The notes under the pieces: generated by a model
Told to the model about the DNA's origin: nothing
Database searches by the model: none
The model's input: the letters and a program-made list of their open reading frames with translations, nothing else
DNA from: an uncultured Gammaproteobacteria bacterium
GTDB taxonomy: Bacteria; Pseudomonadota; Gammaproteobacteria; JAJDYQ01
DNA: 64,000 nt
Assembly: GCA_942491945.1 (NCBI GenBank)
Contig: CALODD010000085.1
Span: 4,311 to 68,310 of the forward strand
Reading direction: 5' to 3'
Translations under genes and position numbers: made by a program
Part shown: in pieces, positions 1-64,000 of the stretch
Layout of the letters: each line of letters begins with the position of its first letter
How positions within the stretch are numbered: the first letter of the stretch is position 1

Positions 1-420
1 AGGCACGCCGGTCTGCTTGATCGAAAAGACGATCGGCGCAACCTTTGGCGGGCAGTGCCGAGCCAGGATATGACTGGAGGCCGGTGTCGCGACCGTGGCG
101 CCCAAACCCAGCAAGGCGGCGGCCAGGACCATGGCGGGCAGCCAGCCGATGCCGGTGACGCCCAGCCCTGCGGCAACCACCAGCAGCGAAATCTGGCTGG
201 TGCGCAGCGCGCCATAGCGGCGGATGAAGTTGCCGCAAGAAAGGGTTGTGAAAAGGCCGAATACCCCCGTGATGCTGACGAATACGCCAATCAGCGATGG
301 CTCAACCCCCATATCGGCGGCGGCGAGCGGCCCCAGAACCGGCAACGTCATCTTGGCGACGGTGGCGAAAGCCTGTTGCACCAGCATTGCGGCAAGGCCG
401 GTGAGCAGCAGCGAGTTCAC
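1..420 (-). CDS. MFS transporter, N-terminal fragment (gene runs off the left edge of the window)
   Basis: Absent from the ORF track because it has a GTG start. Hand translation of the minus strand from GTG 420-418 gives VNSLLLTGLAAMLVQQAFATVAKMTLPVLGPLAAADMGVEPSLIGVFVSITGVFGLFTTLSCGNFIRRYGALRTSQISLL...FSIKQTGVP. It shows hydrophobic TM segments and an MFS loop 2-3-like basic motif. The GTGA start/stop overlaps the mntR-like gene. Confidence 0.55.
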   Translation of the reverse strand, partial: MNSLLLTGLAAMLVQQAFATVAKMTLPVLGPLAAADMGVEPSLIGVFVSITGVFGLFTTLSCGNFIRRYGALRTSQISLLVVAAGLGVTGIGWLPAMVLAAALLGLGATVATPASSHILARHCPPKVAPIVFSIKQTGVP

Positions 421-860
421 GCTTTATCAATTCCCTTGGCAGTGATCGCCTCAAACACGGCGAGCGTTTCGTCCGAAACGTGGTGCTCCATGCCTTCAGC
501 GTCGCTTTCCGCCGTGCCGGGGCTGACTCCGATCACTTTCAGGAATTCCAGGACAATGCGGTGCCGGCGGCGGGATTCCACCGCCATAGCCTCTCCGTCG
601 TCGGTCAGAAAGATGCTGCGGTAGGGGCGGGAGATCACCAGCCCGTCGCGTTGCAGGCGCGCTAACGTCTTGTTGACCGTGGCGTGGCTGACGCCAAAGC
701 GCTCCGCCAGATCGACCGCGCGGGCTTCACCATTGACCGCGATCAAGTCGCTGATCAACTCCACATAGTCTTCGGCCATTTCGGTTTGATGCGCCTGGCG
801 GATGCGGTCAAAGCTGGCAGCTTGACGGCCAGCGTCGCGCAGGCGTCGCGTATTAGACAT
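417..860 (-). CDS. mntR: DtxR/MntR-family manganese-responsive transcriptional regulator
   Basis: 147-aa ORF. It has a winged-HTH string VDLAERFGVSHATVNKTLARLQRDGLV followed by a metal-binding/dimerisation region RRRHRIVLEFL...EGMEHHVSDETL, typical of MntR. Confidence 0.85.
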   Translation of the reverse strand: MSNTRRLRDAGRQAASFDRIRQAHQTEMAEDYVELISDLIAVNGEARAVDLAERFGVSHATVNKTLARLQRDGLVISRPYRSIFLTDDGEAMAVESRRRHRIVLEFLKVIGVSPGTAESDAEGMEHHVSDETLAVFEAITAKGIDKA

Positions 861-948
861 AAGGCTCGGATTTTCTCAGCGATCAATCGGACCTTGGTTT
901 GCCCGTATTGGGGCCGAGATGCAAGCATTGATCAAAGTTTAGCCTTGG

Positions 949-3432
949 CTAACTTTTGCCGCTTTCCTGATTTTCGGCATCGCGCGCTGCCGCTGTTTCC
1001 TCCATGGTTGCGCGCATATCGCCATGCTGGCGCAACAGCCGTTGAAACGCACTGGCCCGCAGGACCAAGAGGTGCGTATAGCCGGCGGAGACGACATCCG
1101 CGCCTCTGGGCCGGTCCTGCAACAGCGCCATTTCACCAAAGAAACCGCCAGGCTCCAGCCTGACGCTGCGGTTCGGCAGCAGAACCTCCACATTGCCTGC
1201 GGCGATGAAATAGACCGCCTTGCCGCGCTCTCCGGCTTTGATGATGGTTTCTCCAGGTGCTGCCAGCCTGGGGACAAGGCGTCCTGCGATCCAGGCGATT
1301 TCCGCTTCGCCGAGGGAGCTCAACAGGGGAACGGAGCGGATCATTGCGATCATCTTGTCATTGAGTTCCAGGTTTGGCCGCCCCTCGACCCGCTGCTGCT
1401 GCTTGGCTATTCGCCGCTCATGCGCATCGAAAATTTCCTGGGTGATCAGCGACTCATCCAGCCGGGCCTGATACTCGGCCCGTTCCAGACGCAACGCAGT
1501 GCGGGTGAGTTGGTGCTGCGCCAGGGCCTGTGCATAATCGCCAAAGCGCAGGGTCATGGCGCGCAGGGCGTCATCCACCAGTTGCGCCCGCGACTCCAGC
1601 ATCGCCAAAGCCTTCTCGCCGATATCATTGCCGAAGAAGCGGGCGGTGGTGCCCTGGGCAAAGCCGCGCAATTCGTGCAATACGCGGCGGCGGCGCATCA
1701 GCAGGAATTCATAGCGATCCTCCAACGCCCGTTCCAATGGCTGCTGAATGCCAAGCCAGCGGTAGAGCCAAAGCGTCCAGCGCAGGCGCGGCGCAATGCC
1801 TAGCGCCCGGTTGGCGGCAATTTCGTAGGCCGCGCTGCCGCCACTGCTGGCGGCGTCGCGCAACCGGTCGGCGGATGTTACCAGCCGGGCAATGACCCGC
1901 AGGGAGACCATCTGCTCTGCAAAATGGCGCAGGTAGAGGGCACGCTCCCGCGTGGCCAGTGCCACCAACGCGATGTTCAGGCGGGTTTCTGCCGGCAGTG
2001 CAGGGCCGGTTTCCCCGTCTTCGCTGCCATCCAGCGAGGCTTCCGCCGCCGCCAGGGTTTCTTCCGAAAGACCCAGTTGTCGGGCCGCCAGATGCAGTTG
2101 CCGGGTCCGGCGGACTTCCGAAACGGCCAGCACCCGTTCGCGCATGGCCTCCTCTGCCGGGCTCAGGCGGTCCAGGCCAAGAAAGTTCAGCAATGGGCGC
2201 AGCAGCGGCGCGCTGATGAAAAGCGTCAGGCAGACATAGCCGACAGACACGCCGGCAACGGTCTGCCGGAATTCCAGCGGCAGGCTGACATTCTCCATCA
2301 CGGCGAGCGCCAGGATCAGCGTAATCGCGCCTCGCAGGCCGCCCCACAGAATGATGGCCTTGAACCGGGCATCGACCTTCTCCGCCAAGCCAAAGAAGGT
2401 TAGCGCAGGCAGCAGGCTATAGAGGACGATGGCGCGCGCTGTGAGCGCTGCCACGAACACCAGCAGGCAGTACAGCCAATCCAGTAACGACAGGCTGAGC
2501 ACCAAACGCGCCGCCAGGATGGAGGCTACCAGGAAGACAACCGAGACAAAGGCGAACTCCAGCCAGTGCCAGAACCGCAGCAGCGTCTGCCAGTTGGCCG
2601 GTGGCAGGCGCGATGGCCCGTCGGCGGCAATGGCCAAACCGGCAAAGGCCACGGCCACCACGCCAGACGCGCCAAAGACATATTGTGCCACCACATAGGC
2701 AAGATAAGGTATGGCCAGCGAAAATGTCTGCTCCAGCACCGCATTCCGGCCAAGCGCAGCAAAGCCCAGCCACGCCAACTGTGCCAGGATAACGCCGACA
2801 AGCGCGCCGACAGCGAAATCGGGCAAGGCGGCAATGGCGACGCTGGTTGCCGAGTCCTGCCCGCCTGTTTGCGCCAGCACTGTCAGGGCGGCGAACAGCG
2901 CGATGGCGGCGGCATCGTTCAGCAGGCTTTCGCCCTCGACGATAACGCGCAGCCGCTTGGTCGCGCCGAGATCGCGGAAAACAGCGACGACGGCGGCGGG
3001 GTCTGTGGTGGAGATGATCGCACCCAGCAGCAAGGCCGCGACCCAGTCGAAGCCCGCAATACCCGCCAGTGCAGCACCGACAACCCCGGTTGTGACGAGG
3101 ACGGCGACGACGGCCAGCAGCAAGACCGCCCATACCTCGTCCATCAGCAGGCGCACATCCACGTGCAGGCCTGCGGAAAACAGCAGGGGTGGCAGGAACA
3201 GCAACAGGAAGTCGTGCGCGCTGAGACCGAAGGCTTGCAGACTGCCCGCCGCATCGCCTGCCAACAGCGAGGGCAGGCTGCCAGTGCCAATGCCGACAAT
3301 ACCGACAGCCAAGCCGACCGCGGCCAGCAACACGCTGTGCGGCAGGCGCAGCCGCTGCGCCAGCGGTACGAGCAGGCTCGACAGCAGCAGCAGCAGCGCA
3401 AGCGCGACAAGGCTTTCGACTAAAGCGATCAT
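949..3432 (-). CDS. CPA1-type Na+/H+ (cation:proton) antiporter fused to a C-terminal cyclic-nucleotide-binding domain
   Basis: 827-aa ORF. The N-terminal ~420 aa is multi-TM with exchanger strings (IISTTDPAAVVAVFRDLG, ESLLNDAAAIALF). A long helical linker follows. The C-terminus has a cNMP-binding signature (GGFFGEMALLQDRPRGADVVS). Confidence 0.85.
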   Translation of the reverse strand: MIALVESLVALALLLLLSSLLVPLAQRLRLPHSVLLAAVGLAVGIVGIGTGSLPSLLAGDAAGSLQAFGLSAHDFLLLFLPPLLFSAGLHVDVRLLMDEVWAVLLLAVVAVLVTTGVVGAALAGIAGFDWVAALLLGAIISTTDPAAVVAVFRDLGATKRLRVIVEGESLLNDAAAIALFAALTVLAQTGGQDSATSVAIAALPDFAVGALVGVILAQLAWLGFAALGRNAVLEQTFSLAIPYLAYVVAQYVFGASGVVAVAFAGLAIAADGPSRLPPANWQTLLRFWHWLEFAFVSVVFLVASILAARLVLSLSLLDWLYCLLVFVAALTARAIVLYSLLPALTFFGLAEKVDARFKAIILWGGLRGAITLILALAVMENVSLPLEFRQTVAGVSVGYVCLTLFISAPLLRPLLNFLGLDRLSPAEEAMRERVLAVSEVRRTRQLHLAARQLGLSEETLAAAEASLDGSEDGETGPALPAETRLNIALVALATRERALYLRHFAEQMVSLRVIARLVTSADRLRDAASSGGSAAYEIAANRALGIAPRLRWTLWLYRWLGIQQPLERALEDRYEFLLMRRRRVLHELRGFAQGTTARFFGNDIGEKALAMLESRAQLVDDALRAMTLRFGDYAQALAQHQLTRTALRLERAEYQARLDESLITQEIFDAHERRIAKQQQRVEGRPNLELNDKMIAMIRSVPLLSSLGEAEIAWIAGRLVPRLAAPGETIIKAGERGKAVYFIAAGNVEVLLPNRSVRLEPGGFFGEMALLQDRPRGADVVSAGYTHLLVLRASAFQRLLRQHGDMRATMEETAAARDAENQESGKS

Positions 3433-3541
3433 GAGGCGTAGTCTTAAGCCTTAGCCAGTGCGGGCGCCAGAAAACTGACGCCTTGCAGGCTGCGGCCTGG
3501 CGGTAAAGTGCCGGGCAAAACAGTACGGAAGGAGCCATTCT

Positions 3542-4432
3542 ATGAAGCTGGACGTGATCGGAGTCATGAGCCCGGGCGATATGGGCCATGGGGTTGGGCG
3601 GGCGCTGCGCGAATCGGGCTGGCGTGTGCTCACCAACCTGACGGGACGGAGCGAGCGCACACGTGGCTTGTCCGAGAGCGCGGGCTTGGAGGATGCCGGC
3701 AGCCTGGAAGCAATCATGGCCGAGGCGGATCTAGTCGTCTCCATCATGCCGCCTTCAGCAGCCGAGAGCTTTGCGGAAGAGGCAGCGCAGGCGATGGCCA
3801 CGGCGAACCGCCGTCCGCCATTTGCCGATATGAACGCCATTTCGCCAGCAACATCCGCCGTTATCGGCCGGATTATTACCGGTGCCGGGGCATCCTATAT
3901 CGACGGCGGCATTATCGGCTTGACGCCCGGCAAGGCGGCAGCACCCCGGCTCTATGTGTCCGGCCCGGACGCGGAGCACCTGGAGCGGTTGACGACAGAG
4001 ACCATGGCCTGGCGGTTTGTGGGGCTGGAGGCCGGGCGCGCCTCGACATTGAAGATGCTCTATGCCGGCCTGAACAAGGGCACTTGGGCCTTGCAGGCAA
4101 CCATGGCTATCGCGGCGGAGCGGTATGGTCTGTTCGATGCCTTCATGGGAGAAGTTTCAGGCAGCAATCCGGTGCGGGCCAAGGATATGGAGAACTGGGT
4201 CGGCTTCCTGGCCGCCGATGCGGAACGCTGGCATCCGGAAATGGTGGAAATTGCAGAGACGCTGGCGGAAGTGGGCGCAACCACTGGCTTTCACCGGGGC
4301 GCAGAAGAACTGTTCCGGCTGTTGGCGCGATCGCCGCTGGCCGCCGAGACCCGCCAAACATGGGACCGGACCCGGACCATGAAGGAATCCGTCGAGATAT
4401 TCGCGGAGACCCTGAAGAAACAAAACGACTAG
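3542..4432 (+). CDS. NAD(P)-dependent oxidoreductase, 6PGDH/HIBADH-like with DUF1932-type C-terminus
   Basis: 296-aa ORF with an N-terminal Rossmann-like dinucleotide-binding stretch (VIGVMSPGDMGHGVGRAL). It is divergent from the antiporter. The family assignment is from memory. Confidence 0.65.
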   Translation: MKLDVIGVMSPGDMGHGVGRALRESGWRVLTNLTGRSERTRGLSESAGLEDAGSLEAIMAEADLVVSIMPPSAAESFAEEAAQAMATANRRPPFADMNAISPATSAVIGRIITGAGASYIDGGIIGLTPGKAAAPRLYVSGPDAEHLERLTTETMAWRFVGLEAGRASTLKMLYAGLNKGTWALQATMAIAAERYGLFDAFMGEVSGSNPVRAKDMENWVGFLAADAERWHPEMVEIAETLAEVGATTGFHRGAEELFRLLARSPLAAETRQTWDRTRTMKESVEIFAETLKKQND

Positions 4433-4493
4433 CGCGCATGTGCCGGTCTTGCCCCCTGGACGGGATTCGGCGATAGCTTGACCAGTGACCACA

Positions 4494-5321
4494 TTATTCT
4501 GAAAGGCCGTTACCATGCTGTTCATCTGTCGTAACCAGGATAACTTCATCAACACACTGGCGTGATACATCAAACGTCTTTTCACCGACCTGTTTTACGG
4601 CAACACCATCTGCAAAAATGCCAACCTGATCAAGAATGACACGCTTATTCTGTATTAATGCATGATGCATTGATGGCGCATCCACCGGTTCAACACCGAT
4701 CACTTTAATCTCGGGATGATGATGCTTAATCCATGCACCCATCCCTGCAACCAGTCCACCACCACCGACAGGAATAAATATCGCATCGGGTAATTGATCC
4801 ATTTGCTCTAATATCTCCTGAGCTACAGTTCCCTGGCCTGCGATGACTTCATAATCATCGTAAGGATGGATATAGGTTGCGCCAGTTTTGGCTGATAGCT
4901 CATAGGCATGTGCCGATGCGTCATCATATGTGTTGCCATGCAGCACAACATTACCGCCTAATCGCTCTACGGCATTCACCTTAATATCTGGCGTTGTTTT
5001 AGGCATAACGATGGTGGCATCGATTCCCATGCGTGTGGCTGATAAGGCGATACCTTGTGCATGGTTACCCGCAGAAGCGCCGATAATTCCCTTCTCACAC
5101 TCTGCCGACGTCAATCCAGAAATTTTGTTGTAGGCGCCACGTATCTTGAACGAAAACACCGCCTGCTGGTCTTCGCGTTTGGAATAGACATTATTCGACA
5201 GGCGCTTTGACATTAACGTCATGTGATCTAGTGATGTCTTGACCGCCACATCGTAGACTCTGGCGCGCTTTATATTTTCTACGATTTCACTCAAAGTCAT
5301 TGTGGTTACGCCGGATTCCAT
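4494..5321 (-). pseudogene. ilvA: Threonine ammonia-lyase (IlvA-type), 3'-truncated. Only most of the PLP catalytic domain remains.
   Basis: 275-aa ORF with the PLP-lysine region FSFKIRGAYN and the glycine loop IPVGGGGLVAG. Homology ends after ...VDEVILVTTDE (about nt 4521) and runs into the unrelated tail QHGNGLSE*. The rest of the catalytic domain and the regulatory domains are missing, and this coincides with the GC breakpoint. Confidence 0.8.
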
Positions 5322-5403
5322 TGCTGTTATAGCTGCCCATGTCTGTTAGACATATTCGACACAGGGTATCATTGCGGCTTTTGAATACAAAGAGGGAAAT
5401 GTC

Positions 5404-6063
5404 ATGTCGCAGGATGCAGGCAAAAAAATGGCAGCAGAGGCCGCCATGGAATTCGTCGAGGCAGGCGAGATTATCGGTGTAGGCACCGGCTCAACAGTCA
5501 ATTTTTTCATCGACTATCTGGCTGAAGTTAAGCATAAAATCGATGGTGCAGTCTCAAGCTCGGTTGTCTCTACCGAACGCATGGAAGCACATGGAATCAA
5601 AGTTTATGACCTGAATGACGTCAATGGCATGTCTATCTACGTCGATGGCGCCGATGAATCTACTCGCCACCTGCATCTGATTAAAGGCGGCGGTGGCGCA
5701 CTAACCCGTGAAAAGATTGTAGCTGCAGCGAGTGAGAAATTTGTCTGTATTGCAGATGACTCAAAACTGGTTGATCGCCTGGGAAAATTCCCATTACCTG
5801 TCGAAGTCATTCCCATGGCTCGCAGCATGGTTGCACGTAAATTAATGAAATACGGTGGCCAGCCGGTACTGCGTGAAGGTTTCATCACCGACAACGGCTG
5901 TGAAATTCTGGATTTGCAGGGTCTGGATATCATCGATCCCGTTGCTATGGAACATGAAATCAACCAGATTCCAGGTGTCGTCACAGTTGGGCTGTTCGCC
6001 GAGCGCGGTGCAGACGTTCTATTACTGGGTGCAGAAAGCGGCGTGACTCGTATCGATCCATAA
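5404..6063 (+). CDS. rpiA: Ribose-5-phosphate isomerase A
   Basis: 219-aa ORF with RpiA signatures [13 protein letters not shown] and [14 protein letters not shown]. Confidence 0.95.
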
Positions 6064-6065
6064 GC

Positions 6066-7247
6066 ATGTCCCTGTTCATCATAGATAAAGCACAACAGGC
6101 TCCTCAGCCTGAACGCTTTCTATGGTGGATGAGCTTTGCCGCTTCTCTCGCCTTTGCGACCTGGCAAGCCTTATTGAATAACTTTGCGATTGAAAACGCC
6201 GGTTTCACTGGAGTTGAAATTGGTTTTTTACAAAGCCTTCGTGAAGTACCAGGATTCCTTGCCTTCACGACGGTGCTCATTCTTTATTTTCTGAGAGAAC
6301 AGACCTTCGCCATTCTGTCCATCCTGATACTTGGTGCAGGCGTGGCACTAACCGGTTTCTTCCCACAGGAATATGCCTTTTATGCCACTACATTCTTGAT
6401 GTCGGTCGGCTTCCATTACTTTTTTACGATACAAAAATCGCTGGCACTACAATGGGTCGAGAAAGAACGTACCGCGATTACTCTGGGTAATCTGTCTGCG
6501 GCACGATCCTATGCAGCCATACTGGTTTTTGTCGGTATCTGGGTCAGCATCGAATTATTCGATATCAATTATGAATGGATCTATCTTATCGCTGGTGCCG
6601 GCGCGATACTGATCGCCTTGTACGCCTGGCGAAGCTTTCCAAGATTCTCTCATGTTGTTCCCCAGCACAAACATCTACTGATGCGTAAACGCTACTGGCT
6701 ATATTACGCCCTGGTATTCATGAGTGGCGCGCGCCGACAGATTTTCGTCGTTTTTGCCGGCTTTCTGATGGTTGAAAAATTTGGTTACGGTGCCTCTGAT
6801 ATTGCTCTGCTGTTTTTATTCAACCACATCCTCAACACATGGGCCGCACCACGTATCGGCAAACTGGTCGCACGTTGGGGAGAACATAAAGCACTCTCAC
6901 TAGAATACATTGGCCTCATTATAATCTTCCTCAGCTACGCAATGGTCGAAACCGCCTGGATTGCTGCACTGCTCTACGTGATCGATCACATTATCTTCGC
7001 CATGGCGATTGCCATTGAGAGTTATTTCAAAAAGATAGCCGACCCGAAAGATATCGCATCGACTGCCGGCGTATCGTTCACGATTAATCATATCGCCGCC
7101 GTTGTAATCCCTGCGATTTTTGGATTTCTATGGATACAGTCCCACAGTATCGTGTTTTATCTCGGTGCCGTCATGGCGGTGATATCACTGATTCTTTCGC
7201 AGTGGGTACCCAGACAACCGGCCTCGATGGTCGTATCTACGACATAA
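6066..7247 (+). CDS. Multi-pass membrane transporter, MFS-like
   Basis: 393-aa ORF that is hydrophobic throughout (about 11-12 predicted TM segments by eye) and tightly follows rpiA. The family is not firmly recognised. Confidence 0.5.
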   Translation: MSLFIIDKAQQAPQPERFLWWMSFAASLAFATWQALLNNFAIENAGFTGVEIGFLQSLREVPGFLAFTTVLILYFLREQTFAILSILILGAGVALTGFFPQEYAFYATTFLMSVGFHYFFTIQKSLALQWVEKERTAITLGNLSAARSYAAILVFVGIWVSIELFDINYEWIYLIAGAGAILIALYAWRSFPRFSHVVPQHKHLLMRKRYWLYYALVFMSGARRQIFVVFAGFLMVEKFGYGASDIALLFLFNHILNTWAAPRIGKLVARWGEHKALSLEYIGLIIIFLSYAMVETAWIAALLYVIDHIIFAMAIAIESYFKKIADPKDIASTAGVSFTINHIAAVVIPAIFGFLWIQSHSIVFYLGAVMAVISLILSQWVPRQPASMVVSTT

Positions 7248-7249
7248 CA

Positions 7250-7597
7250 TCACGATAACTCGAACGCAGCAATCGTATTCAGTACGCTACCCATACTTGC
7301 CCGTGCAGAATGGTATTCATCCATGAACTCTGACTGATGGTTTTCCTGTAGTTGACGCATTGCAGATAATAATTTCATCCTTACTGCCTCGGATGACTCG
7401 CCTTCATAGTCAAACTCTTCAGCCAGCCCTCTTAATCGATACAAGCCCCAGATACAGGCTTTGTAATCATCATTGGGATGATCGTTCTCCCTCTGGATTT
7501 GCTCATCAATGATAGTCAGCACTCTGTCTTCGAACGTCAGTGAACGCTTAGATATAGTGACATGTTTAAATATCCGCAGAATGTAATCGAAAGGCAT
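7250..7597 (-). CDS. Hypothetical protein (115 aa, acidic, cytoplasmic)
   Basis: ORF with no overlapping alternative, last gene of the minus-strand run after fkpB. No recognisable motif. Confidence 0.45.
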   Translation of the reverse strand: MPFDYILRIFKHVTISKRSLTFEDRVLTIIDEQIQRENDHPNDDYKACIWGLYRLRGLAEEFDYEGESSEAVRMKLLSAMRQLQENHQSEFMDEYHSARASMGSVLNTIAAFELS

Positions 7598-7606
7598 ACT
7601 TGTTCA

Positions 7607-8029
7607 TCAACGCTCAGATACATTCGGATTTATCGAAAATAGAATCTCAGGAAAGTAAGGGCGAGAGGTACGAACAGGCTGATTCATATAGGCGTAATTT
7701 ATCTGGCTATCTCCCCCTCTGAATGCAGAGATCACCCCAGTCGATTCATCGGTTTCAAACAACGTCCAGTCGAATGAATACAAATATTCGTTCTGACAGG
7801 TAACTGGAAATAGAAATGACATACTACCGTTCTTTTTATCGAAGGCTTTCTCTCGATCCGGAAAGCAAACCTGCTCGCGATTAACCGTCATGCATATATT
7901 CAGGCCGTAATCGGGTGAAGACCAATGCAATGACTCAATTCCAACATCGCACATCGGTTGTAATTTTCCAGCGTTGACTACCGAAGTGAACGAAAGCATC
8001 AATAACGTGAGGATAAACAAATATTTCAT
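7607..8029 (-). CDS. Hypothetical secreted protein (140 aa)
   Basis: Clear N-terminal signal peptide MKYLFILTLLMLSFTSVVNA and several Cys in the mature part. No recognisable family. Confidence 0.5.
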   Translation of the reverse strand: MKYLFILTLLMLSFTSVVNAGKLQPMCDVGIESLHWSSPDYGLNICMTVNREQVCFPDREKAFDKKNGSMSFLFPVTCQNEYLYSFDWTLFETDESTGVISAFRGGDSQINYAYMNQPVRTSRPYFPEILFSINPNVSER

Positions 8030-8047
8030 ATCAGGAACACAAAACGT

Positions 8048-8431
8048 TCAACTATTCGCTAACGCATATAGCCAGATATACCACGCATAGCTATATACAA
8101 ATCCGGAGATTGTGATGACAGCCCAACGTCTAAAAATAACCGGCTTACGCTGATAAAAGCGCATAATGCTAATAACAGAGGGATAAAGCATCACCATTAG
8201 CCATGCCAGAAACGGCCACATTCCCATGTCATGAGTACGAAACACATAGAGCATCGCCAGCGCACTTAGAATGGTCAACACGCAGTAACCGGCAATCAAC
8301 CATCGTTCAGATGGCATGCGATAGATTGCATACGGCACATAGAAATACATTAGGATCGCCAGGACTGGCAGCCAATGCAGGCCGCCTGTATCAAGCAACC
8401 ATTCAGGAAATGGAACGAAGTTCCAGAGCAT
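8048..8431 (-). CDS. Hypothetical small membrane protein (127 aa, about 4 TM)
   Basis: Hydrophobic Trp/Tyr-rich ORF. Its start codon abuts the fkpB stop (shared coordinate 8431), suggesting co-transcription. Confidence 0.5.
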   Translation of the reverse strand: MLWNFVPFPEWLLDTGGLHWLPVLAILMYFYVPYAIYRMPSERWLIAGYCVLTILSALAMLYVFRTHDMGMWPFLAWLMVMLYPSVISIMRFYQRKPVIFRRWAVITISGFVYSYAWYIWLYALANS

Positions 8432-8871
8432 TAAGCTACATCGATGATTTTCATACGATACTTCAGATCATGACCCGCAAGCGGGTGATTGAAATCGACC
8501 GTTACACTGTCAGCTGCTACTTTTTTCACCATGCCAGCTACCTCATCTCCAGCAGGTGTATGAAAAGCAATAATCTGGTTTTCTTCTGGTTGTAGATCAT
8601 CATTGAAATCAGATAACAGCATGTCATGGACATTCTCTGGATCATGGAAGCCAAAGGTCTGCTCTGGCGTCATGGTAATCGTATCTTCTTCACCGGCCTT
8701 CATGCCATAAAGTGCCAGCTCCAGACCTTCAATGATTGTGCCGTCACCGACAACAAAGCTCATTGGCTCTTCATCAAACGTGCTTTCGGCAACAGTTCCA
8801 TCTTCCAGTGTAATCGAAAGATGTATCGTGACTTTTGAACCTGGAACAATTTCAGCCATTTGTTTGCTCAT
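8431..8871 (-). CDS. fkpB: FKBP-type peptidyl-prolyl cis-trans isomerase (FkpB/SlpA-like)
   Basis: 146-aa ORF with the FKBP core [18 protein letters not shown]...[23 protein letters not shown]. It holds the conserved position after lspA. Confidence 0.85.
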
Positions 8872-9346
8872 CAGGATGTTGATTAAAAATTAAATCGTAG
8901 ATCAATAAAATAACACCCAGTGTTATCGCTGAATCTGCAACATTAAATATCGGCCAGTGATGCGTATTGTAATAAACATCGATAAAGTCGATAACATAAC
9001 CGAACCAGACTCTATCTATCAGGTTACCAATCGCACCGCCCAGTATTAATGATAGCGCGGCCGCATGCAGACGTTCTTCTGCGCGCATCGTCCATATCCA
9101 GCGAAATAATACTGAACTGATTATGGCTGTCAGGCCAATAAAGAACCAACGTTGCCAGCCACCTGCATCGCTCAGGAAACTAAATGCAGCACCCGTATTA
9201 TATGCCAGAGTCAGGTTAAACATTGGCATCATTGGCACTGGCTGATGATACTGTAATACCGAGTCTGCCCAGATTTTCGTTACCTGATCTATGACGATAA
9301 CGATGAGCGACAATAGCAACCAGCGACGTGCGTAAAGAGAAGCCAT
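8852..9346 (-). CDS. lspA: Lipoprotein signal peptidase (signal peptidase II)
   Basis: 164-aa ORF with LspA motifs [19 protein letters not shown] and FNVADSAI. It overlaps the fkpB start by 20 nt. Confidence 0.95.
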
Positions 9347-9357
9347 TTTAATATTTA

Positions 9358-12191
9358 TTAAGCGTATAAACGCGCTTCACCTGATCCATCGATATTTTCA
9401 ACACAACGACCACAGATTGTTTCATGGCCTTCATGCGAACCAACGTCATCGCGATGGTGCCAGCAACGCTCGCACTTTTCTTTCTCCGTCGGAATCACTT
9501 TAACGAATAAATCATCACGATCTTCAGCCTGCATCGCATCATCTGGTTTATCTGATAGTGCATGGACACGTGCGTAGGAGGTAATAAAAGCAAAACGCAA
9601 TTCATCACCCAGTTGATTTAATAACGTCGCCACTTCGTCGCTACAATATACATCGACCTCAGCCGCCAGCGATGAGCCAATCAGCTTTTCCTTGCGCGCT
9701 TTTTCCAGTTCGCGAGAAACTGCTTCACGTACACCCATAATCTGTGACCAGAAGTCATCGGACAGTCTTCGTTCTTCATGATTATGCAAACCGTCATACC
9801 ATTGATTTAAAAACACAGACTCGGAACGGTCACCCGGCATATGCTGCCAGATTTCTTCAGCTGTAAAACTCAGGATAGGCGCTAACCAGCGAACCAGTGC
9901 TTCAGCAATATCGTACATCGCCGTTTGTGCCGAGCGTCGTGCGACGGCATCGGTCGGCATTGTATAGATACGATCTTTGAGGATGTCCAGGTAGAACGAT
10001 CCCATATCCACTGCGCAGAAGTTATGTACCTTCTGATAAATCAGATGAAAATTAAAATCATCATAGGCGGTGACAATTTCTTCCTGTAACTGGCGTGCGC
10101 GATCAACTGCCCAACGATCCAGTTCCAGCATATCGTTCGCATCAACACGATGACTTGCAGGATCAAAGCCTTCCAGATTTGCCAACAGATAACGCGCTGT
10201 ATTACGCAGGCGACGATACGAGTCTGACATGCGTTTCAGAATTTCATCCGACACGTGCATCTCATTCCGATAATCGGTTGCCGCAACCCACAAACGCAAG
10301 ACATCAGCGCCAAGCTGTTTAACAATCTTCTGTGGTTGCACCACATTACCGACCGACTTTGACATTTTCTTGCCGTCTTTATCAACAGTAAAACCATGCG
10401 TCAGTACATTCTTGTATGGAGGCTCACCATTCATACCAATCGCTGTCAGCAATGAAGACTGGAACCAGCCACGATGCTGGTCGGAACCTTCCAGATACAG
10501 ATCAGCGGGATAATGCAGATCATCATTATGCTCCAGTACACAATGATGTGTTGAACCTGAATCAAACCAGACGTCCAGCGTATCGGTCACCTGGATATAT
10601 TGATCAGCATCATCACCTAATAGCTCAGACGCATCCAGTTCATGCCAGGCGTCAATACCTGACTCCTCTACTTTCTTCGCAACCTGTTCGATGAGTTCTA
10701 AAGTATCTGGATGTAACTCTTCGGAATCTTTATGGATAAAAATCGCAATTGGCACCCCCCAGGTACGCTGACGTGAAATACACCAATCCGGACGATTTTC
10801 GATCATGCCGTTAATACGTGCTTGCCCCCAGTCGGGCATCCAGTTCACACCATCAATCGCTTTCAATGCGGTATCGCGCAAACCATTTTGATCCATGGAG
10901 ATAAACCACTGTGGTGTCGCACGGAAGATAACTGGTATCTTATGACGCCAGCAATGCGGATACGAATGCGGCAGACTGGCATCGTGCAATAACTTGCCAC
11001 GCTCAGTCAGTATCTCGATGACCGACTTGTTGGCTTTCATCACAAACTGGCCTTCCAGCAATTCGGTACCTTTAACAAAGCAACCATCATTGCCTACAGG
11101 GTTATCGACTGGCAGGTTGTATTTCTGGCCCACATTAAAATCATCGACACCATGACCGGGGGCTGTATGTACAGCACCCGTACCCGCTTCAGTTGTCACG
11201 TGATCACCGAGAATAACGGGGACTTCGCGATCATAAAACGGATGCACCAACTGCAGGTTTTCAAGTTTAGAGCCAGTAACACGAGCGAGTACTTCTACAT
11301 TCTCAGCACCAAAGCGCTCCAGACAAGATTCACTTAACTCATTGACCAACACTATAATTTCTTCATTACCGTTGATTGAGACCTTATTCACCGCATATTC
11401 AAAATCCGGGTGCAGACACACCGCCTGGTTTGCCGGTAATGTCCATGGGGTTGTGTTCAGATCGGCAGGCTAACGGTTAGCCCATTTGTACTGATACCGG
11501 AGGCTGCTTCAAATGCCGCGCTATCAATAATGTTAAAACGTACATCGATAGCAGGTGATGTCTTGTCCTGATATTCGACTTCTGCTTCAGCCAGCGCCGA
11601 ACGACAGTCGGTACACCAGTAAACCGGCTTATGGCCTTTATGTAGATGACCATTATCAATCAACTTACCCAGTGAACGAATAATGTTCGCTTCGAAGTCA
11701 TAGTTCATGGTCAGGTATGGGTTCTGCCAGTCACCATTAACACCCAGACGTATAAAATCTTCACGCTGTTTATCGACCTGTTTACCGGCATATTCACGAC
11801 AGGCATCACGGAAGGCGCGGTGATCAATTTTCTGCCCAGGACGACCTTTCTTTTTCTCAACCTGATGTTCAATCGGCAGGCCATGGCAGTCCCAGCCTGG
11901 AACATAAGGTGCATCAAAACCACTCAGGGTTTTGGATTTAATGATGATGTCCTTCAGGACTTTATTAACCGCATGACCAATATGAATTTCACCGTTCGCA
12001 TACGGTGGGCCGTCGTGCAGAATATATTTCGGTAGCTCTTTACCCTGCTCACGCAGCTTCAGATAAAGTTTCAGGTCATCCCAGAACTTCAGCATCTGTG
12101 GCTCACGATTCGCCAGATTGGCTTTCATTGGAAACGCCGTCTTTGGCAGGTTCAATGTTGCCTTGTAATCTTTTTTGTTCTCGTCACTCAT
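9358..12191 (-). pseudogene. ileS: Isoleucine--tRNA ligase, reading frame broken by a 1-nt deletion near 11457-11459
   Basis: Two ORFs (11457..12191, 244 aa; 9358..11421, 687 aa) together cover a full IleS: HIGH region [18 protein letters not shown] (GKKMSKSVGN) and a C-terminal Zn-finger CERCWHH...CGRCV. The total length of 2834 nt is 2 mod 3. The frames rejoin if ATC TGA AC is read as ATC TGG AAC, giving ...[24 protein letters not shown]. Confidence 0.9.
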
Positions 12192-13117
12192 GTGTCTAAC
12201 ACTTTCCTTGCTAACTCGGCATCACGCGCAATCTGCTGCGTCATTACCTCAACACTTTCAAATTTTTCTTCGTTACGCAGATGCTGAACAAACTCAACCT
12301 CTACACGTTTGCCGTAACAGTCTCCATCCCAATCGAACAGATGTACTTCGAGTATCCAGCCATCACCACCAACAGTCGGCCGGGTACCAATACTGGCAAC
12401 GCCATTCAAAACATTACGTTCAATACCATGCACCCGCACCGCATAAATTCCACCCAGTGGTGAACGCCAACGTCGCACCGGGATATTAATCGTTGGCCAG
12501 CCAATATCGCGGCCTAATTTCTTACCATGCGTGACCCGTCCGCACATACGGTAAGGTCGACCGAGCAATTCACCTGCGTCCTGTAACTCACCTGCATTCA
12601 AATGCTGGCGAACCGATGTACTACTAACTCGACGATCCGACTCAACAACACTATCGATGTTATCGCATTCAAAACCATGCTCAGCCGCGGCCTGCTGTAG
12701 CATCTCATAATCACCCTGCCGATCTTTACCAAATCGAAAATCATCACCAATCAACAGGTACTGCACATTCAACCGTTTGACCAGTACATCGCTAATAAAA
12801 TGTTCCGCCGGCATTTGTGACAGGGCCTGGTTAAAACGCATCACGATAAGATTATCCAGCACCAGCTCATTTAATGCGTTGACCTTTTCAGCCAGACGAT
12901 ACAGGCGCGATGGTGCTCTTTCTCGCATGAAAAACTCCAGCGGTTGTGGCTCGAAAATCATTAATGACTTCGACAATTTGCCACGCGCCTCTGCTGCGTA
13001 ATGGAGCGAGCTCAGTATTTTCTGATGTCCCAGATGTACACCATCAAAATTACCAATCGTCAGCGCACACGGCGGCACATTTCGAGATAGTGCAGACAGG
13101 TCACGGACAATTCGCAT
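12188..13117 (-). CDS. ribF: Bifunctional riboflavin kinase / FMN adenylyltransferase
   Basis: 309-aa ORF with [13 protein letters not shown] and a C-terminal riboflavin kinase region (GRPY...GKKLGR...PTINI). It has a 4-nt overlap with ileS. Confidence 0.95.
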
Positions 13118-13204
13118 GGATACGCCAGTTCAACGACAAAGCCGCGCATTATAGCGGTGTTTTAAGCCCGCTGTTAGCGAGTTTCGAGGGGTTCTGACGA
13201 GAAA

Positions 13205-13924
13205 TCAGTCCTCGATATGCTCCCAGTAGGCCTTAAAAATCGGCTCAAGTTCTTCCACAGCTTCGCCAATCGAGGCAGGGACATATTGCGACAGCGCATC
13301 AAGCAAAATAATGGCGTTGATTGCGCCATCATGTTTCTGGCCATCAGGCCCCAGTGCCGCACGCATGCGTTGGCTGAGTTTGTGGTTCACTTCCACCAGA
13401 TTAGCGTAATGATCTTCAAGCTCTCCAAAATCAGAGTATGCACGCCCGGTAATCGATTTCTTGAAATACTGACCTAATCGGTACATCGAAAGCACCCGAT
13501 AAAGCGTTTCATCCGGGTCAGCCAGCGGCAGGTGAAAATGCGCCATCGGCCGCAGAAATTGTGTATATGGACATTCGCTGGTCGCCATAAACAAACCTAG
13601 CAAAGAGCCCAAAATATCCTGCACCGGCGCAATCATCTGCTTACTGCGCTCGCCCTGGTCTACAGTGACTTTGATCTCATCAACAGAGTTCAGATGTCCC
13701 AGTTCCTCAACAAAGGGAATGACACGGATCGCCAGAGGACAACAGGCATACTCTTCAGCAGATAACGGACAATGTCCGCATTTATTGTTCTCCAGATGCG
13801 TCCATTCGGGTGAGTTGTCCGTCGTGTGCGATTTAACATCATCCGCATCCAGCTCCAGACTGACCGGGAATCTCACCTCGTCGTATTCGTCGACTGACAG
13901 TTTATATTCTATGACGCTCGACAT
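13205..13924 (-). CDS. Hypothetical Cys-containing protein (239 aa)
   Basis: Intact ORF between murJ and ribF. It contains CGHCP...ACCP and SECPY cysteine strings. The family is not recognised. Confidence 0.55.
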   Translation of the reverse strand: MSSVIEYKLSVDEYDEVRFPVSLELDADDVKSHTTDNSPEWTHLENNKCGHCPLSAEEYACCPLAIRVIPFVEELGHLNSVDEIKVTVDQGERSKQMIAPVQDILGSLLGLFMATSECPYTQFLRPMAHFHLPLADPDETLYRVLSMYRLGQYFKKSITGRAYSDFGELEDHYANLVEVNHKLSQRMRAALGPDGQKHDGAINAIILLDALSQYVPASIGEAVEELEPIFKAYWEHIED

Positions 13925-13978
13925 CTCTCTATCCTGTTGTTCTTATCATTAACCGCTGACTAGAAAATATACGGTTGT

Positions 13979-15544
13979 TTATTCTGGCTTCATCATATGC
14001 GTTGGACGCAAACCAAGCAAAATTAATATCATGCCAAACACTCCAGCACCTGCCGTTACCCATACCGTTAACCAGCCTGCCCTGCTGAAAAGATCACGCT
14101 GATACCATTCACCGGTTTCACCTGCGAACATCCATAGCACTCCACCCATAACCGCAGATGCAATCAATACACGGACCAGAAAAATACCCCAGCCTTTAGC
14201 GAAGTAATACACACCATCACGCTTTAGCCAGATATAGAGTAATGCGCAGTTCACATAAGCCGCCAACGCCGTTGCCGCTGCCAGGCCCATATGCACACCA
14301 TCAAATGCCACGTAATACAGGCCGCCGACGAACAGTAATTTAAAAATCACATTCGCCACCATGGCAGAAATCGCCGCTTTCACCGGCGTCTTTGTATCCT
14401 GACGAGAGAAATACCCCGGCGCTAAAACCTTCACGAAAATAAAAGCGGGCAAACCAAGCGTGTAAGCCATCAGACTCAAACGCGACATCTCGATATCACG
14501 CAAGCCAAACTCACCATAACCAAACAAGGTTGCCAGCATCGGCCCAGCCAGAACAAACAGACCCACCATAGCCGGAATACTGATTAACACCGCCCAGCGC
14601 ATGGCCCAGTCCATCAGATTATAAAACTTGTCGGGCGAATCAGAGGCATGCACTCTGGAAAGACTCGGCAATATCACTGTCGCCAATGCCACACCAAAAA
14701 CCCCCAGCGGAAATTCCACCAGACGATCCGAGAAATAAATCCAGGTGACACTGCCCGTCACCAGAAACGAGGCGATCAGGGTATCCATCAACAGGCTGAT
14801 CTGCAGCACCGAAGAACCAAAGATCGCTGGCAACATCAGCTTACGAATCTTAGTCACACCTTCGTGATACCAACCCCAGCGTGGCATCGGCAATAGACCC
14901 AGTCGATAAACGGCTGGTAACTGAAACCCAAGCTGAACCACACCCGCAACAAACACACCACCGGCCAATGCCATCACGGGCTCGTCCAGATGAGGTGATA
15001 CACCAATGGCCGCAATAATCAGCACCAGATTCAGAAACACCGGCGTAAAGGCCGGAATCGCAAATTGCCTGTAGGTATTGAGAATCCCAGCTGTCAGAGC
15101 CGCCATAGAGATAAAGAAAATATACGGGAAGGTGAAACGCAGCATTTCGACGCTCAGCGCGAATTTGTCTTCATTGCCCTCCGTCAGAAAACCCGCGCCA
15201 AAAATAGAAATCAGCACAGGCGCACCAATTACACCCAGTACAGTAATCAGTAAGAGAGACAACGCCAGTGTTCCGGACGCATAAGCCACCAGCTCACGGA
15301 CTGCGGGATCGCCCTCTTTCTCCCTGGCTTCCGACAGAACCGGCACAAATGACTGCGAAAAGGCCCCCTCGGCAAACAGGCGACGTAGAAAGTTGGGAAT
15401 CTTGAAGGCCACGAAAAAGGCATCCGTCGCTGCCCGCGCACCAAAATAATTGGCGAACACAATATCTCGCGCCAGACCGGCAATACGCGAAATCAAAGTC
15501 ATTGAAGAAAAACTGAAGACTGATTTGAGGAGTTTGTCGGCCAA
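13979..15544 (-). CDS. murJ: Lipid II flippase MurJ (MviN)
   Basis: 521-aa multi-TM ORF with the N-terminus ...SSMTLISRIAGLARDIVFANYFGA...DAFFVAFKIPNFLRRLFAEGAFSQSFVPVL, typical of MurJ. Confidence 0.95.
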   Translation of the reverse strand: MADKLLKSVFSFSSMTLISRIAGLARDIVFANYFGARAATDAFFVAFKIPNFLRRLFAEGAFSQSFVPVLSEAREKEGDPAVRELVAYASGTLALSLLLITVLGVIGAPVLISIFGAGFLTEGNEDKFALSVEMLRFTFPYIFFISMAALTAGILNTYRQFAIPAFTPVFLNLVLIIAAIGVSPHLDEPVMALAGGVFVAGVVQLGFQLPAVYRLGLLPMPRWGWYHEGVTKIRKLMLPAIFGSSVLQISLLMDTLIASFLVTGSVTWIYFSDRLVEFPLGVFGVALATVILPSLSRVHASDSPDKFYNLMDWAMRWAVLISIPAMVGLFVLAGPMLATLFGYGEFGLRDIEMSRLSLMAYTLGLPAFIFVKVLAPGYFSRQDTKTPVKAAISAMVANVIFKLLFVGGLYYVAFDGVHMGLAAATALAAYVNCALLYIWLKRDGVYYFAKGWGIFLVRVLIASAVMGGVLWMFAGETGEWYQRDLFSRAGWLTVWVTAGAGVFGMILILLGLRPTHMMKPE

Positions 15545-15662
15545 ATTATTTTTCCTGTTATGTGCTCGCCGGTCGTGTGGCGCGTATTATGTCAGCTTTT
15601 CACGATAGCACCGAAATCCGGCAGAATTCAGTCGGAAATCAGGCAAAAAAGGCCGGAAAACA

Positions 15663-15700
15663 TTGACTTTCGGCGTGAAAATGCCCATATTACGCGCCCT
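15663..15700 (+). promoter_or_regulatory. Predicted sigma70 promoter of rpsT with GC-rich discriminator
   Basis: TTGACT (15663-15668), a 17-nt spacer, CATATT (15686-15691), then ACGCGCCC. It lies about 60 nt upstream of the rpsT GTG start, which is preceded by CAGGAG. Confidence 0.45.
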
Positions 15701-15755
15701 TTTGAGCACCATGCCATTGTGGCATGTGAAATAACTGAATTTTCAGGAGCAAAAC

Positions 15756-16019
15756 GTGGCAAATAGTCCTCAAGCCAAAAAACGTGCCCGTCAGGCCGAC
15801 AACAGCAACGCGCGCAACGCAGCTCAGCGTTCACGTCTGCGTACGGCTATCAAGAAAGTTGTTTACGCTGTAGAAGCTGGCGACAAAGCAACTGCAGAGA
15901 CGGCATACAAAGAAGCTGTTCCTGTTATTGACAGCGCCTGCGGTAAAGGCCTGATTCATCGCAATAAGGCTGCTCGTCATAAGAGCCGTTTGAATACGAC
16001 TATTCGTGCGATGGCTTAA
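15756..16019 (+). CDS. rpsT: 30S ribosomal protein S20
   Basis: 87-aa ORF beginning MANSPQAKKRARQ... and ending ...GLIHRNKAARHKSRL. GTG start. Confidence 0.95.
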   Translation: MANSPQAKKRARQADNSNARNAAQRSRLRTAIKKVVYAVEAGDKATAETAYKEAVPVIDSACGKGLIHRNKAARHKSRLNTTIRAMA

Positions 16020-16047
16020 TTTTTTAAGCTTTTTAGAATTGTGAAGG

Positions 16048-16071
16048 AACCGCGCACTGCGCGGTTTTTTT
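16048..16071 (+). terminator. Rho-independent terminator of rpsT
   Basis: Stem AACCGCGC / GCGCGGTT with loop ACT, followed by a T7 run, about 30 nt after the rpsT stop. Confidence 0.8.
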
Positions 16072-16106
16072 ATGTCTGGGTTTTGTGGTGGCGACGCCTG
16101 GGACGC

Positions 16107-16253
16107 CGTCATTCCGGCGTGCCTTTGGCCGGAATCCCTCCATCGTCACTCCGACGTGTGTTTGGCCGGCCTCCCTTTCTACTACCATTCCAGCGTGCCT
16201 TTCACACAACCCAATCACACCCCGTCATTCCCGCATGAATTAGGCGGGAATCT
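16107..16253. repeat. Cluster of about four short palindromic repeat units (ATTCCSGC-N9-GCSGGAAT type, REP/dRS3-like), two intact and two degenerate
   Basis: Intact units are ATTCCGGC(16111-16118)...GCCGGAAT(16128-16135) and ATTCCCGC(16227-16234)...GCGGGAAT(16244-16251). Each is preceded by CGTC. Degenerate copies lie at about 16142-16175 and 16184-16212. Confidence 0.6.
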
Positions 16254-16845
16254 ATATTTAGCATGGCGAGGTTTCGCGCTTGATCGTTTGTTTTCTTTAT
16301 TAAACTCGTTGCACGAGCGCGAGCCCTTTTTGTTTCGGCAAAAAGGGCGGAAAACCATTTACTCCGAATACGCTGGTCTTCGACTTCCCATTTATTTCCA
16401 GATTGATTCGGCGCTGCGTAAACTCGCCCTTCGTACCTCAGGGCTCAGACAGTACTTGCTTAACCCGAATAAACCTGAAAATAAACGGCAGCGTATAAGT
16501 CGCGGAAAGGCACCAGCCCTAAAGAATGTGCTTTTGACCTTCCTCCCTATGACTCGACGAGCAACGGAGAAAAATTGACCGTAAATCGGCAGGAGCCGAT
16601 TTAGGAGCGCGCAGCAGGACGCTGCTCGCGACGGCGGTTAATTTTTCGAGTAGCGCAGTGAAGCCGATAGGCCGAGTCATTCGGGAAATGTTTCTTTTGG
16701 TTACTTTTCTTGCGCCAAGAAAAGTAACGCCCGCCGCAGGCGAAATGCTAAAAGATTGAATAATAAAAGCCATCTATATGCCATACTAGACATTAATATT
16801 TGTGTGTTAAAAACAAACAATCACAAGCCACCACTATACAAACCT

Positions 16846-18009
16846 ATGCAAAAAACTTTTGCTTATATTGATGAGTACGGAAATCATGATTTAGATACCA
16901 CAAAAAAAGGTGCGTCAAAGTTTTTTATTCTGGTTGCGGTTTTAATCCCAGAAGAAAAAATCAAGGATTTAAAATCTAGTACAGAGCTGATTAGAAAAAA
17001 ATATTTTCAGACCGGAGAGATGAAATCCAGCGGGATTGGAAACAATCATAAACGCCGAATTTCGGTACTAAACTCTACTAAGGATCTAGAATTCACTTTC
17101 TACTCCCTCGTTGTTGATAAAGACCGAATCAACAAGGACAGCGGCTTAAAATATAAAAAATCGTTTCTAAAGTACCTCAATGGAAAAGTCTATAAAAAGC
17201 TATTCTCGGGATTCAACGACATACACATCATTGCAGACGAACATGGAAGCGAAGCATATAAGGATAGCTTCAGGCGCTATATTGAAAAACATCACAAACC
17301 AGATATGTTCTATAGAGCAAGTTTCGACTTAGTACAAAGTAAAGATCATGTATTAGTTCAACTAGCAGACTTAATCGTTGGCTCTATATCAAAAATATAT
17401 GAGGATAAAGCCAGTCAAAGCTTAACCGAATCCTATTTAACCCTGATTAAACAAAAATGTATTGGTCTTGACGAATGGCCCACTAAATTCCAGGCATACT
17501 ATCCACCTGACACAACAACCGACGAGTTTAGCCAATTAATATTCTCGCATTCACTAGCATCTGCTGAGATATTTATAGAAGAACATGAATCAAATCCAGA
17601 AGAAGACATTAGACTACAGGTAGCCACCGCGAGATTTTTCATATTCCACTCCCGTTGGATAAACAAAGATTCCTACATTTCCACCAAGGCAATACAGGAA
17701 CATTTACATGATTCAGGTTATGGGAAAGTAACCGAGCAAAAACTGAGATCATCTATTATCGCAAAGCTAAGAGATAGCGATGTAATTATATCAAGCTCTA
17801 ACAAAGGATATAAAATTCCATCCTCATTTAAAGATATGGAAACATTCGTGGAGACTGTAAATAGCAAAATTAAGCCATTATTAGAGCGTCTCGGGCGAGC
17901 TAGAGCTAATTTAAAATTGGCCAGTCATGGGGAAATAGATATATTGAAAGGCCCGAACTCCCCTCACTTAGTCACATTTATTGAAACCTTAGAAAAACAA
18001 AAAAAATAA
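16846..18009 (+). CDS. DUF3800-domain protein with an uncharacterised C-terminal half (possible winged-helix)
   Basis: The ORF track starts at TTG 16756. The likely start is ATG 16846 (MQKTFAYIDEYGNHD...). The DUF3800 hallmarks YIDE-G at the N-terminus and a later VQLADLIVGSI are present. The gene is strongly AT-rich compared with its neighbours. Confidence 0.75.
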   Translation: MQKTFAYIDEYGNHDLDTTKKGASKFFILVAVLIPEEKIKDLKSSTELIRKKYFQTGEMKSSGIGNNHKRRISVLNSTKDLEFTFYSLVVDKDRINKDSGLKYKKSFLKYLNGKVYKKLFSGFNDIHIIADEHGSEAYKDSFRRYIEKHHKPDMFYRASFDLVQSKDHVLVQLADLIVGSISKIYEDKASQSLTESYLTLIKQKCIGLDEWPTKFQAYYPPDTTTDEFSQLIFSHSLASAEIFIEEHESNPEEDIRLQVATARFFIFHSRWINKDSYISTKAIQEHLHDSGYGKVTEQKLRSSIIAKLRDSDVIISSSNKGYKIPSSFKDMETFVETVNSKIKPLLERLGRARANLKLASHGEIDILKGPNSPHLVTFIETLEKQKK

Positions 18010-18019
18010 GAAAGCCGCT

Positions 18020-19141
18020 TCACATCAAAACCAAATTATCCCGATGAATCAACTCCGCCTCATCAACATACCCCAGTAAATTCTGTATCTCACTACTCGC
18101 CTGCCCTTTAATGACATCGACTTCGGCAGAAGAATAATTCACCAGACCACGCGCAACTTCATTGCCTTTATTATCAATACAGGCAACAACTTCGCCGCGC
18201 TGGAATTTTCCGATGACACGCTTCACGCCTACCGGCAACAAACTTTTACCGGATTGCTTCAGTACTTTTACCGCGCCGTCATCGAGTTCCAGTTTTCCAG
18301 GTATGACCATATGACCAGCAAGCCATTGTTTACGTGCTGCGAGGGGCTCATTGGCCGGGCAAAACAAGGTACCTATCTGCTCACCTTGCGCGAGTCTCTT
18401 TAGTGTTCCTTCACCACGCCCACCAACAACAAAGGTTGCTGTACCTGAGCGTGCTGCAAGTCGTGCGGCCTGTACTTTGGTGATCATTCCACCACGACCT
18501 AACAGGCCTGAACCTGATGCCATTCCTTCTAATGTATCGTCATCGACACTGACACGATCAAGTAACTTGGCATCCTTATTTTCGCGTGGATTACTGTCAT
18601 ACATGCCTTGTTGATCTGTCAGGATCGCGAGCACATCGGCTTCAATTAAATTCGCGGTTAATGCGGCCAGTCGATCATTATCACCAAACTGAATTTCTTC
18701 CATCGCGACGGTATCGTTTTCATTCACCACTGGAATCACACCGAGATCAAGTAGTCGATTTAATGTACTGCGTGCATTCAGATAACGACGACGGTTTGCC
18801 ATGTCATCATGGGTGAACAGTACTTGTGCGGTATGCACGCCGTGTTTTTGAAAGCAGGATTCATAGGCTTGTACCAGGCCCATCTGTCCAATTGCCGCGG
18901 CGGCCTGTAAGTCATTCAGTGCTTCTGGACGAGACGTCCAGCCTAAACGCGACAGGCCTTCAGCAACGGAACCGGATGATACTAGAACAACACGTCGTCC
19001 TTCGGAACGCATCTGACAGATATCTTCCACCCACGCAGAAATCTGGTCGTGATCGAGCCCCTGGCCGTCTTTGGTTACCAGTGAACTACCAACCTTAATG
19101 ACCCAGCGTTGGCTTTGTCCGAGTTGTTCTCTGCTTTTCAT
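18020..19141 (-). CDS. proB: Glutamate 5-kinase
   Basis: 373-aa ORF with [12 protein letters not shown], an amino-acid kinase core, and a C-terminal PUA region ([23 protein letters not shown]). Confidence 0.95.
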
Positions 19142-20254
<1,113 letters not shown>

Positions 20255-20284
20255 TTAAATTAATTCCGCAAAAAAAGATCGGCA

Positions 20285-20315
20285 TAAAAAAAGCCCCGCA
20301 GTGCGGGGCTTTTTA
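20285..20315 (-). terminator. Rho-independent (bidirectional-looking) terminator after rpmA
   Basis: GCCCCGC-AGT-GCGGGGC hairpin (20293-20309), flanked by an A-run on one side and a T-run on the other. It lies 20 nt downstream of the rpmA stop. Confidence 0.8.
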
Positions 20316-20334
20316 AATTCAGCTTAAATGCCGC

Positions 20335-20592
20335 TTACGCAGGATAAACACTCACTTGCTGGCGACTATTCGGGCCTTTCGTTTCGAAAACGACTTTGCC
20401 GTCTACTTTAGCGAACAGTGTGTGATCACGACCACAACCAACATTCACTCCAGGGCGTACCGCAGTGCCACGCTGACGAATCAGGATGTTACCGGCCAGA
20501 ACGCTTTCGCCGCCGTAGCGCTTAACGCCAAGGCGTTTGGATTCTGAATCGCGACCGTTCCGAGAACTACCGCCTGCTTTTTTATGTGCCAT
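20335..20592 (-). CDS. rpmA: 50S ribosomal protein L27
   Basis: 85-aa ORF beginning [24 protein letters not shown]... Confidence 0.97.
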
Positions 20593-20631
20593 TTTGGTCT
20601 AAACCTCTAAAAATTCGATATTTAATAACAA

Positions 20632-20943
20632 TTAGCCGGAAATACCGGTAATTTCTACTTCTGTGTAATTCTGACGATGTCCCTGACGCTTCATGTGGTG
20701 CTTGCGACGCTTGAACTTGATGATGTGGACTTTATCGCCACGACCATTTGCCACAACCTTTGCGCTGACCTTGCCACCGTCGATAGTAGGTGAACCGACC
20801 TTGCTGTTCTCGCCATCGGCCAACATCAGCACCTGATCGAACTCCACAGTGTCACCTGCTTCAGCTTTTAAGCTCTCAACACGAATCGTGTCGCCTTCTG
20901 AAACGCGGTACTGTTTGCCGCCTGTTTTAATCACTGCTTGCAT
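20632..20943 (-). CDS. rplU: 50S ribosomal protein L21
   Basis: 103-aa ORF beginning [18 protein letters not shown]... and ending ...[16 protein letters not shown]. Confidence 0.97.
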
Positions 20944-20979
20944 GGTCTTTCCGTCAAAAAATAGTTAGGACACCCTAAA

Positions 20980-21017
20980 GGGGCGCGAATTCTAGCGATT
21001 GACTCCCTCATCGTCAA
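20980..21017 (-). promoter_or_regulatory. Predicted sigma70 promoter of rplU-rpmA with GC-rich discriminator
   Basis: On the minus strand: TTGACG (21017-21012), a 17-nt spacer, TAGAAT (20994-20989), then TCGCGCCCC. Confidence 0.55.
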
Positions 21018-21065
21018 CGAGAATAGCCCTAAATATCAGTAATTTCACCGAAATCATACATTTAC

Positions 21066-21102
21066 TGGTTTTGCACCGGGTGGATGGCTAGAATATGCGC
21101 CC
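21066..21102 (+). promoter_or_regulatory. Possible ispB promoter (-10 TAGAAT plus GC-rich discriminator, weak -35)
   Basis: TAGAAT at 21089-21094 is followed by ATGCGCCC. The -35 position reads TGGTTT, which is weak. If real, the ORF-track ATG at 21095 cannot be the ispB start. Confidence 0.3.
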
Positions 21103-21121
21103 TTTTCTCATGGATGAGCCA

Positions 21122-22123
21122 ATGGCCGAAGTTGCCGCTATTCAGACGCCGGGCATGACGCAAGCTGACATACAGGAGTTAGTCAGCGCGGACATGCAGC
21201 AAGTCGATCAGACGATTGTCGATCGTCTGAAGTCTGACGTGGTTCTGGTCAATCAGCTCGGCTCATACATCATTAACAGTGGTGGCAAGCGATTACGGCC
21301 CTTACTGGCCCTGCTAGCTGCCAAGGCCTGTGGTTATAACGGTAAAGATCACGTTCAGGTTGCCGCGATTATCGAATTCATCCATACCGCCACGCTGCTG
21401 CACGATGACGTGGTCGATGCCTCTGAGCTACGTCGTGGTCAGGACACGGCGAATGCAATCTGGGGCAATGAGGCCAGCGTACTGGTCGGCGACTTCCTGT
21501 ATTCCCGCGCCTTTCAGATGATGGTCGATATCGACCAGATGCGCGTCATGGACATTCTGGCTGAAACAACCAATGTGATTGCTGAGGGCGAGGTCATGCA
21601 GCTAATGAACTGTAATGACCCGGACACCACTGAGGAACAATATATTAATGTAATACAGTCTAAAACAGCTAAGCTGTTTGAAGCCGCTACTCGTCTGGGC
21701 GCTGTTTTGACCCATATGGATGAGGAATTTGAGACTGCGCTTGCCCACTATGGAATGCACCTCGGAACCGCATTTCAGTTGATTGATGACGCGCTGGACT
21801 ACGATTCCAGCGCCCAGGATATGGGTAAAAACATCGGCGATGATCTGGCGGAAGGCAAACCGACGTTGCCGCTAATTTATGCCATGCGCAAAGGCGATGA
21901 ACTCCAGACCAATACGGTGCGTGATGCCATCGAAAATGGGGGTTTAGATAACATCGACGCCATCATGGCAATCATTGAATCGACCCAAGGCATCGCGTAC
22001 ACTCGCGAACTTGCACGTGGGGAGGCGGATCGTGCGATAGTGTGCCTGTCTTACCTGGAAAACAGTCCTTACAAGGACGCTCTAGCTGGGCTGGCCAACT
22101 TCGCTGTCGACCGTTCTTTTTAG
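21122..22123 (+). CDS. ispB: Octaprenyl-diphosphate synthase (long-chain polyprenyl diphosphate synthase)
   Basis: Both aspartate-rich motifs are present (LLHDDVVD and FQLIDDALDY). The ORF track starts at 21095. I prefer ATG 21122 (preceded by GGATGAG) because of the putative promoter, and 21155 is also possible. Confidence 0.88.
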   Translation: MAEVAAIQTPGMTQADIQELVSADMQQVDQTIVDRLKSDVVLVNQLGSYIINSGGKRLRPLLALLAAKACGYNGKDHVQVAAIIEFIHTATLLHDDVVDASELRRGQDTANAIWGNEASVLVGDFLYSRAFQMMVDIDQMRVMDILAETTNVIAEGEVMQLMNCNDPDTTEEQYINVIQSKTAKLFEAATRLGAVLTHMDEEFETALAHYGMHLGTAFQLIDDALDYDSSAQDMGKNIGDDLAEGKPTLPLIYAMRKGDELQTNTVRDAIENGGLDNIDAIMAIIESTQGIAYTRELARGEADRAIVCLSYLENSPYKDALAGLANFAVDRSF

Positions 22124-22186
22124 CGCGGATGCCATCAGAAGCATTCTCGCCATCTTTCAAAAATAACCGGGAAAACGGACTGCGGT

Positions 22187-24985
22187 GTGAATAAAACCAA
22201 GACAACGCTCTATACCCTGATGTTCGCCAGCACAGGGCTGCTGGTTCCCCAGGTTTCATTTGCTGAAAATGCGTCTCCATGGGAATGTAAGCCCAGTGCG
22301 GACTACAGTTCATGGGTTTGCTTAAAAGACGGTAAATCGCCTGTTGAAGATGTACCCACTGTTGCAGAAACCCCAGCAGTAGAGCCGGAAGAAAAAAGAT
22401 CTTCAGATGTCACGGTTACACCACTCGCACAACCGGAACCTTTACGTGCGACACCTGTTGTTGAGGCTCCTGTTGAACCAGTAACACCTAAAACCGTACC
22501 AATAATTCAGCCGGAACCAGCTACGGAACAAGAACCAGTTGTTCAACAAACTACCCCGGTCGAACCACCGCCTGTTCCGGAGCAAGCTCCAGAATCTGAA
22601 CAACCTCTAGACCCTGTGGTGGCACGTGAGCAGGAAGCCATAGAACCGCCTGCTGCAATAACTGAGGCAGAACCGGAAAAAGCAGAAGAGCCCACTCAGG
22701 AAATCGCTCAGCCCGCAGCAATAGATAAAACCGAAACGCCAACCGACAAGCAATTCGAGGCTATTCCTGAACGTCCCCAACCTGAATTCGTACAGCAGAA
22801 CAAGGCTTTACCGTCCTGTGTTGCTGTCGCGCCTTCAGATAACCTGACCAGCGCAGAGCGTCGCCAGCTACGCGAATCTTCGGCAACGGAACTTGAAGCC
22901 GACGAAGCAATTTTCGAAAAAGACAAAAGCAGTACGCTGAGTGGTAATGTCACCATCAAGCGTGCTGACCAGTCCATACAATCCGACAAGATTGTCATAA
23001 ATAAAGAGACCAATCAGGCCGATGCCGAGGGCGCTGTCACTTATGATGATGCGCAAATGCAGATTCGCGCAGAACAGGCGCACCTGGATTTCGATACCGA
23101 TGAAAACTCCTTTGCAGAAGCATCGTTCATCACCAAAGAACGTTATTCGCGTGGCACAGCGGGACAGATCCAGACACAGGATAATGGTGACCGTGTCCGT
23201 TTAGATAAGGTGACCTACACCAGTTGTCCTCCTGGCGACAATAGCTGGATGCTGGAAGCAGAGCAGATCACGATTGATGATGTATCGGGCCGCGGTGAGG
23301 CGACCGATGTCAAAGTTGAGTTCTTTGATGTGCCGATTTTTTATACGCCATACATGAACTTCCCAATTGATGACCGTCGCATGACTGGCCTGTTAACACC
23401 ACGCTTTGGTCGCTCAGATGATCGCGGTACAGAGATCACAGCGCCGATCTACTGGAATATAGCGCCTGATATGGATGCCACATTCTACCCCCGTTATATG
23501 TCAAAACGTGGCTTACAGCTCGGCGGTGAATTTCGTTACCTGAACGAAACCAACGATGGCCAGGTCAATCTGGAATATCTGGGCGATGACGACAAGTACA
23601 CGGGACGTGGCAATAATGATCGCTGGGCCTTCCGCTTTGAACATGACGCAACCGTCTTTAACGACTGGAGCCTTGATGCCGATATACGCCGCGTCTCAGA
23701 TGAACAATATTTTGAAGACCTGGGTTCTAGCCTGACGCTCTCTAGCCAGCGTAATCTCGAAAGCCGCTTATACCTCGGTCACACTGCGGACAATTGGTCA
23801 GCCTCAGGCCTGTTGCAGGAATACCAAACTGTCGACCGCACAATTGTAGCGACAGACCGCCCTTATGAACGCATGCCACATCTAAATTTTGATACCTGGA
23901 GTGATACCTTCGGTGGTGGCTTTGTTGCCGCACTGGAATCTGAATACACTCACTTTGATCGAAAAAACAGCACCACAGGTAAACGTACTGACTTATACCC
24001 TAGCATCACCTACAGCCATGATAAGGCCGGTTACTACATCCGCCCTAAATTCGGTATTCGCTATACCAAATATTCTTTAAGCAATCAGGGCGCCATTCCT
24101 TCCAGTCAGAGCCGAACTGTACCGATTATAAGTGTCGATAGCGGCCTGTTCTATGACCGTGAAACTGACCTGCTCGGTAAGTCCATGCTACAAACTCTGG
24201 AACCACGCATGTACTACCTGCGTGTTCCTGAAAAGAACCAGACGAATATCCCCATCTTCGATACCGGTTTATATGATTACAACTCATCCACGTTGTTTAG
24301 CGAAAACCGTTTCAGCGGACTGGATCGTATCGGCGACACCAATCAGTTAAGTGTTGGCGTTACCAGCCGTTTTCTGGATAACAACAGCGGCGCCGAAAAG
24401 CTTGCCATGACCCTCGGACAGATTTATTACTTCAGTAATCGTGATGTCACTTTGCCTGGTGGTACTCGTGATACTGACGATAGCTCGCCAATTATTGCAG
24501 AAGTGCGTTATCGTCCATACGACCGGTTAGTCGCGAGTGCATTAGCACACTGGGATCCTGAAACCAGCAAGACTGAAAGAACAATTTACCGTTTAAAATA
24601 CCAGCCAGCTGACGACAAGGTGCTTAACCTGGCTTATCGTTACCGCAAAGATTTTCTCAAGCAAACTGATGTGTCTTTCCTGTGGCCGCTAGATGATATG
24701 GGGCGCTGGCACGCTGTTGGTCGCTGGAATCACTCGTTACGTCATAATAAATCCCTGGATACTTTTGCTGGCATCGAATACGAAAGCTGCTGCTGGAAAA
24801 CTCGAGTTGTTGCCCGTCGCTGGGTTAATGACATCAATAGCGACTATGACACTGGCATCTTCTTCGAGCTTGAACTCAAAGGCCTTGGCAGCGTTGGTGA
24901 CAACATCACCAGTTTCCTTGAAACAGGTATCCTCGGATATGACCGTCATATAAAAGATGAAGACGATGATACGTATTACTACTAA
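22187..24985 (+). CDS. lptD: LPS-assembly outer-membrane protein LptD with a long Pro/Glu-rich N-terminal insertion
   Basis: 932-aa ORF with a GTG start and the signal peptide MNKTKTTLYTLMFASTGLLVPQVSFA. An OstA-like N-domain (LSGNVTIKRADQSIQSDKIVINK...) and a large beta-barrel region follow. It has the conserved position upstream of surA. Confidence 0.92.
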   Translation: MNKTKTTLYTLMFASTGLLVPQVSFAENASPWECKPSADYSSWVCLKDGKSPVEDVPTVAETPAVEPEEKRSSDVTVTPLAQPEPLRATPVVEAPVEPVTPKTVPIIQPEPATEQEPVVQQTTPVEPPPVPEQAPESEQPLDPVVAREQEAIEPPAAITEAEPEKAEEPTQEIAQPAAIDKTETPTDKQFEAIPERPQPEFVQQNKALPSCVAVAPSDNLTSAERRQLRESSATELEADEAIFEKDKSSTLSGNVTIKRADQSIQSDKIVINKETNQADAEGAVTYDDAQMQIRAEQAHLDFDTDENSFAEASFITKERYSRGTAGQIQTQDNGDRVRLDKVTYTSCPPGDNSWMLEAEQITIDDVSGRGEATDVKVEFFDVPIFYTPYMNFPIDDRRMTGLLTPRFGRSDDRGTEITAPIYWNIAPDMDATFYPRYMSKRGLQLGGEFRYLNETNDGQVNLEYLGDDDKYTGRGNNDRWAFRFEHDATVFNDWSLDADIRRVSDEQYFEDLGSSLTLSSQRNLESRLYLGHTADNWSASGLLQEYQTVDRTIVATDRPYERMPHLNFDTWSDTFGGGFVAALESEYTHFDRKNSTTGKRTDLYPSITYSHDKAGYYIRPKFGIRYTKYSLSNQGAIPSSQSRTVPIISVDSGLFYDRETDLLGKSMLQTLEPRMYYLRVPEKNQTNIPIFDTGLYDYNSSTLFSENRFSGLDRIGDTNQLSVGVTSRFLDNNSGAEKLAMTLGQIYYFSNRDVTLPGGTRDTDDSSPIIAEVRYRPYDRLVASALAHWDPETSKTERTIYRLKYQPADDKVLNLAYRYRKDFLKQTDVSFLWPLDDMGRWHAVGRWNHSLRHNKSLDTFAGIEYESCCWKTRVVARRWVNDINSDYDTGIFFELELKGLGSVGDNITSFLETGILGYDRHIKDEDDDTYYY

Positions 24986-26291
24986 AACCCTTCTGGTTAC
25001 ATTAGTAACCGCCCTGACCTGGCATGCCAGTGCGCAGCAGTTAGACGCGCCAGTTGCTGACATTATAGAGCTAGACCGAATCGTTGCCCTGGTGAATGAC
25101 GATGTACTGATGTACAGCGAGCTTTCGAGTCGAATTCGCAAAGTTCGACAGGAACTCAGAGATCAGGACATACCACCTCCGCCAATCAAGGTACTGGAAA
25201 AACAGGTACTTGAACGCCTGATATTGCAACGCCTGCAATTGCAGGAGGCACAACGTGATGGTATTCGTGTTGACGATCAAACACTCAATCGCACATTGCA
25301 AAAGATTGCGCAGGGAAACAACCTGACGCTGTCTCAATTCCGCCGCTTACTGGAACGCGATGGTTTCAGCTTCGCACAATTTCGCGAAGATGTACGCGAA
25401 GAGATTCAAATTGGGCGTGTTCGTAGCCGTAAAGTCAGGAACCGCATTAAGGTCTCAGATCAGGAAATTGCACACTTACTAGAGAACCTGGAAAATCGCG
25501 GTGGACTAGCTAACCAGTATCGCCTTGCTCATATCCTGATCGCTATTCCAGATGGTTCTACGCCCGGTGAAATTGAGCGTTACCGCAACCGAGCTGAAGA
25601 GGTACAGGGAAAGCTGGCCGGTGGTGCCGATTTCCGTCAGATGGCTGCAGCATATTCTGATTCACAAACCGCAATGGAAGGTGGTGATTTAGGCTGGCGT
25701 AAACGTAGTGAGCTGCCGAGCGTATTCGAAGAAGTCGTACCAAGAATGTCGAAAGGCGATGTGAGCTCTATTATCCGAACACCCGGCGGATTCCATCTTA
25801 TCCAGCTCGCCGATATTCGAGGTGGTGACAAAGTCATGGTTACTGAAACCAAAACACGACATATCCTGATCAAGCCATCAGAGATTGTCAGCGAACAGGA
25901 TGCACGAGCACGCGTCCAGCAACTACGAAACCGGATCATGTCTGGTGAAGACTTTATCCAGATCGCAAAATCTAATTCTGACGATACCGCCAGTGCCGTT
26001 GACGGCGGTGAACTAGGCTGGGTTAAACCTGGTCAAATGACACCTGAGTTTGAAGATATGATGCAGGCAACTGCCGTTGGTGATGTCAGCGAACCATTTA
26101 ATTCCCCTTTCGGCTGGCATATTCTGAAAGTTGAAGATCGCCGCCAGCATGATGGCACGCTTGAATTTCGTGAGAATAAAGCGCGTGAGATTATCCGTAA
26201 GCGTAAAATGGAAGAAGAGCTGGAACTCTGGTTGCGTCGCCTGCGTGATGGTGCATACATCGAGTTACGTCTGGACGAAGAAGAGCTTTAA
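24957..26291 (+). CDS. surA: Periplasmic chaperone / PPIase SurA
   Basis: 444-aa ORF with a signal peptide and two parvulin domains (GGDLGW...GFHLI and GGELGWV...FGWHILKV). Confidence 0.95.
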
Positions 26292-26296
26292 CCACA

Positions 26297-27277
26297 TTGT
26301 CACTGCCCCGTTTAGTTATCACACCGGGTGAACCTGCGGGGATTGGACCTGACATCTGCTTGCAATTAGTTCAGCAGGAAATACCAGCTGAACTGGTTTT
26401 CATTACAGACCCCGAAGTGCTCAAAAGCAGAGCACAACTACTTGGTTTGAACACCGATATACAGACGCTTAGTTCTGTTACTGACGCTACGCCGCATCAA
26501 TTAAATACTCTAAACGTCCTTTCCGTCACATGCCCTGAAGCCGTCGAAATCGGCTCGCTCAACCCGCTCAATGCCTCATTCGTAACTAACACGCTGGATA
26601 CTGCCATTGATATGGTTCACTCGGGCAAGGCCGACGCCATCGTCACCGCCCCAGTACATAAAGGCATCATCAATGATGCTGGCATACCTTTTAGCGGACA
26701 TACCGAATGGCTAGCCGAACGAACCAATGCCAGCAAGCCCGTCATGATGCTTGCTAATAATGACTTACGTGTCGCACTGGCAACGACTCATTTACCTTTG
26801 AAAGATATCTCAAATGCGATCACGTCAGACTTATTGGAAGAGATCATTACGATTATTCATGATGATCTGCAGAGTAAATTTCATATCATCGAACCTCGTA
26901 TACGGGTCTGCGGCCTGAACCCGCATGCAGGTGAAGATGGACACCTGGGTCGCGAAGAAATCGACACCATAATTCCAGTATTACAGAGACTCCGCCAGCA
27001 AGGCTTCAACCTGCAGGGGCCAGTACCAGCAGATACCGCGTTTTTACCGGATACATTAAACGGTGCTGATGCCATCCTGGCAATGTACCATGATCAGGGC
27101 TTGCCCGTATTAAAGTACAGCGGCTTCGAGACTGCGGTAAACATTACTCTGGGCTTGCCGATTATTCGCACATCGGTTGATCACGGCACTGCCCTGGAAT
27201 TAGCCGGCACAGGTAAAGCGAACGTATCCAGTTTACGTGCCGCTGTGGATACCGCCATTGAGATGGCTCGTGGCTGA
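26297..27277 (+). CDS. pdxA: 4-hydroxythreonine-4-phosphate dehydrogenase
   Basis: 326-aa ORF (TTG start) with [25 protein letters not shown] and TSVDHGTA. Confidence 0.95.
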
Positions 27278-28079
27278 CAATCAGCATAGACCGCGTAAAC
27301 GCTTTGGCCAGAACTTCCTGCATGATCAGAATGTACTTTCCAGAATGGTGCAATCCATCTATCCGCGTAAGGATGATCGCATTGTAGAAATCGGCCCCGG
27401 TCAGGGGGCATTGACCTGCCCACTACTTGAACAGCATGGCTCATTAACGGCGATTGAACTGGACCGCGACCTTGCGCCATTGCTACTGGAGAAATGTGCC
27501 TCGCTTGGTGAATTCACCTTACATCAGGGTGATGCGATGAAATTCGATTTTTCAGCGATCGCCAGTGAAGACGAAAAAATTCGTATTGTCGGTAATCTTC
27601 CCTATAACATCTCAACGCCCATACTTTTCCATTTAGCCAAATATGCTCCCCTGATTCAGGACATGCATGTTCTGCTACAGCGAGAAGTCGGCACACGTAT
27701 TACAGCGGAACCTGGCGGTGGAGATTACGGCAAACTATCGATCATGATGCAAAGCATCTTTCAGACCAGTCTATTGTTTAACGTTGGCCCCGGTGCTTTC
27801 AAACCGCCACCCAAAGTACAGTCGACATTTATTCGACTAACACCGCATGCCACGCCCATTATTAATATCAAAGATCAGTCACGTTTCAATGAGGTTGTCA
27901 CGGCTGCTTTTTCCCAACGACGTAAAACCTTACGTAACAGCCTCAAAACTCAGGTTACTTTAGAACAATTTGAAGCGGCCGATATCGATCCGTCCCGTCG
28001 AGCGGAAACTTTATCGCTGCAGGAATTCGCGCGGCTTTCTAATTTGGATAAACCTGCCAAATCAACTGAGAGTCGTTAA
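27237..28079 (+). CDS. rsmA: 16S rRNA (adenine1518/1519-N6)-dimethyltransferase
   Basis: Contains [20 protein letters not shown] and [10 protein letters not shown]. The track start at 27237 overlaps pdxA. The true start may be the in-frame GTG at 27270. Confidence 0.93.
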
Positions 28080-28121
28080 GCAAGCTGATAGAATTCAACT
28101 ATTAGAGACAAAGTCATCAAT

Positions 28122-28493
28122 ATGAACTATTCCATCGAAGTTAAAGCTGAACCTCAGTACATCCCAGCACAATCGGACCCTGCTGAGAATCGTTATGTAT
28201 TCGCCTATACCATCACTCTGAAAAACACGGGTGATGTTGCCGCTAAACTCATGACTCGTCACTGGGTCATCACCAATGCCAATGCTGAGGTACAGGAAGT
28301 TCGCGGTGGTGGCGTTGTCGGCGATCAACCCCACCTGAAACCGGGCGAAGGCTATCAATACACGTCGGGCTCCATCATGGAAACGCCGGTTGGTAGTATG
28401 CGTGGTAGCTATCAGATGGTTGCCGATGACGGCACCGAATTTGATGCAGAGATACCAACCTTTACGCTGGCAGTGCCCGGCACATTAAATTAA
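28122..28493 (+). CDS. apaG: ApaG protein
   Basis: 123-aa ORF with RYVFAYTITLKN...L..RHWVITNANAEVQEVRG.GVVGDQP.L.PGE.YQYTSG. Confidence 0.95.
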   Translation: MNYSIEVKAEPQYIPAQSDPAENRYVFAYTITLKNTGDVAAKLMTRHWVITNANAEVQEVRGGGVVGDQPHLKPGEGYQYTSGSIMETPVGSMRGSYQMVADDGTEFDAEIPTFTLAVPGTLN

Positions 28494-28499
28494 TGCTCT

Positions 28500-29321
28500 A
28501 TGGCTATTTACGCCATTGGTGATATCCAGGGCTGTTTCGATCAGCTACAACATTTACTCGATGTTATCGAATTTAATCCGAGTGAAGACCAACTCTGGTT
28601 TGTCGGCGACCTCGTTAATCGAGGCCCTAAAAACGTACAGACATTACGTTTTGTAAAAGATCTTGGTGACAACGCAATAAGCGTCCTGGGCAATCATGAT
28701 TTACATCTACTGGCTATCGCCTATGGTCATCGTAAGATCCATCCAGAGAAAGATACCTATCAGGATATTGTTACCGCACCTGACTATGAAGAGTTGATTA
28801 ACTGGTTACGACATCGGCCCATTCTCCATCGCGACGATAACAACGGCTTCACTATGGTACATGCCGGTCTACCACCTCAATGGGACTTATCACGCGCTCA
28901 GCAATGCGCGAATGAAATACAACAAGTACTACGTAGCGACATGATCGATAGCTTCCTGGCCAATATGTACGGTAATGAGCCTAACCTCTGGTCTGATACT
29001 TTAAGTGGCTGGGATCGTCTGCGATTTATTACCAACAGCTTCACACGGATACGCTACTGCGACAAAGAAGGTCGAGAAGATTTCATAAACAACCGCGAGC
29101 TCGGTACACAACCTGAATATTTACTCCCCTGGTTTGATCTACCCAATCGGCAGAACAAAAATCTAAAGATCATATTTGGTCATTGGGCAGCACTTGGTCA
29201 TCACTTACAGAAGAATATTTTCGCGTTGGACAGCGGCTGCGTCTGGGGCGGCAAACTCACTGCCATGAAGGTCTGTGATAAACCCAAATACTTTCAGGTG
29301 GGATGCCACAATGATGAATGA
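28500..29321 (+). CDS. apaH: Bis(5'-nucleosyl)-tetraphosphatase, symmetrical
   Basis: 273-aa ORF with MAIYAIGDIQGC, FVGDLVNRGP, GNHD and GHWA metallophosphatase motifs. Confidence 0.95.
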   Translation: MAIYAIGDIQGCFDQLQHLLDVIEFNPSEDQLWFVGDLVNRGPKNVQTLRFVKDLGDNAISVLGNHDLHLLAIAYGHRKIHPEKDTYQDIVTAPDYEELINWLRHRPILHRDDNNGFTMVHAGLPPQWDLSRAQQCANEIQQVLRSDMIDSFLANMYGNEPNLWSDTLSGWDRLRFITNSFTRIRYCDKEGREDFINNRELGTQPEYLLPWFDLPNRQNKNLKIIFGHWAALGHHLQKNIFALDSGCVWGGKLTAMKVCDKPKYFQVGCHNDE

Positions 29322-29538
29322 AGAAACAATAGCTTTCTCGCTTGAAGGTCGTGAGTATGTCGAACTAAATAATTTATTAAAGCTAACTGGCTTATGTTCT
29401 AGCGGGGGTGAAGCCAAGGCATTGATCGCGGATGGCATGGTGAGCGTTGATAGCGCTGTGGAATTACGTAAGCGATGTAAAATTCGTACCGGCCAGAAAG
29501 TTCAGTTTAACGACCACACTATCCAAATATCAGACTAG
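29311..29538 (+). CDS. S4-domain RNA-binding protein, YbcJ-like
   Basis: Likely start at ATGATG 29311, overlapping the apaH stop. Contains ELNNLLKLTGLCSSGGEAKALIADGMVSVDSAVELRKRCKIRTGQKV, typical of YbcJ. Confidence 0.75.
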   Translation: MMNEETIAFSLEGREYVELNNLLKLTGLCSSGGEAKALIADGMVSVDSAVELRKRCKIRTGQKVQFNDHTIQISD

Positions 29539-30767
29539 AAATTTAATAGAATCTTTCGGCCATGAAAATCAATTGACGCATGACCGGGTTGTCCACTCGC
29601 CTTGATAATAAGCGTATGGTAATCATAAATATCGATGTCGAGGTTTAAGCCTTCAGAGTACGAAGACCGATATGAACCTTCACCATCCCTTGGGCCACTG
29701 GGTGGCACATAGACCGCAATCTTCTTACCTGCTTCTAATTTAATCGGCGTGTGCTTACCTGACCAGATATAGGTCGGCATGGGCAATGACTGTGTTCTGA
29801 ATTTCCAGCTCATTTGTTTGGGTAATCCAGCAATCTCATAAACTAACTCAACCCGATAAACCGTATTCCAATCAAGGCGCTGTAAAGGAAATAACACAAA
29901 TTCATTCCATTGTATTTTTTCGTTTCTGTCATTCGATGTGGAGAGAAACATGGTTTCTTCTTCCTTTCGATTATCCCGCTGACGGAATATTTCGAAACGG
30001 GTAATGACGGGTCGTGCCAGAAAATAGGTCGCTGGATTAAACTGTATTGATACAGGGTAGCCTGTTACATCATAGTAAGGCACGGGATCAGGATCTTCTT
30101 CATAAAACCCGGGCGGTATGCCAATGGCATTTTTTGCAGGCCAGATAACATGATCCGGGTTTTTATTCTGGATAATAGAATCGGCCTTTTGTACAGCATC
30201 CGGCGCTACACGAAATCGTGTGTCTGGGCATACCGAATAAGTGTAGGGCCCCGGTCGGGTAAATGGTGCGCCATTACACATCTCAACTTTCGCAGTACTA
30301 CCGAAATTGTAGGTATACGCACTATATTCTGGGCTAACGCTGGCTCCAGCACCTGCTTCATCATATTCAAAACTTAAAAATGCCAGACGATGATAGATCG
30401 CGGACATTAAGCCGTCGACTGATTTCTGTGCTGATGTTGGATGCGAATGGTAGGAAACATTCTCACCTGTTTGGCGACTGAGATATCCTGTTCTTACAAT
30501 ACGATCTACATGTGATCGCCCTGTATAGCCTCGACGCCCTGATCGTTCTCCATGACCACCCACACGATTAGTATGCAAGTAATAGGAATGGTTTTGCGCT
30601 GCCTCCTGTAAGGACGAGTTGTAAGTAAATGGGATCATGCCCGCTTGCTTGCGAATCTGATTCAGGTAATTAAATGCCTGTTGAGCCTCAGTGCCATAAA
30701 CAGCTGATAATGGTGATACTGATAACGTAAGAAGGAACGATATAACAGCAAGCGAGAATCTTTTCAT
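29535..30767 (-). CDS. Secreted CAP/SCP (PR-1-like) domain protein with an uncharacterised C-terminal ~250 aa
   Basis: 410-aa ORF with the signal peptide MKRFSLAVISFLLTLSVSPLSA and a CAP-like N-domain (AFNYLNQIRKQAGMIPFTYNSSLQEAAQNHSYYL...GHGE). Confidence 0.6.
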   Translation of the reverse strand: MKRFSLAVISFLLTLSVSPLSAVYGTEAQQAFNYLNQIRKQAGMIPFTYNSSLQEAAQNHSYYLHTNRVGGHGERSGRRGYTGRSHVDRIVRTGYLSRQTGENVSYHSHPTSAQKSVDGLMSAIYHRLAFLSFEYDEAGAGASVSPEYSAYTYNFGSTAKVEMCNGAPFTRPGPYTYSVCPDTRFRVAPDAVQKADSIIQNKNPDHVIWPAKNAIGIPPGFYEEDPDPVPYYDVTGYPVSIQFNPATYFLARPVITRFEIFRQRDNRKEEETMFLSTSNDRNEKIQWNEFVLFPLQRLDWNTVYRVELVYEIAGLPKQMSWKFRTQSLPMPTYIWSGKHTPIKLEAGKKIAVYVPPSGPRDGEGSYRSSYSEGLNLDIDIYDYHTLIIKASGQPGHASIDFHGRKILLNF

Positions 30768-30774
30768 CGACCCG

Positions 30775-31263
30775 TTATTTTCTTGAGTATTTCAGGAACG
30801 CATAAGAATGAATGTTCTTCTCATCCGGTTGATGCTCCTCAGTCGACACAAGCTTCCACTCAGAATCATCAAATTCTGGAAACCATGCATCCCCCTCGAA
30901 TTCATCATCTACAGCTGTGATGTATAAGTTTTTCACATCGTTCAGTGCCTGCGCATAGAGGTTGGCACCACCAATGATCATTACTTCTTCGACATCACCC
31001 GCGCAAGATAACGCTTCATCTACTGAATGCACGACATCCGCACCTTCAGCCACGTAATCCGTATTACGCGAAATCACGATATTCTGACGACCCGGTAATG
31101 GACGCCCAAGTGACTCCCAGGTTTTTCGCCCCATGACAATTGGCTTACCCATGGTCGTCGCTTTGAAATATTGCAAATCAGCGGGCAACTTCCATGGCAG
31201 TTGGTTATCACGACCGATGAGGCGGTTGCGATCCATCGCAACAATAATAGATAACTCGGGCAT
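30775..31263 (-). CDS. folA: Dihydrofolate reductase
   Basis: Contains IVAMDRNRLIGRDNQLPW.LPADLQYFKATTMGKPIVMGRKTWESLGRPLPGR.NIV. I chose ATG at 31263 (MPELSII...), 2 nt after the thyA stop, instead of the track start at 31302. Confidence 0.9.
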   Translation of the reverse strand: MPELSIIVAMDRNRLIGRDNQLPWKLPADLQYFKATTMGKPIVMGRKTWESLGRPLPGRQNIVISRNTDYVAEGADVVHSVDEALSCAGDVEEVMIIGGANLYAQALNDVKNLYITAVDDEFEGDAWFPEFDDSEWKLVSTEEHQPDEKNIHSYAFLKYSRK

Positions 31264-31265
31264 GG

Positions 31266-32099
31266 TTAGACCGCTATAGGTGCCCGAATCGCTTCGTGAC
31301 ACTGATAGTCCACCAACTCAAAATCATCAAACGTGAAATCAAAAATATTCTTCACATCTGGATTAACCTTCATGCTCGGTAGTGAATATGGTTCACGTGA
31401 TAATTGCAGTTCCACCTGTTCGCTATGATTGGAATACAGATGTGCATCACCGAAAGTATGCACGAAGTCACCGACCTCAAGATCACAAACCTGAGCCAGC
31501 ATCATCGTTAATAACGAATAGGACGCGATATTAAATGGCACGCCGAGAAAGATATCGGCACTACGTTGATATAACTGACAGGATAACTTGCCATCAGCGA
31601 CATAGAACTGAAAGAAAGCATGGCACGGAGCTAATGCCATCTTTCCCTGTCGAGCATTTTCATCAGGCTTAATAGACTCATCAGGAAGGTCGGCTACGTT
31701 CCAGGCACTGATAATGAGTCGGCGCGAATTAGGTGTCTTTTTAATTTGATCAACCAGTTCCGTAATCTGATCGATATGACGACCATCAGGCGTTGGCCAG
31801 TTGCGCCACTGATATCCATAAATAGGTCCCAGGCTACCATTCTCGTCTGCCCAGGCGTCCCAGATCTTCACGCCGTGCTCTTTCAGATAATCCAGCGTTG
31901 TCTCACCTTTCAGAAACCAGAGCAGTTCATGAATAATCGACTTCAGATGGCATTTTTTGGTCGTCACCAGAGGAAAGCCTTCCGATAAATCAAAGCGCAT
32001 CTGATAACCGAATACGCTTTTGGTACCAGTCCCGGTACGATCCCCTTTTTGCGTGCCGTGATCGCGCACATGGCGCATTAAGTCGAGGTATTGTTTCAT
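31266..32099 (-). CDS. thyA: Thymidylate synthase
   Basis: 277-aa ORF with [11 protein letters not shown]...[12 protein letters not shown] and [12 protein letters not shown]. Confidence 0.97.
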
Positions 32100-32140
32100 T
32101 CGTTTTGTCGCAGAGTCACAGAGACACAGAAGGTCTCAAT

Positions 32141-32941
32141 TTATTCATTATGTTTTTTATACGCAAACCATAACATCCAGAGTCCAACCAAAACCATCGG
32201 CAGACTTAATAATTGCCCCATGGTCATCCAGTCTGAGGCCACAAAGCCATTTGTACCCGTGTTGTAGTCTGGTTCCCGGACAAATTCTACCGCAAAGCGG
32301 AACACGCCATAACCCAGTAAAAATAGTGCTGAAACAGCCATGAGAGGACGCGGCTTTGAAGAATAAAACCAGAGGATCAGAAACAGAGCTAAACCTTCAA
32401 GCGTTGCCTGATACAGCTGAGAAGGGTGCCGCACAATACCATCCTGCATAGCTGGAAACACCATGCCCCAGGGCACCTCAGTCGCACGGCCAACCAGTTC
32501 CTGATTGATAAAATTACCGATGCGTCCTGCGCCCAGACCAATGGGAACCAATGGCGCGACATAATCCATGATGGTGAAAAACTTCAGATTCTGCTGGCGT
32601 CCGTATAGCCACATCGCGACCAGGACTCCCAGAAACCCGCCATGAAACGACATGCCGCCCTGCCAGATTTTGAAAATGGCAAACGGGTTACCCAGCAAAA
32701 CGGGAAACTGATAAAACAGCATATCGCCAACTCGCCCGCCGAGCACGACACCCAACATGCCATAGAACAGAATGTCATCGACCTGCTGCGGTGTTACCGG
32801 CGAACCCGGGAGTGACGCACGCTTTCGTCCTAACCACCAGGCTGCGGCGAATCCGATCAAATACATCAACCCGTACCAGCGAATCGCAATTGGGCCACCC
32901 AGGTGCAATAGAATCGGATCAAAATCTGGATGGACGTACAT
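32141..32941 (-). CDS. lgt: Phosphatidylglycerol--prolipoprotein diacylglyceryl transferase
   Basis: 266-aa ORF with [31 protein letters not shown] and HPSQLY. Confidence 0.95.
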
Positions 32942-32942
32942 A

Positions 32943-33599
32943 TCAGCTCACTTGTTCAGGATGCGGCATCTTATCAGAACCCTGGGGATGCTCCTTTAAA
33001 TGGGCTCGGATATCGAGAATAATTTTAATCACGATCAAAGCCACCAACCCGAGAAATGGTTGTTGCAGACTTTGCACCAGAAACCCGCCGGCAATCAGGG
33101 CAATATGTAATACCACAATCCGATGGTACGGCTGATTCATCACCTGCTTTACGGTAATTTTGCCGGCTTCATCGGACAACATAAAATTTAACGCCAATGA
33201 TATAGCATGACTGACAAATAAGGCGACCAGCGCCCAGTAGAGCTGGTAGATTTCAATGACCTGCAATACAACCTCAACGGTCAGGTCATTACCAACCTGC
33301 AGGCCGGTCTCAGCTTCAGCAAACAACGCAAAAACGAAGACACCATGCCCGAAACAGAACATGCCGTAGTGAACACAGAAAAAAATGGCTAATGGCAGGC
33401 GCTTACCGATCCGTACATACTTACCATCGGTATCCCCACCAGCCAGCAACATCTTCGGCACATTCAACACGCCAATCAGGATATTTTCCAGCCAGAACAC
33501 CAACATCACCGCAAACACCGACCACTGCCACCAGAACACACCAGCCAGAGGTAAAAGGTTTGCCAGGAATAAGAATATGACGGAAGGGGTAAGACGCAT
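32943..33599 (-). CDS. Hypothetical integral membrane protein (218 aa)
   Basis: About 6 hydrophobic segments. It is tightly packed between the NUDIX gene and lgt (1-2 nt spacing). The family is not recognised with confidence. Confidence 0.5.
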
Positions 33600-34444
33600 T
33601 ACTGGTGCAAGCCTGTCGCGAGCAAGTCGTAATCATCATCATCCGGCGTCAGTACACCGTGACGAATCAGAAAATCAATCACCACCAGATTACAGTTCAG
33701 CTTGAAATCAAATGTATCACGCACGATCTCAGCGACATCTTGAATCGGTATCAACATAAACTCGTCGACTTCACCGTCAGTACAAACAGGCTGAAAATAT
33801 TCTGGCAATTGAAGGTCGTAACAATATAAAACTTCTGGCTTCACGCCTCGTTCGTTTTCATAACAACAACTGATCGCTCTAACCGCCTTTGCCTGATCTG
33901 CAAGCTCAGCAGACATGCCCGCCTCTTCCATACACTCCTTGCGTAAGTTCTCTGCTGAAGACACACCGTAGGGAAAGCCACCCGCCACCAACTGGTCCAG
34001 TTTGCCCGGCTCATAACCACGATCACGCGCACGGCGACCGATCCACATCAGTATCTCATCGCCATCCATGACATAACCATTCAAGTGCTGACCAAAGGTG
34101 CGTGTTCCAAAATAAGACGCCACACCACGATCAATAAGAAATTCAGGTCGCTCACGATGTCCGGACGTGACGGGATAGATTTCGTGGTAATTATTGTTAA
34201 TCACACCACGAGCAATCAGATCACTCACCACCCGTTCAACAGCCTGTGTGCGCTGCTCGGCAGTCTCGAGTTGCTCATGTAAATTGAATCCAGCCTCATG
34301 GTATACAAACGTATCGTCATATTCTTTTAAGGTCGGAGCCAGGTCATCACGAATCCAGCCAACTCTAGCTTCGCCGACACATAAAGGCTCGAACTTGTCT
34401 CGCCGCATATCATTACAACGCTCGATTTTTTCCAGATAAGACAT
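33599..34444 (-). CDS. NUDIX hydrolase (N-terminal DUF4743-like region plus Nudix domain)
   Basis: 281-aa ORF. The Nudix box is readable as GGFPYGVSSAENLRKECMEEAGM (GX5EX7REUXEEXGU). Confidence 0.75.
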   Translation of the reverse strand: MSYLEKIERCNDMRRDKFEPLCVGEARVGWIRDDLAPTLKEYDDTFVYHEAGFNLHEQLETAEQRTQAVERVVSDLIARGVINNNYHEIYPVTSGHRERPEFLIDRGVASYFGTRTFGQHLNGYVMDGDEILMWIGRRARDRGYEPGKLDQLVAGGFPYGVSSAENLRKECMEEAGMSAELADQAKAVRAISCCYENERGVKPEVLYCYDLQLPEYFQPVCTDGEVDEFMLIPIQDVAEIVRDTFDFKLNCNLVVIDFLIRHGVLTPDDDDYDLLATGLHQ

Positions 34445-34504
34445 GCCGTCTCCCGTCCGTAGGAGGCTACATTATGTCGAGATTAGATAAGGCTGCAAGC
34501 GGTC

Positions 34505-35089
34505 CTAATATTTAAAGTGATTCAGGCCGTATGATTTTCCAAAGGGACGATGACTGCTGCCATAGGGTTGTACAGCCTGGTTAGGATAGCCTGAATGATA
34601 CGGCTTATTAGGCGTATTACCATATCGTAAATCAAAGCGATGATTATCACCCGTATGTGAATATTGAAGATTATATTGTGGTTGAGGGTAGACATACTGT
34701 GGTGTTGGGTAAGCTGGATAGTAGTAACGTGGTACTGTCACAATAGGCGGTACACTCTGAGATTCACTCGCCTGTCTCGCTTCAGCCTTTTCCTCCACGG
34801 CTTCTTGTCGTTCTCGCCGAGCTTCAATCAACTTATCGCGTTCTGCCTGCCATTTCTCACGCTGTTGATCAAAATATTCCATCTGTTTCATGATGGAATA
34901 ATCCTGTGTCATGGCTGGGTCACTTGAAGGGATATCAGTTGTTATCCCGGTATCTTCTACTGCTTGCTCTTCAGGCGGTTTATCAGAAAAAAATATGCGC
35001 CCTTCGGTATCGGTCCATTTATATACATTTCCGGCCATCACTAGCGCAGGAAATAATAGAGCCAACCCGAATAATTTAGAAACGTTCAT
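34505..35089 (-). CDS. DUF4124-domain periplasmic protein
   Basis: Start moved to ATG 35089 (MNVSKLFGLALLFPALVMA, a signal peptide). The DUF4124-type N-terminus is NVYKWTDTEGRIFFSDKPP. A coiled-coil and a Tyr/Pro/Gln-rich tail follow. Confidence 0.65.
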   Translation of the reverse strand: MNVSKLFGLALLFPALVMAGNVYKWTDTEGRIFFSDKPPEEQAVEDTGITTDIPSSDPAMTQDYSIMKQMEYFDQQREKWQAERDKLIEARRERQEAVEEKAEARQASESQSVPPIVTVPRYYYPAYPTPQYVYPQPQYNLQYSHTGDNHRFDLRYGNTPNKPYHSGYPNQAVQPYGSSHRPFGKSYGLNHFKY

Positions 35090-35612
35090 ACTCCGACTCA
35101 TTCGAATAGTCAGGTGCGGGCTGGTCCGCAGCAACGATTTGCCATTTACCATCATCCTGTCGACAGGCTGTACCTGTGGCCTCTTCTACCTTGCCATCAA
35201 TAATGATTGATTGCGTAAAATCTCGACAATACTGGCCTGTATCACGCTGCCAGGTTTTTACTGGGGTAATCGAACCCGCATGACCGGAATCAGGATTATT
35301 CCAGCTGGAGGGACGACCTGAAGGCTGATATTCGAGTGCTTCATGTGTGGTCTGAGAGTGGAACTGCTGATCTTTACAGTCGAGTGATTCACCATAGCGG
35401 TTTCCAGCATAGCCGCCTGCCACTGCACCTAATACCGTTGCTGCTTTCTTGCCACCACCTTTGCCGAAACGCGAACCTACAATACCGCCTAATAATGCGC
35501 CTACAACGGTACCAATGGCCTCTTTATTACCTTCGCAGTCTTCAGCCCGTACCGATGAACTAGACACGACAAATGCCACGATCAGGAAAAAGTGAGGTAT
35601 GTATCTCATCAT
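35076..35612 (-). CDS. Glycine-zipper (17-kDa surface-antigen-like) outer-membrane/periplasmic protein
   Basis: 178-aa ORF with a signal peptide and the glycine-zipper GTVVGALLGGIVGSRFGKGGGKKAATVLGAVAGGYAG. The C-terminal domain contains Cys. Confidence 0.65.
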   Translation of the reverse strand: MMRYIPHFFLIVAFVVSSSSVRAEDCEGNKEAIGTVVGALLGGIVGSRFGKGGGKKAATVLGAVAGGYAGNRYGESLDCKDQQFHSQTTHEALEYQPSGRPSSWNNPDSGHAGSITPVKTWQRDTGQYCRDFTQSIIIDGKVEEATGTACRQDDGKWQIVAADQPAPDYSNESEYERF

Positions 35613-35722
35613 AAATATCTCCGGCCTATTTCCGTAATTCTAGACCATGTCACAATTATTAACCCAACAGTCAGATCAAAACGTGAGTATTTTCACGATT
35701 ATCACTGCATAATAACCCGTCT

Positions 35723-37153
35723 ATGCTGAACACCAAGATTGTCATCAAAATTGCTCTACTGAGCCTTCTCCTCGGCCATATATCTATCGCTCAGGCCTAC
35801 CTACCTCAAGGTGTCAGGGATATCTTACGAAAAGAAAAAATACCCGGTGACAGTCTTTCAATATTAATCCAGCCAATAGATTCAAAAAAACCACTCATTG
35901 CTCACAATATTCATCAGGCGATGAACCCGGCTTCGGTCATCAAGATCGTGACCACCTACGCTGCGCTGCATTTACTCGGGCCTGAATACACATGGAAAAC
36001 AGAATTTTATATCGATGGAGATCTACGGGGTAATACACTTTTTGGCGATCTTATTGTCAAAGGCTATGGCGACCCGTATCTGGTTGAAGAAACCCTGTTA
36101 CCGATCCTTCGCTCCATGCGCAAGAAAGGGCTACGCCACATCACTGGGAAATTAATTATCGACAATAGTCACTTTGCGCCGATTGAACAAGATCCTGGCG
36201 AATTCGATAACAAACCACACAGAGTTTATAACGCCAATCCCTCGGCCCTGATGACCAACTTTCAGGCGACACGTTTTACATTCACACCTGACACCGATAC
36301 CGGACAGGTGAATATTGATATGTGGCCAGAATCTCCAGACATACAAATCAATAACGAGATGCAATACGTCAAGGGCAAATGCCGTGGCTCATACCGCTGG
36401 CCACGCATGTGGTTTGACCGTGTTGGCGAAAAAGTGGTTGCTCGCTTCAAGGGTAAATATAGTTCTGCCTGTGGCCAGCATTATGTGCATCGTGCGGTCA
36501 GTCAGCCCGAGGCTTTGTTCTATGGCGCCTTCTACCCAACATGGCAGTTTCTCGATGGCAGTCTGAATAAAGGTTATGCCAGCGGCAAAGTGAGCAACAC
36601 AGCTAAACTTTTCCACACAACACACTCCCGGCCGTTAAGTGAAATCATTCGCCTGATCAACAAATTCAGTAATAACGTCATGACTAAACAGTTATTACTG
36701 ACGATTGCATCAGAATCAAGGTCCACTCCAGCGACATTAGATCTAGGCCGAAAAGCCATCGATAGATGGCTAAGCTCACAGAAGATTGATACAAAAGACC
36801 TTTACATCGACAACGGTTCGGGTTTATCCAGGAATAGTCGTATCTCCGCAAAGACACTTGGTCAAATCATGCGACATCAATGGAACAGCCCCTGGATGCC
36901 TGAAATCGTAAGCTCCTATTCCATATTAGGCCGTGATGGCACCGGCAAGAAACGCCTTAAAAATAGCTCAATCAATGGCAATATGCATTTAAAAACCGGC
37001 CTGTTAGATCATGTTCGTTCAATCGCAGGCTTTTATCATGGTGATAATGGCAAGCGCTATATCATCATCGCATTACATAACCATGAGAATATACATAAAC
37101 TCACTGGTACACGTATCCAGGATGAATTAATCAAGTGGATAGATAGCCGTTAG
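35723..37153 (+). CDS. dacB: D-alanyl-D-alanine carboxypeptidase/endopeptidase (PBP4 family)
   Basis: 476-aa ORF with a signal peptide, the active-site SxxK region NPASVIKIVT, later SNN (FSNNVMT), and DGSGLSRNSRISA and KTGLL. Confidence 0.88.
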   Translation: MLNTKIVIKIALLSLLLGHISIAQAYLPQGVRDILRKEKIPGDSLSILIQPIDSKKPLIAHNIHQAMNPASVIKIVTTYAALHLLGPEYTWKTEFYIDGDLRGNTLFGDLIVKGYGDPYLVEETLLPILRSMRKKGLRHITGKLIIDNSHFAPIEQDPGEFDNKPHRVYNANPSALMTNFQATRFTFTPDTDTGQVNIDMWPESPDIQINNEMQYVKGKCRGSYRWPRMWFDRVGEKVVARFKGKYSSACGQHYVHRAVSQPEALFYGAFYPTWQFLDGSLNKGYASGKVSNTAKLFHTTHSRPLSEIIRLINKFSNNVMTKQLLLTIASESRSTPATLDLGRKAIDRWLSSQKIDTKDLYIDNGSGLSRNSRISAKTLGQIMRHQWNSPWMPEIVSSYSILGRDGTGKKRLKNSSINGNMHLKTGLLDHVRSIAGFYHGDNGKRYIIIALHNHENIHKLTGTRIQDELIKWIDSR

Positions 37154-37231
37154 ATAGTTGATTTATCCGGAATTACCCCCATACTGCTTGTAGAATTTCA
37201 CATAATAACGACATAACAAAGGGAGTTTTCA

Positions 37232-38188
37232 ATGATAGATTTAATCTTCAGTTTCTGGACAGGACTGGCTGTTGTTCTCCTCGTCATCCTCAAAACATCC
37301 GTTAAGTTTGTTCCGCAGAACAGAGCTTATGTTGTAGAACGATTCGGGAAATACACAAGGACTCTTGAAGCCGGTCTTAACTTTATTTTCCCTTTCATTG
37401 ATAAGGTAGCCTACAACCGTTCACTCAAAGAACAGGCTGTCGATGTTCCAAGTCAAAGCGCGATCACTAAAGATAACATCGGCTTAACCGTTGACGGTGT
37501 TCTTTACCTGAAAGTACTCGACCCCTATAAGGCCAGTTACGGTGTTGAAGACTATACATTTGCTGTAACTCAACTCGCACAAACAACCATGCGTTCTGAG
37601 ATTGGCAAAATAGATCTCGATAAAACCTTTGAAGAACGCGATGCCTTAAACACTTCTATCGTCTTCTCTATTAATGAAGCAGCTGAACCCTGGGGCGTAC
37701 AGGTCATGCGTTATGAGATCAAGGATATTGATCCACCACGCACCGTGCTGGAAGCGATGGAACGTCAGATGAAAGCCGAGCGTGAAAAACGTGCCACAAT
37801 TCTGGAATCAGAAGGTGAACGTCAGTCTGCAATTAACGTAGCCGAAGGTGAAAAGCAGGCGAAGGTTCTAGCTGCTGAAGCTTATCGTGCTGAGCAAATA
37901 TTACAGGCCGAAGGTGAAGCTAAAGCTATTGAAATGGTCTCTGAAGCAAAGGCGAATTCTATACGCACAATTGGTGAAGCTGCGGATACGGATGCAGGCC
38001 AGAAAGCCATCCAGCTTGATCTTGCAACCCAGGCGATTACCGCGAAACAACAGATTGCTAAAGAATCAACTGTTGTACTCATGGATGACAAGAATAGTTC
38101 TGCGGGTAATACCGTTGCCGAAGCTGTTGCCATTGTCAGCGCCATGAATAAAAGTGATGCCTTCAAAACGGGAGGTCATGCAGAATGA
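37232..38188 (+). CDS. SPFH/band-7 (stomatin/QmcA-like) membrane protein
   Basis: 318-aa ORF with an N-terminal TM segment, then VPQNRAYVVERFGKY...TKDN..L.VDGVLY.KV.DP..A.Y and a coiled-coil Ala/Glu-rich tail. Confidence 0.88.
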   Translation: MIDLIFSFWTGLAVVLLVILKTSVKFVPQNRAYVVERFGKYTRTLEAGLNFIFPFIDKVAYNRSLKEQAVDVPSQSAITKDNIGLTVDGVLYLKVLDPYKASYGVEDYTFAVTQLAQTTMRSEIGKIDLDKTFEERDALNTSIVFSINEAAEPWGVQVMRYEIKDIDPPRTVLEAMERQMKAEREKRATILESEGERQSAINVAEGEKQAKVLAAEAYRAEQILQAEGEAKAIEMVSEAKANSIRTIGEAADTDAGQKAIQLDLATQAITAKQQIAKESTVVLMDDKNSSAGNTVAEAVAIVSAMNKSDAFKTGGHAE

Positions 38189-38658
38189 TCGAGTATTTTG
38201 ACACAAATCCACATTCATTCTGGTTCACCATAGGCTTCCTGCTACTTGCCCTTGAGGCTCTCGCATTTGGATTTGCCACTGGTGTCCTGTTGTTCGCGGG
38301 CCTTGGGGGATTATTAACGGGCACAATGATATGGGCTGAGCTTATCCCAGCCACATGGTTAGCCGGAATAGCCACTTTCGGCATCAGTTCAGGCCTAAGT
38401 GCTGCAATCCTCTGGAGGCCGTTAATGAAACTCCAGAGCACTGAGCCTGCACCTAAAGATAATAGCAGTGACATGGTCGGCTATGAGTTTCAGCTTAATG
38501 AGAAAATCACTCGCGATACACAGGGTAAAACACGCTACTCAGGCATTGAATGGAAAGTCATTCTCTCAGATGATTCTACTACCGATACAATTCAGGCAGG
38601 ACAAACTGTTGTTGTAACCTCTGTCGATGTCGGCGTGATGCGAGTTAAAGAAAAATAA
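38185..38658 (+). CDS. NfeD-family membrane protein (partner of the SPFH protein)
   Basis: 157-aa ORF with a 4-nt overlap with the SPFH gene. It has N-terminal TM helices and a C-terminal OB-like soluble domain (GKTRYSGIEWKVI...VVVTSVDVGVMRV). Confidence 0.8.
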   Translation: MIEYFDTNPHSFWFTIGFLLLALEALAFGFATGVLLFAGLGGLLTGTMIWAELIPATWLAGIATFGISSGLSAAILWRPLMKLQSTEPAPKDNSSDMVGYEFQLNEKITRDTQGKTRYSGIEWKVILSDDSTTDTIQAGQTVVVTSVDVGVMRVKEK

Positions 38659-38666
38659 TTAGCTTA

Positions 38667-39638
38667 TTAATTTATCAACTCGAAATAAACGAGCACTGTG
38701 CGCTGCATAAAGTGCTCATTGTTATCGCTAATCATGAGGAAGCGATTTCCTTTATGCCGGGTTAAACCTTCATAATTATCCACTGGCACAGCATCACCAA
38801 CCTTAATATTCATTAGCGGCTCAATCTTGCCTTTCTCATTCTGTTTAATTGAAGCACGTTGTAGTTCAATCTCCCAGGTAGGTGCCAACAAACGGTGCTT
38901 TCTCTTCAGCAGCAACACCTGACCATCATCAAGTATTTCAATCGCACAGACCGAAGCATCTCTATACGAATCACGCGGCAAACTGAATTGCCCGCCGTCG
39001 GCAGCATATAAAACCACCTCATCCCATTCCGCATCTTCAAGCGGTTTTTCAGGCACCGTTAATACACCATGATCAGGATGAATCGTGACGGACTCCAATG
39101 CCTTGGTTCGTCTGTAATAGCTGGCATGTTTTTCTAAATAGCTAGGCAGCTTTCCACGTTTAAGAAATGTGCCGTCCGGTTTATGCCATTGCAATCTTGG
39201 CTTGTTCTCAAACGACACCAGTAGCTCCTCATCACCCGGTATTCCGTTATTCGCATTAACAATATGTAAACCTTCGCTATCGCTATACGGATAAGACAGA
39301 TCATCACCAGCAACATCTTTCAAGGCATAGGCATTCGCTAAGCGAATACCCGAGATAGCTTTTTCCGTAAATGTCAGGTCAAAATGAAATATCGAGCCAT
39401 GATCGCTGATGGCGTACAACCGTTGTTCGTCTTCACTCCAGGCCAGACCAGATAACTCAACCATTTCCTGATCATTCATTTCCGTTGTAAACAGGTGATG
39501 CGCGGACATGAATCGTATCTTCCCTATCTCAATTGCCTGACCATTTTCATCCACCACATCGATAACTTCATAGTCGAGCGCCTGTGCCTCAAATGAAGTT
39601 ATAAGCAGGAAAATCGCCAGATAGATAAAACGCCGCAT
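38667..39638 (-). CDS. Secreted beta-propeller-like protein, esterase-like-activity-of-phytase family (tentative)
   Basis: 323-aa ORF with a signal peptide. Strings such as ELSGLAWSEDEQRLYAISDHG and YEGLTRHKGNRFLMISDNN match my memory of PF13449-type proteins. Confidence 0.5.
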   Translation of the reverse strand: MRRFIYLAIFLLITSFEAQALDYEVIDVVDENGQAIEIGKIRFMSAHHLFTTEMNDQEMVELSGLAWSEDEQRLYAISDHGSIFHFDLTFTEKAISGIRLANAYALKDVAGDDLSYPYSDSEGLHIVNANNGIPGDEELLVSFENKPRLQWHKPDGTFLKRGKLPSYLEKHASYYRRTKALESVTIHPDHGVLTVPEKPLEDAEWDEVVLYAADGGQFSLPRDSYRDASVCAIEILDDGQVLLLKRKHRLLAPTWEIELQRASIKQNEKGKIEPLMNIKVGDAVPVDNYEGLTRHKGNRFLMISDNNEHFMQRTVLVYFELIN

Positions 39639-39639
39639 A

Positions 39640-40707
39640 CTAAAACATCTCCATCTGACTTGAGGACTTTCGCGGAGGCTCGAATATTGAAGTATTTAAT
39701 GGCGGCAAGTGGTTTTCAATCTCTTGTTTTTTTACAACTTGTTGGAAACGCTGTGCAATCAAATCAGCGAACACACCACTCCCCGTTTGACGGGTACCCC
39801 ACTCTGATCGATACAACTCACCGTTATGCATATCCTGCATACGTTTTAAAACGTGTTCTGCCTTCAATGAATAATTCATTTGTAACCACTCAGCGAACAA
39901 CTCCTTTAACTCCAATGGCAACCGTAACATCACGTAGTTTATCGATAGTGCCCCAGCCTTATGGCATACGCCCATGATCGATTCCAGTTCATGGTCTGTT
40001 AACACGGGCATAACGGGAGCGATCAAGATACCCACGGGTATATTATTTTTCCGCAAAATCTCAATAGTTTGTATACGTCGTAATGGTGTTGCCGCCCTCG
40101 GTTCCATCGCACGACATAACTGCTTATCTAAAGTAGTCACCGATATAAGCACATTAACCAGGTTCTGTTCTGCTAATTCACGCAGAATATCTAAATCACG
40201 TTCAATCAGTGATGACTTGGTAATAATCGATACTGGATGTTTACATTCTGCAAGAAATATTAATATTGACCGCGTTAATTTCGTGTGGCGTTCGACAGGC
40301 TGATAGGCATCCGTATTTGATCCCAGAGTAATCGCAGAACAGCAGTAGTTCTTTTTCGCTAATTCTTCCGCTAATCGTTCAACTGCGTCCGGTTTATGAA
40401 AAATCTCCGTTTCGAAATCCATGCCTGCTGAATATCCAAGCCAGGCATGCGTTGGGCGAGCAAAGCAATATACACAGCCATGCTCGCAGCCTTTGTAAGG
40501 GTTTATTGATTGATCGTAGGGGACATCGGGTGACTGATTCCGCGTGATGATTGTTTTAGAGTGATCGACGTGTAGCCGTATTTTAACTTTAGGCTCGTCC
40601 TGAGGCATCCAACCATCATCTATCGCAACGTGGATTTGTGATTCATAACGCCCGTCACGATTACTCAGGGCTCCACGGCCTTTTTGAGGTGTGCTCGTGC
40701 TAGGCAA
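39640..40707 (-). CDS. Radical SAM protein, PA0069 family
   Basis: 355-aa ORF with [13 protein letters not shown] at the N-terminus and the cluster motif [12 protein letters not shown] (CX3CX2C). Confidence 0.8.
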
Positions 40708-41923
40708 CCTTATTCACGTCGAACTTGTCAGAAACATAATTATTGACGATATCTTTAAACTCATTGGCAATGTTGTCGCCACGCAGAGTCTTGTATTTCT
40801 TACCATCAACAAATACAGGGGCGGCGGGTGCTTCCCCAGTTCCCGGCAGGCTGATACCAATATCAGAATGCTTGCTTTCACCCGGCCCATTCACCACACA
40901 GCCCATGACAGCGACGGACATTGCCTCTGAACCCGGATATTTATTACGCCAGACCGGCATCTGCTCACGCAACCAACTCTGAATATCTGAAGCGAGTTCC
41001 TGAAAGACGGTACTGGTCGTACGACCACAACCCGGACATGCCGTCACCAGCGGCGTGAAATTACGCAGACCCATGGTCTGTAGCATTTCTTGCGCAACCA
41101 CGACTTCTTTGGATCGATCACCACCGGGTTCTGGTGTTAATGAAACACGAATGGTATCGCCAATCCCCTGCTGCAATAGAACTCCCATACCTGCGGTAGA
41201 AGCCACAATACCTTTCGACCCCATACCCGCTTCAGTCAAACCCAGATGCAATGCATAGTCACATTGGTTCGCGAGTTGCTCGTATACTGAGATCAGATCC
41301 TGCACTTCACTCACCTTGCAGGAAATAATGATGCGATCTCGTCCTAAGCCGATCTCTTCGGCTAGCTGCGCACTTTCCATCGCAGACAGCACCAGCGCAT
41401 CATGCATCACTTCACGCGCATCTTTCGGTTCGGCCAATTGAGCATTCTGATCCATCACTCGGGCAAGCAGCTTCTGGTCCAGGCTTCCCCAGTTGACTCC
41501 AATTCGAACTGGCTTGTCGTATTTCATCGCTGTTTCGATCATGGCTGCAAAGCGCTCATCACGTTTCGCACCACCACCAACATTTCCAGGGTTGATACGA
41601 TATTTTGCCAGTGCCTGCGCGCAATCCGGATATTTGGTCAGCAGCGTATGACCAATGTAATGAAAGTCGCCAATAAGCGGCACATCACAATTGCGTTTTA
41701 AAAGGCCTTCTTTGATCTCCGCGACAGCGGCAGCAGCCTTTTCAGTATCGACAGTAATCCGCACAAGCTCTGAGCCTGACTCAGCCAAAGCCGCGACCTG
41801 ATCAATTGTCGACTGGACATCGGAAGTATCGGTATTGGTCATGGACTGCACCACAATCGGCGCATCGCCACCGACGATAACGTTTCCGACCTTTACACCG
41901 ACTGAATTTCTTCTCTGAATCAC
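40700..41923 (-). CDS. ispG: 4-hydroxy-3-methylbut-2-en-1-yl diphosphate synthase (flavodoxin)
   Basis: 407-aa ORF with [31 protein letters not shown] and [11 protein letters not shown]. Confidence 0.95.
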
Positions 41924-41954
41924 GATAACCTCAGAACCTCAAACTGGGCGCGGA

Positions 41955-42401
41955 TTATACCCGCTTACGGGCTAAACGCCTCAATGAATGCGCCAGACGC
42001 TCATCGGAAACCGTATCCGCGGAGGCATCCACCAAATCACGCGTCGATTCACTCAGGTCACGATGCACCTGCCGAAGTTGCACATCCTCCTCAGCGAGGT
42101 CCTTCAACGGCCGATTTTTTACCACAATTCCTTGTATATCGGCCTGCCCGCAGGACTTGAGAATCGCCTGGATCATACGCTGCTGCATCCGCACATGCGT
42201 CGCCCATTCTGCGCCTTTCACATGAATAATCGCTCGTTTCCTGGTATCGATATTCACCAGTTTCACGACAGTATTAATTGATAAAGGCAGCTGCTTTTCC
42301 AGACATCGATTTAGTTTAGAGAGCTCCATCGCCCGATCCCGAATCTGGGAAAGCGTACTACGACGAACAAAGGCATCTGCGCGTTTTTGAGACATTATCA
42401 T
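41955..42401 (-). CDS. DUF721/DciA-like protein
   Basis: The track ORF starts at 42485 in AT-rich sequence. The likely start is ATG 42401 or 42395 (MIMSQKRAD...). The core LNRCLEKQLPLSINTVVKLVNIDTRKRAIIHVKGAEWATHVRMQQRMIQAIL fits the DUF721 pattern from memory. Confidence 0.55.
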   Translation of the reverse strand: MIMSQKRADAFVRRSTLSQIRDRAMELSKLNRCLEKQLPLSINTVVKLVNIDTRKRAIIHVKGAEWATHVRMQQRMIQAILKSCGQADIQGIVVKNRPLKDLAEEDVQLRQVHRDLSESTRDLVDASADTVSDERLAHSLRRLARKRV

Positions 42402-42552
42402 ATTAGACCACGATAGAAATTTAGTATCGACACAAATATAAATTAGCAAACAGTAATTAACTGAACGCAGTAACAAAAAACACAAAGCAAAAACAACACA
42501 ATTATCTATAGTATAATTGCCGTTAATTTATACACCTTTCCGGGCAGCCCAT

Positions 42553-43629
42553 ATGAGCAAAGATCATCATGACGAACCTTTCGACGAAGGAACGCTAATC
42601 AAGCTTGAAATATACAAGAACTATTTAACCTCATGGCTGCCTGTTTTTCTAATGGTTAAGAGCATAAAAAACAATCACGTAAACATCTTTGATTTTTTCT
42701 CCGGACCCGGTAAAGATAAATCAGGCTTAGATGGCAGCCCAATTATCGCTCTAACTGCGGCAATAGACTTTACTCAAATAGCTAAAGATAACGGAAAAAC
42801 CATCAACTTATACTTCTTTGATCAGAAGCTAGAAAAAATAAACCGCTTAAATCAAGTAATTAGCAACACCAACTATGATAGAGATACGATACATATCACC
42901 ACTGAAGTTATTGAATTCGATCAAGCATTAGAAAAGTACGAAGATATTATAAGGCGAGACCCCAATTTATTATTTATGGATCAAACAGGAATAAAAGCGA
43001 TAACTGAAAATACATTAAAGAAACTCTTAAGCTTTAAATATACAGACTTACTTTTTTATCTAGCATCATCTTATGCAAAACGCTTTTCAAACACGAAAGA
43101 ATTTAGAAAATACTTAAATATTGAACCGGGAGAATTTAGAGACATTTCTCAAAATAATATCCATAGATTCATGTGCCAGTACTACCAATCAATAGCAGAC
43201 AACCTTATTGAATACTACTTTTGCCCCTTTTCAATTAAAAAGAACGCGAATGTCTATGGATTAATATTCGGGAGCCGGAATCATACCGGTCTGCAGAAAT
43301 TTCTTGATGTTGCCTGGAAAATTGATCCTCACAGAGGCGAAGCAAATTTTGATATAGACAATGAACAAATATCAGAACAACCTTCATTATTCCCTCATTT
43401 ACCTCAAAAATTAACGATGTTTGAACAAGAATTAGAAGCACAAATACTAAAAGGGACAATTAAAAGTGATGGAGAGGCATTCAAACACACATTGCAGGCT
43501 GGCTTTATTGGAAAGCATGCAAAAAAGGTCATAAAGAGCCTAATACGAAATAAGAGGATTTACATGGATAAACAACCTCGATGTTCAAAAGAAGCTTTAG
43601 CTATGCCGAGAGGCATTAAATTACTGTAG
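42553..43629 (+). CDS. Three-Cys-motif partner protein TcmP-like (methyltransferase-like fold suspected)
   Basis: 358 aa from ATG 42553; the track start at 42517 is TTG. The N-terminus HDEPFDEGTLIKLEIYKNYLTSWLPVF, then VNIFDFFSGPGKD and LLFMDQTG, match the family from memory. It is adjacent and convergent to a DUF5131 gene, which is the defining context of that family. Confidence 0.6.
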   Translation: MSKDHHDEPFDEGTLIKLEIYKNYLTSWLPVFLMVKSIKNNHVNIFDFFSGPGKDKSGLDGSPIIALTAAIDFTQIAKDNGKTINLYFFDQKLEKINRLNQVISNTNYDRDTIHITTEVIEFDQALEKYEDIIRRDPNLLFMDQTGIKAITENTLKKLLSFKYTDLLFYLASSYAKRFSNTKEFRKYLNIEPGEFRDISQNNIHRFMCQYYQSIADNLIEYYFCPFSIKKNANVYGLIFGSRNHTGLQKFLDVAWKIDPHRGEANFDIDNEQISEQPSLFPHLPQKLTMFEQELEAQILKGTIKSDGEAFKHTLQAGFIGKHAKKVIKSLIRNKRIYMDKQPRCSKEALAMPRGIKLL

Positions 43630-44367
43630 AATTTTTAGGCATGGAATCCCAGGTTCGCCCTTGCAACAATCGCCCATTAGCTTTTTTATGCCTTTTCACA
43701 CCATCGGCACCCCAACCGCCCCATTGTTTAAAGAAAAATGCCACATTCTCCGAGTCACATTGAGATTTGATATTATCAACCCACAACTGCTTCATCGGGC
43801 GAGCATTTTTTCCTGACTCACCACCCACGATAACCCAATGCACTCCAACCAGACTGAATACCCCTAAATCCTCTAATAAAGGCTCTACTGACAAAAATCT
43901 TATCCGCGCATCAATTTCTGTCAAATACTTAATACGAGGCAGCCCGTATTTTTTATCTTCGACAGAAACGCCCAGCCAAACATTATTTGGGACAGGTCGT
44001 TGACTAAAATAGTCTGGTAGACGCTCAGCTCTTTTAGTTAGTATTTGATACGTGTGATGAGGCGTATCAGAAATAACTTGAAATACTTCGTCCAGAAACG
44101 AGTCTGAAACATCTTCATGGAACAAATCGGACATACTATTAACGAAGTATACTGTTGGCTTCTTCCTTTTCAGAGGCTTATCGATCTCAATCTATATGAA
44201 TGAACATTAAGCTCAAAGCCATTTTCGTAGCCACCAGCTTTCATGGCTTTTAATCGTTTAGCCATATTTTCAGCATAGCAATACTTACATCCCGGAGACA
44301 CCTTTGTGCACCCTGTAACCGGGTTCCATGTTTGCTCGGTCCATTCAATTTCTGACTGACTAGACAT
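43616..44367 (-). pseudogene. DUF5131 / phage Gp37-Gp68-family three-Cys protein, frame broken by a 1-nt deletion near 44187-44189
   Basis: ORF 44170..44367 starts [42 protein letters not shown] 43616..44134 continues with SMSDLFHEDV...ILTKR...FLSVEPLL...VIVGGESG...FFFKQWGGW. The length of 752 nt is 2 mod 3. Reading AGA TTG (G)AG ATC GAT restores ...[28 protein letters not shown]. Confidence 0.8.
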
Positions 44368-44511
44368 ACTTAATTATAGAATTAGTAATGTTTGGATTCT
44401 ACGAATTATGGGGCACAACCACGATATCTAATGGTTTATTTTCAACTAGGCACCCAGAATATCAACGCATCGAGTGAATTTAAGGGGTAAAACATGTAGA
44501 CACAAAAATAA

Positions 44512-44588
44512 TGGTGGCTATGGGTGGACTTGAACCACCGACCCCAGCATTATGAATGCTGTGCTCTAACCAGCTGAGCTACATAGCC
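44512..44588 (-). tRNA. tRNA-Met (anticodon CAT, elongator type), CCA encoded
   Basis: The hand-folded cloverleaf is GGCTATG/CATAGCC acceptor, GCTC/GAGC D-stem, CAGCA-TTCATAA-TGCTG anticodon arm, and GGTGG-TTCAAGT-CCACC T-arm. It closely resembles E. coli metT from memory. Confidence 0.92.
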
Positions 44589-44617
44589 ATTTGGACTTCG
44601 CCCGGACATCCGCGAAG

Positions 44618-44654
44618 GGAGGCGAATTCTGCGGATTACCCCTTAATTTGTCAA
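44618..44654 (-). promoter_or_regulatory. Predicted sigma70 promoter of tRNA-Met with GC-rich discriminator
   Basis: On the minus strand: TTGACA (44654-44649), a 17-nt spacer, CAGAAT (44631-44626), then TCGCCTCCC. It lies about 30 nt upstream of the mature tRNA 5' end. Confidence 0.6.
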
Positions 44655-44703
44655 TACTTTCTAATATTAGAGGTTTTAATCTAATTCTCTCAGATGAGTA
44701 AAA

Positions 44704-45795
44704 TTAGACATTAAACCTGAAATGCACAACATCTCCTTCCTGCATGATGTATTCCTTGCCTTCCAGACGCCATTTTCCTGCCTCTTTTGCGCCTACCTCG
44801 CCATTTCCTGCAATATAGTCATCGTAAGCAACCACTTCAGCTCGGATAAAGCCTTTCTCAAAATCGGTATGAATGCGACCCGCGGCCTGAGGCGCTGTAC
44901 CGTTTCGGCGTACCGTCCAGGCTCGGGCTTCTTTAGGGCCTGCAGTGAAAAATGTCTGTAAATCCAGCAAAGAATATCCGGCAAAAATCACTCGATTTAG
45001 ACCTGGCTCATCCAGCCCCAGGTCATCCAGAAACTCTTTTTTCTCGTCATCATCCAGCAACGCAATTTCAGATTCGATGGAAGCGCATACAGCTACCACA
45101 ACCGCATTTTCTTCCTCAGCCATTGTATTAACAGCGTCTAGATGAGGATTATTTTCAAAGCCATCTTCCGCTACATTGGCGATATACATCATCGGCTTTG
45201 CTGTGATCAGGTTAATACCTTTGAGGCGATCCAGATCGTTTTCTGAGAGATTCATGGAACGAACCGGATGTCCGGCATCCAGATGGTCACGAATACGTTC
45301 GAACAGTTCCTTTTTGGCTTTTTCTTCTTTATCACCGGCTTTAGATGCTTTTACTGCTTTCTCGTAAAGCTTTTCAGCCGCCGCAAGATCAGCTAATGCC
45401 AGTTCCATATTAATGATTTCAGCATCGGTTTTGGGTTCTGTTCGACCCGCCACATGCACCACATCGTCATCTTCAAAACAGCGAACAACATGGGCGATCG
45501 CATCGGTTTCACGAATATGCGATAGAAACTGGTTTCCCAGGCCTTCACCCTTGGATGCACCTTCAACCAGTCCCGCGATATCGACGAATTCCATGGTTGC
45601 AGGAATGACTTTTTCTGAGCTGGCAATTTCTGCCAGTTTATCCAGGCGGGTATCTGGTACAGGCACGATACCGACATTCGGCTCAATGGTGCAGAACGGA
45701 TAGTTCTCAGCTGCAATCTCTGCCTGCGTTAAAGCGTTAAAAATAGTGGATTTACCAACATTAGGTAAGCCAACGATTCCGCATTTAAATCCCAT
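44704..45795 (-). CDS. ychF: Ribosome-binding ATPase YchF
   Basis: 363-aa ORF with [23 protein letters not shown] and the C-terminal TGS-like region ...[21 protein letters not shown]. Confidence 0.97.
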
Positions 45796-45807
45796 GATTC
45801 TGCTCGA

Positions 45808-46389
45808 TTATTTCTTTGAGTGAAGTTGTAATGTGGCCTTATTGATATCACCGGCTACCAGCGGCTCCAGTACATCCAGGATATCGTCAATAGATCGCAT
45901 GGCTCCATCGACCAAGTCTCTTGATGCACGACCTAATAAATAGCCTGTCACTTTATTGCGGTCACCTGGATGCCCTACACCAATACGCAAACGATAAAAG
46001 TCTTTACCAATCGCAGGCATGATATCTCGCAGGCCGTTGTGACCGCCGTGACCCCCACCCAGTTTGATTTTAGATATGCCCGGTTCGAAATCGAGTTCAT
46101 CGTGCGCAACTACGATTTCGGATTGATCGATCTTGAAGTAGTTCGCCAGTGCGGCAACAGCTAGACCGCTCTTATTCATAAACGTCATCGGTTTAAGCAA
46201 CCAGCATTCATTGCCAGCAATTCGAACTTTCCCGGCCTCACCATGAAACTTGGATTCGGGCTTTAGTTGACCGTTATAGCGACGCGCGATTTCATCGATT
46301 AACCAGAAACCGGCATTATGGGCAGTCTGCTCATACTCGGGGCCGGGATTTCCCAGCCCCGCGATGAGCTTTATAGGCTTGTTAGCCAC
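45808..46389 (-). CDS. pth: Peptidyl-tRNA hydrolase
   Basis: 193-aa ORF with LIAGLGNPGPEY..T.HNAGF and GGHGGHNGLRDI. Confidence 0.96.
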   Translation of the reverse strand: MANKPIKLIAGLGNPGPEYEQTAHNAGFWLIDEIARRYNGQLKPESKFHGEAGKVRIAGNECWLLKPMTFMNKSGLAVAALANYFKIDQSEIVVAHDELDFEPGISKIKLGGGHGGHNGLRDIMPAIGKDFYRLRIGVGHPGDRNKVTGYLLGRASRDLVDGAMRSIDDILDVLEPLVAGDINKATLQLHSKK

Positions 46390-46411
46390 AGTTTACTGTG
46401 ACCGGATGATA

Positions 46412-47071
46412 TTACTCAGCTGCGTCGTCTGCAGCTTCGTCAGCATCGCCAGCTTCAGCTGGTGTACCTTCATCATCTTCTTCAAGTGCTGCACGTGTAG
46501 CATGAATACTGGCAACAGCACCGTCATGATCATCACCATGAGACAGTTCAACCAGTGATACACCTTCCGGCAGAGTCAGGTCACTCAGATGTACTGAATC
46601 ACCAAGCTCAAGCTTGGACATATCGACTTCGATATACTCAGGCAGATCCTTAGGCAGACATGAAACTTCAACTTCGATAACCAGGTGAGAAACAACACCG
46701 CCACCGACTTTTACGCCAGGAGCAACATCTTCACCCGTGAAGTGCAGAGGTACATGCATAGTAAGCGCTTCTTTATCGCTCACACGCAGGAAGTCCATGT
46801 GCATTACAATATGCTTAGATGGATGACGCTGCATATCACGCAATACAACTTTTTGAACCTTGCCATCCAGATTCAGATCCAGGATATGGGAAAAGAAGGC
46901 CTCATGCTCAACATGCTGCAGCACTTCATTGTGCTTCAACGTAATCGAAACTGCATCTGCGCCGCCACCATAAACGATAGCTGGGGTTAGATCTGCATGA
47001 CGCAGGCGGCGGCTCGCACCTTTCCCTGTGTCTGTACGCGTCTCCGCGTTTATTGAAAAATCAACACTCAT
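46412..47071 (-). CDS. rplY: 50S ribosomal protein L25 / general stress protein Ctc
   Basis: 219-aa ORF with [13 protein letters not shown]...PAIVYGG and an acidic C-terminal tail. Confidence 0.93.
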
Positions 47072-47149
47072 TTTTTCACCTCAAATAATGTGAATTACCG
47101 ACTTGCGACCAGTTCGGCAGTGGATTTCGGGCACACCCGTGCCTCGAAG

Positions 47150-47186
47150 GGACGCGAATTATATAGAAAAAACCGCTAAATGAAAG
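47150..47186 (-). promoter_or_regulatory. Predicted promoter of rplY-pth-ychF with GC-rich discriminator
   Basis: On the minus strand: TATAAT (47163-47158) followed by TCGCGTCCC. The -35 position, 17 nt upstream, reads CTTTCA, which is a moderate match. Confidence 0.45.
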
Positions 47187-47227
47187 GATCTGAGCCGGAA
47201 AATCCGGAGAAAAGACTACTGAAATAA

Positions 47228-48181
47228 TCAGTCCATAAACAGGGAGCTAACAGACTCTTCGTTATGAATGCGACGCATGGTTTCAGCCAGGATTTCAGCA
47301 ACACTCACCTGACGAATTGTCGGCAGTGCCTGAGCGTCCTCAGAGAGAGGAATAGTATCGGTAACAACCAGTTGATCCAGTTGCGTATCGGAAAGGCGTT
47401 CTACTGCAGCGCCTGAAAGCACGGCATGCGTACAGTAGGCAATCACCTGTTTGGCGCCATGTTCTTTCAATGCAGCAGCCGCTTCACAAAGTGTTCCAGC
47501 CGTGTCGACCAGGTCATCGACGATGATACAGCTACGATCTTTAACATCACCGATAATATTCATGACCTTGGCCACATTTGCTTTCGGGCGACGTTTATCA
47601 ATGATTGCCAGATCAGAGTCATCCAGACGCTTGGCCAGTGCTCGGGCACGAACTACACCGCCAACATCAGGAGAAACAACCATTAAATCAGGATAACGCT
47701 GCTTCCAGACATCGCCCAGTAAAATAGGCGAAGCATAGACATTGTCCACCGGCATATCGAAAAAGCCCTGAATTTGGTCAGCGTGTAAATCAACTGTCAA
47801 AACACGGTCTACTTTGACACTGCTCAACATGTTTGCAACGACTTTAGCTGTAATCGGTACCCGTGCAGAGCGTGGGCGACGATCCTGGCGCGCATAGCCG
47901 AAATAGGGGATCACTGCGGTCACACGACGGGCTGACGAACGGCGCAATGCATCGATCATGACCATCAGTTCCATCAAATTATCGTTCGTAGGTGCATTGG
48001 TCGGCTGGATAACAAAGACATCCTGACCACGGACATTCTCTTCAATTTCAACGGCGATTTCGCCATCAGAGAATTTGCCAACCTGAGCCTGACCGAGCTT
48101 AAGCATAAGATGGTTAGCGATATCACGGGCAAGCCGAGGGTTGGCGTTGCCAGTGAAAAGCATCATTTTAGGGTCGGCCAT
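47228..48181 (-). CDS. prs: Ribose-phosphate pyrophosphokinase
   Basis: 317-aa ORF with F.G.ANP.LA..IA, DLHA.QIQGFF and the PRPP-binding loop [12 protein letters not shown]. Confidence 0.97.
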
Positions 48182-48371
48182 GTTGGGCTTCCACGATGGT
48201 ACTGAAACGAAAATGGCCGGAATCTAGCAGTATCCGGCAGGATTACTCGGTACCTCCTGTACCTCGCCCTTCGGGCCCGCATCCGAGATGCGGTTCGAAA
48301 TGACGTCCTGCCATTTCGTCGAACCTAACGGTTCTCATCCTGCCATCTAAATATCCAGACAACATTAAATA

Positions 48372-48446
48372 TGGCTGGGCCGGCAGGATTCGAACCTGCG
48401 CATGCCAGGATCAAAACCTGGTGCCTTACCGCTTGGCGACGGCCCA
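48372..48446 (-). tRNA. tRNA-Gln (anticodon TTG), CCA encoded
   Basis: Hand-folded as TGGGCCG/CGGCCCA acceptor, CCAGG-TTTTGAT-CCTGG anticodon arm, and GCAGG-TTCGAAT-CCTGC T-arm. It closely resembles E. coli tRNA-Gln from memory. Confidence 0.92.
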
Positions 48447-48458
48447 ATAATTCAAAGA

Positions 48459-49322
48459 TTATCGCATGTCTTCCAGCATCTGGTGAAGCGGCGAATAGTT
48501 ACGCCCCTGTGTCACAAAGCTTTGCCATTGAGCGGGACATTGATCGGCAACGTTCTTCGCTTCTTGCTTTGTGTCGAACGCCGCAAATATGCAGGCGCCA
48601 GTACCAGTGAGTCGAGCTTTGGAAAATGAATCCAGCCAAATCATGGCTTCATCAACTTCCTTTACCTGATCGCGAACAACCGGCTCACAATCGTTTCCAG
48701 CTCGACCTGCTAGAAAGGCGGCGATTGTGATGGGTGGCGTGTTTCGTGTCAATTCCTCAGATGAAAAAACCTGCCCCGTTGATACATGAACATTTGGAAA
48801 TATGACCACATACCATTTTTCAGGTGGTTCAACAGGCTGAAATTGCTCACCAACACCCTCCGCCCAGCACGCATGGCCATGCACGAAGACGGGCACATCC
48901 GCTCCAAGTTGCAGCCCCAGGTCAGCGAGCTGTTTCTGATTAAGCCCGGTTCCCCACAAATTATTTAATACAACCAGCACAGTAGCCGCGTCTGAACTTC
49001 CGCCACCAATTCCTCCACCGATAGGAAGTCGTTTAATTAACTCGATATCCGCTCCAAGAGAACAGCCTGTTTCCTGCTGCAATAACTGAGCTGCGCGAAT
49101 GACCAGATCTTCTGCTTCCGGGATTTCATTATGATGATGCAGGCGGTGTATTTCTCCTGAATCATTTACCGATATCTTCACGTCATCATGAATATCTAGA
49201 AACTGAAAAACTGTCTGCAGCTCATGATAGCCATCATCACGACGATTGGTGATGTGCAGAAACAGATTGAGTTTGGCCGGAGCCGGCCATAGCAAGTCAG
49301 GAGATCTTTTCGACACACCCAC
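48459..49322 (-). CDS. ispE: 4-diphosphocytidyl-2-C-methyl-D-erythritol kinase
   Basis: 287-aa ORF with PAPAKLNLFLHI..RR.DGYH.L.T.F and the GHMP kinase loop PIGGGIGGGSSDAA. Confidence 0.95.
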   Translation of the reverse strand: MGVSKRSPDLLWPAPAKLNLFLHITNRRDDGYHELQTVFQFLDIHDDVKISVNDSGEIHRLHHHNEIPEAEDLVIRAAQLLQQETGCSLGADIELIKRLPIGGGIGGGSSDAATVLVVLNNLWGTGLNQKQLADLGLQLGADVPVFVHGHACWAEGVGEQFQPVEPPEKWYVVIFPNVHVSTGQVFSSEELTRNTPPITIAAFLAGRAGNDCEPVVRDQVKEVDEAMIWLDSFSKARLTGTGACIFAAFDTKQEAKNVADQCPAQWQSFVTQGRNYSPLHQMLEDMR

Positions 49323-49324
49323 GC

Positions 49325-49954
49325 CTAAACATCCTTTTGAACATAACCAAAGCGCCAGTCACGTATAGAGAGCTTAATCTTTAAAGGCTTATTTTCCAGA
49401 CGTACTTTACGCGGCATCGGGATACCGTCGACAGTCTCATAGCCCTGATAACGAACCACCCAGCCTGACTGCCGTAATTCTTCTAATTGCCCTTGCTCAT
49501 CAAAGACTTCCTGTCCGCTACTACCCGGTGCTAACCTGCCTTGCACCCAGTAACGCAGACCGTCGACCGGCATCACCCAGCCGGTTTGTCGTTCGATCAA
49601 GCGCTCTGCGCTACGTTCCGCATATTTCTCACCCTCTGACGTCGTTAATATCACGTGATTGTTGCCGCCTTCTACCAGTAAGCGACGACCGCCCAGAGGC
49701 CCAAACAATTCAATCTCGTATAACTCACCAACCTGTATCCAGGATACCGATGCACTCCAGGCATCTTCACCCGTCTGCATCGCCATACGACCCCTGGCTC
49801 GCCAATCCGGACGGTCAGCCAGCATGAGACGTCGCTCGTGCCAGTCAATAACAACCGGTTCTTCTGTTCCTGGTTTTACCCACGGTGGCGTGCAAGCTGA
49901 AATAAACACGATGGCAGCACAGGCCATCAAAAGACGAAAACAACGAGAAGACAT
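49325..49954 (-). CDS. lolB: Outer-membrane lipoprotein LolB
   Basis: 209-aa ORF with the lipobox LMACAAIVFISAC. It holds the conserved position between the TPR gene and ispE, and its size and composition are LolB-like. Confidence 0.8.
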   Translation of the reverse strand: MSSRCFRLLMACAAIVFISACTPPWVKPGTEEPVVIDWHERRLMLADRPDWRARGRMAMQTGEDAWSASVSWIQVGELYEIELFGPLGGRRLLVEGGNNHVILTTSEGEKYAERSAERLIERQTGWVMPVDGLRYWVQGRLAPGSSGQEVFDEQGQLEELRQSGWVVRYQGYETVDGIPMPRKVRLENKPLKIKLSIRDWRFGYVQKDV

Positions 49955-49986
49955 TCAGAACCCTGTGGTGGAATTAGATAAGGCGA

Positions 49987-51702
49987 TCAGGGATTAAACT
50001 TTTCAATAGCACGTTGTAGCACCTTGCTCTCTGGGTACTCACGCAAAGCCTCTTGCCAGATCTCGCGAGCTGACTGTTGTTCTCCCATGACCCAAAGCAC
50101 TTCTCCCAAATGAGCAGCCACTTCACCATCTTTAAGGCCCTCGCTCGCGCGACGCAGATAGCTCAAGGCCTTGTCGTAATTACCAAGACGATATTGAATC
50201 CAGCCCATACTATCGATAATAGCCGGATCATTTGGTGACAATTTAAAAGCTCGCTCGATATAAGCTAAAGCTTCCTGGTGACGATCCGTACGATCCGCCA
50301 GCGTATAGCCCAGGGCATTGAGTGCATGCGCATGATCTGGATCTTTAGCCAGAACCAGTTTCAGGTCACTTTCCAGTAACGCGATATTTCCCAGACGTTC
50401 AGCTGCTAAGGCACGCGAATAACGAAGATCGAGATCGTCTGGATACAAACCAACTGCCTCATCCAGCACTTCAAATGCCATCGAGTCATCGTTAATTTCA
50501 CGCAACATTTCACTTTCACTTAGCCATAATGTTGACACCTGCTCAGGATGGCTCTCACGCAAAATTGCATAACGCTCCCTTGCCTTATCTTTCTGTCCCA
50601 ACTTACCCTGAACACGCGCTGCACTCATTTGAGCGTCCAGATATAACGCTGGGCTGTCAACGCGCTCGAACCAGCTTAACGACTGCTCAAATTGCTTGCG
50701 TTGCTCATGCAGTCGTCCAAGATAATAACGAGCTTCCTGTTTATGACTGCCTGTTTCAAGCAGTTGATTCAGATATTGCTCGGCTCTATCCAGCTGACGA
50801 ATTTGCATACTAAGCAGAGCTGTCGAATAAAGCAGATCACCGTTCGGCTGTTCACCTGATCTCTCAATCAAATGGGCAAACTGCTTTATGGCGCGTTCAT
50901 AACGACTCGCGGTCACCAGCATGCGTGCATAAGTTAAACGCAGCTCATCATTCTCAGCATTTTTCTCGACGACTTTTTGTATTGCTATCAGTGCCTTATC
51001 GGTCTGGCCCAGTTCGCTGTTGGCTCGTGCCAAAATTACCTGCGCTTCGATATTTTCAGGGTGAGTATCCACAACGCCTGTAATGGCATCACGCGCCCTT
51101 TCATAATCTCCTGAATTAAACGCGAGACGTGCATACAGAACATTCGCCTGTAGCGCCATTGGATAAAGCTGCTGCATGCCACGCATGACCGCCAGGCTAG
51201 TTTCTTTATTCTTCACGCGCTCGAGTAAAGCGCCCACCAGCTGAAAACCTTTCTGTAGCGAATCAGCTCGTTTGACCATCCAGTCCAGATGCTCGATTGC
51301 CAGGGGTATATCGGCTTGCTGCAAGCCAACTGTGGCCGCCAGTTGATGCGCTTCGACTGAGTCGGGCTGCAAGGCCAACCAGCGCTGCAGGGCCTGCTCA
51401 GCGGCTTTATAATCTTTGCCGAACAACATGATGCGAGTAGCTCGACGTATAATGGGCAAATCATCAGACTGCTGTTGCAGGACTTTCTGATAATGACGAA
51501 TAGACTCCGGCAGATTGCCGTTATGGCCAGCAACCTCAGCGACCAGAGTATTGTAGAAAAGCTGCTGCTCAGGAGGTACCGGTTCGTGCTGCACCGCATC
51601 CGCATTCGGCTTCACGCCCTGGGAACATCCTGCCAGCAACGACACCCCTAAGGTGGCCATTAACAGCGAACGCCGAATAATTTGCTGATTGATACCGCTC
51701 AT
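49987..51702 (-). CDS. TPR-repeat lipoprotein
   Basis: 571-aa ORF with the lipobox LLAGCS and many TPR-like repeats (A..YY.LG......A...Y..AL...P). It is divergent from hemA, as in pseudomonads. Confidence 0.75.
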   Translation of the reverse strand: MSGINQQIIRRSLLMATLGVSLLAGCSQGVKPNADAVQHEPVPPEQQLFYNTLVAEVAGHNGNLPESIRHYQKVLQQQSDDLPIIRRATRIMLFGKDYKAAEQALQRWLALQPDSVEAHQLAATVGLQQADIPLAIEHLDWMVKRADSLQKGFQLVGALLERVKNKETSLAVMRGMQQLYPMALQANVLYARLAFNSGDYERARDAITGVVDTHPENIEAQVILARANSELGQTDKALIAIQKVVEKNAENDELRLTYARMLVTASRYERAIKQFAHLIERSGEQPNGDLLYSTALLSMQIRQLDRAEQYLNQLLETGSHKQEARYYLGRLHEQRKQFEQSLSWFERVDSPALYLDAQMSAARVQGKLGQKDKARERYAILRESHPEQVSTLWLSESEMLREINDDSMAFEVLDEAVGLYPDDLDLRYSRALAAERLGNIALLESDLKLVLAKDPDHAHALNALGYTLADRTDRHQEALAYIERAFKLSPNDPAIIDSMGWIQYRLGNYDKALSYLRRASEGLKDGEVAAHLGEVLWVMGEQQSAREIWQEALREYPESKVLQRAIEKFNP

Positions 51703-51849
51703 ACTCTAAGCATCCCACCACTGCATTGAATGATCAAGCCCATAAAACACCGCCTTTTCGTGTACTTATATTTAGTCATATGACATAGATGTACGGTGGA
51801 TAGTTTCCTATAATCGCGATCCTTTTGAATAACCCCGCCCTACGCCCTG

Positions 51850-53154
51850 ATGCCACTTCAGATTCTAGGAATTAACCACACGACTGCGCCCGTCGAGATT
51901 CGGGAACGGGTGGTTATTCCTGAAAGCCGGCTTTCTGAGGCACTTTCCAGCCTGACAGAGGTTGAGGGCATCAACGCTGGCGTCATAGTTTCCACCTGTA
52001 ATCGCACCGAACTCTACTGCGAAACAGAGTTTGATGAAGTCGACCCGATGACCGCCTGGATGGCGAACTTCCATGATCTGAAAACCGGTGACATCACCGG
52101 CTGTATCTATCATCACCAGCATGAAGAGGCGATTCGACATATTTTGCGTGTCGCCAGTGGTCTGGATTCTATGGTACTGGGCGAGCCTCAGGTGCTCGGA
52201 CAGCTAAAAAACGCCTATCAGGCGGCCATTGACCATCACGCCCTGGGAATTCACCTCGATCGCCTGTTCCAGCATACATTCTCTGTCGCCAAGCAGGTGC
52301 GCTCAGAGACCAGTATCGGCTCCAGCCCGGTTTCTGTTGCCTATGCTGCGGTTACCCTTGCGAAGCAGATTTTTGCGGATATGAGCAAACAGACCGCTTT
52401 ACTCATTGGGGCTGGCGAAACCAACGAGCTGGTCGCACGCCATCTACACAACCATGATATTGGCCGAATCATCATTGCGAACCGTAGCTATGATCGGGCA
52501 CACCACCTGGCGAAGCAGTTCGATGCCTACGCCATCGAGCTTTCAGAAATATCATCTCATCTTGCTGAAGCCGATATCGTGATTTCCTCCACCGCCAGCG
52601 ATGAACCGATTCTGACACTGGAATATGCCAAAGACGCCGTAAAAAAACGTCGTCACCGCCCTATGTTGATGGTCGATATCGCTGTACCTCGCGACATTGA
52701 TCCAGCAATTGAACAGCTGGAAGATATCTATCTGTACAGCGTGGATGATATGCAGGGCATCATCCAGGAGAACATGAAATCCCGTGAAGCTGCGGCTGAA
52801 GAGGCACAGGACATCATTGAAGAACATGTCAGCCAGTTCATGGGCTGGATAAGAACTCGGGATGCCGTCCCAACGATTCGCGGTGTACGTGACTGGGCTG
52901 AAGAATTAAAGACTGAAGTCGCCGACAAAGCTCGTCGCCAGCTAGCTCAGGGCAAATCACCCGATGATGTCATCAATCAACTGGCACACAACTTGACCAA
53001 CAAACTGATTCACCAACCTTGCACCCGTTTACGCGAAGCTGGTTTTCAGCAGGAAGAAGACATCATCGAAGCCGCACGTCATTTATTCGGCCTTGATGAA
53101 TCAGAAGATACACCAACCGACAAGCCAACTAAAAAGCCCAACGAGATAAAATAA
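51850..53154 (+). CDS. hemA: Glutamyl-tRNA reductase
   Basis: 434-aa ORF with LGINH.TAPV..RE, STCNRTELY and GAGE....VA.HL. Confidence 0.96.
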   Translation: MPLQILGINHTTAPVEIRERVVIPESRLSEALSSLTEVEGINAGVIVSTCNRTELYCETEFDEVDPMTAWMANFHDLKTGDITGCIYHHQHEEAIRHILRVASGLDSMVLGEPQVLGQLKNAYQAAIDHHALGIHLDRLFQHTFSVAKQVRSETSIGSSPVSVAYAAVTLAKQIFADMSKQTALLIGAGETNELVARHLHNHDIGRIIIANRSYDRAHHLAKQFDAYAIELSEISSHLAEADIVISSTASDEPILTLEYAKDAVKKRRHRPMLMVDIAVPRDIDPAIEQLEDIYLYSVDDMQGIIQENMKSREAAAEEAQDIIEEHVSQFMGWIRTRDAVPTIRGVRDWAEELKTEVADKARRQLAQGKSPDDVINQLAHNLTNKLIHQPCTRLREAGFQQEEDIIEAARHLFGLDESEDTPTDKPTKKPNEIK

Positions 53155-53157
53155 ATC

Positions 53158-54237
53158 ATGCAGGCATCGATACTCGAAAAGCTGGAAGGCATTGCTGATC
53201 GCCATGAAGAACTGGAAGGACTATTAGCCCAGCCAGAAGTCATGAATGACCAGAACCAGTTCCGTAGCTATTCCCAGGAATATGCTCAACTGGGGAGCGT
53301 GGTCACCGCCTATCACGAATTTCGCCAGATTCATGAAGACATGGATGCAGCAAAAGAAATGATGTCTGACCCTGAAATGAAGGACATGGCGGCAGAGGAA
53401 ATCAAGGAAGGCGAAGCTCGTCTGGAGGTACTGGAGTTAGATCTACAAAAACTCTTACTGCCTAAAGATCCACATGATGACAGCAACATCTTCCTCGAAA
53501 TCCGTGCAGGAACTGGCGGCGATGAAGCTGCAATTTTTTCGGGTGATCTGTTCAAAATGTATAGCCGCTATGCAGAAACACAGCGCTGGCAAATCGAAAT
53601 CATTAACGAAAGCCTTGGCGAACACGGCGGCTATAAAGAAATCATCGCCCGTGTCGTGGGTCAGGGTGCATACTCCAAACTGAAATTTGAATCTGGCGCA
53701 CACCGTGTACAGCGTGTCCCCGAAACCGAGTCACAGGGGCGTATCCATACCTCGGCCTGCACGGTTGCCATCATGCCGGAACTCGATGCCGTGGAAGAAT
53801 TCGACATCAATCCAAATGACCTGCGTGTAGATACCTTCCGCGCATCAGGTGCTGGTGGGCAGCACGTCAATAAAACCGATTCCGCAATTCGTCTCACGCA
53901 TTTACCGACAGGTGTTGTTGTTGAATGTCAGGATGAACGTTCGCAACATAAGAACAAGGCCCGCGCGATGTCATTATTACAGTCGCGTCTATTAACGGCT
54001 GAACAGGACAAGCAGGCTGCTGAACAGGCGCAGACACGACGCAGTCTGGTCGGTAGTGGCGACCGATCAGAACGCATCAGAACCTATAATTTCCCACAGG
54101 GTCGTGTAACCGACCATCGAATCAACTTAACACTGTATTCACTTGCTGAAGTTATGGGTGGCGACCTCGGACAGGTACTTGAACCACTGGTCAACGAATA
54201 TCAGGCGGATCAGCTCGCTGCTCTGGCAGAGAGCTAA
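53158..54237 (+). CDS. prfA: Peptide chain release factor 1
   Basis: 359-aa ORF with the PET tripeptide region ([16 protein letters not shown]) and the GGQ motif ([14 protein letters not shown]). Confidence 0.97.
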
Positions 54238-54428
54238 TGCTCGCCACCGAAACCAGGCCGATACAATGCCCCTATTGCGGGGAGTCATTTGAAATCGTCA
54301 TCGACTGCAGCATATCGCAGCAATCGTATATCGAAGATTGCTATATCTGCTGCAAGCCCATTAACTTCCACATCGCTATTGATGAAGATGGCGCCGTTGA
54401 TGTAGATCCCAGACATCAAGATGCCTAA
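54237..54428 (+). CDS. CPXCG-motif cysteine-rich small protein
   Basis: 63-aa ORF with CPYCGESFE...YIEDCYICCKPI. It has an ATGA overlap with the prfA stop. Confidence 0.7.
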   Translation: MLATETRPIQCPYCGESFEIVIDCSISQQSYIEDCYICCKPINFHIAIDEDGAVDVDPRHQDA

Positions 54429-54930
54429 TCAGCTAGCAAGCGACCTGAACACCTCAGGCTTTAGTCGTCGCCACTATCACAGTATCCGTGAGCACCTTGT
54501 TGAATTATCGTATTTACTGAGACGACTTCCGAAAGTTATTTCCTATTATTCGCGGTTACCGGCCGATTTACGCGAACGCTTGATGTTGACGATAACTGCC
54601 GTCAATCAATGCTATTACTGTCAGGCCTTTCATACCCAATTGGCAAAAGCTGCCGGCATCAGTCATGAGGAATGTGAACTTATCAACTCCGGACAGATTG
54701 ATCCGAACACTCCAGACACTCAGCGGCCAGCATTAGCATATGCGCACTCATGGGCATCCCATGGCGGTGATTTCAATGCGAATGCACGACCCGCTTTGCA
54801 AGCTAATTATCCAGAAGAAATGATCGATGCCATAGAACTCGCAATACGTGGTATTTGGGTTGGCAACCTTTCAGGCAACACCTGGGACTACTGGCTATAT
54901 CGCCTGACGTTCGGTCGCTTCGGTCAATAA
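54421..54930 (+). CDS. Carboxymuconolactone decarboxylase / AhpD-like family protein
   Basis: 169-aa ORF with the CxxC-containing string VNQCYYCQAFH typical of AhpD/CMD-fold proteins. It overlaps the preceding ORF by 8 nt. Confidence 0.6.
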   Translation: MPNQLASDLNTSGFSRRHYHSIREHLVELSYLLRRLPKVISYYSRLPADLRERLMLTITAVNQCYYCQAFHTQLAKAAGISHEECELINSGQIDPNTPDTQRPALAYAHSWASHGGDFNANARPALQANYPEEMIDAIELAIRGIWVGNLSGNTWDYWLYRLTFGRFGQ

Positions 54931-55545
54931 GCCAAGTTGTTTTAGGACAGGTACAACACCTTGGCCACCTGTTACGTGAATGGCCTGCAGACCAAGCGAC
55001 TGAGCTGCATCCACATTTGCTTGCAGATCATCAAGAAACAGCACTTCACTCGCTTCAATCTCTAGCTTTTCAAGCACTGTATGAAATGTATCTGGATGCG
55101 GTTTCATTACACCTAACTGGTGGGAACTTATGCAGTCGGGAATAAATTCCGCAAGACGTAACTCATCCATTAGTCGAGGCCAGTGCAGCGCACTGGAGTT
55201 TGATAGCGCAGCCAGACGATAAGTATGAGATAACTCTTCAAGTGCATTATGGACATCATCAAAAACAACTCGCGGCCAATGCAAAAAGTGATGGTGAAAT
55301 TTGTCTGCGCTGACATTCAAGTTTGTTCGTTGAATAAAACTTGCGACGAACTCATCCTCGCTTATACGCCCCGACTCAAGATCACGCACGGCGTCAGATT
55401 CATTCCAGCATCGCCAGACATCGTGATTCGTTGCATGAGGGCCTAACCATTTCGAATTGAATGGCATGCCATCGAGATGAACCAGTACGCCACCGATATC
55501 AAACAGTAGCGTGGTTACTTTCTGAAGATTAACATCCATGTTCAT
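54895..55545 (-). CDS. HAD-superfamily hydrolase (subfamily IA)
   Basis: 216-aa ORF with motif I LLFDIGGVL, motif II ALSNS, and the C-terminal FLDDLQANVDAA. Confidence 0.8.
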   Translation of the reverse strand: MNMDVNLQKVTTLLFDIGGVLVHLDGMPFNSKWLGPHATNHDVWRCWNESDAVRDLESGRISEDEFVASFIQRTNLNVSADKFHHHFLHWPRVVFDDVHNALEELSHTYRLAALSNSSALHWPRLMDELRLAEFIPDCISSHQLGVMKPHPDTFHTVLEKLEIEASEVLFLDDLQANVDAAQSLGLQAIHVTGGQGVVPVLKQLGLLTEATERQAI

Positions 55546-55561
55546 GCGCTTAAATTTAGAT

Positions 55562-55593
55562 TAAAAAGGGGCATAACATCCTGTTATGCCCCT
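55562..55593 (-). terminator. Rho-independent terminator after the alanine/cation symporter gene
   Basis: On the minus strand: AGGGGCATAAC-AGGAT-GTTATGCCCCT followed by TTTTT, 10 nt after the stop codon. Confidence 0.8.
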
Positions 55594-55602
55594 GAACCAT
55601 AT

Positions 55603-56940
55603 TTATACTTTGTCGAAATAGTCTTTCGTGACTTTAAACACCACTGGACCCAGCAGGAGTAATGCAATCAGGTTCGGCAGTGCCATCATGGCATTCAGAG
55701 TATCAGCCAGCAGCCAGACAAACTTCAATTCGACCATTGCACCAACTGGAATCGCCAGCACCCATAGTATGCGGAAAGGCATCACAGACTTTATGCCAAA
55801 CAGAAACTCGACGCAGCGTTCACCATAAACACTCCAGCCCATAATCGTCGTGAAAGCGAAAATGATCAGACCAAAGGTCACAACCCATTCACCAAAACCC
55901 GGCAAACCCTGACCGAATGCAGCAGAGGATAATGATGCGCCTGACTCACCTCCTGTCCATGCTCCAGTGAGTACAATAACCAACGCTGTGATCGTACAAA
56001 CGATCAAGGTATCGATGAAAGTACCCAACATGGCAATAGAACCCTGACGTACCGGGTTATCGGTCTGTGCTGATGCATGCGCGATTGGCGCAGAACCCAG
56101 ACCCGCTTCGTTAGAGAAAACACCACGAGCAACACCCATCTGGATCGCGATCATTACACCTGCACCCGCAAAACCGCCAGTTGCCGCAGTGGGATTGAAT
56201 GCATGAGTCACAATCAAGCCGATGGCTGCAGGTACATCAGTGATGTTTACAGCAATAACAACCAGACCACCTAATACATAGGCAATGGCCATAAATGGCA
56301 CCAGGGCACCAGCCACTTGCGCAATACGCTTGATCCCGCCAATCAATACCGCGAATACAATCACCGCCATGATGATGCCGGTCGCAATCGGTGGAATGCT
56401 AAGATTAGTCTGTACCGCATCAGCAACCGAATTCGCCTGCACCATGTTACCAATGCCGAAACCAGCAATTGCGCCAAAAATCGAGAAAGCGACTGCCAGC
56501 CATTGCCACTTCGCTCCAAGGCCATTTTTAATGTAATACATCGGGCCACCGACGTGATTTCCCTCTTCATCGGTCTCACGGTATTTCACCGCTAACACGG
56601 CTTCGGCATATTTCGTCGCCATACCCACCAGCGCCGTACACCACATCCAGAACACTGCACCTGGGCCACCAATCGCAATTGCCGTACCCACACCCGCGAT
56701 GTTACCGGTACCGATGGTTGCCGAAAGTGACGTCATCAGAGCATTAAACGGCGAGATATCGCCATCACCCTGACCTTCGCGCCCTTTCCAGAGCATAGAA
56801 AAACCATAGCCGACTTTTCGCCATGGCATGAATTTGAGTCCTACGGTTAAAAATAAACCCGTACCCAGAATCAGAACCAGCATCGCCGGTCCCCATACGA
56901 TCCCGTTTAACCAACCTACTGCTTCAGTGACAGCTTCCAT
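55603..56940 (-). CDS. Alanine/glycine:cation (sodium) symporter, AGCS family
   Basis: 445-aa multi-TM ORF with SPFNALMTSLSATIGTGNIAGVGTAIAIGGPGAVFWMW and GVFSNEAGLGSAPIAH. Confidence 0.92.
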   Translation of the reverse strand: MEAVTEAVGWLNGIVWGPAMLVLILGTGLFLTVGLKFMPWRKVGYGFSMLWKGREGQGDGDISPFNALMTSLSATIGTGNIAGVGTAIAIGGPGAVFWMWCTALVGMATKYAEAVLAVKYRETDEEGNHVGGPMYYIKNGLGAKWQWLAVAFSIFGAIAGFGIGNMVQANSVADAVQTNLSIPPIATGIIMAVIVFAVLIGGIKRIAQVAGALVPFMAIAYVLGGLVVIAVNITDVPAAIGLIVTHAFNPTAATGGFAGAGVMIAIQMGVARGVFSNEAGLGSAPIAHASAQTDNPVRQGSIAMLGTFIDTLIVCTITALVIVLTGAWTGGESGASLSSAAFGQGLPGFGEWVVTFGLIIFAFTTIMGWSVYGERCVEFLFGIKSVMPFRILWVLAIPVGAMVELKFVWLLADTLNAMMALPNLIALLLLGPVVFKVTKDYFDKV

Positions 56941-57049
56941 ATGATCCCCCTGTTATTATCATCTCTGGTGGTCAGCTGATATTACCTGTCATGCAGGACA
57001 ATGCAAAACCCCACATAGCCTCTTTTTAAGACAAGAACGGACAAATCAA

Positions 57050-58054
57050 CTAGATATCATGTGCCAACCGAAAGCCAACATCATTAAATGTTGCCCCCTG
57101 CGGCCACTTTTCGCGGTGCGCTGACTTCAGGCCATCGGCCCAGTGATCCCAGGAGCCACCTCTGACCACACGTCGATTACAGCCTTCTGATTCAAAGGCA
57201 CTGCCGTCAACAGGAGACTGCGAATAATCCTCTGTATAACAATCCTGCAGCCACTCCCAGACATTGCCATGCATATCATGTAGTCCCCAGTCATTAGCCA
57301 GTTTCTTAGCAACATGTTGTGCACGGCCTTCCGAGTTATTCAAATACCAGGAAAATAAAGCTAGCTCGCTCTCGTCATCACCAAAAGAGTAGTCGGAATC
57401 AGAGCCCGCACGACAGGCATACTCCCACTCAGCCTCTGTCGGTAGCCGATAGCTTTTACCCGAGTGTAGATTTAACCAGTCGATATATTCCTGTGCACCA
57501 TCCCAACTCACTTCTACGACTGGCGCCTCACCGCCCCAGTCATAATGCAGATGCTCTTTCTCAGTTAGTACATGACGATACTGTCGGCCTTCTTCCAGCT
57601 TTGCATCGAAATAGCGTTTATATTCACGGTAAGTAACGGGTGTTTTTGCCAGTAGAAAATCATGCTCGATTGTCACCTCATGTAACCGACTAGCATCCAT
57701 TTCACTAGCGCCTCCCATGACAAACTTACCTGCTGAGATAGTGATCATTTCAGGTTCTATAAAATCGACCTTATTGACTGCTTTTTCCTGAATTGCCTCA
57801 ACTGGATCATCGATCAGCTTATATTCACCGGTCATGTTCTCGGCTGTCAGTTCATCTACTGCGCCCCAGATGCTATTAGATGTTTCACTTGCACCTGTAT
57901 TAGACGATGGATTGTTTTTCACTGTTTCAATTTCTTTCTCACACCAGCTCACAAATGTTTTTAGTTTCTGATAATCCTGCTTTAACTCGGTCGCGGTTTT
58001 GACTTGTTGCACAATGCGTTGCAAGAGTTGTTGGTAATCATTCATCGTATCCAT
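57050..58054 (-). CDS. Formylglycine-generating-enzyme (SUMF1/FGE-sulfatase) domain protein with a ~100-aa coiled-coil N-terminal extension
   Basis: 334-aa ORF with GKFVMGG, YRLPTEAEWEYACRAGS, HDMHGNVWEW, RVVRGGSW and GFRLA. Confidence 0.85.
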   Translation of the reverse strand: MDTMNDYQQLLQRIVQQVKTATELKQDYQKLKTFVSWCEKEIETVKNNPSSNTGASETSNSIWGAVDELTAENMTGEYKLIDDPVEAIQEKAVNKVDFIEPEMITISAGKFVMGGASEMDASRLHEVTIEHDFLLAKTPVTYREYKRYFDAKLEEGRQYRHVLTEKEHLHYDWGGEAPVVEVSWDGAQEYIDWLNLHSGKSYRLPTEAEWEYACRAGSDSDYSFGDDESELALFSWYLNNSEGRAQHVAKKLANDWGLHDMHGNVWEWLQDCYTEDYSQSPVDGSAFESEGCNRRVVRGGSWDHWADGLKSAHREKWPQGATFNDVGFRLAHDI

Positions 58055-58866
58055 TCCCGTGCTAACTGGTACAGATCGTTCGGTACTTCATTATCGAGTT
58101 TTAATTCAACTAACTCAGAATGAATTAAAGATTCAAATCCCTTCACTTCATCCTGCTTATCCATTAAAAAAGTGGGCATCGCTTTTATTAGCTGTTCCAG
58201 CTCTGAACCGTTATCAAACTCTTGTTGCTTGAACATCAACCAAACCCAGTAACCAGAAAAACCTTCGACCTCATAAAAACGCTGCAGAATATCAATATCA
58301 TCTTCCGTCAACTTTCCTGGCAATCCACTTAAAACCAGTATTCGTGTCGGTAAAGACAGTTCCAGCTCGGCAGACCTCGGCCTGAAATACTCCTCCGCGA
58401 TTAAAGATAATTGGTCCCGGGCCGGCACCTGCCGATTCAACAAGCCAGGGAATAAGTCTTCCGTATTTCCATTAGCGGTAAAGTCCAGATGATGTATGAA
58501 CGGACGATCTCCAGCCATATCAACGGATATACGCAACAGAAGCTTTTGCACCAGAGTAACTGCATCATTAGTACGCTCGGCAGTATGACGAAAGCAAAGA
58601 TGAGGCCGTGAAAATTCAACGCAGGCAGGAAGCTTACCTTCCACTAACTGATAAACGCCGACTCTTAGATAATCCGGGCGGGCTTTACGAGCATGTTCCG
58701 ACATTACACTAAACGAACTTGTCGAAGCACTTTGCTCACACCATGCTCTTAACTCACCGACTGAATCACGGTAACCCTGATCCATTTCTTTTAACCGCTT
58801 TCGAAAATGCGGCTTCAGGTTATCCTTCAGTCCATCTAGTTGACGTTGCAATGCTTCTAAAGACAT
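58042..58866 (-). CDS. Hypothetical protein, possibly a degenerate (inactive) FtsK/HerA-like P-loop domain
   Basis: 274-aa ORF whose stop overlaps the FGE gene start by 13 nt. RPHLCFRHTAERTNDAVTLVQKLLLRI...RPFIHHLDF aligns by eye with the Walker A/B layout of FtsK-like ATPases, but it lacks the GKS/T residues. Confidence 0.45.
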   Translation of the reverse strand: MSLEALQRQLDGLKDNLKPHFRKRLKEMDQGYRDSVGELRAWCEQSASTSSFSVMSEHARKARPDYLRVGVYQLVEGKLPACVEFSRPHLCFRHTAERTNDAVTLVQKLLLRISVDMAGDRPFIHHLDFTANGNTEDLFPGLLNRQVPARDQLSLIAEEYFRPRSAELELSLPTRILVLSGLPGKLTEDDIDILQRFYEVEGFSGYWVWLMFKQQEFDNGSELEQLIKAMPTFLMDKQDEVKGFESLIHSELVELKLDNEVPNDLYQLAREWIR

Positions 58867-58928
58867 ATCGGCTGGTTATTTAATGACACTAACTATAGAG
58901 CAGCTTAACTGACCAGGAGTTCACTCAT

Positions 58929-59339
58929 TCAACTACTCAAACGACGCCAGTATGTGGCTCGCCAATAGTAAAGCACTGTTGTATCGACATAGGGATATGT
59001 CGTGGCATAGTCTTCACCGCGATGCGGCGTTTCAATGTTATCGATATTAGAATCAAGCGGACGCCAGTCGGACTCTCGTGCTTTACCGGGTAACGGCTTT
59101 TGCGCCTCCAGTGCTCTACGCTTTGAACAACTGCCAAACTGGACGTAGTTTAGTTGTGCCTGAAGCAACGAAACATCGTTAACGCCACCAACCATATCTG
59201 CAAAACGCAGCTGAGATAAATCGTCTTCCCAACGACAGATCGGGCAAGTTTCATGATTACCCGGTTGCCGACGGAACACTACGTGGCCACAACAAGGACA
59301 GGGATACTGAACTTCTGGTTGAGTGAACATATGTTTCAC
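58929..59339 (-). CDS. CPCC-family cysteine-rich protein
   Basis: 136-aa ORF with YPCPCCGHVVF...HETCPICRWEDD...GGVNDVSLLQAQLNY, which matches the Cys_rich_CPCC family from memory. Confidence 0.7.
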   Translation of the reverse strand: MKHMFTQPEVQYPCPCCGHVVFRRQPGNHETCPICRWEDDLSQLRFADMVGGVNDVSLLQAQLNYVQFGSCSKRRALEAQKPLPGKARESDWRPLDSNIDNIETPHRGEDYATTYPYVDTTVLYYWRATYWRRLSS

Positions 59340-59365
59340 TATACAAGCAGTTTAGATAAAGTTCA

Positions 59366-60265
59366 TCATTCGTCTGGCGGCGACACCACACTAGTTTCAT
59401 ACGCATAACGCTGCGTAATATTGCCAGCATGCATAAATACATCCAGCAGTTTTTCGTAATAAGCCCGGGGTATTCGCACCTCAGGCTCCCAGGTACCCAT
59501 CTGTTGATAGATCGCTATTGTATCGCTTAGGACATTGATATCGATATCTGGTAAGTAATGATGAATGGCTTTTGCCACATCTACTGCCGATGACTCAATG
59601 ACGAACATTCTGGCTTTACGGTAGGCGCGCATATAGGCCTTAGCTTCATCCGTCTTCAGCCATTCACGTGTGGAACAAATTGAACTAAAGGCAACAGGGC
59701 CGACAGCTTCTCCTACCGACGCAACAACGAATCCCTGACCATCATGTTCCAGTTGTTGTGGCGCAGGCCCCTGCTGATGCACGTAATCACCTTGTCCCTG
59801 ACGAAATGTATCGTCCATCTGCTTTACATCACCAGCATCAATCACATTCAGGTCATCATAGCTAACTCCATGCTTATGTAAGGAATACTTCAACATTGCT
59901 ATCGGTTGAAACAGGTGGTCTACCAGGACATCTTTACCAATAAGTTTGTCCCATGTGAACTGCTCATCAGGCTCTCGCGCGGTTATGAAAAAGCCATCCA
60001 TACGATTGATCTGGGCGAAGTGAACAATATCTGAATCGGCGCCTGCTTCTAAACTGGCAAAGTTAACCGCAACAGCCGATTGCGCCAGGTCGCAGCGACC
60101 TTCGGCAAATGCATCGGCAACAAGGTTGTCTGCCGTTTGTGGCGAATACTCGAATTCCAGCCCTTCGTCCTTGAGATAGCTACCACTCATGGTCATGAGA
60201 AAGGGTGCATAAAACGCAGAGTGGCGAAGCGCCATAATTCGTATTTTTGCCATAGCCCTATTCAC
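59366..60265 (-). CDS. NMT1/THI5-like (SsuA/TauA-type substrate-binding fold) protein, no obvious signal peptide
   Basis: 299-aa ORF with RIMALRHSAFYAPFL...GLEFEY. The periplasmic-binding-protein type II layout is judged by eye, so the family call is tentative. Confidence 0.5.
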   Translation of the reverse strand: MNRAMAKIRIMALRHSAFYAPFLMTMSGSYLKDEGLEFEYSPQTADNLVADAFAEGRCDLAQSAVAVNFASLEAGADSDIVHFAQINRMDGFFITAREPDEQFTWDKLIGKDVLVDHLFQPIAMLKYSLHKHGVSYDDLNVIDAGDVKQMDDTFRQGQGDYVHQQGPAPQQLEHDGQGFVVASVGEAVGPVAFSSICSTREWLKTDEAKAYMRAYRKARMFVIESSAVDVAKAIHHYLPDIDINVLSDTIAIYQQMGTWEPEVRIPRAYYEKLLDVFMHAGNITQRYAYETSVVSPPDE

Positions 60266-60295
60266 TCTTATTATTCAGGTACCCGAGGACTATAA

Positions 60296-60322
60296 CGAAA
60301 AAGGGCGCCAGTGGCGCCCTTT
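60296..60322 (-). terminator. Rho-independent terminator after fba
   Basis: On the minus strand: AAGGGCGCC-ACT-GGCGCCCTT followed by TTTTT, about 25 nt after the fba stop. Confidence 0.8.
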
Positions 60323-60347
60323 CTCAATACAGCTTTTGAAAATCAGA

Positions 60348-61412
60348 TTAGCTAACTTTCTGATCCAGCTCGCCGCTCGCATAACGCTCGAACATAACCT
60401 CAAGAGACAGAGGCTTGATCTTTGATGCATGACCAGCAGAACCAAAAGCTTCAAAGCGTGCCTGACAGATTGCTTTCATACCCGCAGTTGATTCCTTAAG
60501 GAATTTACGTGGGTCAAAGTTTGAAGTATTTTCTGCCAGGTGCTTACGGATAGAGCCAGTAGACGCCATACGCAGGTCAGTGTCGATATTAACTTTACGA
60601 ACACCGTGCTTGATACCTTCAACGATCTCTTCAACCGGTACACCGTAAGTCTGACCCATATCACCGCCGTAGCTATTGATGATTTCCAGCCAGTCCTGAG
60701 GCACTGAAGAAGAACCGTGCATAACCAGGTGTGTGTTAGGAATACGTTCGTGAATTTCTTTGATGCGGTCGATACGCAGCACATCACCCGTAGGCTCAGC
60801 GGTGAACTTGTAAGCACCGTGTGAAGTACCAATCGCGATAGCTAGTGCGTCTACGCCAGTCGCTTTAACGAAGTCAGCTGCTTCTTCAACACCTGTCAGC
60901 AACTGATCCATATCCAGTTTGCCTTCAGCACCATGGCCGTCTTCTTCACCCATTTCGCCAGTTTCCAGTGAACCCAGGCAGCCCAGCTCGCCTTCGACTG
61001 ATACACCGCCCGCATGAGCAATATCAACAACAGTCTTAGTCACATCTACGTTATATTCGAAAGAAGCAGGTGTCTTCATGTCCGCCATCAGTGAACCGTC
61101 CATCATGACTGACGAGAAACCAGACTGGATAGAACGCAGGCAAACCGCTGGCTCAGAACCGTGATCCTGATGCATAACGATTGGAATGTGTGGGTACTGC
61201 TCAATCGCAGCAATGATCAGGTGACGCAGGAAAGGCTCGCCCGCATATGAACGTGCACCAGCAGAACCCTGCATGATTACTGGGCTGTCTGCCGCATCGG
61301 CAGCCTGCATGATAGCGTGTACCTGCTCCATGTTGTTTACATTGAATGCTGGCATGCCGAAATCATTTTCAGCTGCATAGTCCAGCAGTTGACGCATTGA
61401 AATAAGAGCCAT
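60348..61412 (-). CDS. fba: Fructose-bisphosphate aldolase, class II
   Basis: 354-aa ORF with [23 protein letters not shown] and [10 protein letters not shown]. Confidence 0.96.
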
Positions 61413-61485
61413 TATTGTCTCCTCGCTTGTTTAGTAATTTAGGTTTTAAAGTTTCAATAAAATTAGTGGTTCATGAAAGATAGCT

Positions 61486-62946
61486 TCATGTGTCCATTTT
61501 GCAATATTCAGGCGTGTGTAATTCACCCACCCTGACAATCTTCATCGCATTCGTGCCACCAGCTGTACCCGCTAGATCACCTTTGGTGATAATGACGAGA
61601 TCACCATCGCGTACCGCTCCGCGACGTACCAGATCATCTACCGCTTCCTTGTTCACAACGGCATGATCTGAAAAATCTGGTTTAAAACTGACCGGATAAA
61701 CACCACGATATAACGTCACTTTACGGCGTGTTCTCACTCGAGATGTCATCGCATAAATTGGAATACCTGAACTAATACGTGACATCCAGTGTGTTGTAGA
61801 GCCTGATTCAGTCAGTGAAATAATCGCCGCCGCGCCGAGATGATTCGCGGTATACATCGTCGCCATAGCAATTGCTTCATCAATGTAATCAAATGTGCTG
61901 CCAGTACGATGCGCTGACACCATTGCCGCACGTTGCTTTTCAGCACCAACACAGATCTTACTCATCGCCGCGACGACTTTAGCTGGGTGTTTACCAACTG
62001 ACGTTTCAGCTGACAACATAACCGCATCTGTGCCATCAAGAACCGCGTTAGCAACGTCCATTACTTCAGCACGAGTTGGCGCATGATTTTCGATCATCGA
62101 CTGCATCATCTGAGTTGCAGTAATCACAACGCGATTCATACGTCGCGCATCGGCAATTAATTTCTTCTGTACGCCCGGTAACTCAGGGTCACCAATCTCA
62201 ACGCCCAGATCGCCACGGGCTACCATAATTACATCGCTTGCCTCGATAATTTCATCAATAATTGGCAAGGATTCAGCCCGTTCAACTTTAGCAATAATAC
62301 CACCATGTCCTCCTGCTGCACGCAATAGGTCACGTGTCTGATTCACATCAGCAGCCGATCGGACAAACGATAAAGCAACATAATCTGCTTCCATCTTGGC
62401 CGCCGTCTTAATGTCTTCCTTATCCTTTTCAGTCAACGCTGCAGCTGATAGACCACCGCCTTGCTTATTGATACCTTTTTTGTCAGATAGTTTACCGCCA
62501 ACAGTCACTTTACAATGAATTTGCGCGCCTTCGACTTCATCAACCCATAATACGATAGCGCCATCATCAAGCAATAATGTGTCACCACGAGCCAGATCAT
62601 TTGGAAGATCTTTGTACTCGAGTCCGACCGCTTTTTCATTACCAGCGGTCGTATCCATTTCGGCATCAAGGGTGAACATATCACCATCATTCAACTCAAC
62701 AGAGCCATTCGTAAACGCCGCAATACGTATTTTCGGCCCCTGCAGATCAGCAATAATGCCTACCTGACGACCGCTAGCACGAGCACGATTTCGAACCTTT
62801 TCAACGCGAGCTAAATGCTCTTCTGCTTCGCCATGAGAGAAGTTAATACGGCAGACATCAACACCCGCCTGAATTAATTCATCAAGTGCTTTGTCATCGT
62901 CCGTTGCAGGCCCGAGGGTTGCAACGATTTTCGTTCTTCTTGGCAT
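61486..62946 (-). CDS. pyk: Pyruvate kinase
   Basis: 486-aa ORF with RRTKIVATLGPA, INFSHG, MVARGDLGVE and ATQMM.SM. Confidence 0.96.
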   Translation of the reverse strand: MPRRTKIVATLGPATDDDKALDELIQAGVDVCRINFSHGEAEEHLARVEKVRNRARASGRQVGIIADLQGPKIRIAAFTNGSVELNDGDMFTLDAEMDTTAGNEKAVGLEYKDLPNDLARGDTLLLDDGAIVLWVDEVEGAQIHCKVTVGGKLSDKKGINKQGGGLSAAALTEKDKEDIKTAAKMEADYVALSFVRSAADVNQTRDLLRAAGGHGGIIAKVERAESLPIIDEIIEASDVIMVARGDLGVEIGDPELPGVQKKLIADARRMNRVVITATQMMQSMIENHAPTRAEVMDVANAVLDGTDAVMLSAETSVGKHPAKVVAAMSKICVGAEKQRAAMVSAHRTGSTFDYIDEAIAMATMYTANHLGAAAIISLTESGSTTHWMSRISSGIPIYAMTSRVRTRRKVTLYRGVYPVSFKPDFSDHAVVNKEAVDDLVRRGAVRDGDLVIITKGDLAGTAGGTNAMKIVRVGELHTPEYCKMDT

Positions 62947-62976
62947 AGATAACCTTAACGGTTCGTTTATCTCGGA

Positions 62977-64000
62977 TTATTTGTTTGCTTGAGCCTCTAA
63001 CATTGCAACTGCGGGTAACGTTTTACCTTCCAGGTACTCCAGAAAAGCACCACCGGCTGTTGAGATATAAGACACTTTGTCATAAATATCGTACTTCTGG
63101 ATGGCAGCAATCGTGTCACCACCACCAGCTAATGAGAAACCGTCGGCATCAGCAATCGCCATAGAAACGGTTTTAGTGCCTTCTCCAAATTGATCAAATT
63201 CGAAGACACCTACTGGACCATTCCATACAATGGTGCCAGCTTTGGAAATGATCTCAGCCAGCTCTTTCGCTGAATCTGGACCTATATCAAAAATCATATC
63301 GTCGTCTTCAACATCACCGGCAGCTTTCAGAGTTGCTTCAGCGTCCTCTGCGAATTCTTTGCCACAAACTACGTCCGTTGCAATTGGAATATTTGCACCA
63401 CGTGCTTCCATCTTCGCAACCAGCTCTTTCGCTGTGTCGACCAGGTCGTTTTCACAAAGTGATTTACCGACGTTGTTACCCATTGCTTTAAGGAACGTAT
63501 TGGCAATACCACCGCCAACAACCAGCTGATCAACTTTCTCCGACAATGCTTCCAGAACTGTCAGCTTGGTAGACACTTTAGAACCACCAACAATCGCCAC
63601 CATCGGACGGGCTGGCTCTGCCAGTGCTTTAGCCAGGCTATCGAGTTCATCTGATAACAATAAACCTGCGCAAGCTACAGGGGCCTGAACACCAACACCG
63701 TGTGTTGAGGCCTGTGCACGGTGTGCTGTACCAAAAGCATCCATAACGAAGATATCGCACAGTGCTGCATATTTCTTTGAAAGACCTTCATCATCTTTCT
63801 TTTCACCCGCATTAAAGCGAACGTTTTCAAATAACACACATTCGCCATCAGCTATTTCATGTGCGTTATCTAGATAATCTTTAATTAGACGCACTTCAGT
63901 GCCTAACTTGGCAGACATATCTTCAGCAATTGGCTGCATAGAGTTCTCATCATCCACTTTACCTTCTTCAGGACGACCACGATGAGACATTACCTGAACC
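62977..64000 (-). CDS. pgk: Phosphoglycerate kinase (5' end lies beyond the right edge of the window)
   Basis: The frame is open to nt 64000. The track ORF begins inside the conserved (L/V)MSHxGRP segment. Contains [16 protein letters not shown] and STGGGA-like [11 protein letters not shown]. Confidence 0.95.

Follow-up and report, generated by a model that had tools for sequence, protein, structure and literature searches.

The tract that separates the DciA-like gene from tRNA-Met(CAT) in the 64-kb window (that is, the whole stretch of DNA analysed here) is, on balance, best read as a horizontally acquired and recently inactivated cassette, whose two genes would form a candidate defence system that directs radical-SAM chemistry at nucleic acid. 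One gene, tcmP, encodes a protein with a methyltransferase fold, and the other, convergent to it, a small radical-SAM-type protein of the DUF5131 family. According to the annotation of the window, the gap measures 2110 bp, and the 3' ends of the two genes overlap by 14 nt, so that the coordinates agree with what an earlier reading of this DNA (the sequence-only reading) had described, namely a gap of about 2.1 kb holding two convergent genes with a 14-nt overlap. The features on which the following discussion relies are collected in Table 1.

Table 1. Features of the islet and of its immediate borders (positions in the window).
Feature	Position	Strand	Basis or remark
DciA-like gene	41955-42401	-	Pfam DciA, 26.8 bits (cutoff 24)
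Left copy of the 13-nt repeat, GACACAAATATAA	42429..42441		28 nt outside the DciA-like start codon
TATAAT hexamer, possible -10 element	42512..42517	+	By eye; 35 nt upstream of the tcmP ATG
tcmP, intact, 358 aa	42553..43629	+	TIGR04474, PDC-M30A, AF2 model
Overlap of the convergent coding regions, 14 nt	43616..43629		Each stop codon lies inside the other gene
DUF5131, part beyond the lesion (VNSMSDLFHE, ILTKR, FLSVEPLL, VIVGGESG, FFFKQWGG)	43616..44182	-	ORF
5-nt insertion AGATC (placement ambiguous by a few bases)	44183..44187	-	DNA alignment
DUF5131, N-terminal part with the three-cysteine motif IEWT..WNP..GC-x6-C-x2-CYA	44188..44367	-	Sequence read
Promoter-like TTGATA-16-GAAAAT	44438..44465	-	Promoter scan; ~70 nt upstream of the DUF5131 start
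Right copy of the 13-nt repeat, GACACAAAAATAA	44499..44511		Directly abuts the tRNA-Met 3' end
tRNA-Met(CAT)	44512-44588	-	ARAGORN; Rfam RF00005, 72.7 bits; islet starts at the tRNA 3' end

The minus-strand gene is not intact. When its DNA is aligned with that of four intact relatives, five extra bases (AGATC) are found in the window only; a premature stop follows at 44170-44172 after 65 codons, the rest of DUF5131 lies in another frame, and what is left of the gene is one ORF of 65 aa and another of 172 aa. Once AGATC is removed, a 248-aa ORF results in which the RL-DK-PL spacing is the same as in the relatives, and this frame-repaired protein matches PF07505 with 356.7 bits (cutoff 28.9) over profile positions 1-243 of 243; DUF5131 also matches the PADLOC model PDC-M30B (PDLC04569) with 369.8 bits and PHROG 2045 with 331.6 bits. 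The sequence-only reading is thus upheld in having placed this gene in DUF5131/PF07505, and the N-terminus, the CX6CX2C motif and the peptide strings that it quoted are all present; its hint that the pair needed frame repair was right in that the gene is broken, and the exact lesion can now be given as the 5-nt insertion. Since DUF5131 is frameshifted, this copy of the pair is, to judge from its sequence, very probably non-functional; in principle, an error of assembly might have produced the insertion. All family-invariant residues are retained in both proteins, and the decay would therefore be recent.

TcmP matches NCBIfam TIGR04474 with 134.2 bits against a cutoff of 53, as expected from the earlier naming of the plus-strand gene, and PADLOC PDC-M30A (PDLC04568) with 377 bits, while its match to Pfam GMT-wHTH (24.6 bits) stays below the cutoff of 27. 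Neither the TIGR04474 match nor that of DUF5131 to PF07505 is a chance result, both lying well beyond the cutoff. No methyltransferase family of Pfam matched TcmP in the Pfam search, and the TcmP profile gave 0 matches among PDB sequences. The AF2 model (pLDDT 89.5) comprises a class I SAM-methyltransferase fold from residue 1 to ~260 and a winged-helix domain from ~285 to 350. A comparison of the structure with SAM-methyltransferase folds had been proposed beforehand, and it recovers that fold: the best PDB matches in Foldseek are histamine N-methyltransferase and Trm1 (E ~5e-6), and nearly all of the 45 matches with E <= 1e-3 are SAM methyltransferases. The likeness to Trm1 and histamine N-methyltransferase concerns residues 1-260, with TM-scores of 0.34-0.46 and an identity of 11-13%, and TcmP differs from both in adding the C-terminal winged helix. 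As in class I enzymes, the family has a motif I (FDFFxGxGxD), an acidic residue ending strand 2 and a D ending strand 4; in the window protein, the glycine-rich motif I FDFFSGPGKD follows strand 1, D90 ends strand 2, and strand 4 ends in motif IV (D143-Q144-T145-G146), in the place of the (D/N)PP(Y/F) of amino-methyltransferases. The model and the alignment therefore bear out the motif-I-like string, and the D-Q-x-G at the (D/N)PP(Y/F) position, to which the sequence-only reading had drawn attention. Motif IV reads D-(Q/P)-x-G throughout the TcmP family, phage members included, and differs from the DPPY/DPFG of class I methyltransferases in that the aromatic residue of the (D/N/S)PP(Y/F/W) motif is absent from the window protein and from the family alike. 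An RlmJ-like methyltransferase, which had also been suggested, finds no support: TcmP has no RlmJ match in Pfam or NCBIfam, RlmJ is absent from the best 50 Foldseek matches, and the nearest folds are the two named above. Of the 40 columns that are invariant in an alignment of 40 sequences, the window TcmP keeps all; its identity to other TcmPs does not exceed 44%, and it represents a 50%-identity cluster of its own.

In DUF5131, C20, C27 and C30 are invariant in alignments of 44 and 45 sequences, their spacing being CX6CX2C and not the canonical radical-SAM CX3CX2C, and the string GGESG, which is consistent with the radical-SAM 'GGE' motif for SAM binding, is invariant as well. The DUF5131 model has a pLDDT of 79.7; the PDB fold comparison, for which a 74%-identical homologue was used, ranks spore photoproduct lyase (SPL) first (five entries, best E 7.7e-3, TMq 0.51, 12% identity), followed by weaker matches to lipoyl synthase and viperin, and all of these are weak, with none at E <= 1e-3 and every one at E >= 7.7e-3. 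SPL (PDB 4FHG, 4FHC) likewise has a three-Cys cluster motif near its N-terminus and a GGE-type motif, and it acts on DNA; in contrast, DUF5131 proteins have CX6CX2C in place of CX3CX2C, comprise ~250 and not ~340 residues, and need a partner protein. No SPL family HMM matched DUF5131 in the NCBIfam search. DUF5131 is listed as a radical-SAM subgroup within the same RadicalSAM.org megacluster as SPL (PMC9477430).

The association of the two proteins is widespread. In a comparative survey of ~90 related loci (92 TcmP loci), DUF5131 is adjacent to TcmP in 68, and in 17/17 examined loci that lack DUF5131 and have room for a partner, a CX3CX2C radical-SAM gene lies immediately downstream, the product of which resembles the PA0069/Rv2578c SPL-like families. 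Judged from gene order, TcmP has an obligate partner in a small radical-SAM enzyme, which may be, interchangeably, DUF5131 or a protein with the canonical CX3CX2C. The two members of the pair diverge at very different rates: DUF5131 proteins that are 68-78% identical are encoded beside TcmPs that share 19-43%. The TcmP family falls into 4103 clusters at 50% identity, and DUF5131 has at least 8000 relatives. Most surveyed pairs (53/68) are co-directional with tcmP first, whereas the window pair is convergent, a layout that is the trait of one clade and is shared by temperate Gordonia phages; a Dechloromonas locus (L178) has the same 14-nt convergent overlap, other convergent loci overlap by 4-26 nt, and one (L095) does so not at all. 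At two other loci (L088 and L090) the pair is again lower in G+C than the DNA around it, and at the first of these a gene of the pair is likewise broken. Internal stops occur in 3/94 TcmPs and 1/64 DUF5131s, and the test for an asymmetric loss of a 'toxic' component was thus negative. The pair is scattered over Leptospira, Cytophaga, Rhodospirillum, Dechloromonas, Deltaproteobacteria and Gordonia phages in varied contexts, the family being found in bacteria, on archaeal (haloarchaeal) and bacterial plasmids and in temperate phages.

These contexts agree with the mobile and defence association that the sequence-only reading had anticipated, since relatives sit in restriction-modification loci, on plasmids and in Gordonia phages. 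For instance, a type ISP restriction enzyme gene overlaps tcmP on Leptospira p74, a methylase/ResIII/AIPR cluster adjoins the pair downstream of phage tail genes in R. centenum, and a related pair adjoins an integrase on a viral contig (L167). The flanks of the convergent clade hold a TIR protein, a reverse transcriptase-protease fusion, a deaminase, toxin-antitoxin modules and a dusA-adjacent integrase. Two Gordonia phages, Fairfaxidum and Bosnia, carry the same convergent pair in the interval from integrase to immunity repressor; there, TcmP follows the repressor directly downstream and shares its strand. In phage CarolAnn, the genes in the slot after the repressor are lysogenically expressed defence genes that are co-transcribed with it (PMC6426606). 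The Gordonia TcmP occupies the defence-gene position of actinophage cassettes such as CarolAnn gp43/gp44 (compare lambda RexAB), and it might likewise be expressed in lysogens and serve defence; the proteins are unrelated to gp43/gp44. Phage annotators label the partner 'methyltransferase'. The earlier description of both families as phage-associated holds for DUF5131, which is found in 181 phage records, and has to be narrowed for TcmP, which is found in a few phage groups only. Enrichment in defence contexts, a check likewise proposed beforehand, is seen in that 141 ORFs from the neighbourhoods produce hits to 389 PADLOC models and 150 control ORFs to 22, a contrast that is overstated because the control is a housekeeping locus and the PADLOC models are redundant. 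In the Pfam summary, restriction-modification domains lead the tally of the pair's neighbours, UmuD/UmuC-like genes recur, and many neighbours are ordinary housekeeping genes.

The same neighbourhoods might be explained differently if the pair were a self-serving modification module of mobile elements that acts in counter-defence, TcmP and the radical-SAM enzyme placing either an unusual base mark on carrier DNA (that of the element or of its host) as a protection against restriction, or a second epigenetic mark for neighbouring restriction systems. This is a possible explanation, and a much less probable one than defence. It would suit the methyltransferase fold of TcmP, in which the signature for SAM binding is intact, the frequent location in or beside restriction-modification genes, the presence in temperate phages and on plasmids, and the annotators' label. 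However, the slot after the immunity repressor in the Gordonia phages is ill-suited to shielding virion DNA during lytic growth, many chromosomal copies (that of the window included) have no cognate restriction gene, and a variable TcmP beside a conserved enzyme fits arms-race target recognition at least equally well.

That the cassette was acquired horizontally is argued by composition and by its edges. G+C content runs at 0.30-0.36 over tcmP and 0.38-0.44 over DUF5131, compared with 0.45-0.53 in the flanks (whole-gene values 0.344 and 0.415), so that the range of 25-35% given by the sequence-only reading stands for tcmP and overstates the dip for DUF5131. At 0.370, the 2070-bp islet is the lowest point of the window, for which the mean is 0.481 and the sd 0.044; a value as low occurs in just 0.08% of windows of this size, and the GC3 of tcmP is 0.33 against 0.38-0.52 in flanking genes. 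A 13-nt direct repeat, the copies of which agree at 12/13 bases, brackets the islet at both edges (shuffle P ~0.004), and 0/1933 other islet 13-mers match the intergenic region equally well; the left copy is taken as the left edge of the inserted segment. Neither an integrase nor any other mobility gene lies between the repeats, the ORFs of the islet being the two genes only. The islet thus unites the tRNA-island traits of atypical composition, adjacency to a tRNA 3' end and a flanking direct repeat, and its earlier portrayal as foreign in composition, tRNA-adjacent and integrase-free is borne out. As for expression signals, the TATAAT hexamer is not called by the consensus promoter scan and is a weak lead; the promoter-like site upstream of DUF5131 is also weak, such sites being rarer in the region than in shuffled sequence (5 vs 7.7).

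The dciA-like/tRNA-Met/ychF locus was compared across genomes, as had been suggested: the ychF-tRNA-Met linkage is widespread among 80 gammaproteobacterial-type loci, and the pair is found at 0/80 of these ychF/tRNA-Met loci of other Gammaproteobacteria. In the nearest relative at the locus, YchF is only 82% identical and the contig breaks off at the tRNA; the DciA-like protein, used as an anchor, led to no related locus. Neither anchor search having turned up a close relative of the source organism, the site was not encountered in its empty state, and it is composition, together with a single short repeat, on which the insertion is based. If the tract were instead native, AT-rich intergenic DNA of long standing, in which a gene pair decays between repeat copies that match by chance, this would accord with the lack of an integrase, of an observed empty site and of an available close relative, as well as with the shortness and imperfection of the repeat. 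We nevertheless regard it as unlikely, given that G+C is nowhere lower in the window than in the islet, that the repeat falls exactly at both of its edges, that for both proteins the closest homologues belong to unrelated lineages and to mobile contexts, and that the intact set of invariant residues speaks for recent decay.

A housekeeping or accessory role in RNA modification, with TcmP as the presumed methyltransferase for a nucleotide in tRNA or rRNA and the radical-SAM enzyme as a modifier of that position or of a neighbouring one, is more improbable again. Pathways combining radical-SAM enzymes with methyltransferases do exist for tRNA, wybutosine being one example, the fold neighbours of TcmP include Trm1, TYW4, CmoA, MnmM and rRNA methyltransferases, and a tRNA gene lies directly beside the islet. 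Such a position, however, usually marks a site of integration and not a functional link; furthermore, a housekeeping function is hard to reconcile with absence from 80/80 comparable loci, with a foreign composition, with a scattered occurrence in varied contexts, with a gene broken both here and at L088, and with a hypervariability of TcmP that is unlike enzymes recognising conserved RNA. The least probable explanation is DNA repair, with an SPL-like enzyme reversing a DNA lesion and TcmP assisting it by binding DNA or damaged sites: among solved structures DUF5131 comes nearest to SPL, the alternative partners resemble SPL-like families, and UmuD/UmuC-like genes recur nearby, but the fold match is weak and may reflect the shared radical-SAM core alone, a repair enzyme would have no need of a hypervariable partner, the surroundings are mostly restriction and defence rather than repair genes, and UmuDC genes are themselves common cargo of mobile elements.

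Under the preferred explanation, that of a defence cassette, a two-gene TcmP/three-Cys radical-SAM unit would have been inserted directly downstream of tRNA-Met, between the copies of the 13-nt repeat. DUF5131 would be its conserved catalytic engine, a small SPL-like radical-SAM enzyme predicted to bind a [4Fe-4S] cluster via CX6CX2C and to cleave SAM to a 5'-deoxyadenosyl radical. TcmP, with its SAM-binding Rossmann methyltransferase fold and its putative nucleic-acid-binding winged-helix domain, would be the fast-evolving specificity or targeting subunit that selects the nucleic acid, most likely DNA, for radical chemistry; RNA is a possible target too, because several of its fold neighbours (Trm1, TYW4, CmoA, MnmM) are tRNA-modifying, and the missing aromatic residue in motif IV, which base-flipping amino-methyltransferases have, also counts against the proposal. 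The radical chemistry would leave a modification or a lesion by which an invading phage is stopped. Owing to the convergent 3' overlap, each transcript would be antisense to the other gene, which may balance their expression. In this genome, the system would be a recent casualty of the 5-nt insertion that splits DUF5131.

The system is not undescribed, contrary to what the sequence-only reading had supposed: PADLOC-DB v2 already lists the pair as phage defence candidate PDC-M30, by 'guilt-by-embedding' and unvalidated, and NCBIfam defines TcmP by the same adjacency. Both window proteins match the PDC-M30 models full length, and the two-gene composition and the location of relatives in restriction and defence loci, on which the definition of the candidate is based, are shared as well; the window copy differs in its frameshifted B gene and in its convergent, 3'-overlapping arrangement. 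The sister candidate PDC-M41 has the same DUF5131 and a short TcmP of 273-293 aa, that is ~70-85 residues under the 358 aa of the window protein. TIGR04474 and PF07505, both matched above their curated cutoffs and in their defining adjacency, supply names only, without a function. In the literature searched, neither a biochemical study of the TcmP/DUF5131 pair nor an experimental validation of PDC-M30 was found, in line with the earlier statement that no biochemical role is established.

Among characterised systems, type I restriction-modification with its HsdS subunit offers a parallel in combining a conserved enzyme with a highly variable specificity component, and the TcmP/DUF5131 pair is often embedded in restriction-modification loci, yet it has no nuclease domain; in type II restriction-modification systems, genes are often arranged as overlapping convergent pairs. 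Prokaryotic viperins are likewise radical-SAM antiviral enzymes, and viperin is among the weaker fold matches of DUF5131; they belong to a different family, have the canonical CX3CX2C, make chain-terminating nucleotides and have no methyltransferase-fold partner. Tentatively, and with considerably less confidence than we attach to the reading of the islet itself, PDC-M30, PDC-M41 and the uncatalogued variant of TcmP with a CX3CX2C partner might be regarded as one widespread immunity class, common to bacteria and temperate actinophages, in which TcmP would direct an SPL-like radical-SAM enzyme to modify or damage DNA by radical chemistry, with interchangeable engines and with one clade in convergent, antisense-coupled arrangement.

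With a cassette that is to all appearance dead, the window locus is in itself of little importance. Greater weight falls on the family, which is large, occurs in bacteria, on plasmids and in temperate phages, and is found repeatedly in restriction and defence loci. It also offers several experimental handles, namely the obligate radical-SAM partner of two types, the contrast between a conserved enzyme and a hypervariable partner, and the phage copies that follow the immunity repressor, which suggest Gordonia lysogens as a natural test system. If the proposed mechanism is right, the known anti-phage strategies would be extended by one in which radical chemistry acts on nucleic acid.

The GC-poor islet between a DciA-like gene and tRNA-Met is best described as a PDC-M30-type TcmP/DUF5131 cassette of foreign composition, located at the 3' end of the tRNA and carrying an inactivated radical-SAM gene, a description that is firmly supported. 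The 2110 bp separating the two flanking genes are taken up by two convergent genes, tcmP and the three-Cys DUF5131 gene, with 14 nt of shared coding sequence at their 3' ends (43616-43629). The GC content amounts to 0.30-0.36 in tcmP and 0.38-0.44 in the DUF5131 gene, as opposed to 0.45-0.53 in the flanks, and the GC3 of tcmP is 0.33 against 0.38-0.52 in flanking genes. With GC 0.370 over 2070 bp, the islet as a whole is the minimum of the 64-kb window (mean 0.481, sd 0.044), with equally low values in just 0.08% of its same-size windows. Given this measured dip and the convergent overlap, the sequence-only reading was accurate in describing an AT-rich, convergent two-gene islet at tRNA-Met.

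Features of the islet and its surroundings
Feature	Position	Strand	Basis or remark
323-aa ORF	38667-39638	minus	signal-peptide-like N-terminus (MRRFIYLAIFLLITSFEAQA)
PA0069-family radical-SAM gene	39640-40707	minus	NF033668, 475.9 bits
DciA-like gene	41955-42401	minus	Pfam DciA 26.8 bits vs threshold 24
Left repeat copy	42429-42441		GACACAAATATAA
tcmP	42553 (ATG)-43629	plus	358-aa ORF
DUF5131 gene	start 44367, end 43616	minus	
Right repeat copy	44499-44511		GACACAAAAATAA
tRNA-Met(CAT)	44512-44588	minus	ARAGORN, Rfam

Scans of the islet for promoters and terminators returned nothing beyond what shuffled sequence gives, and in the Rfam scan the tRNA was the one hit above threshold, two weaker matches lying below threshold on the strand antisense to it. 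A match to the Helicobacter antisense RNA HPnc0260 (44393-44549, plus strand; 44.2 bits vs a gathering score of 59), overlapping the antisense strand of tRNA-Met, is probably spurious. Outside the islet, the 323-aa ORF has no NCBIfam match, and the PA0069-family gene, of native composition, overlaps the end of ispG with its start by 8 nt; its product belongs to the same broad group, resembling spore photoproduct lyase (SPL), as the canonical radical-SAM partners of TcmP elsewhere.

Both islet proteins had been correctly identified from the sequence, and the finding is real. Once its reading frame is repaired, the DUF5131 protein, which bears the C-x6-C-x2-C motif, matches PF07505 from end to end (356.7 bits, cutoff 28.9) as well as PHROG 2045, a family of unknown function, while TcmP and DUF5131 reach 377 and 369.8 bits on the PADLOC-DB models PDC-M30A and PDC-M30B, respectively. 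TcmP also passes the cutoff of its NCBIfam model TIGR04474 (134.2 bits vs 53). The C-terminus of TcmP additionally shows a sub-threshold match to the Pfam GMT-like winged-helix domain, and literature searches for the meaning of that name found nothing. What did not hold is the proposal of an undescribed system, as the pair is already catalogued in PADLOC-DB v2, where PDC systems are "phage defence candidates" selected by "guilt-by-embedding", with no experimental validation (PMC10855318); M30 is not discussed in the main text of the source preprint. Literature searches on the pair yielded passing mentions in gene tables and no functional study. The window pair is a new member, in degraded form, of a candidate defence family that has been catalogued but not characterised.

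The degradation concerns the DUF5131 gene, which is split between two frames: the first covers 65 codons up to a stop at 44170-44172, and the conserved remainder lies in the other. When the DNA was aligned with four intact relatives, five extra bases (AGATC, ~44183-44187) were seen in the window only, which ruled out the initial model of a 1-nt deletion in favour of a 5-nt insertion; the family scores were unaffected by this change of repair. Removing AGATC gives a 248-aa ORF whose spacing at the lesion matches the HDYRL-TQ-PLKRKKP of the relatives. In an alignment of 44 sequences the repaired protein retains 58/58 invariant columns, and the window TcmP retains all 40 in its own alignment; since every invariant column is kept in both proteins, the insertion appears to be a recent lesion, an assembly error being less likely. 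Upstream of its ATG, the window's DUF5131 gene also lacks the purine-rich ribosome-binding stretch that is present in the four relatives. A second, independently disrupted DUF5131 gene occurs in the same clade at L088 (VAPF01001588.1, ~5401-6042), with an in-frame TAG in place of the invariant Trp of the KQWGG motif and an intact adjoining TcmP. Internal stops were found in 3/94 TcmPs vs 1/64 DUF5131s and are therefore not asymmetric between the two genes; the idea that the toxic enzyme is lost first, by a logic like that of toxin/antitoxin or restriction systems, was rejected for lack of support.

The convergent layout is not a product of this decay. Seven of the eight convergent loci in a survey of 92 TcmP loci (from plasmids, genomes, metagenomes and viral contigs) hold the survey's DUF5131s closest to that of the window (66-70% identity; 55% at the remaining one, L095), and the gene is intact at seven of the eight, L088 having the in-frame stop. 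The closest database DUF5131s (71-74% identity), from Rhodospirillum centenum and Dechloromonas, likewise have convergent TcmPs, with the Dechloromonas pair overlapping by the same 14 nt. A decay-linked rearrangement was rejected: the layout recurs, with mostly intact genes, at eight other loci and in the closest relatives of the DUF5131, and is thus a clade trait rather than damage.

Whether the islet was inserted at tRNA-Met, or is instead a native, non-inserted region, was approached through its borders. It is bracketed by a 13-nt direct repeat, with the left copy just outside the DciA-like start and the right copy abutting the tRNA-Met 3' end; the single-copy form would be TTAT(A/T)TTTGTGTC. 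When the left intergenic region is shuffled, the tRNA-abutting 13-mer finds an equally good match with P ~0.004, and 0/1933 other islet 13-mers match the actual region as well as it does. On the side of a native region, no integrase lies within the islet and no empty site was found, the nearest genome by YchF being just 82% identical, with a contig that ends at tRNA-Met; a search of genome and metagenome contigs with the DciA-like protein gave no match. That contig, from the gammaproteobacterial MAG N2M-Bin_5 (L001; JAPHTU010000314.1, 11158-11235), stops one base past the tRNA, which is compatible with an assembly break at a variable site and uninformative on its own. The order pth-ychF-tRNA-Met is widespread among 80 YchF loci, a set that does not cover close relatives, and none of the 80 carries the TcmP/DUF5131 pair; a conserved housekeeping pair at this locus, the alternative that the sequence-only reading had set against a foreign origin, is thereby excluded.

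When considered at the level of the family, TcmP is highly diverse: a word-indexed search gave 936 relatives, and an exhaustive one gave 4103 clusters (50% identity). None of these relatives exceeds 44% identity to the window protein, whose own cluster is a singleton. Across the 92 surveyed loci, DUF5131 lies downstream of tcmP on the same strand in 53, downstream and convergent in 8, and upstream on the same strand in 7; it is absent from 18 loci with space for a partner and from 6 whose contigs are too short to judge. All 17 of the examined DUF5131-less loci with space carry, directly downstream of tcmP, a gene for a 241-263-aa radical-SAM protein with the canonical CX3CX2C motif. TcmP is thus tied obligately to a small radical-SAM enzyme, which comes in two types. 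The CX3CX2C partner (L084, L103 and L127-L166; 17 loci) has the N-terminus MNV(I/V)YEPKGRAREYS.LACNLY.GCTHGC.YCYAP, is a distant relative of the PA0069/Rv2578c SPL-like families and has no PADLOC model. Its TcmP scores 375 bits on PDC-M30A, and the variant as a whole would escape current defence-system annotation. The two components of the DUF5131 type differ markedly in conservation, with DUF5131s 68-78% identical pairwise vs 19-43% for the adjacent TcmPs. At L144 (TARA metagenome contig, 785-3714), one DUF5131 gene (2612->1872) sits between two TcmP genes, a short, upstream and co-directional one (3714->2833) of the type of the sister candidate PDC-M41A and a long, convergent one (785-1888) of the PDC-M30A type, an arrangement that suggests that one radical-SAM enzyme may serve two TcmP partners.

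No solved relative of either protein was detectable by sequence, profile search included. The AlphaFold2 model of the window TcmP (pLDDT 89.5, pTM 0.88) gave 45 Foldseek matches in the PDB at E <= 1e-3, nearly all class I SAM-dependent methyltransferases, headed by histamine N-methyltransferase and the tRNA m2,2G methyltransferase Trm1 (E ~5e-6, TM 0.34-0.46); a viral structure library returned the same generic methyltransferase result. FDFFSGPGKD follows strand 1, D90 ends strand 2 and D143-Q-T-G ends strand 4, and with these conserved motifs at the expected strands of the model, the SAM-binding signature is predicted to be intact. The comparison with RlmJ offered from the sequence holds for the position of the catalytic motif at strand 4, whereas a specific likeness to RlmJ was rejected, being without support from family, profile or Foldseek searches; the motif itself reads D-(Q/P)-x-G, in contrast to the (D/N)PP(Y/F) of the methyltransferases named in that comparison. 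For DUF5131, the GGESG string is invariant in alignments and fits the radical-SAM "GGE" motif. Its fold was assessed from a model of a 74%-identical intact database homologue (pLDDT 79.7), whose best PDB match is SPL (five entries; best E 7.7e-3, TMq 0.51), followed by lipoyl synthase and viperin; these scores are weak, and agree with a placement in the radical-SAM superfamily, where DUF5131 is listed as a subgroup in the megacluster of SPL (PMC9477430).

Defence genes and phages recur around the pair, as the sequence-only reading had anticipated. ORFs lying no more than 4 kb from a TcmP pair (n = 141) match 389 PADLOC models (E <= 1e-5) vs 22 models for 150 ychF-region ORFs, a contrast that is indicative only, since the control is a housekeeping locus and PADLOC models are redundant. 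Top matches are parts of type IIG, type I and type II restriction-modification systems, MADS genes and DISARM DrmMI, and a Pfam summary of the neighbours lists restriction-modification domains, nucleases and UmuDC-like genes among metabolic genes. On plasmid p74 of Leptospira biflexa, tcmP shares bases with the end of a type ISP restriction enzyme gene. Within the convergent clade, the pair adjoins a TIR-domain protein gene at L086 and, at L144, a reverse transcriptase-protease fusion, a deaminase and a second TcmP; it lies among toxin-antitoxin modules at L088 and comes first after an integrase, beside dusA, on the viral contig L167. In R. centenum its neighbour, downstream of phage tail genes, is a methylase/ResIII/AIPR cluster.

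DUF5131 occurs in 181 phage records, mostly of Mycobacterium and Gordonia phages. Fairfaxidum and Bosnia, two Gordonia phages, each have a gene that converges on DUF5131, overlaps its 3' end and is a TcmP by HMM and profile comparison (109 and 125 bits), though annotated as "methyltransferase" or hypothetical (the Fairfaxidum copy, L173, at 4737-5933). The "methyltransferase" genes beside DUF5131 in several Gordonia phages proved to be TcmP wherever tested. BLAST with a phage TcmP retrieves only 4 records, such searches badly undercounting phage TcmPs, and the near absence of TcmP from phages was rejected as partly a sensitivity artefact. In Fairfaxidum and Bosnia the pair has the integrase on one side and the immunity repressor on the other, TcmP following immediately downstream of the repressor in the same orientation; genes in that position in Gordonia phage CarolAnn are co-transcribed with the repressor and defend against other phages (PMC6426606).

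In a working model, DUF5131 would be the conserved catalytic engine, a putative radical-SAM enzyme akin to SPL, which acts on DNA; TcmP would bind SAM and nucleic acid, confer specificity and evolve under diversifying pressure. Together they would act on nucleic acid, most likely DNA, in anti-phage defence. Under rival readings the pair would serve counter-defence or epigenetic modification, modify RNA, or repair DNA. Taken alone, the locus is of moderate to low interest, and the more useful output lies in the family-level patterns: interchangeable radical-SAM partners, a conserved engine paired with a hypervariable partner, a convergent clade shared with temperate actinophages, and phage copies just downstream of the immunity repressor, all of which point to direct experiments.
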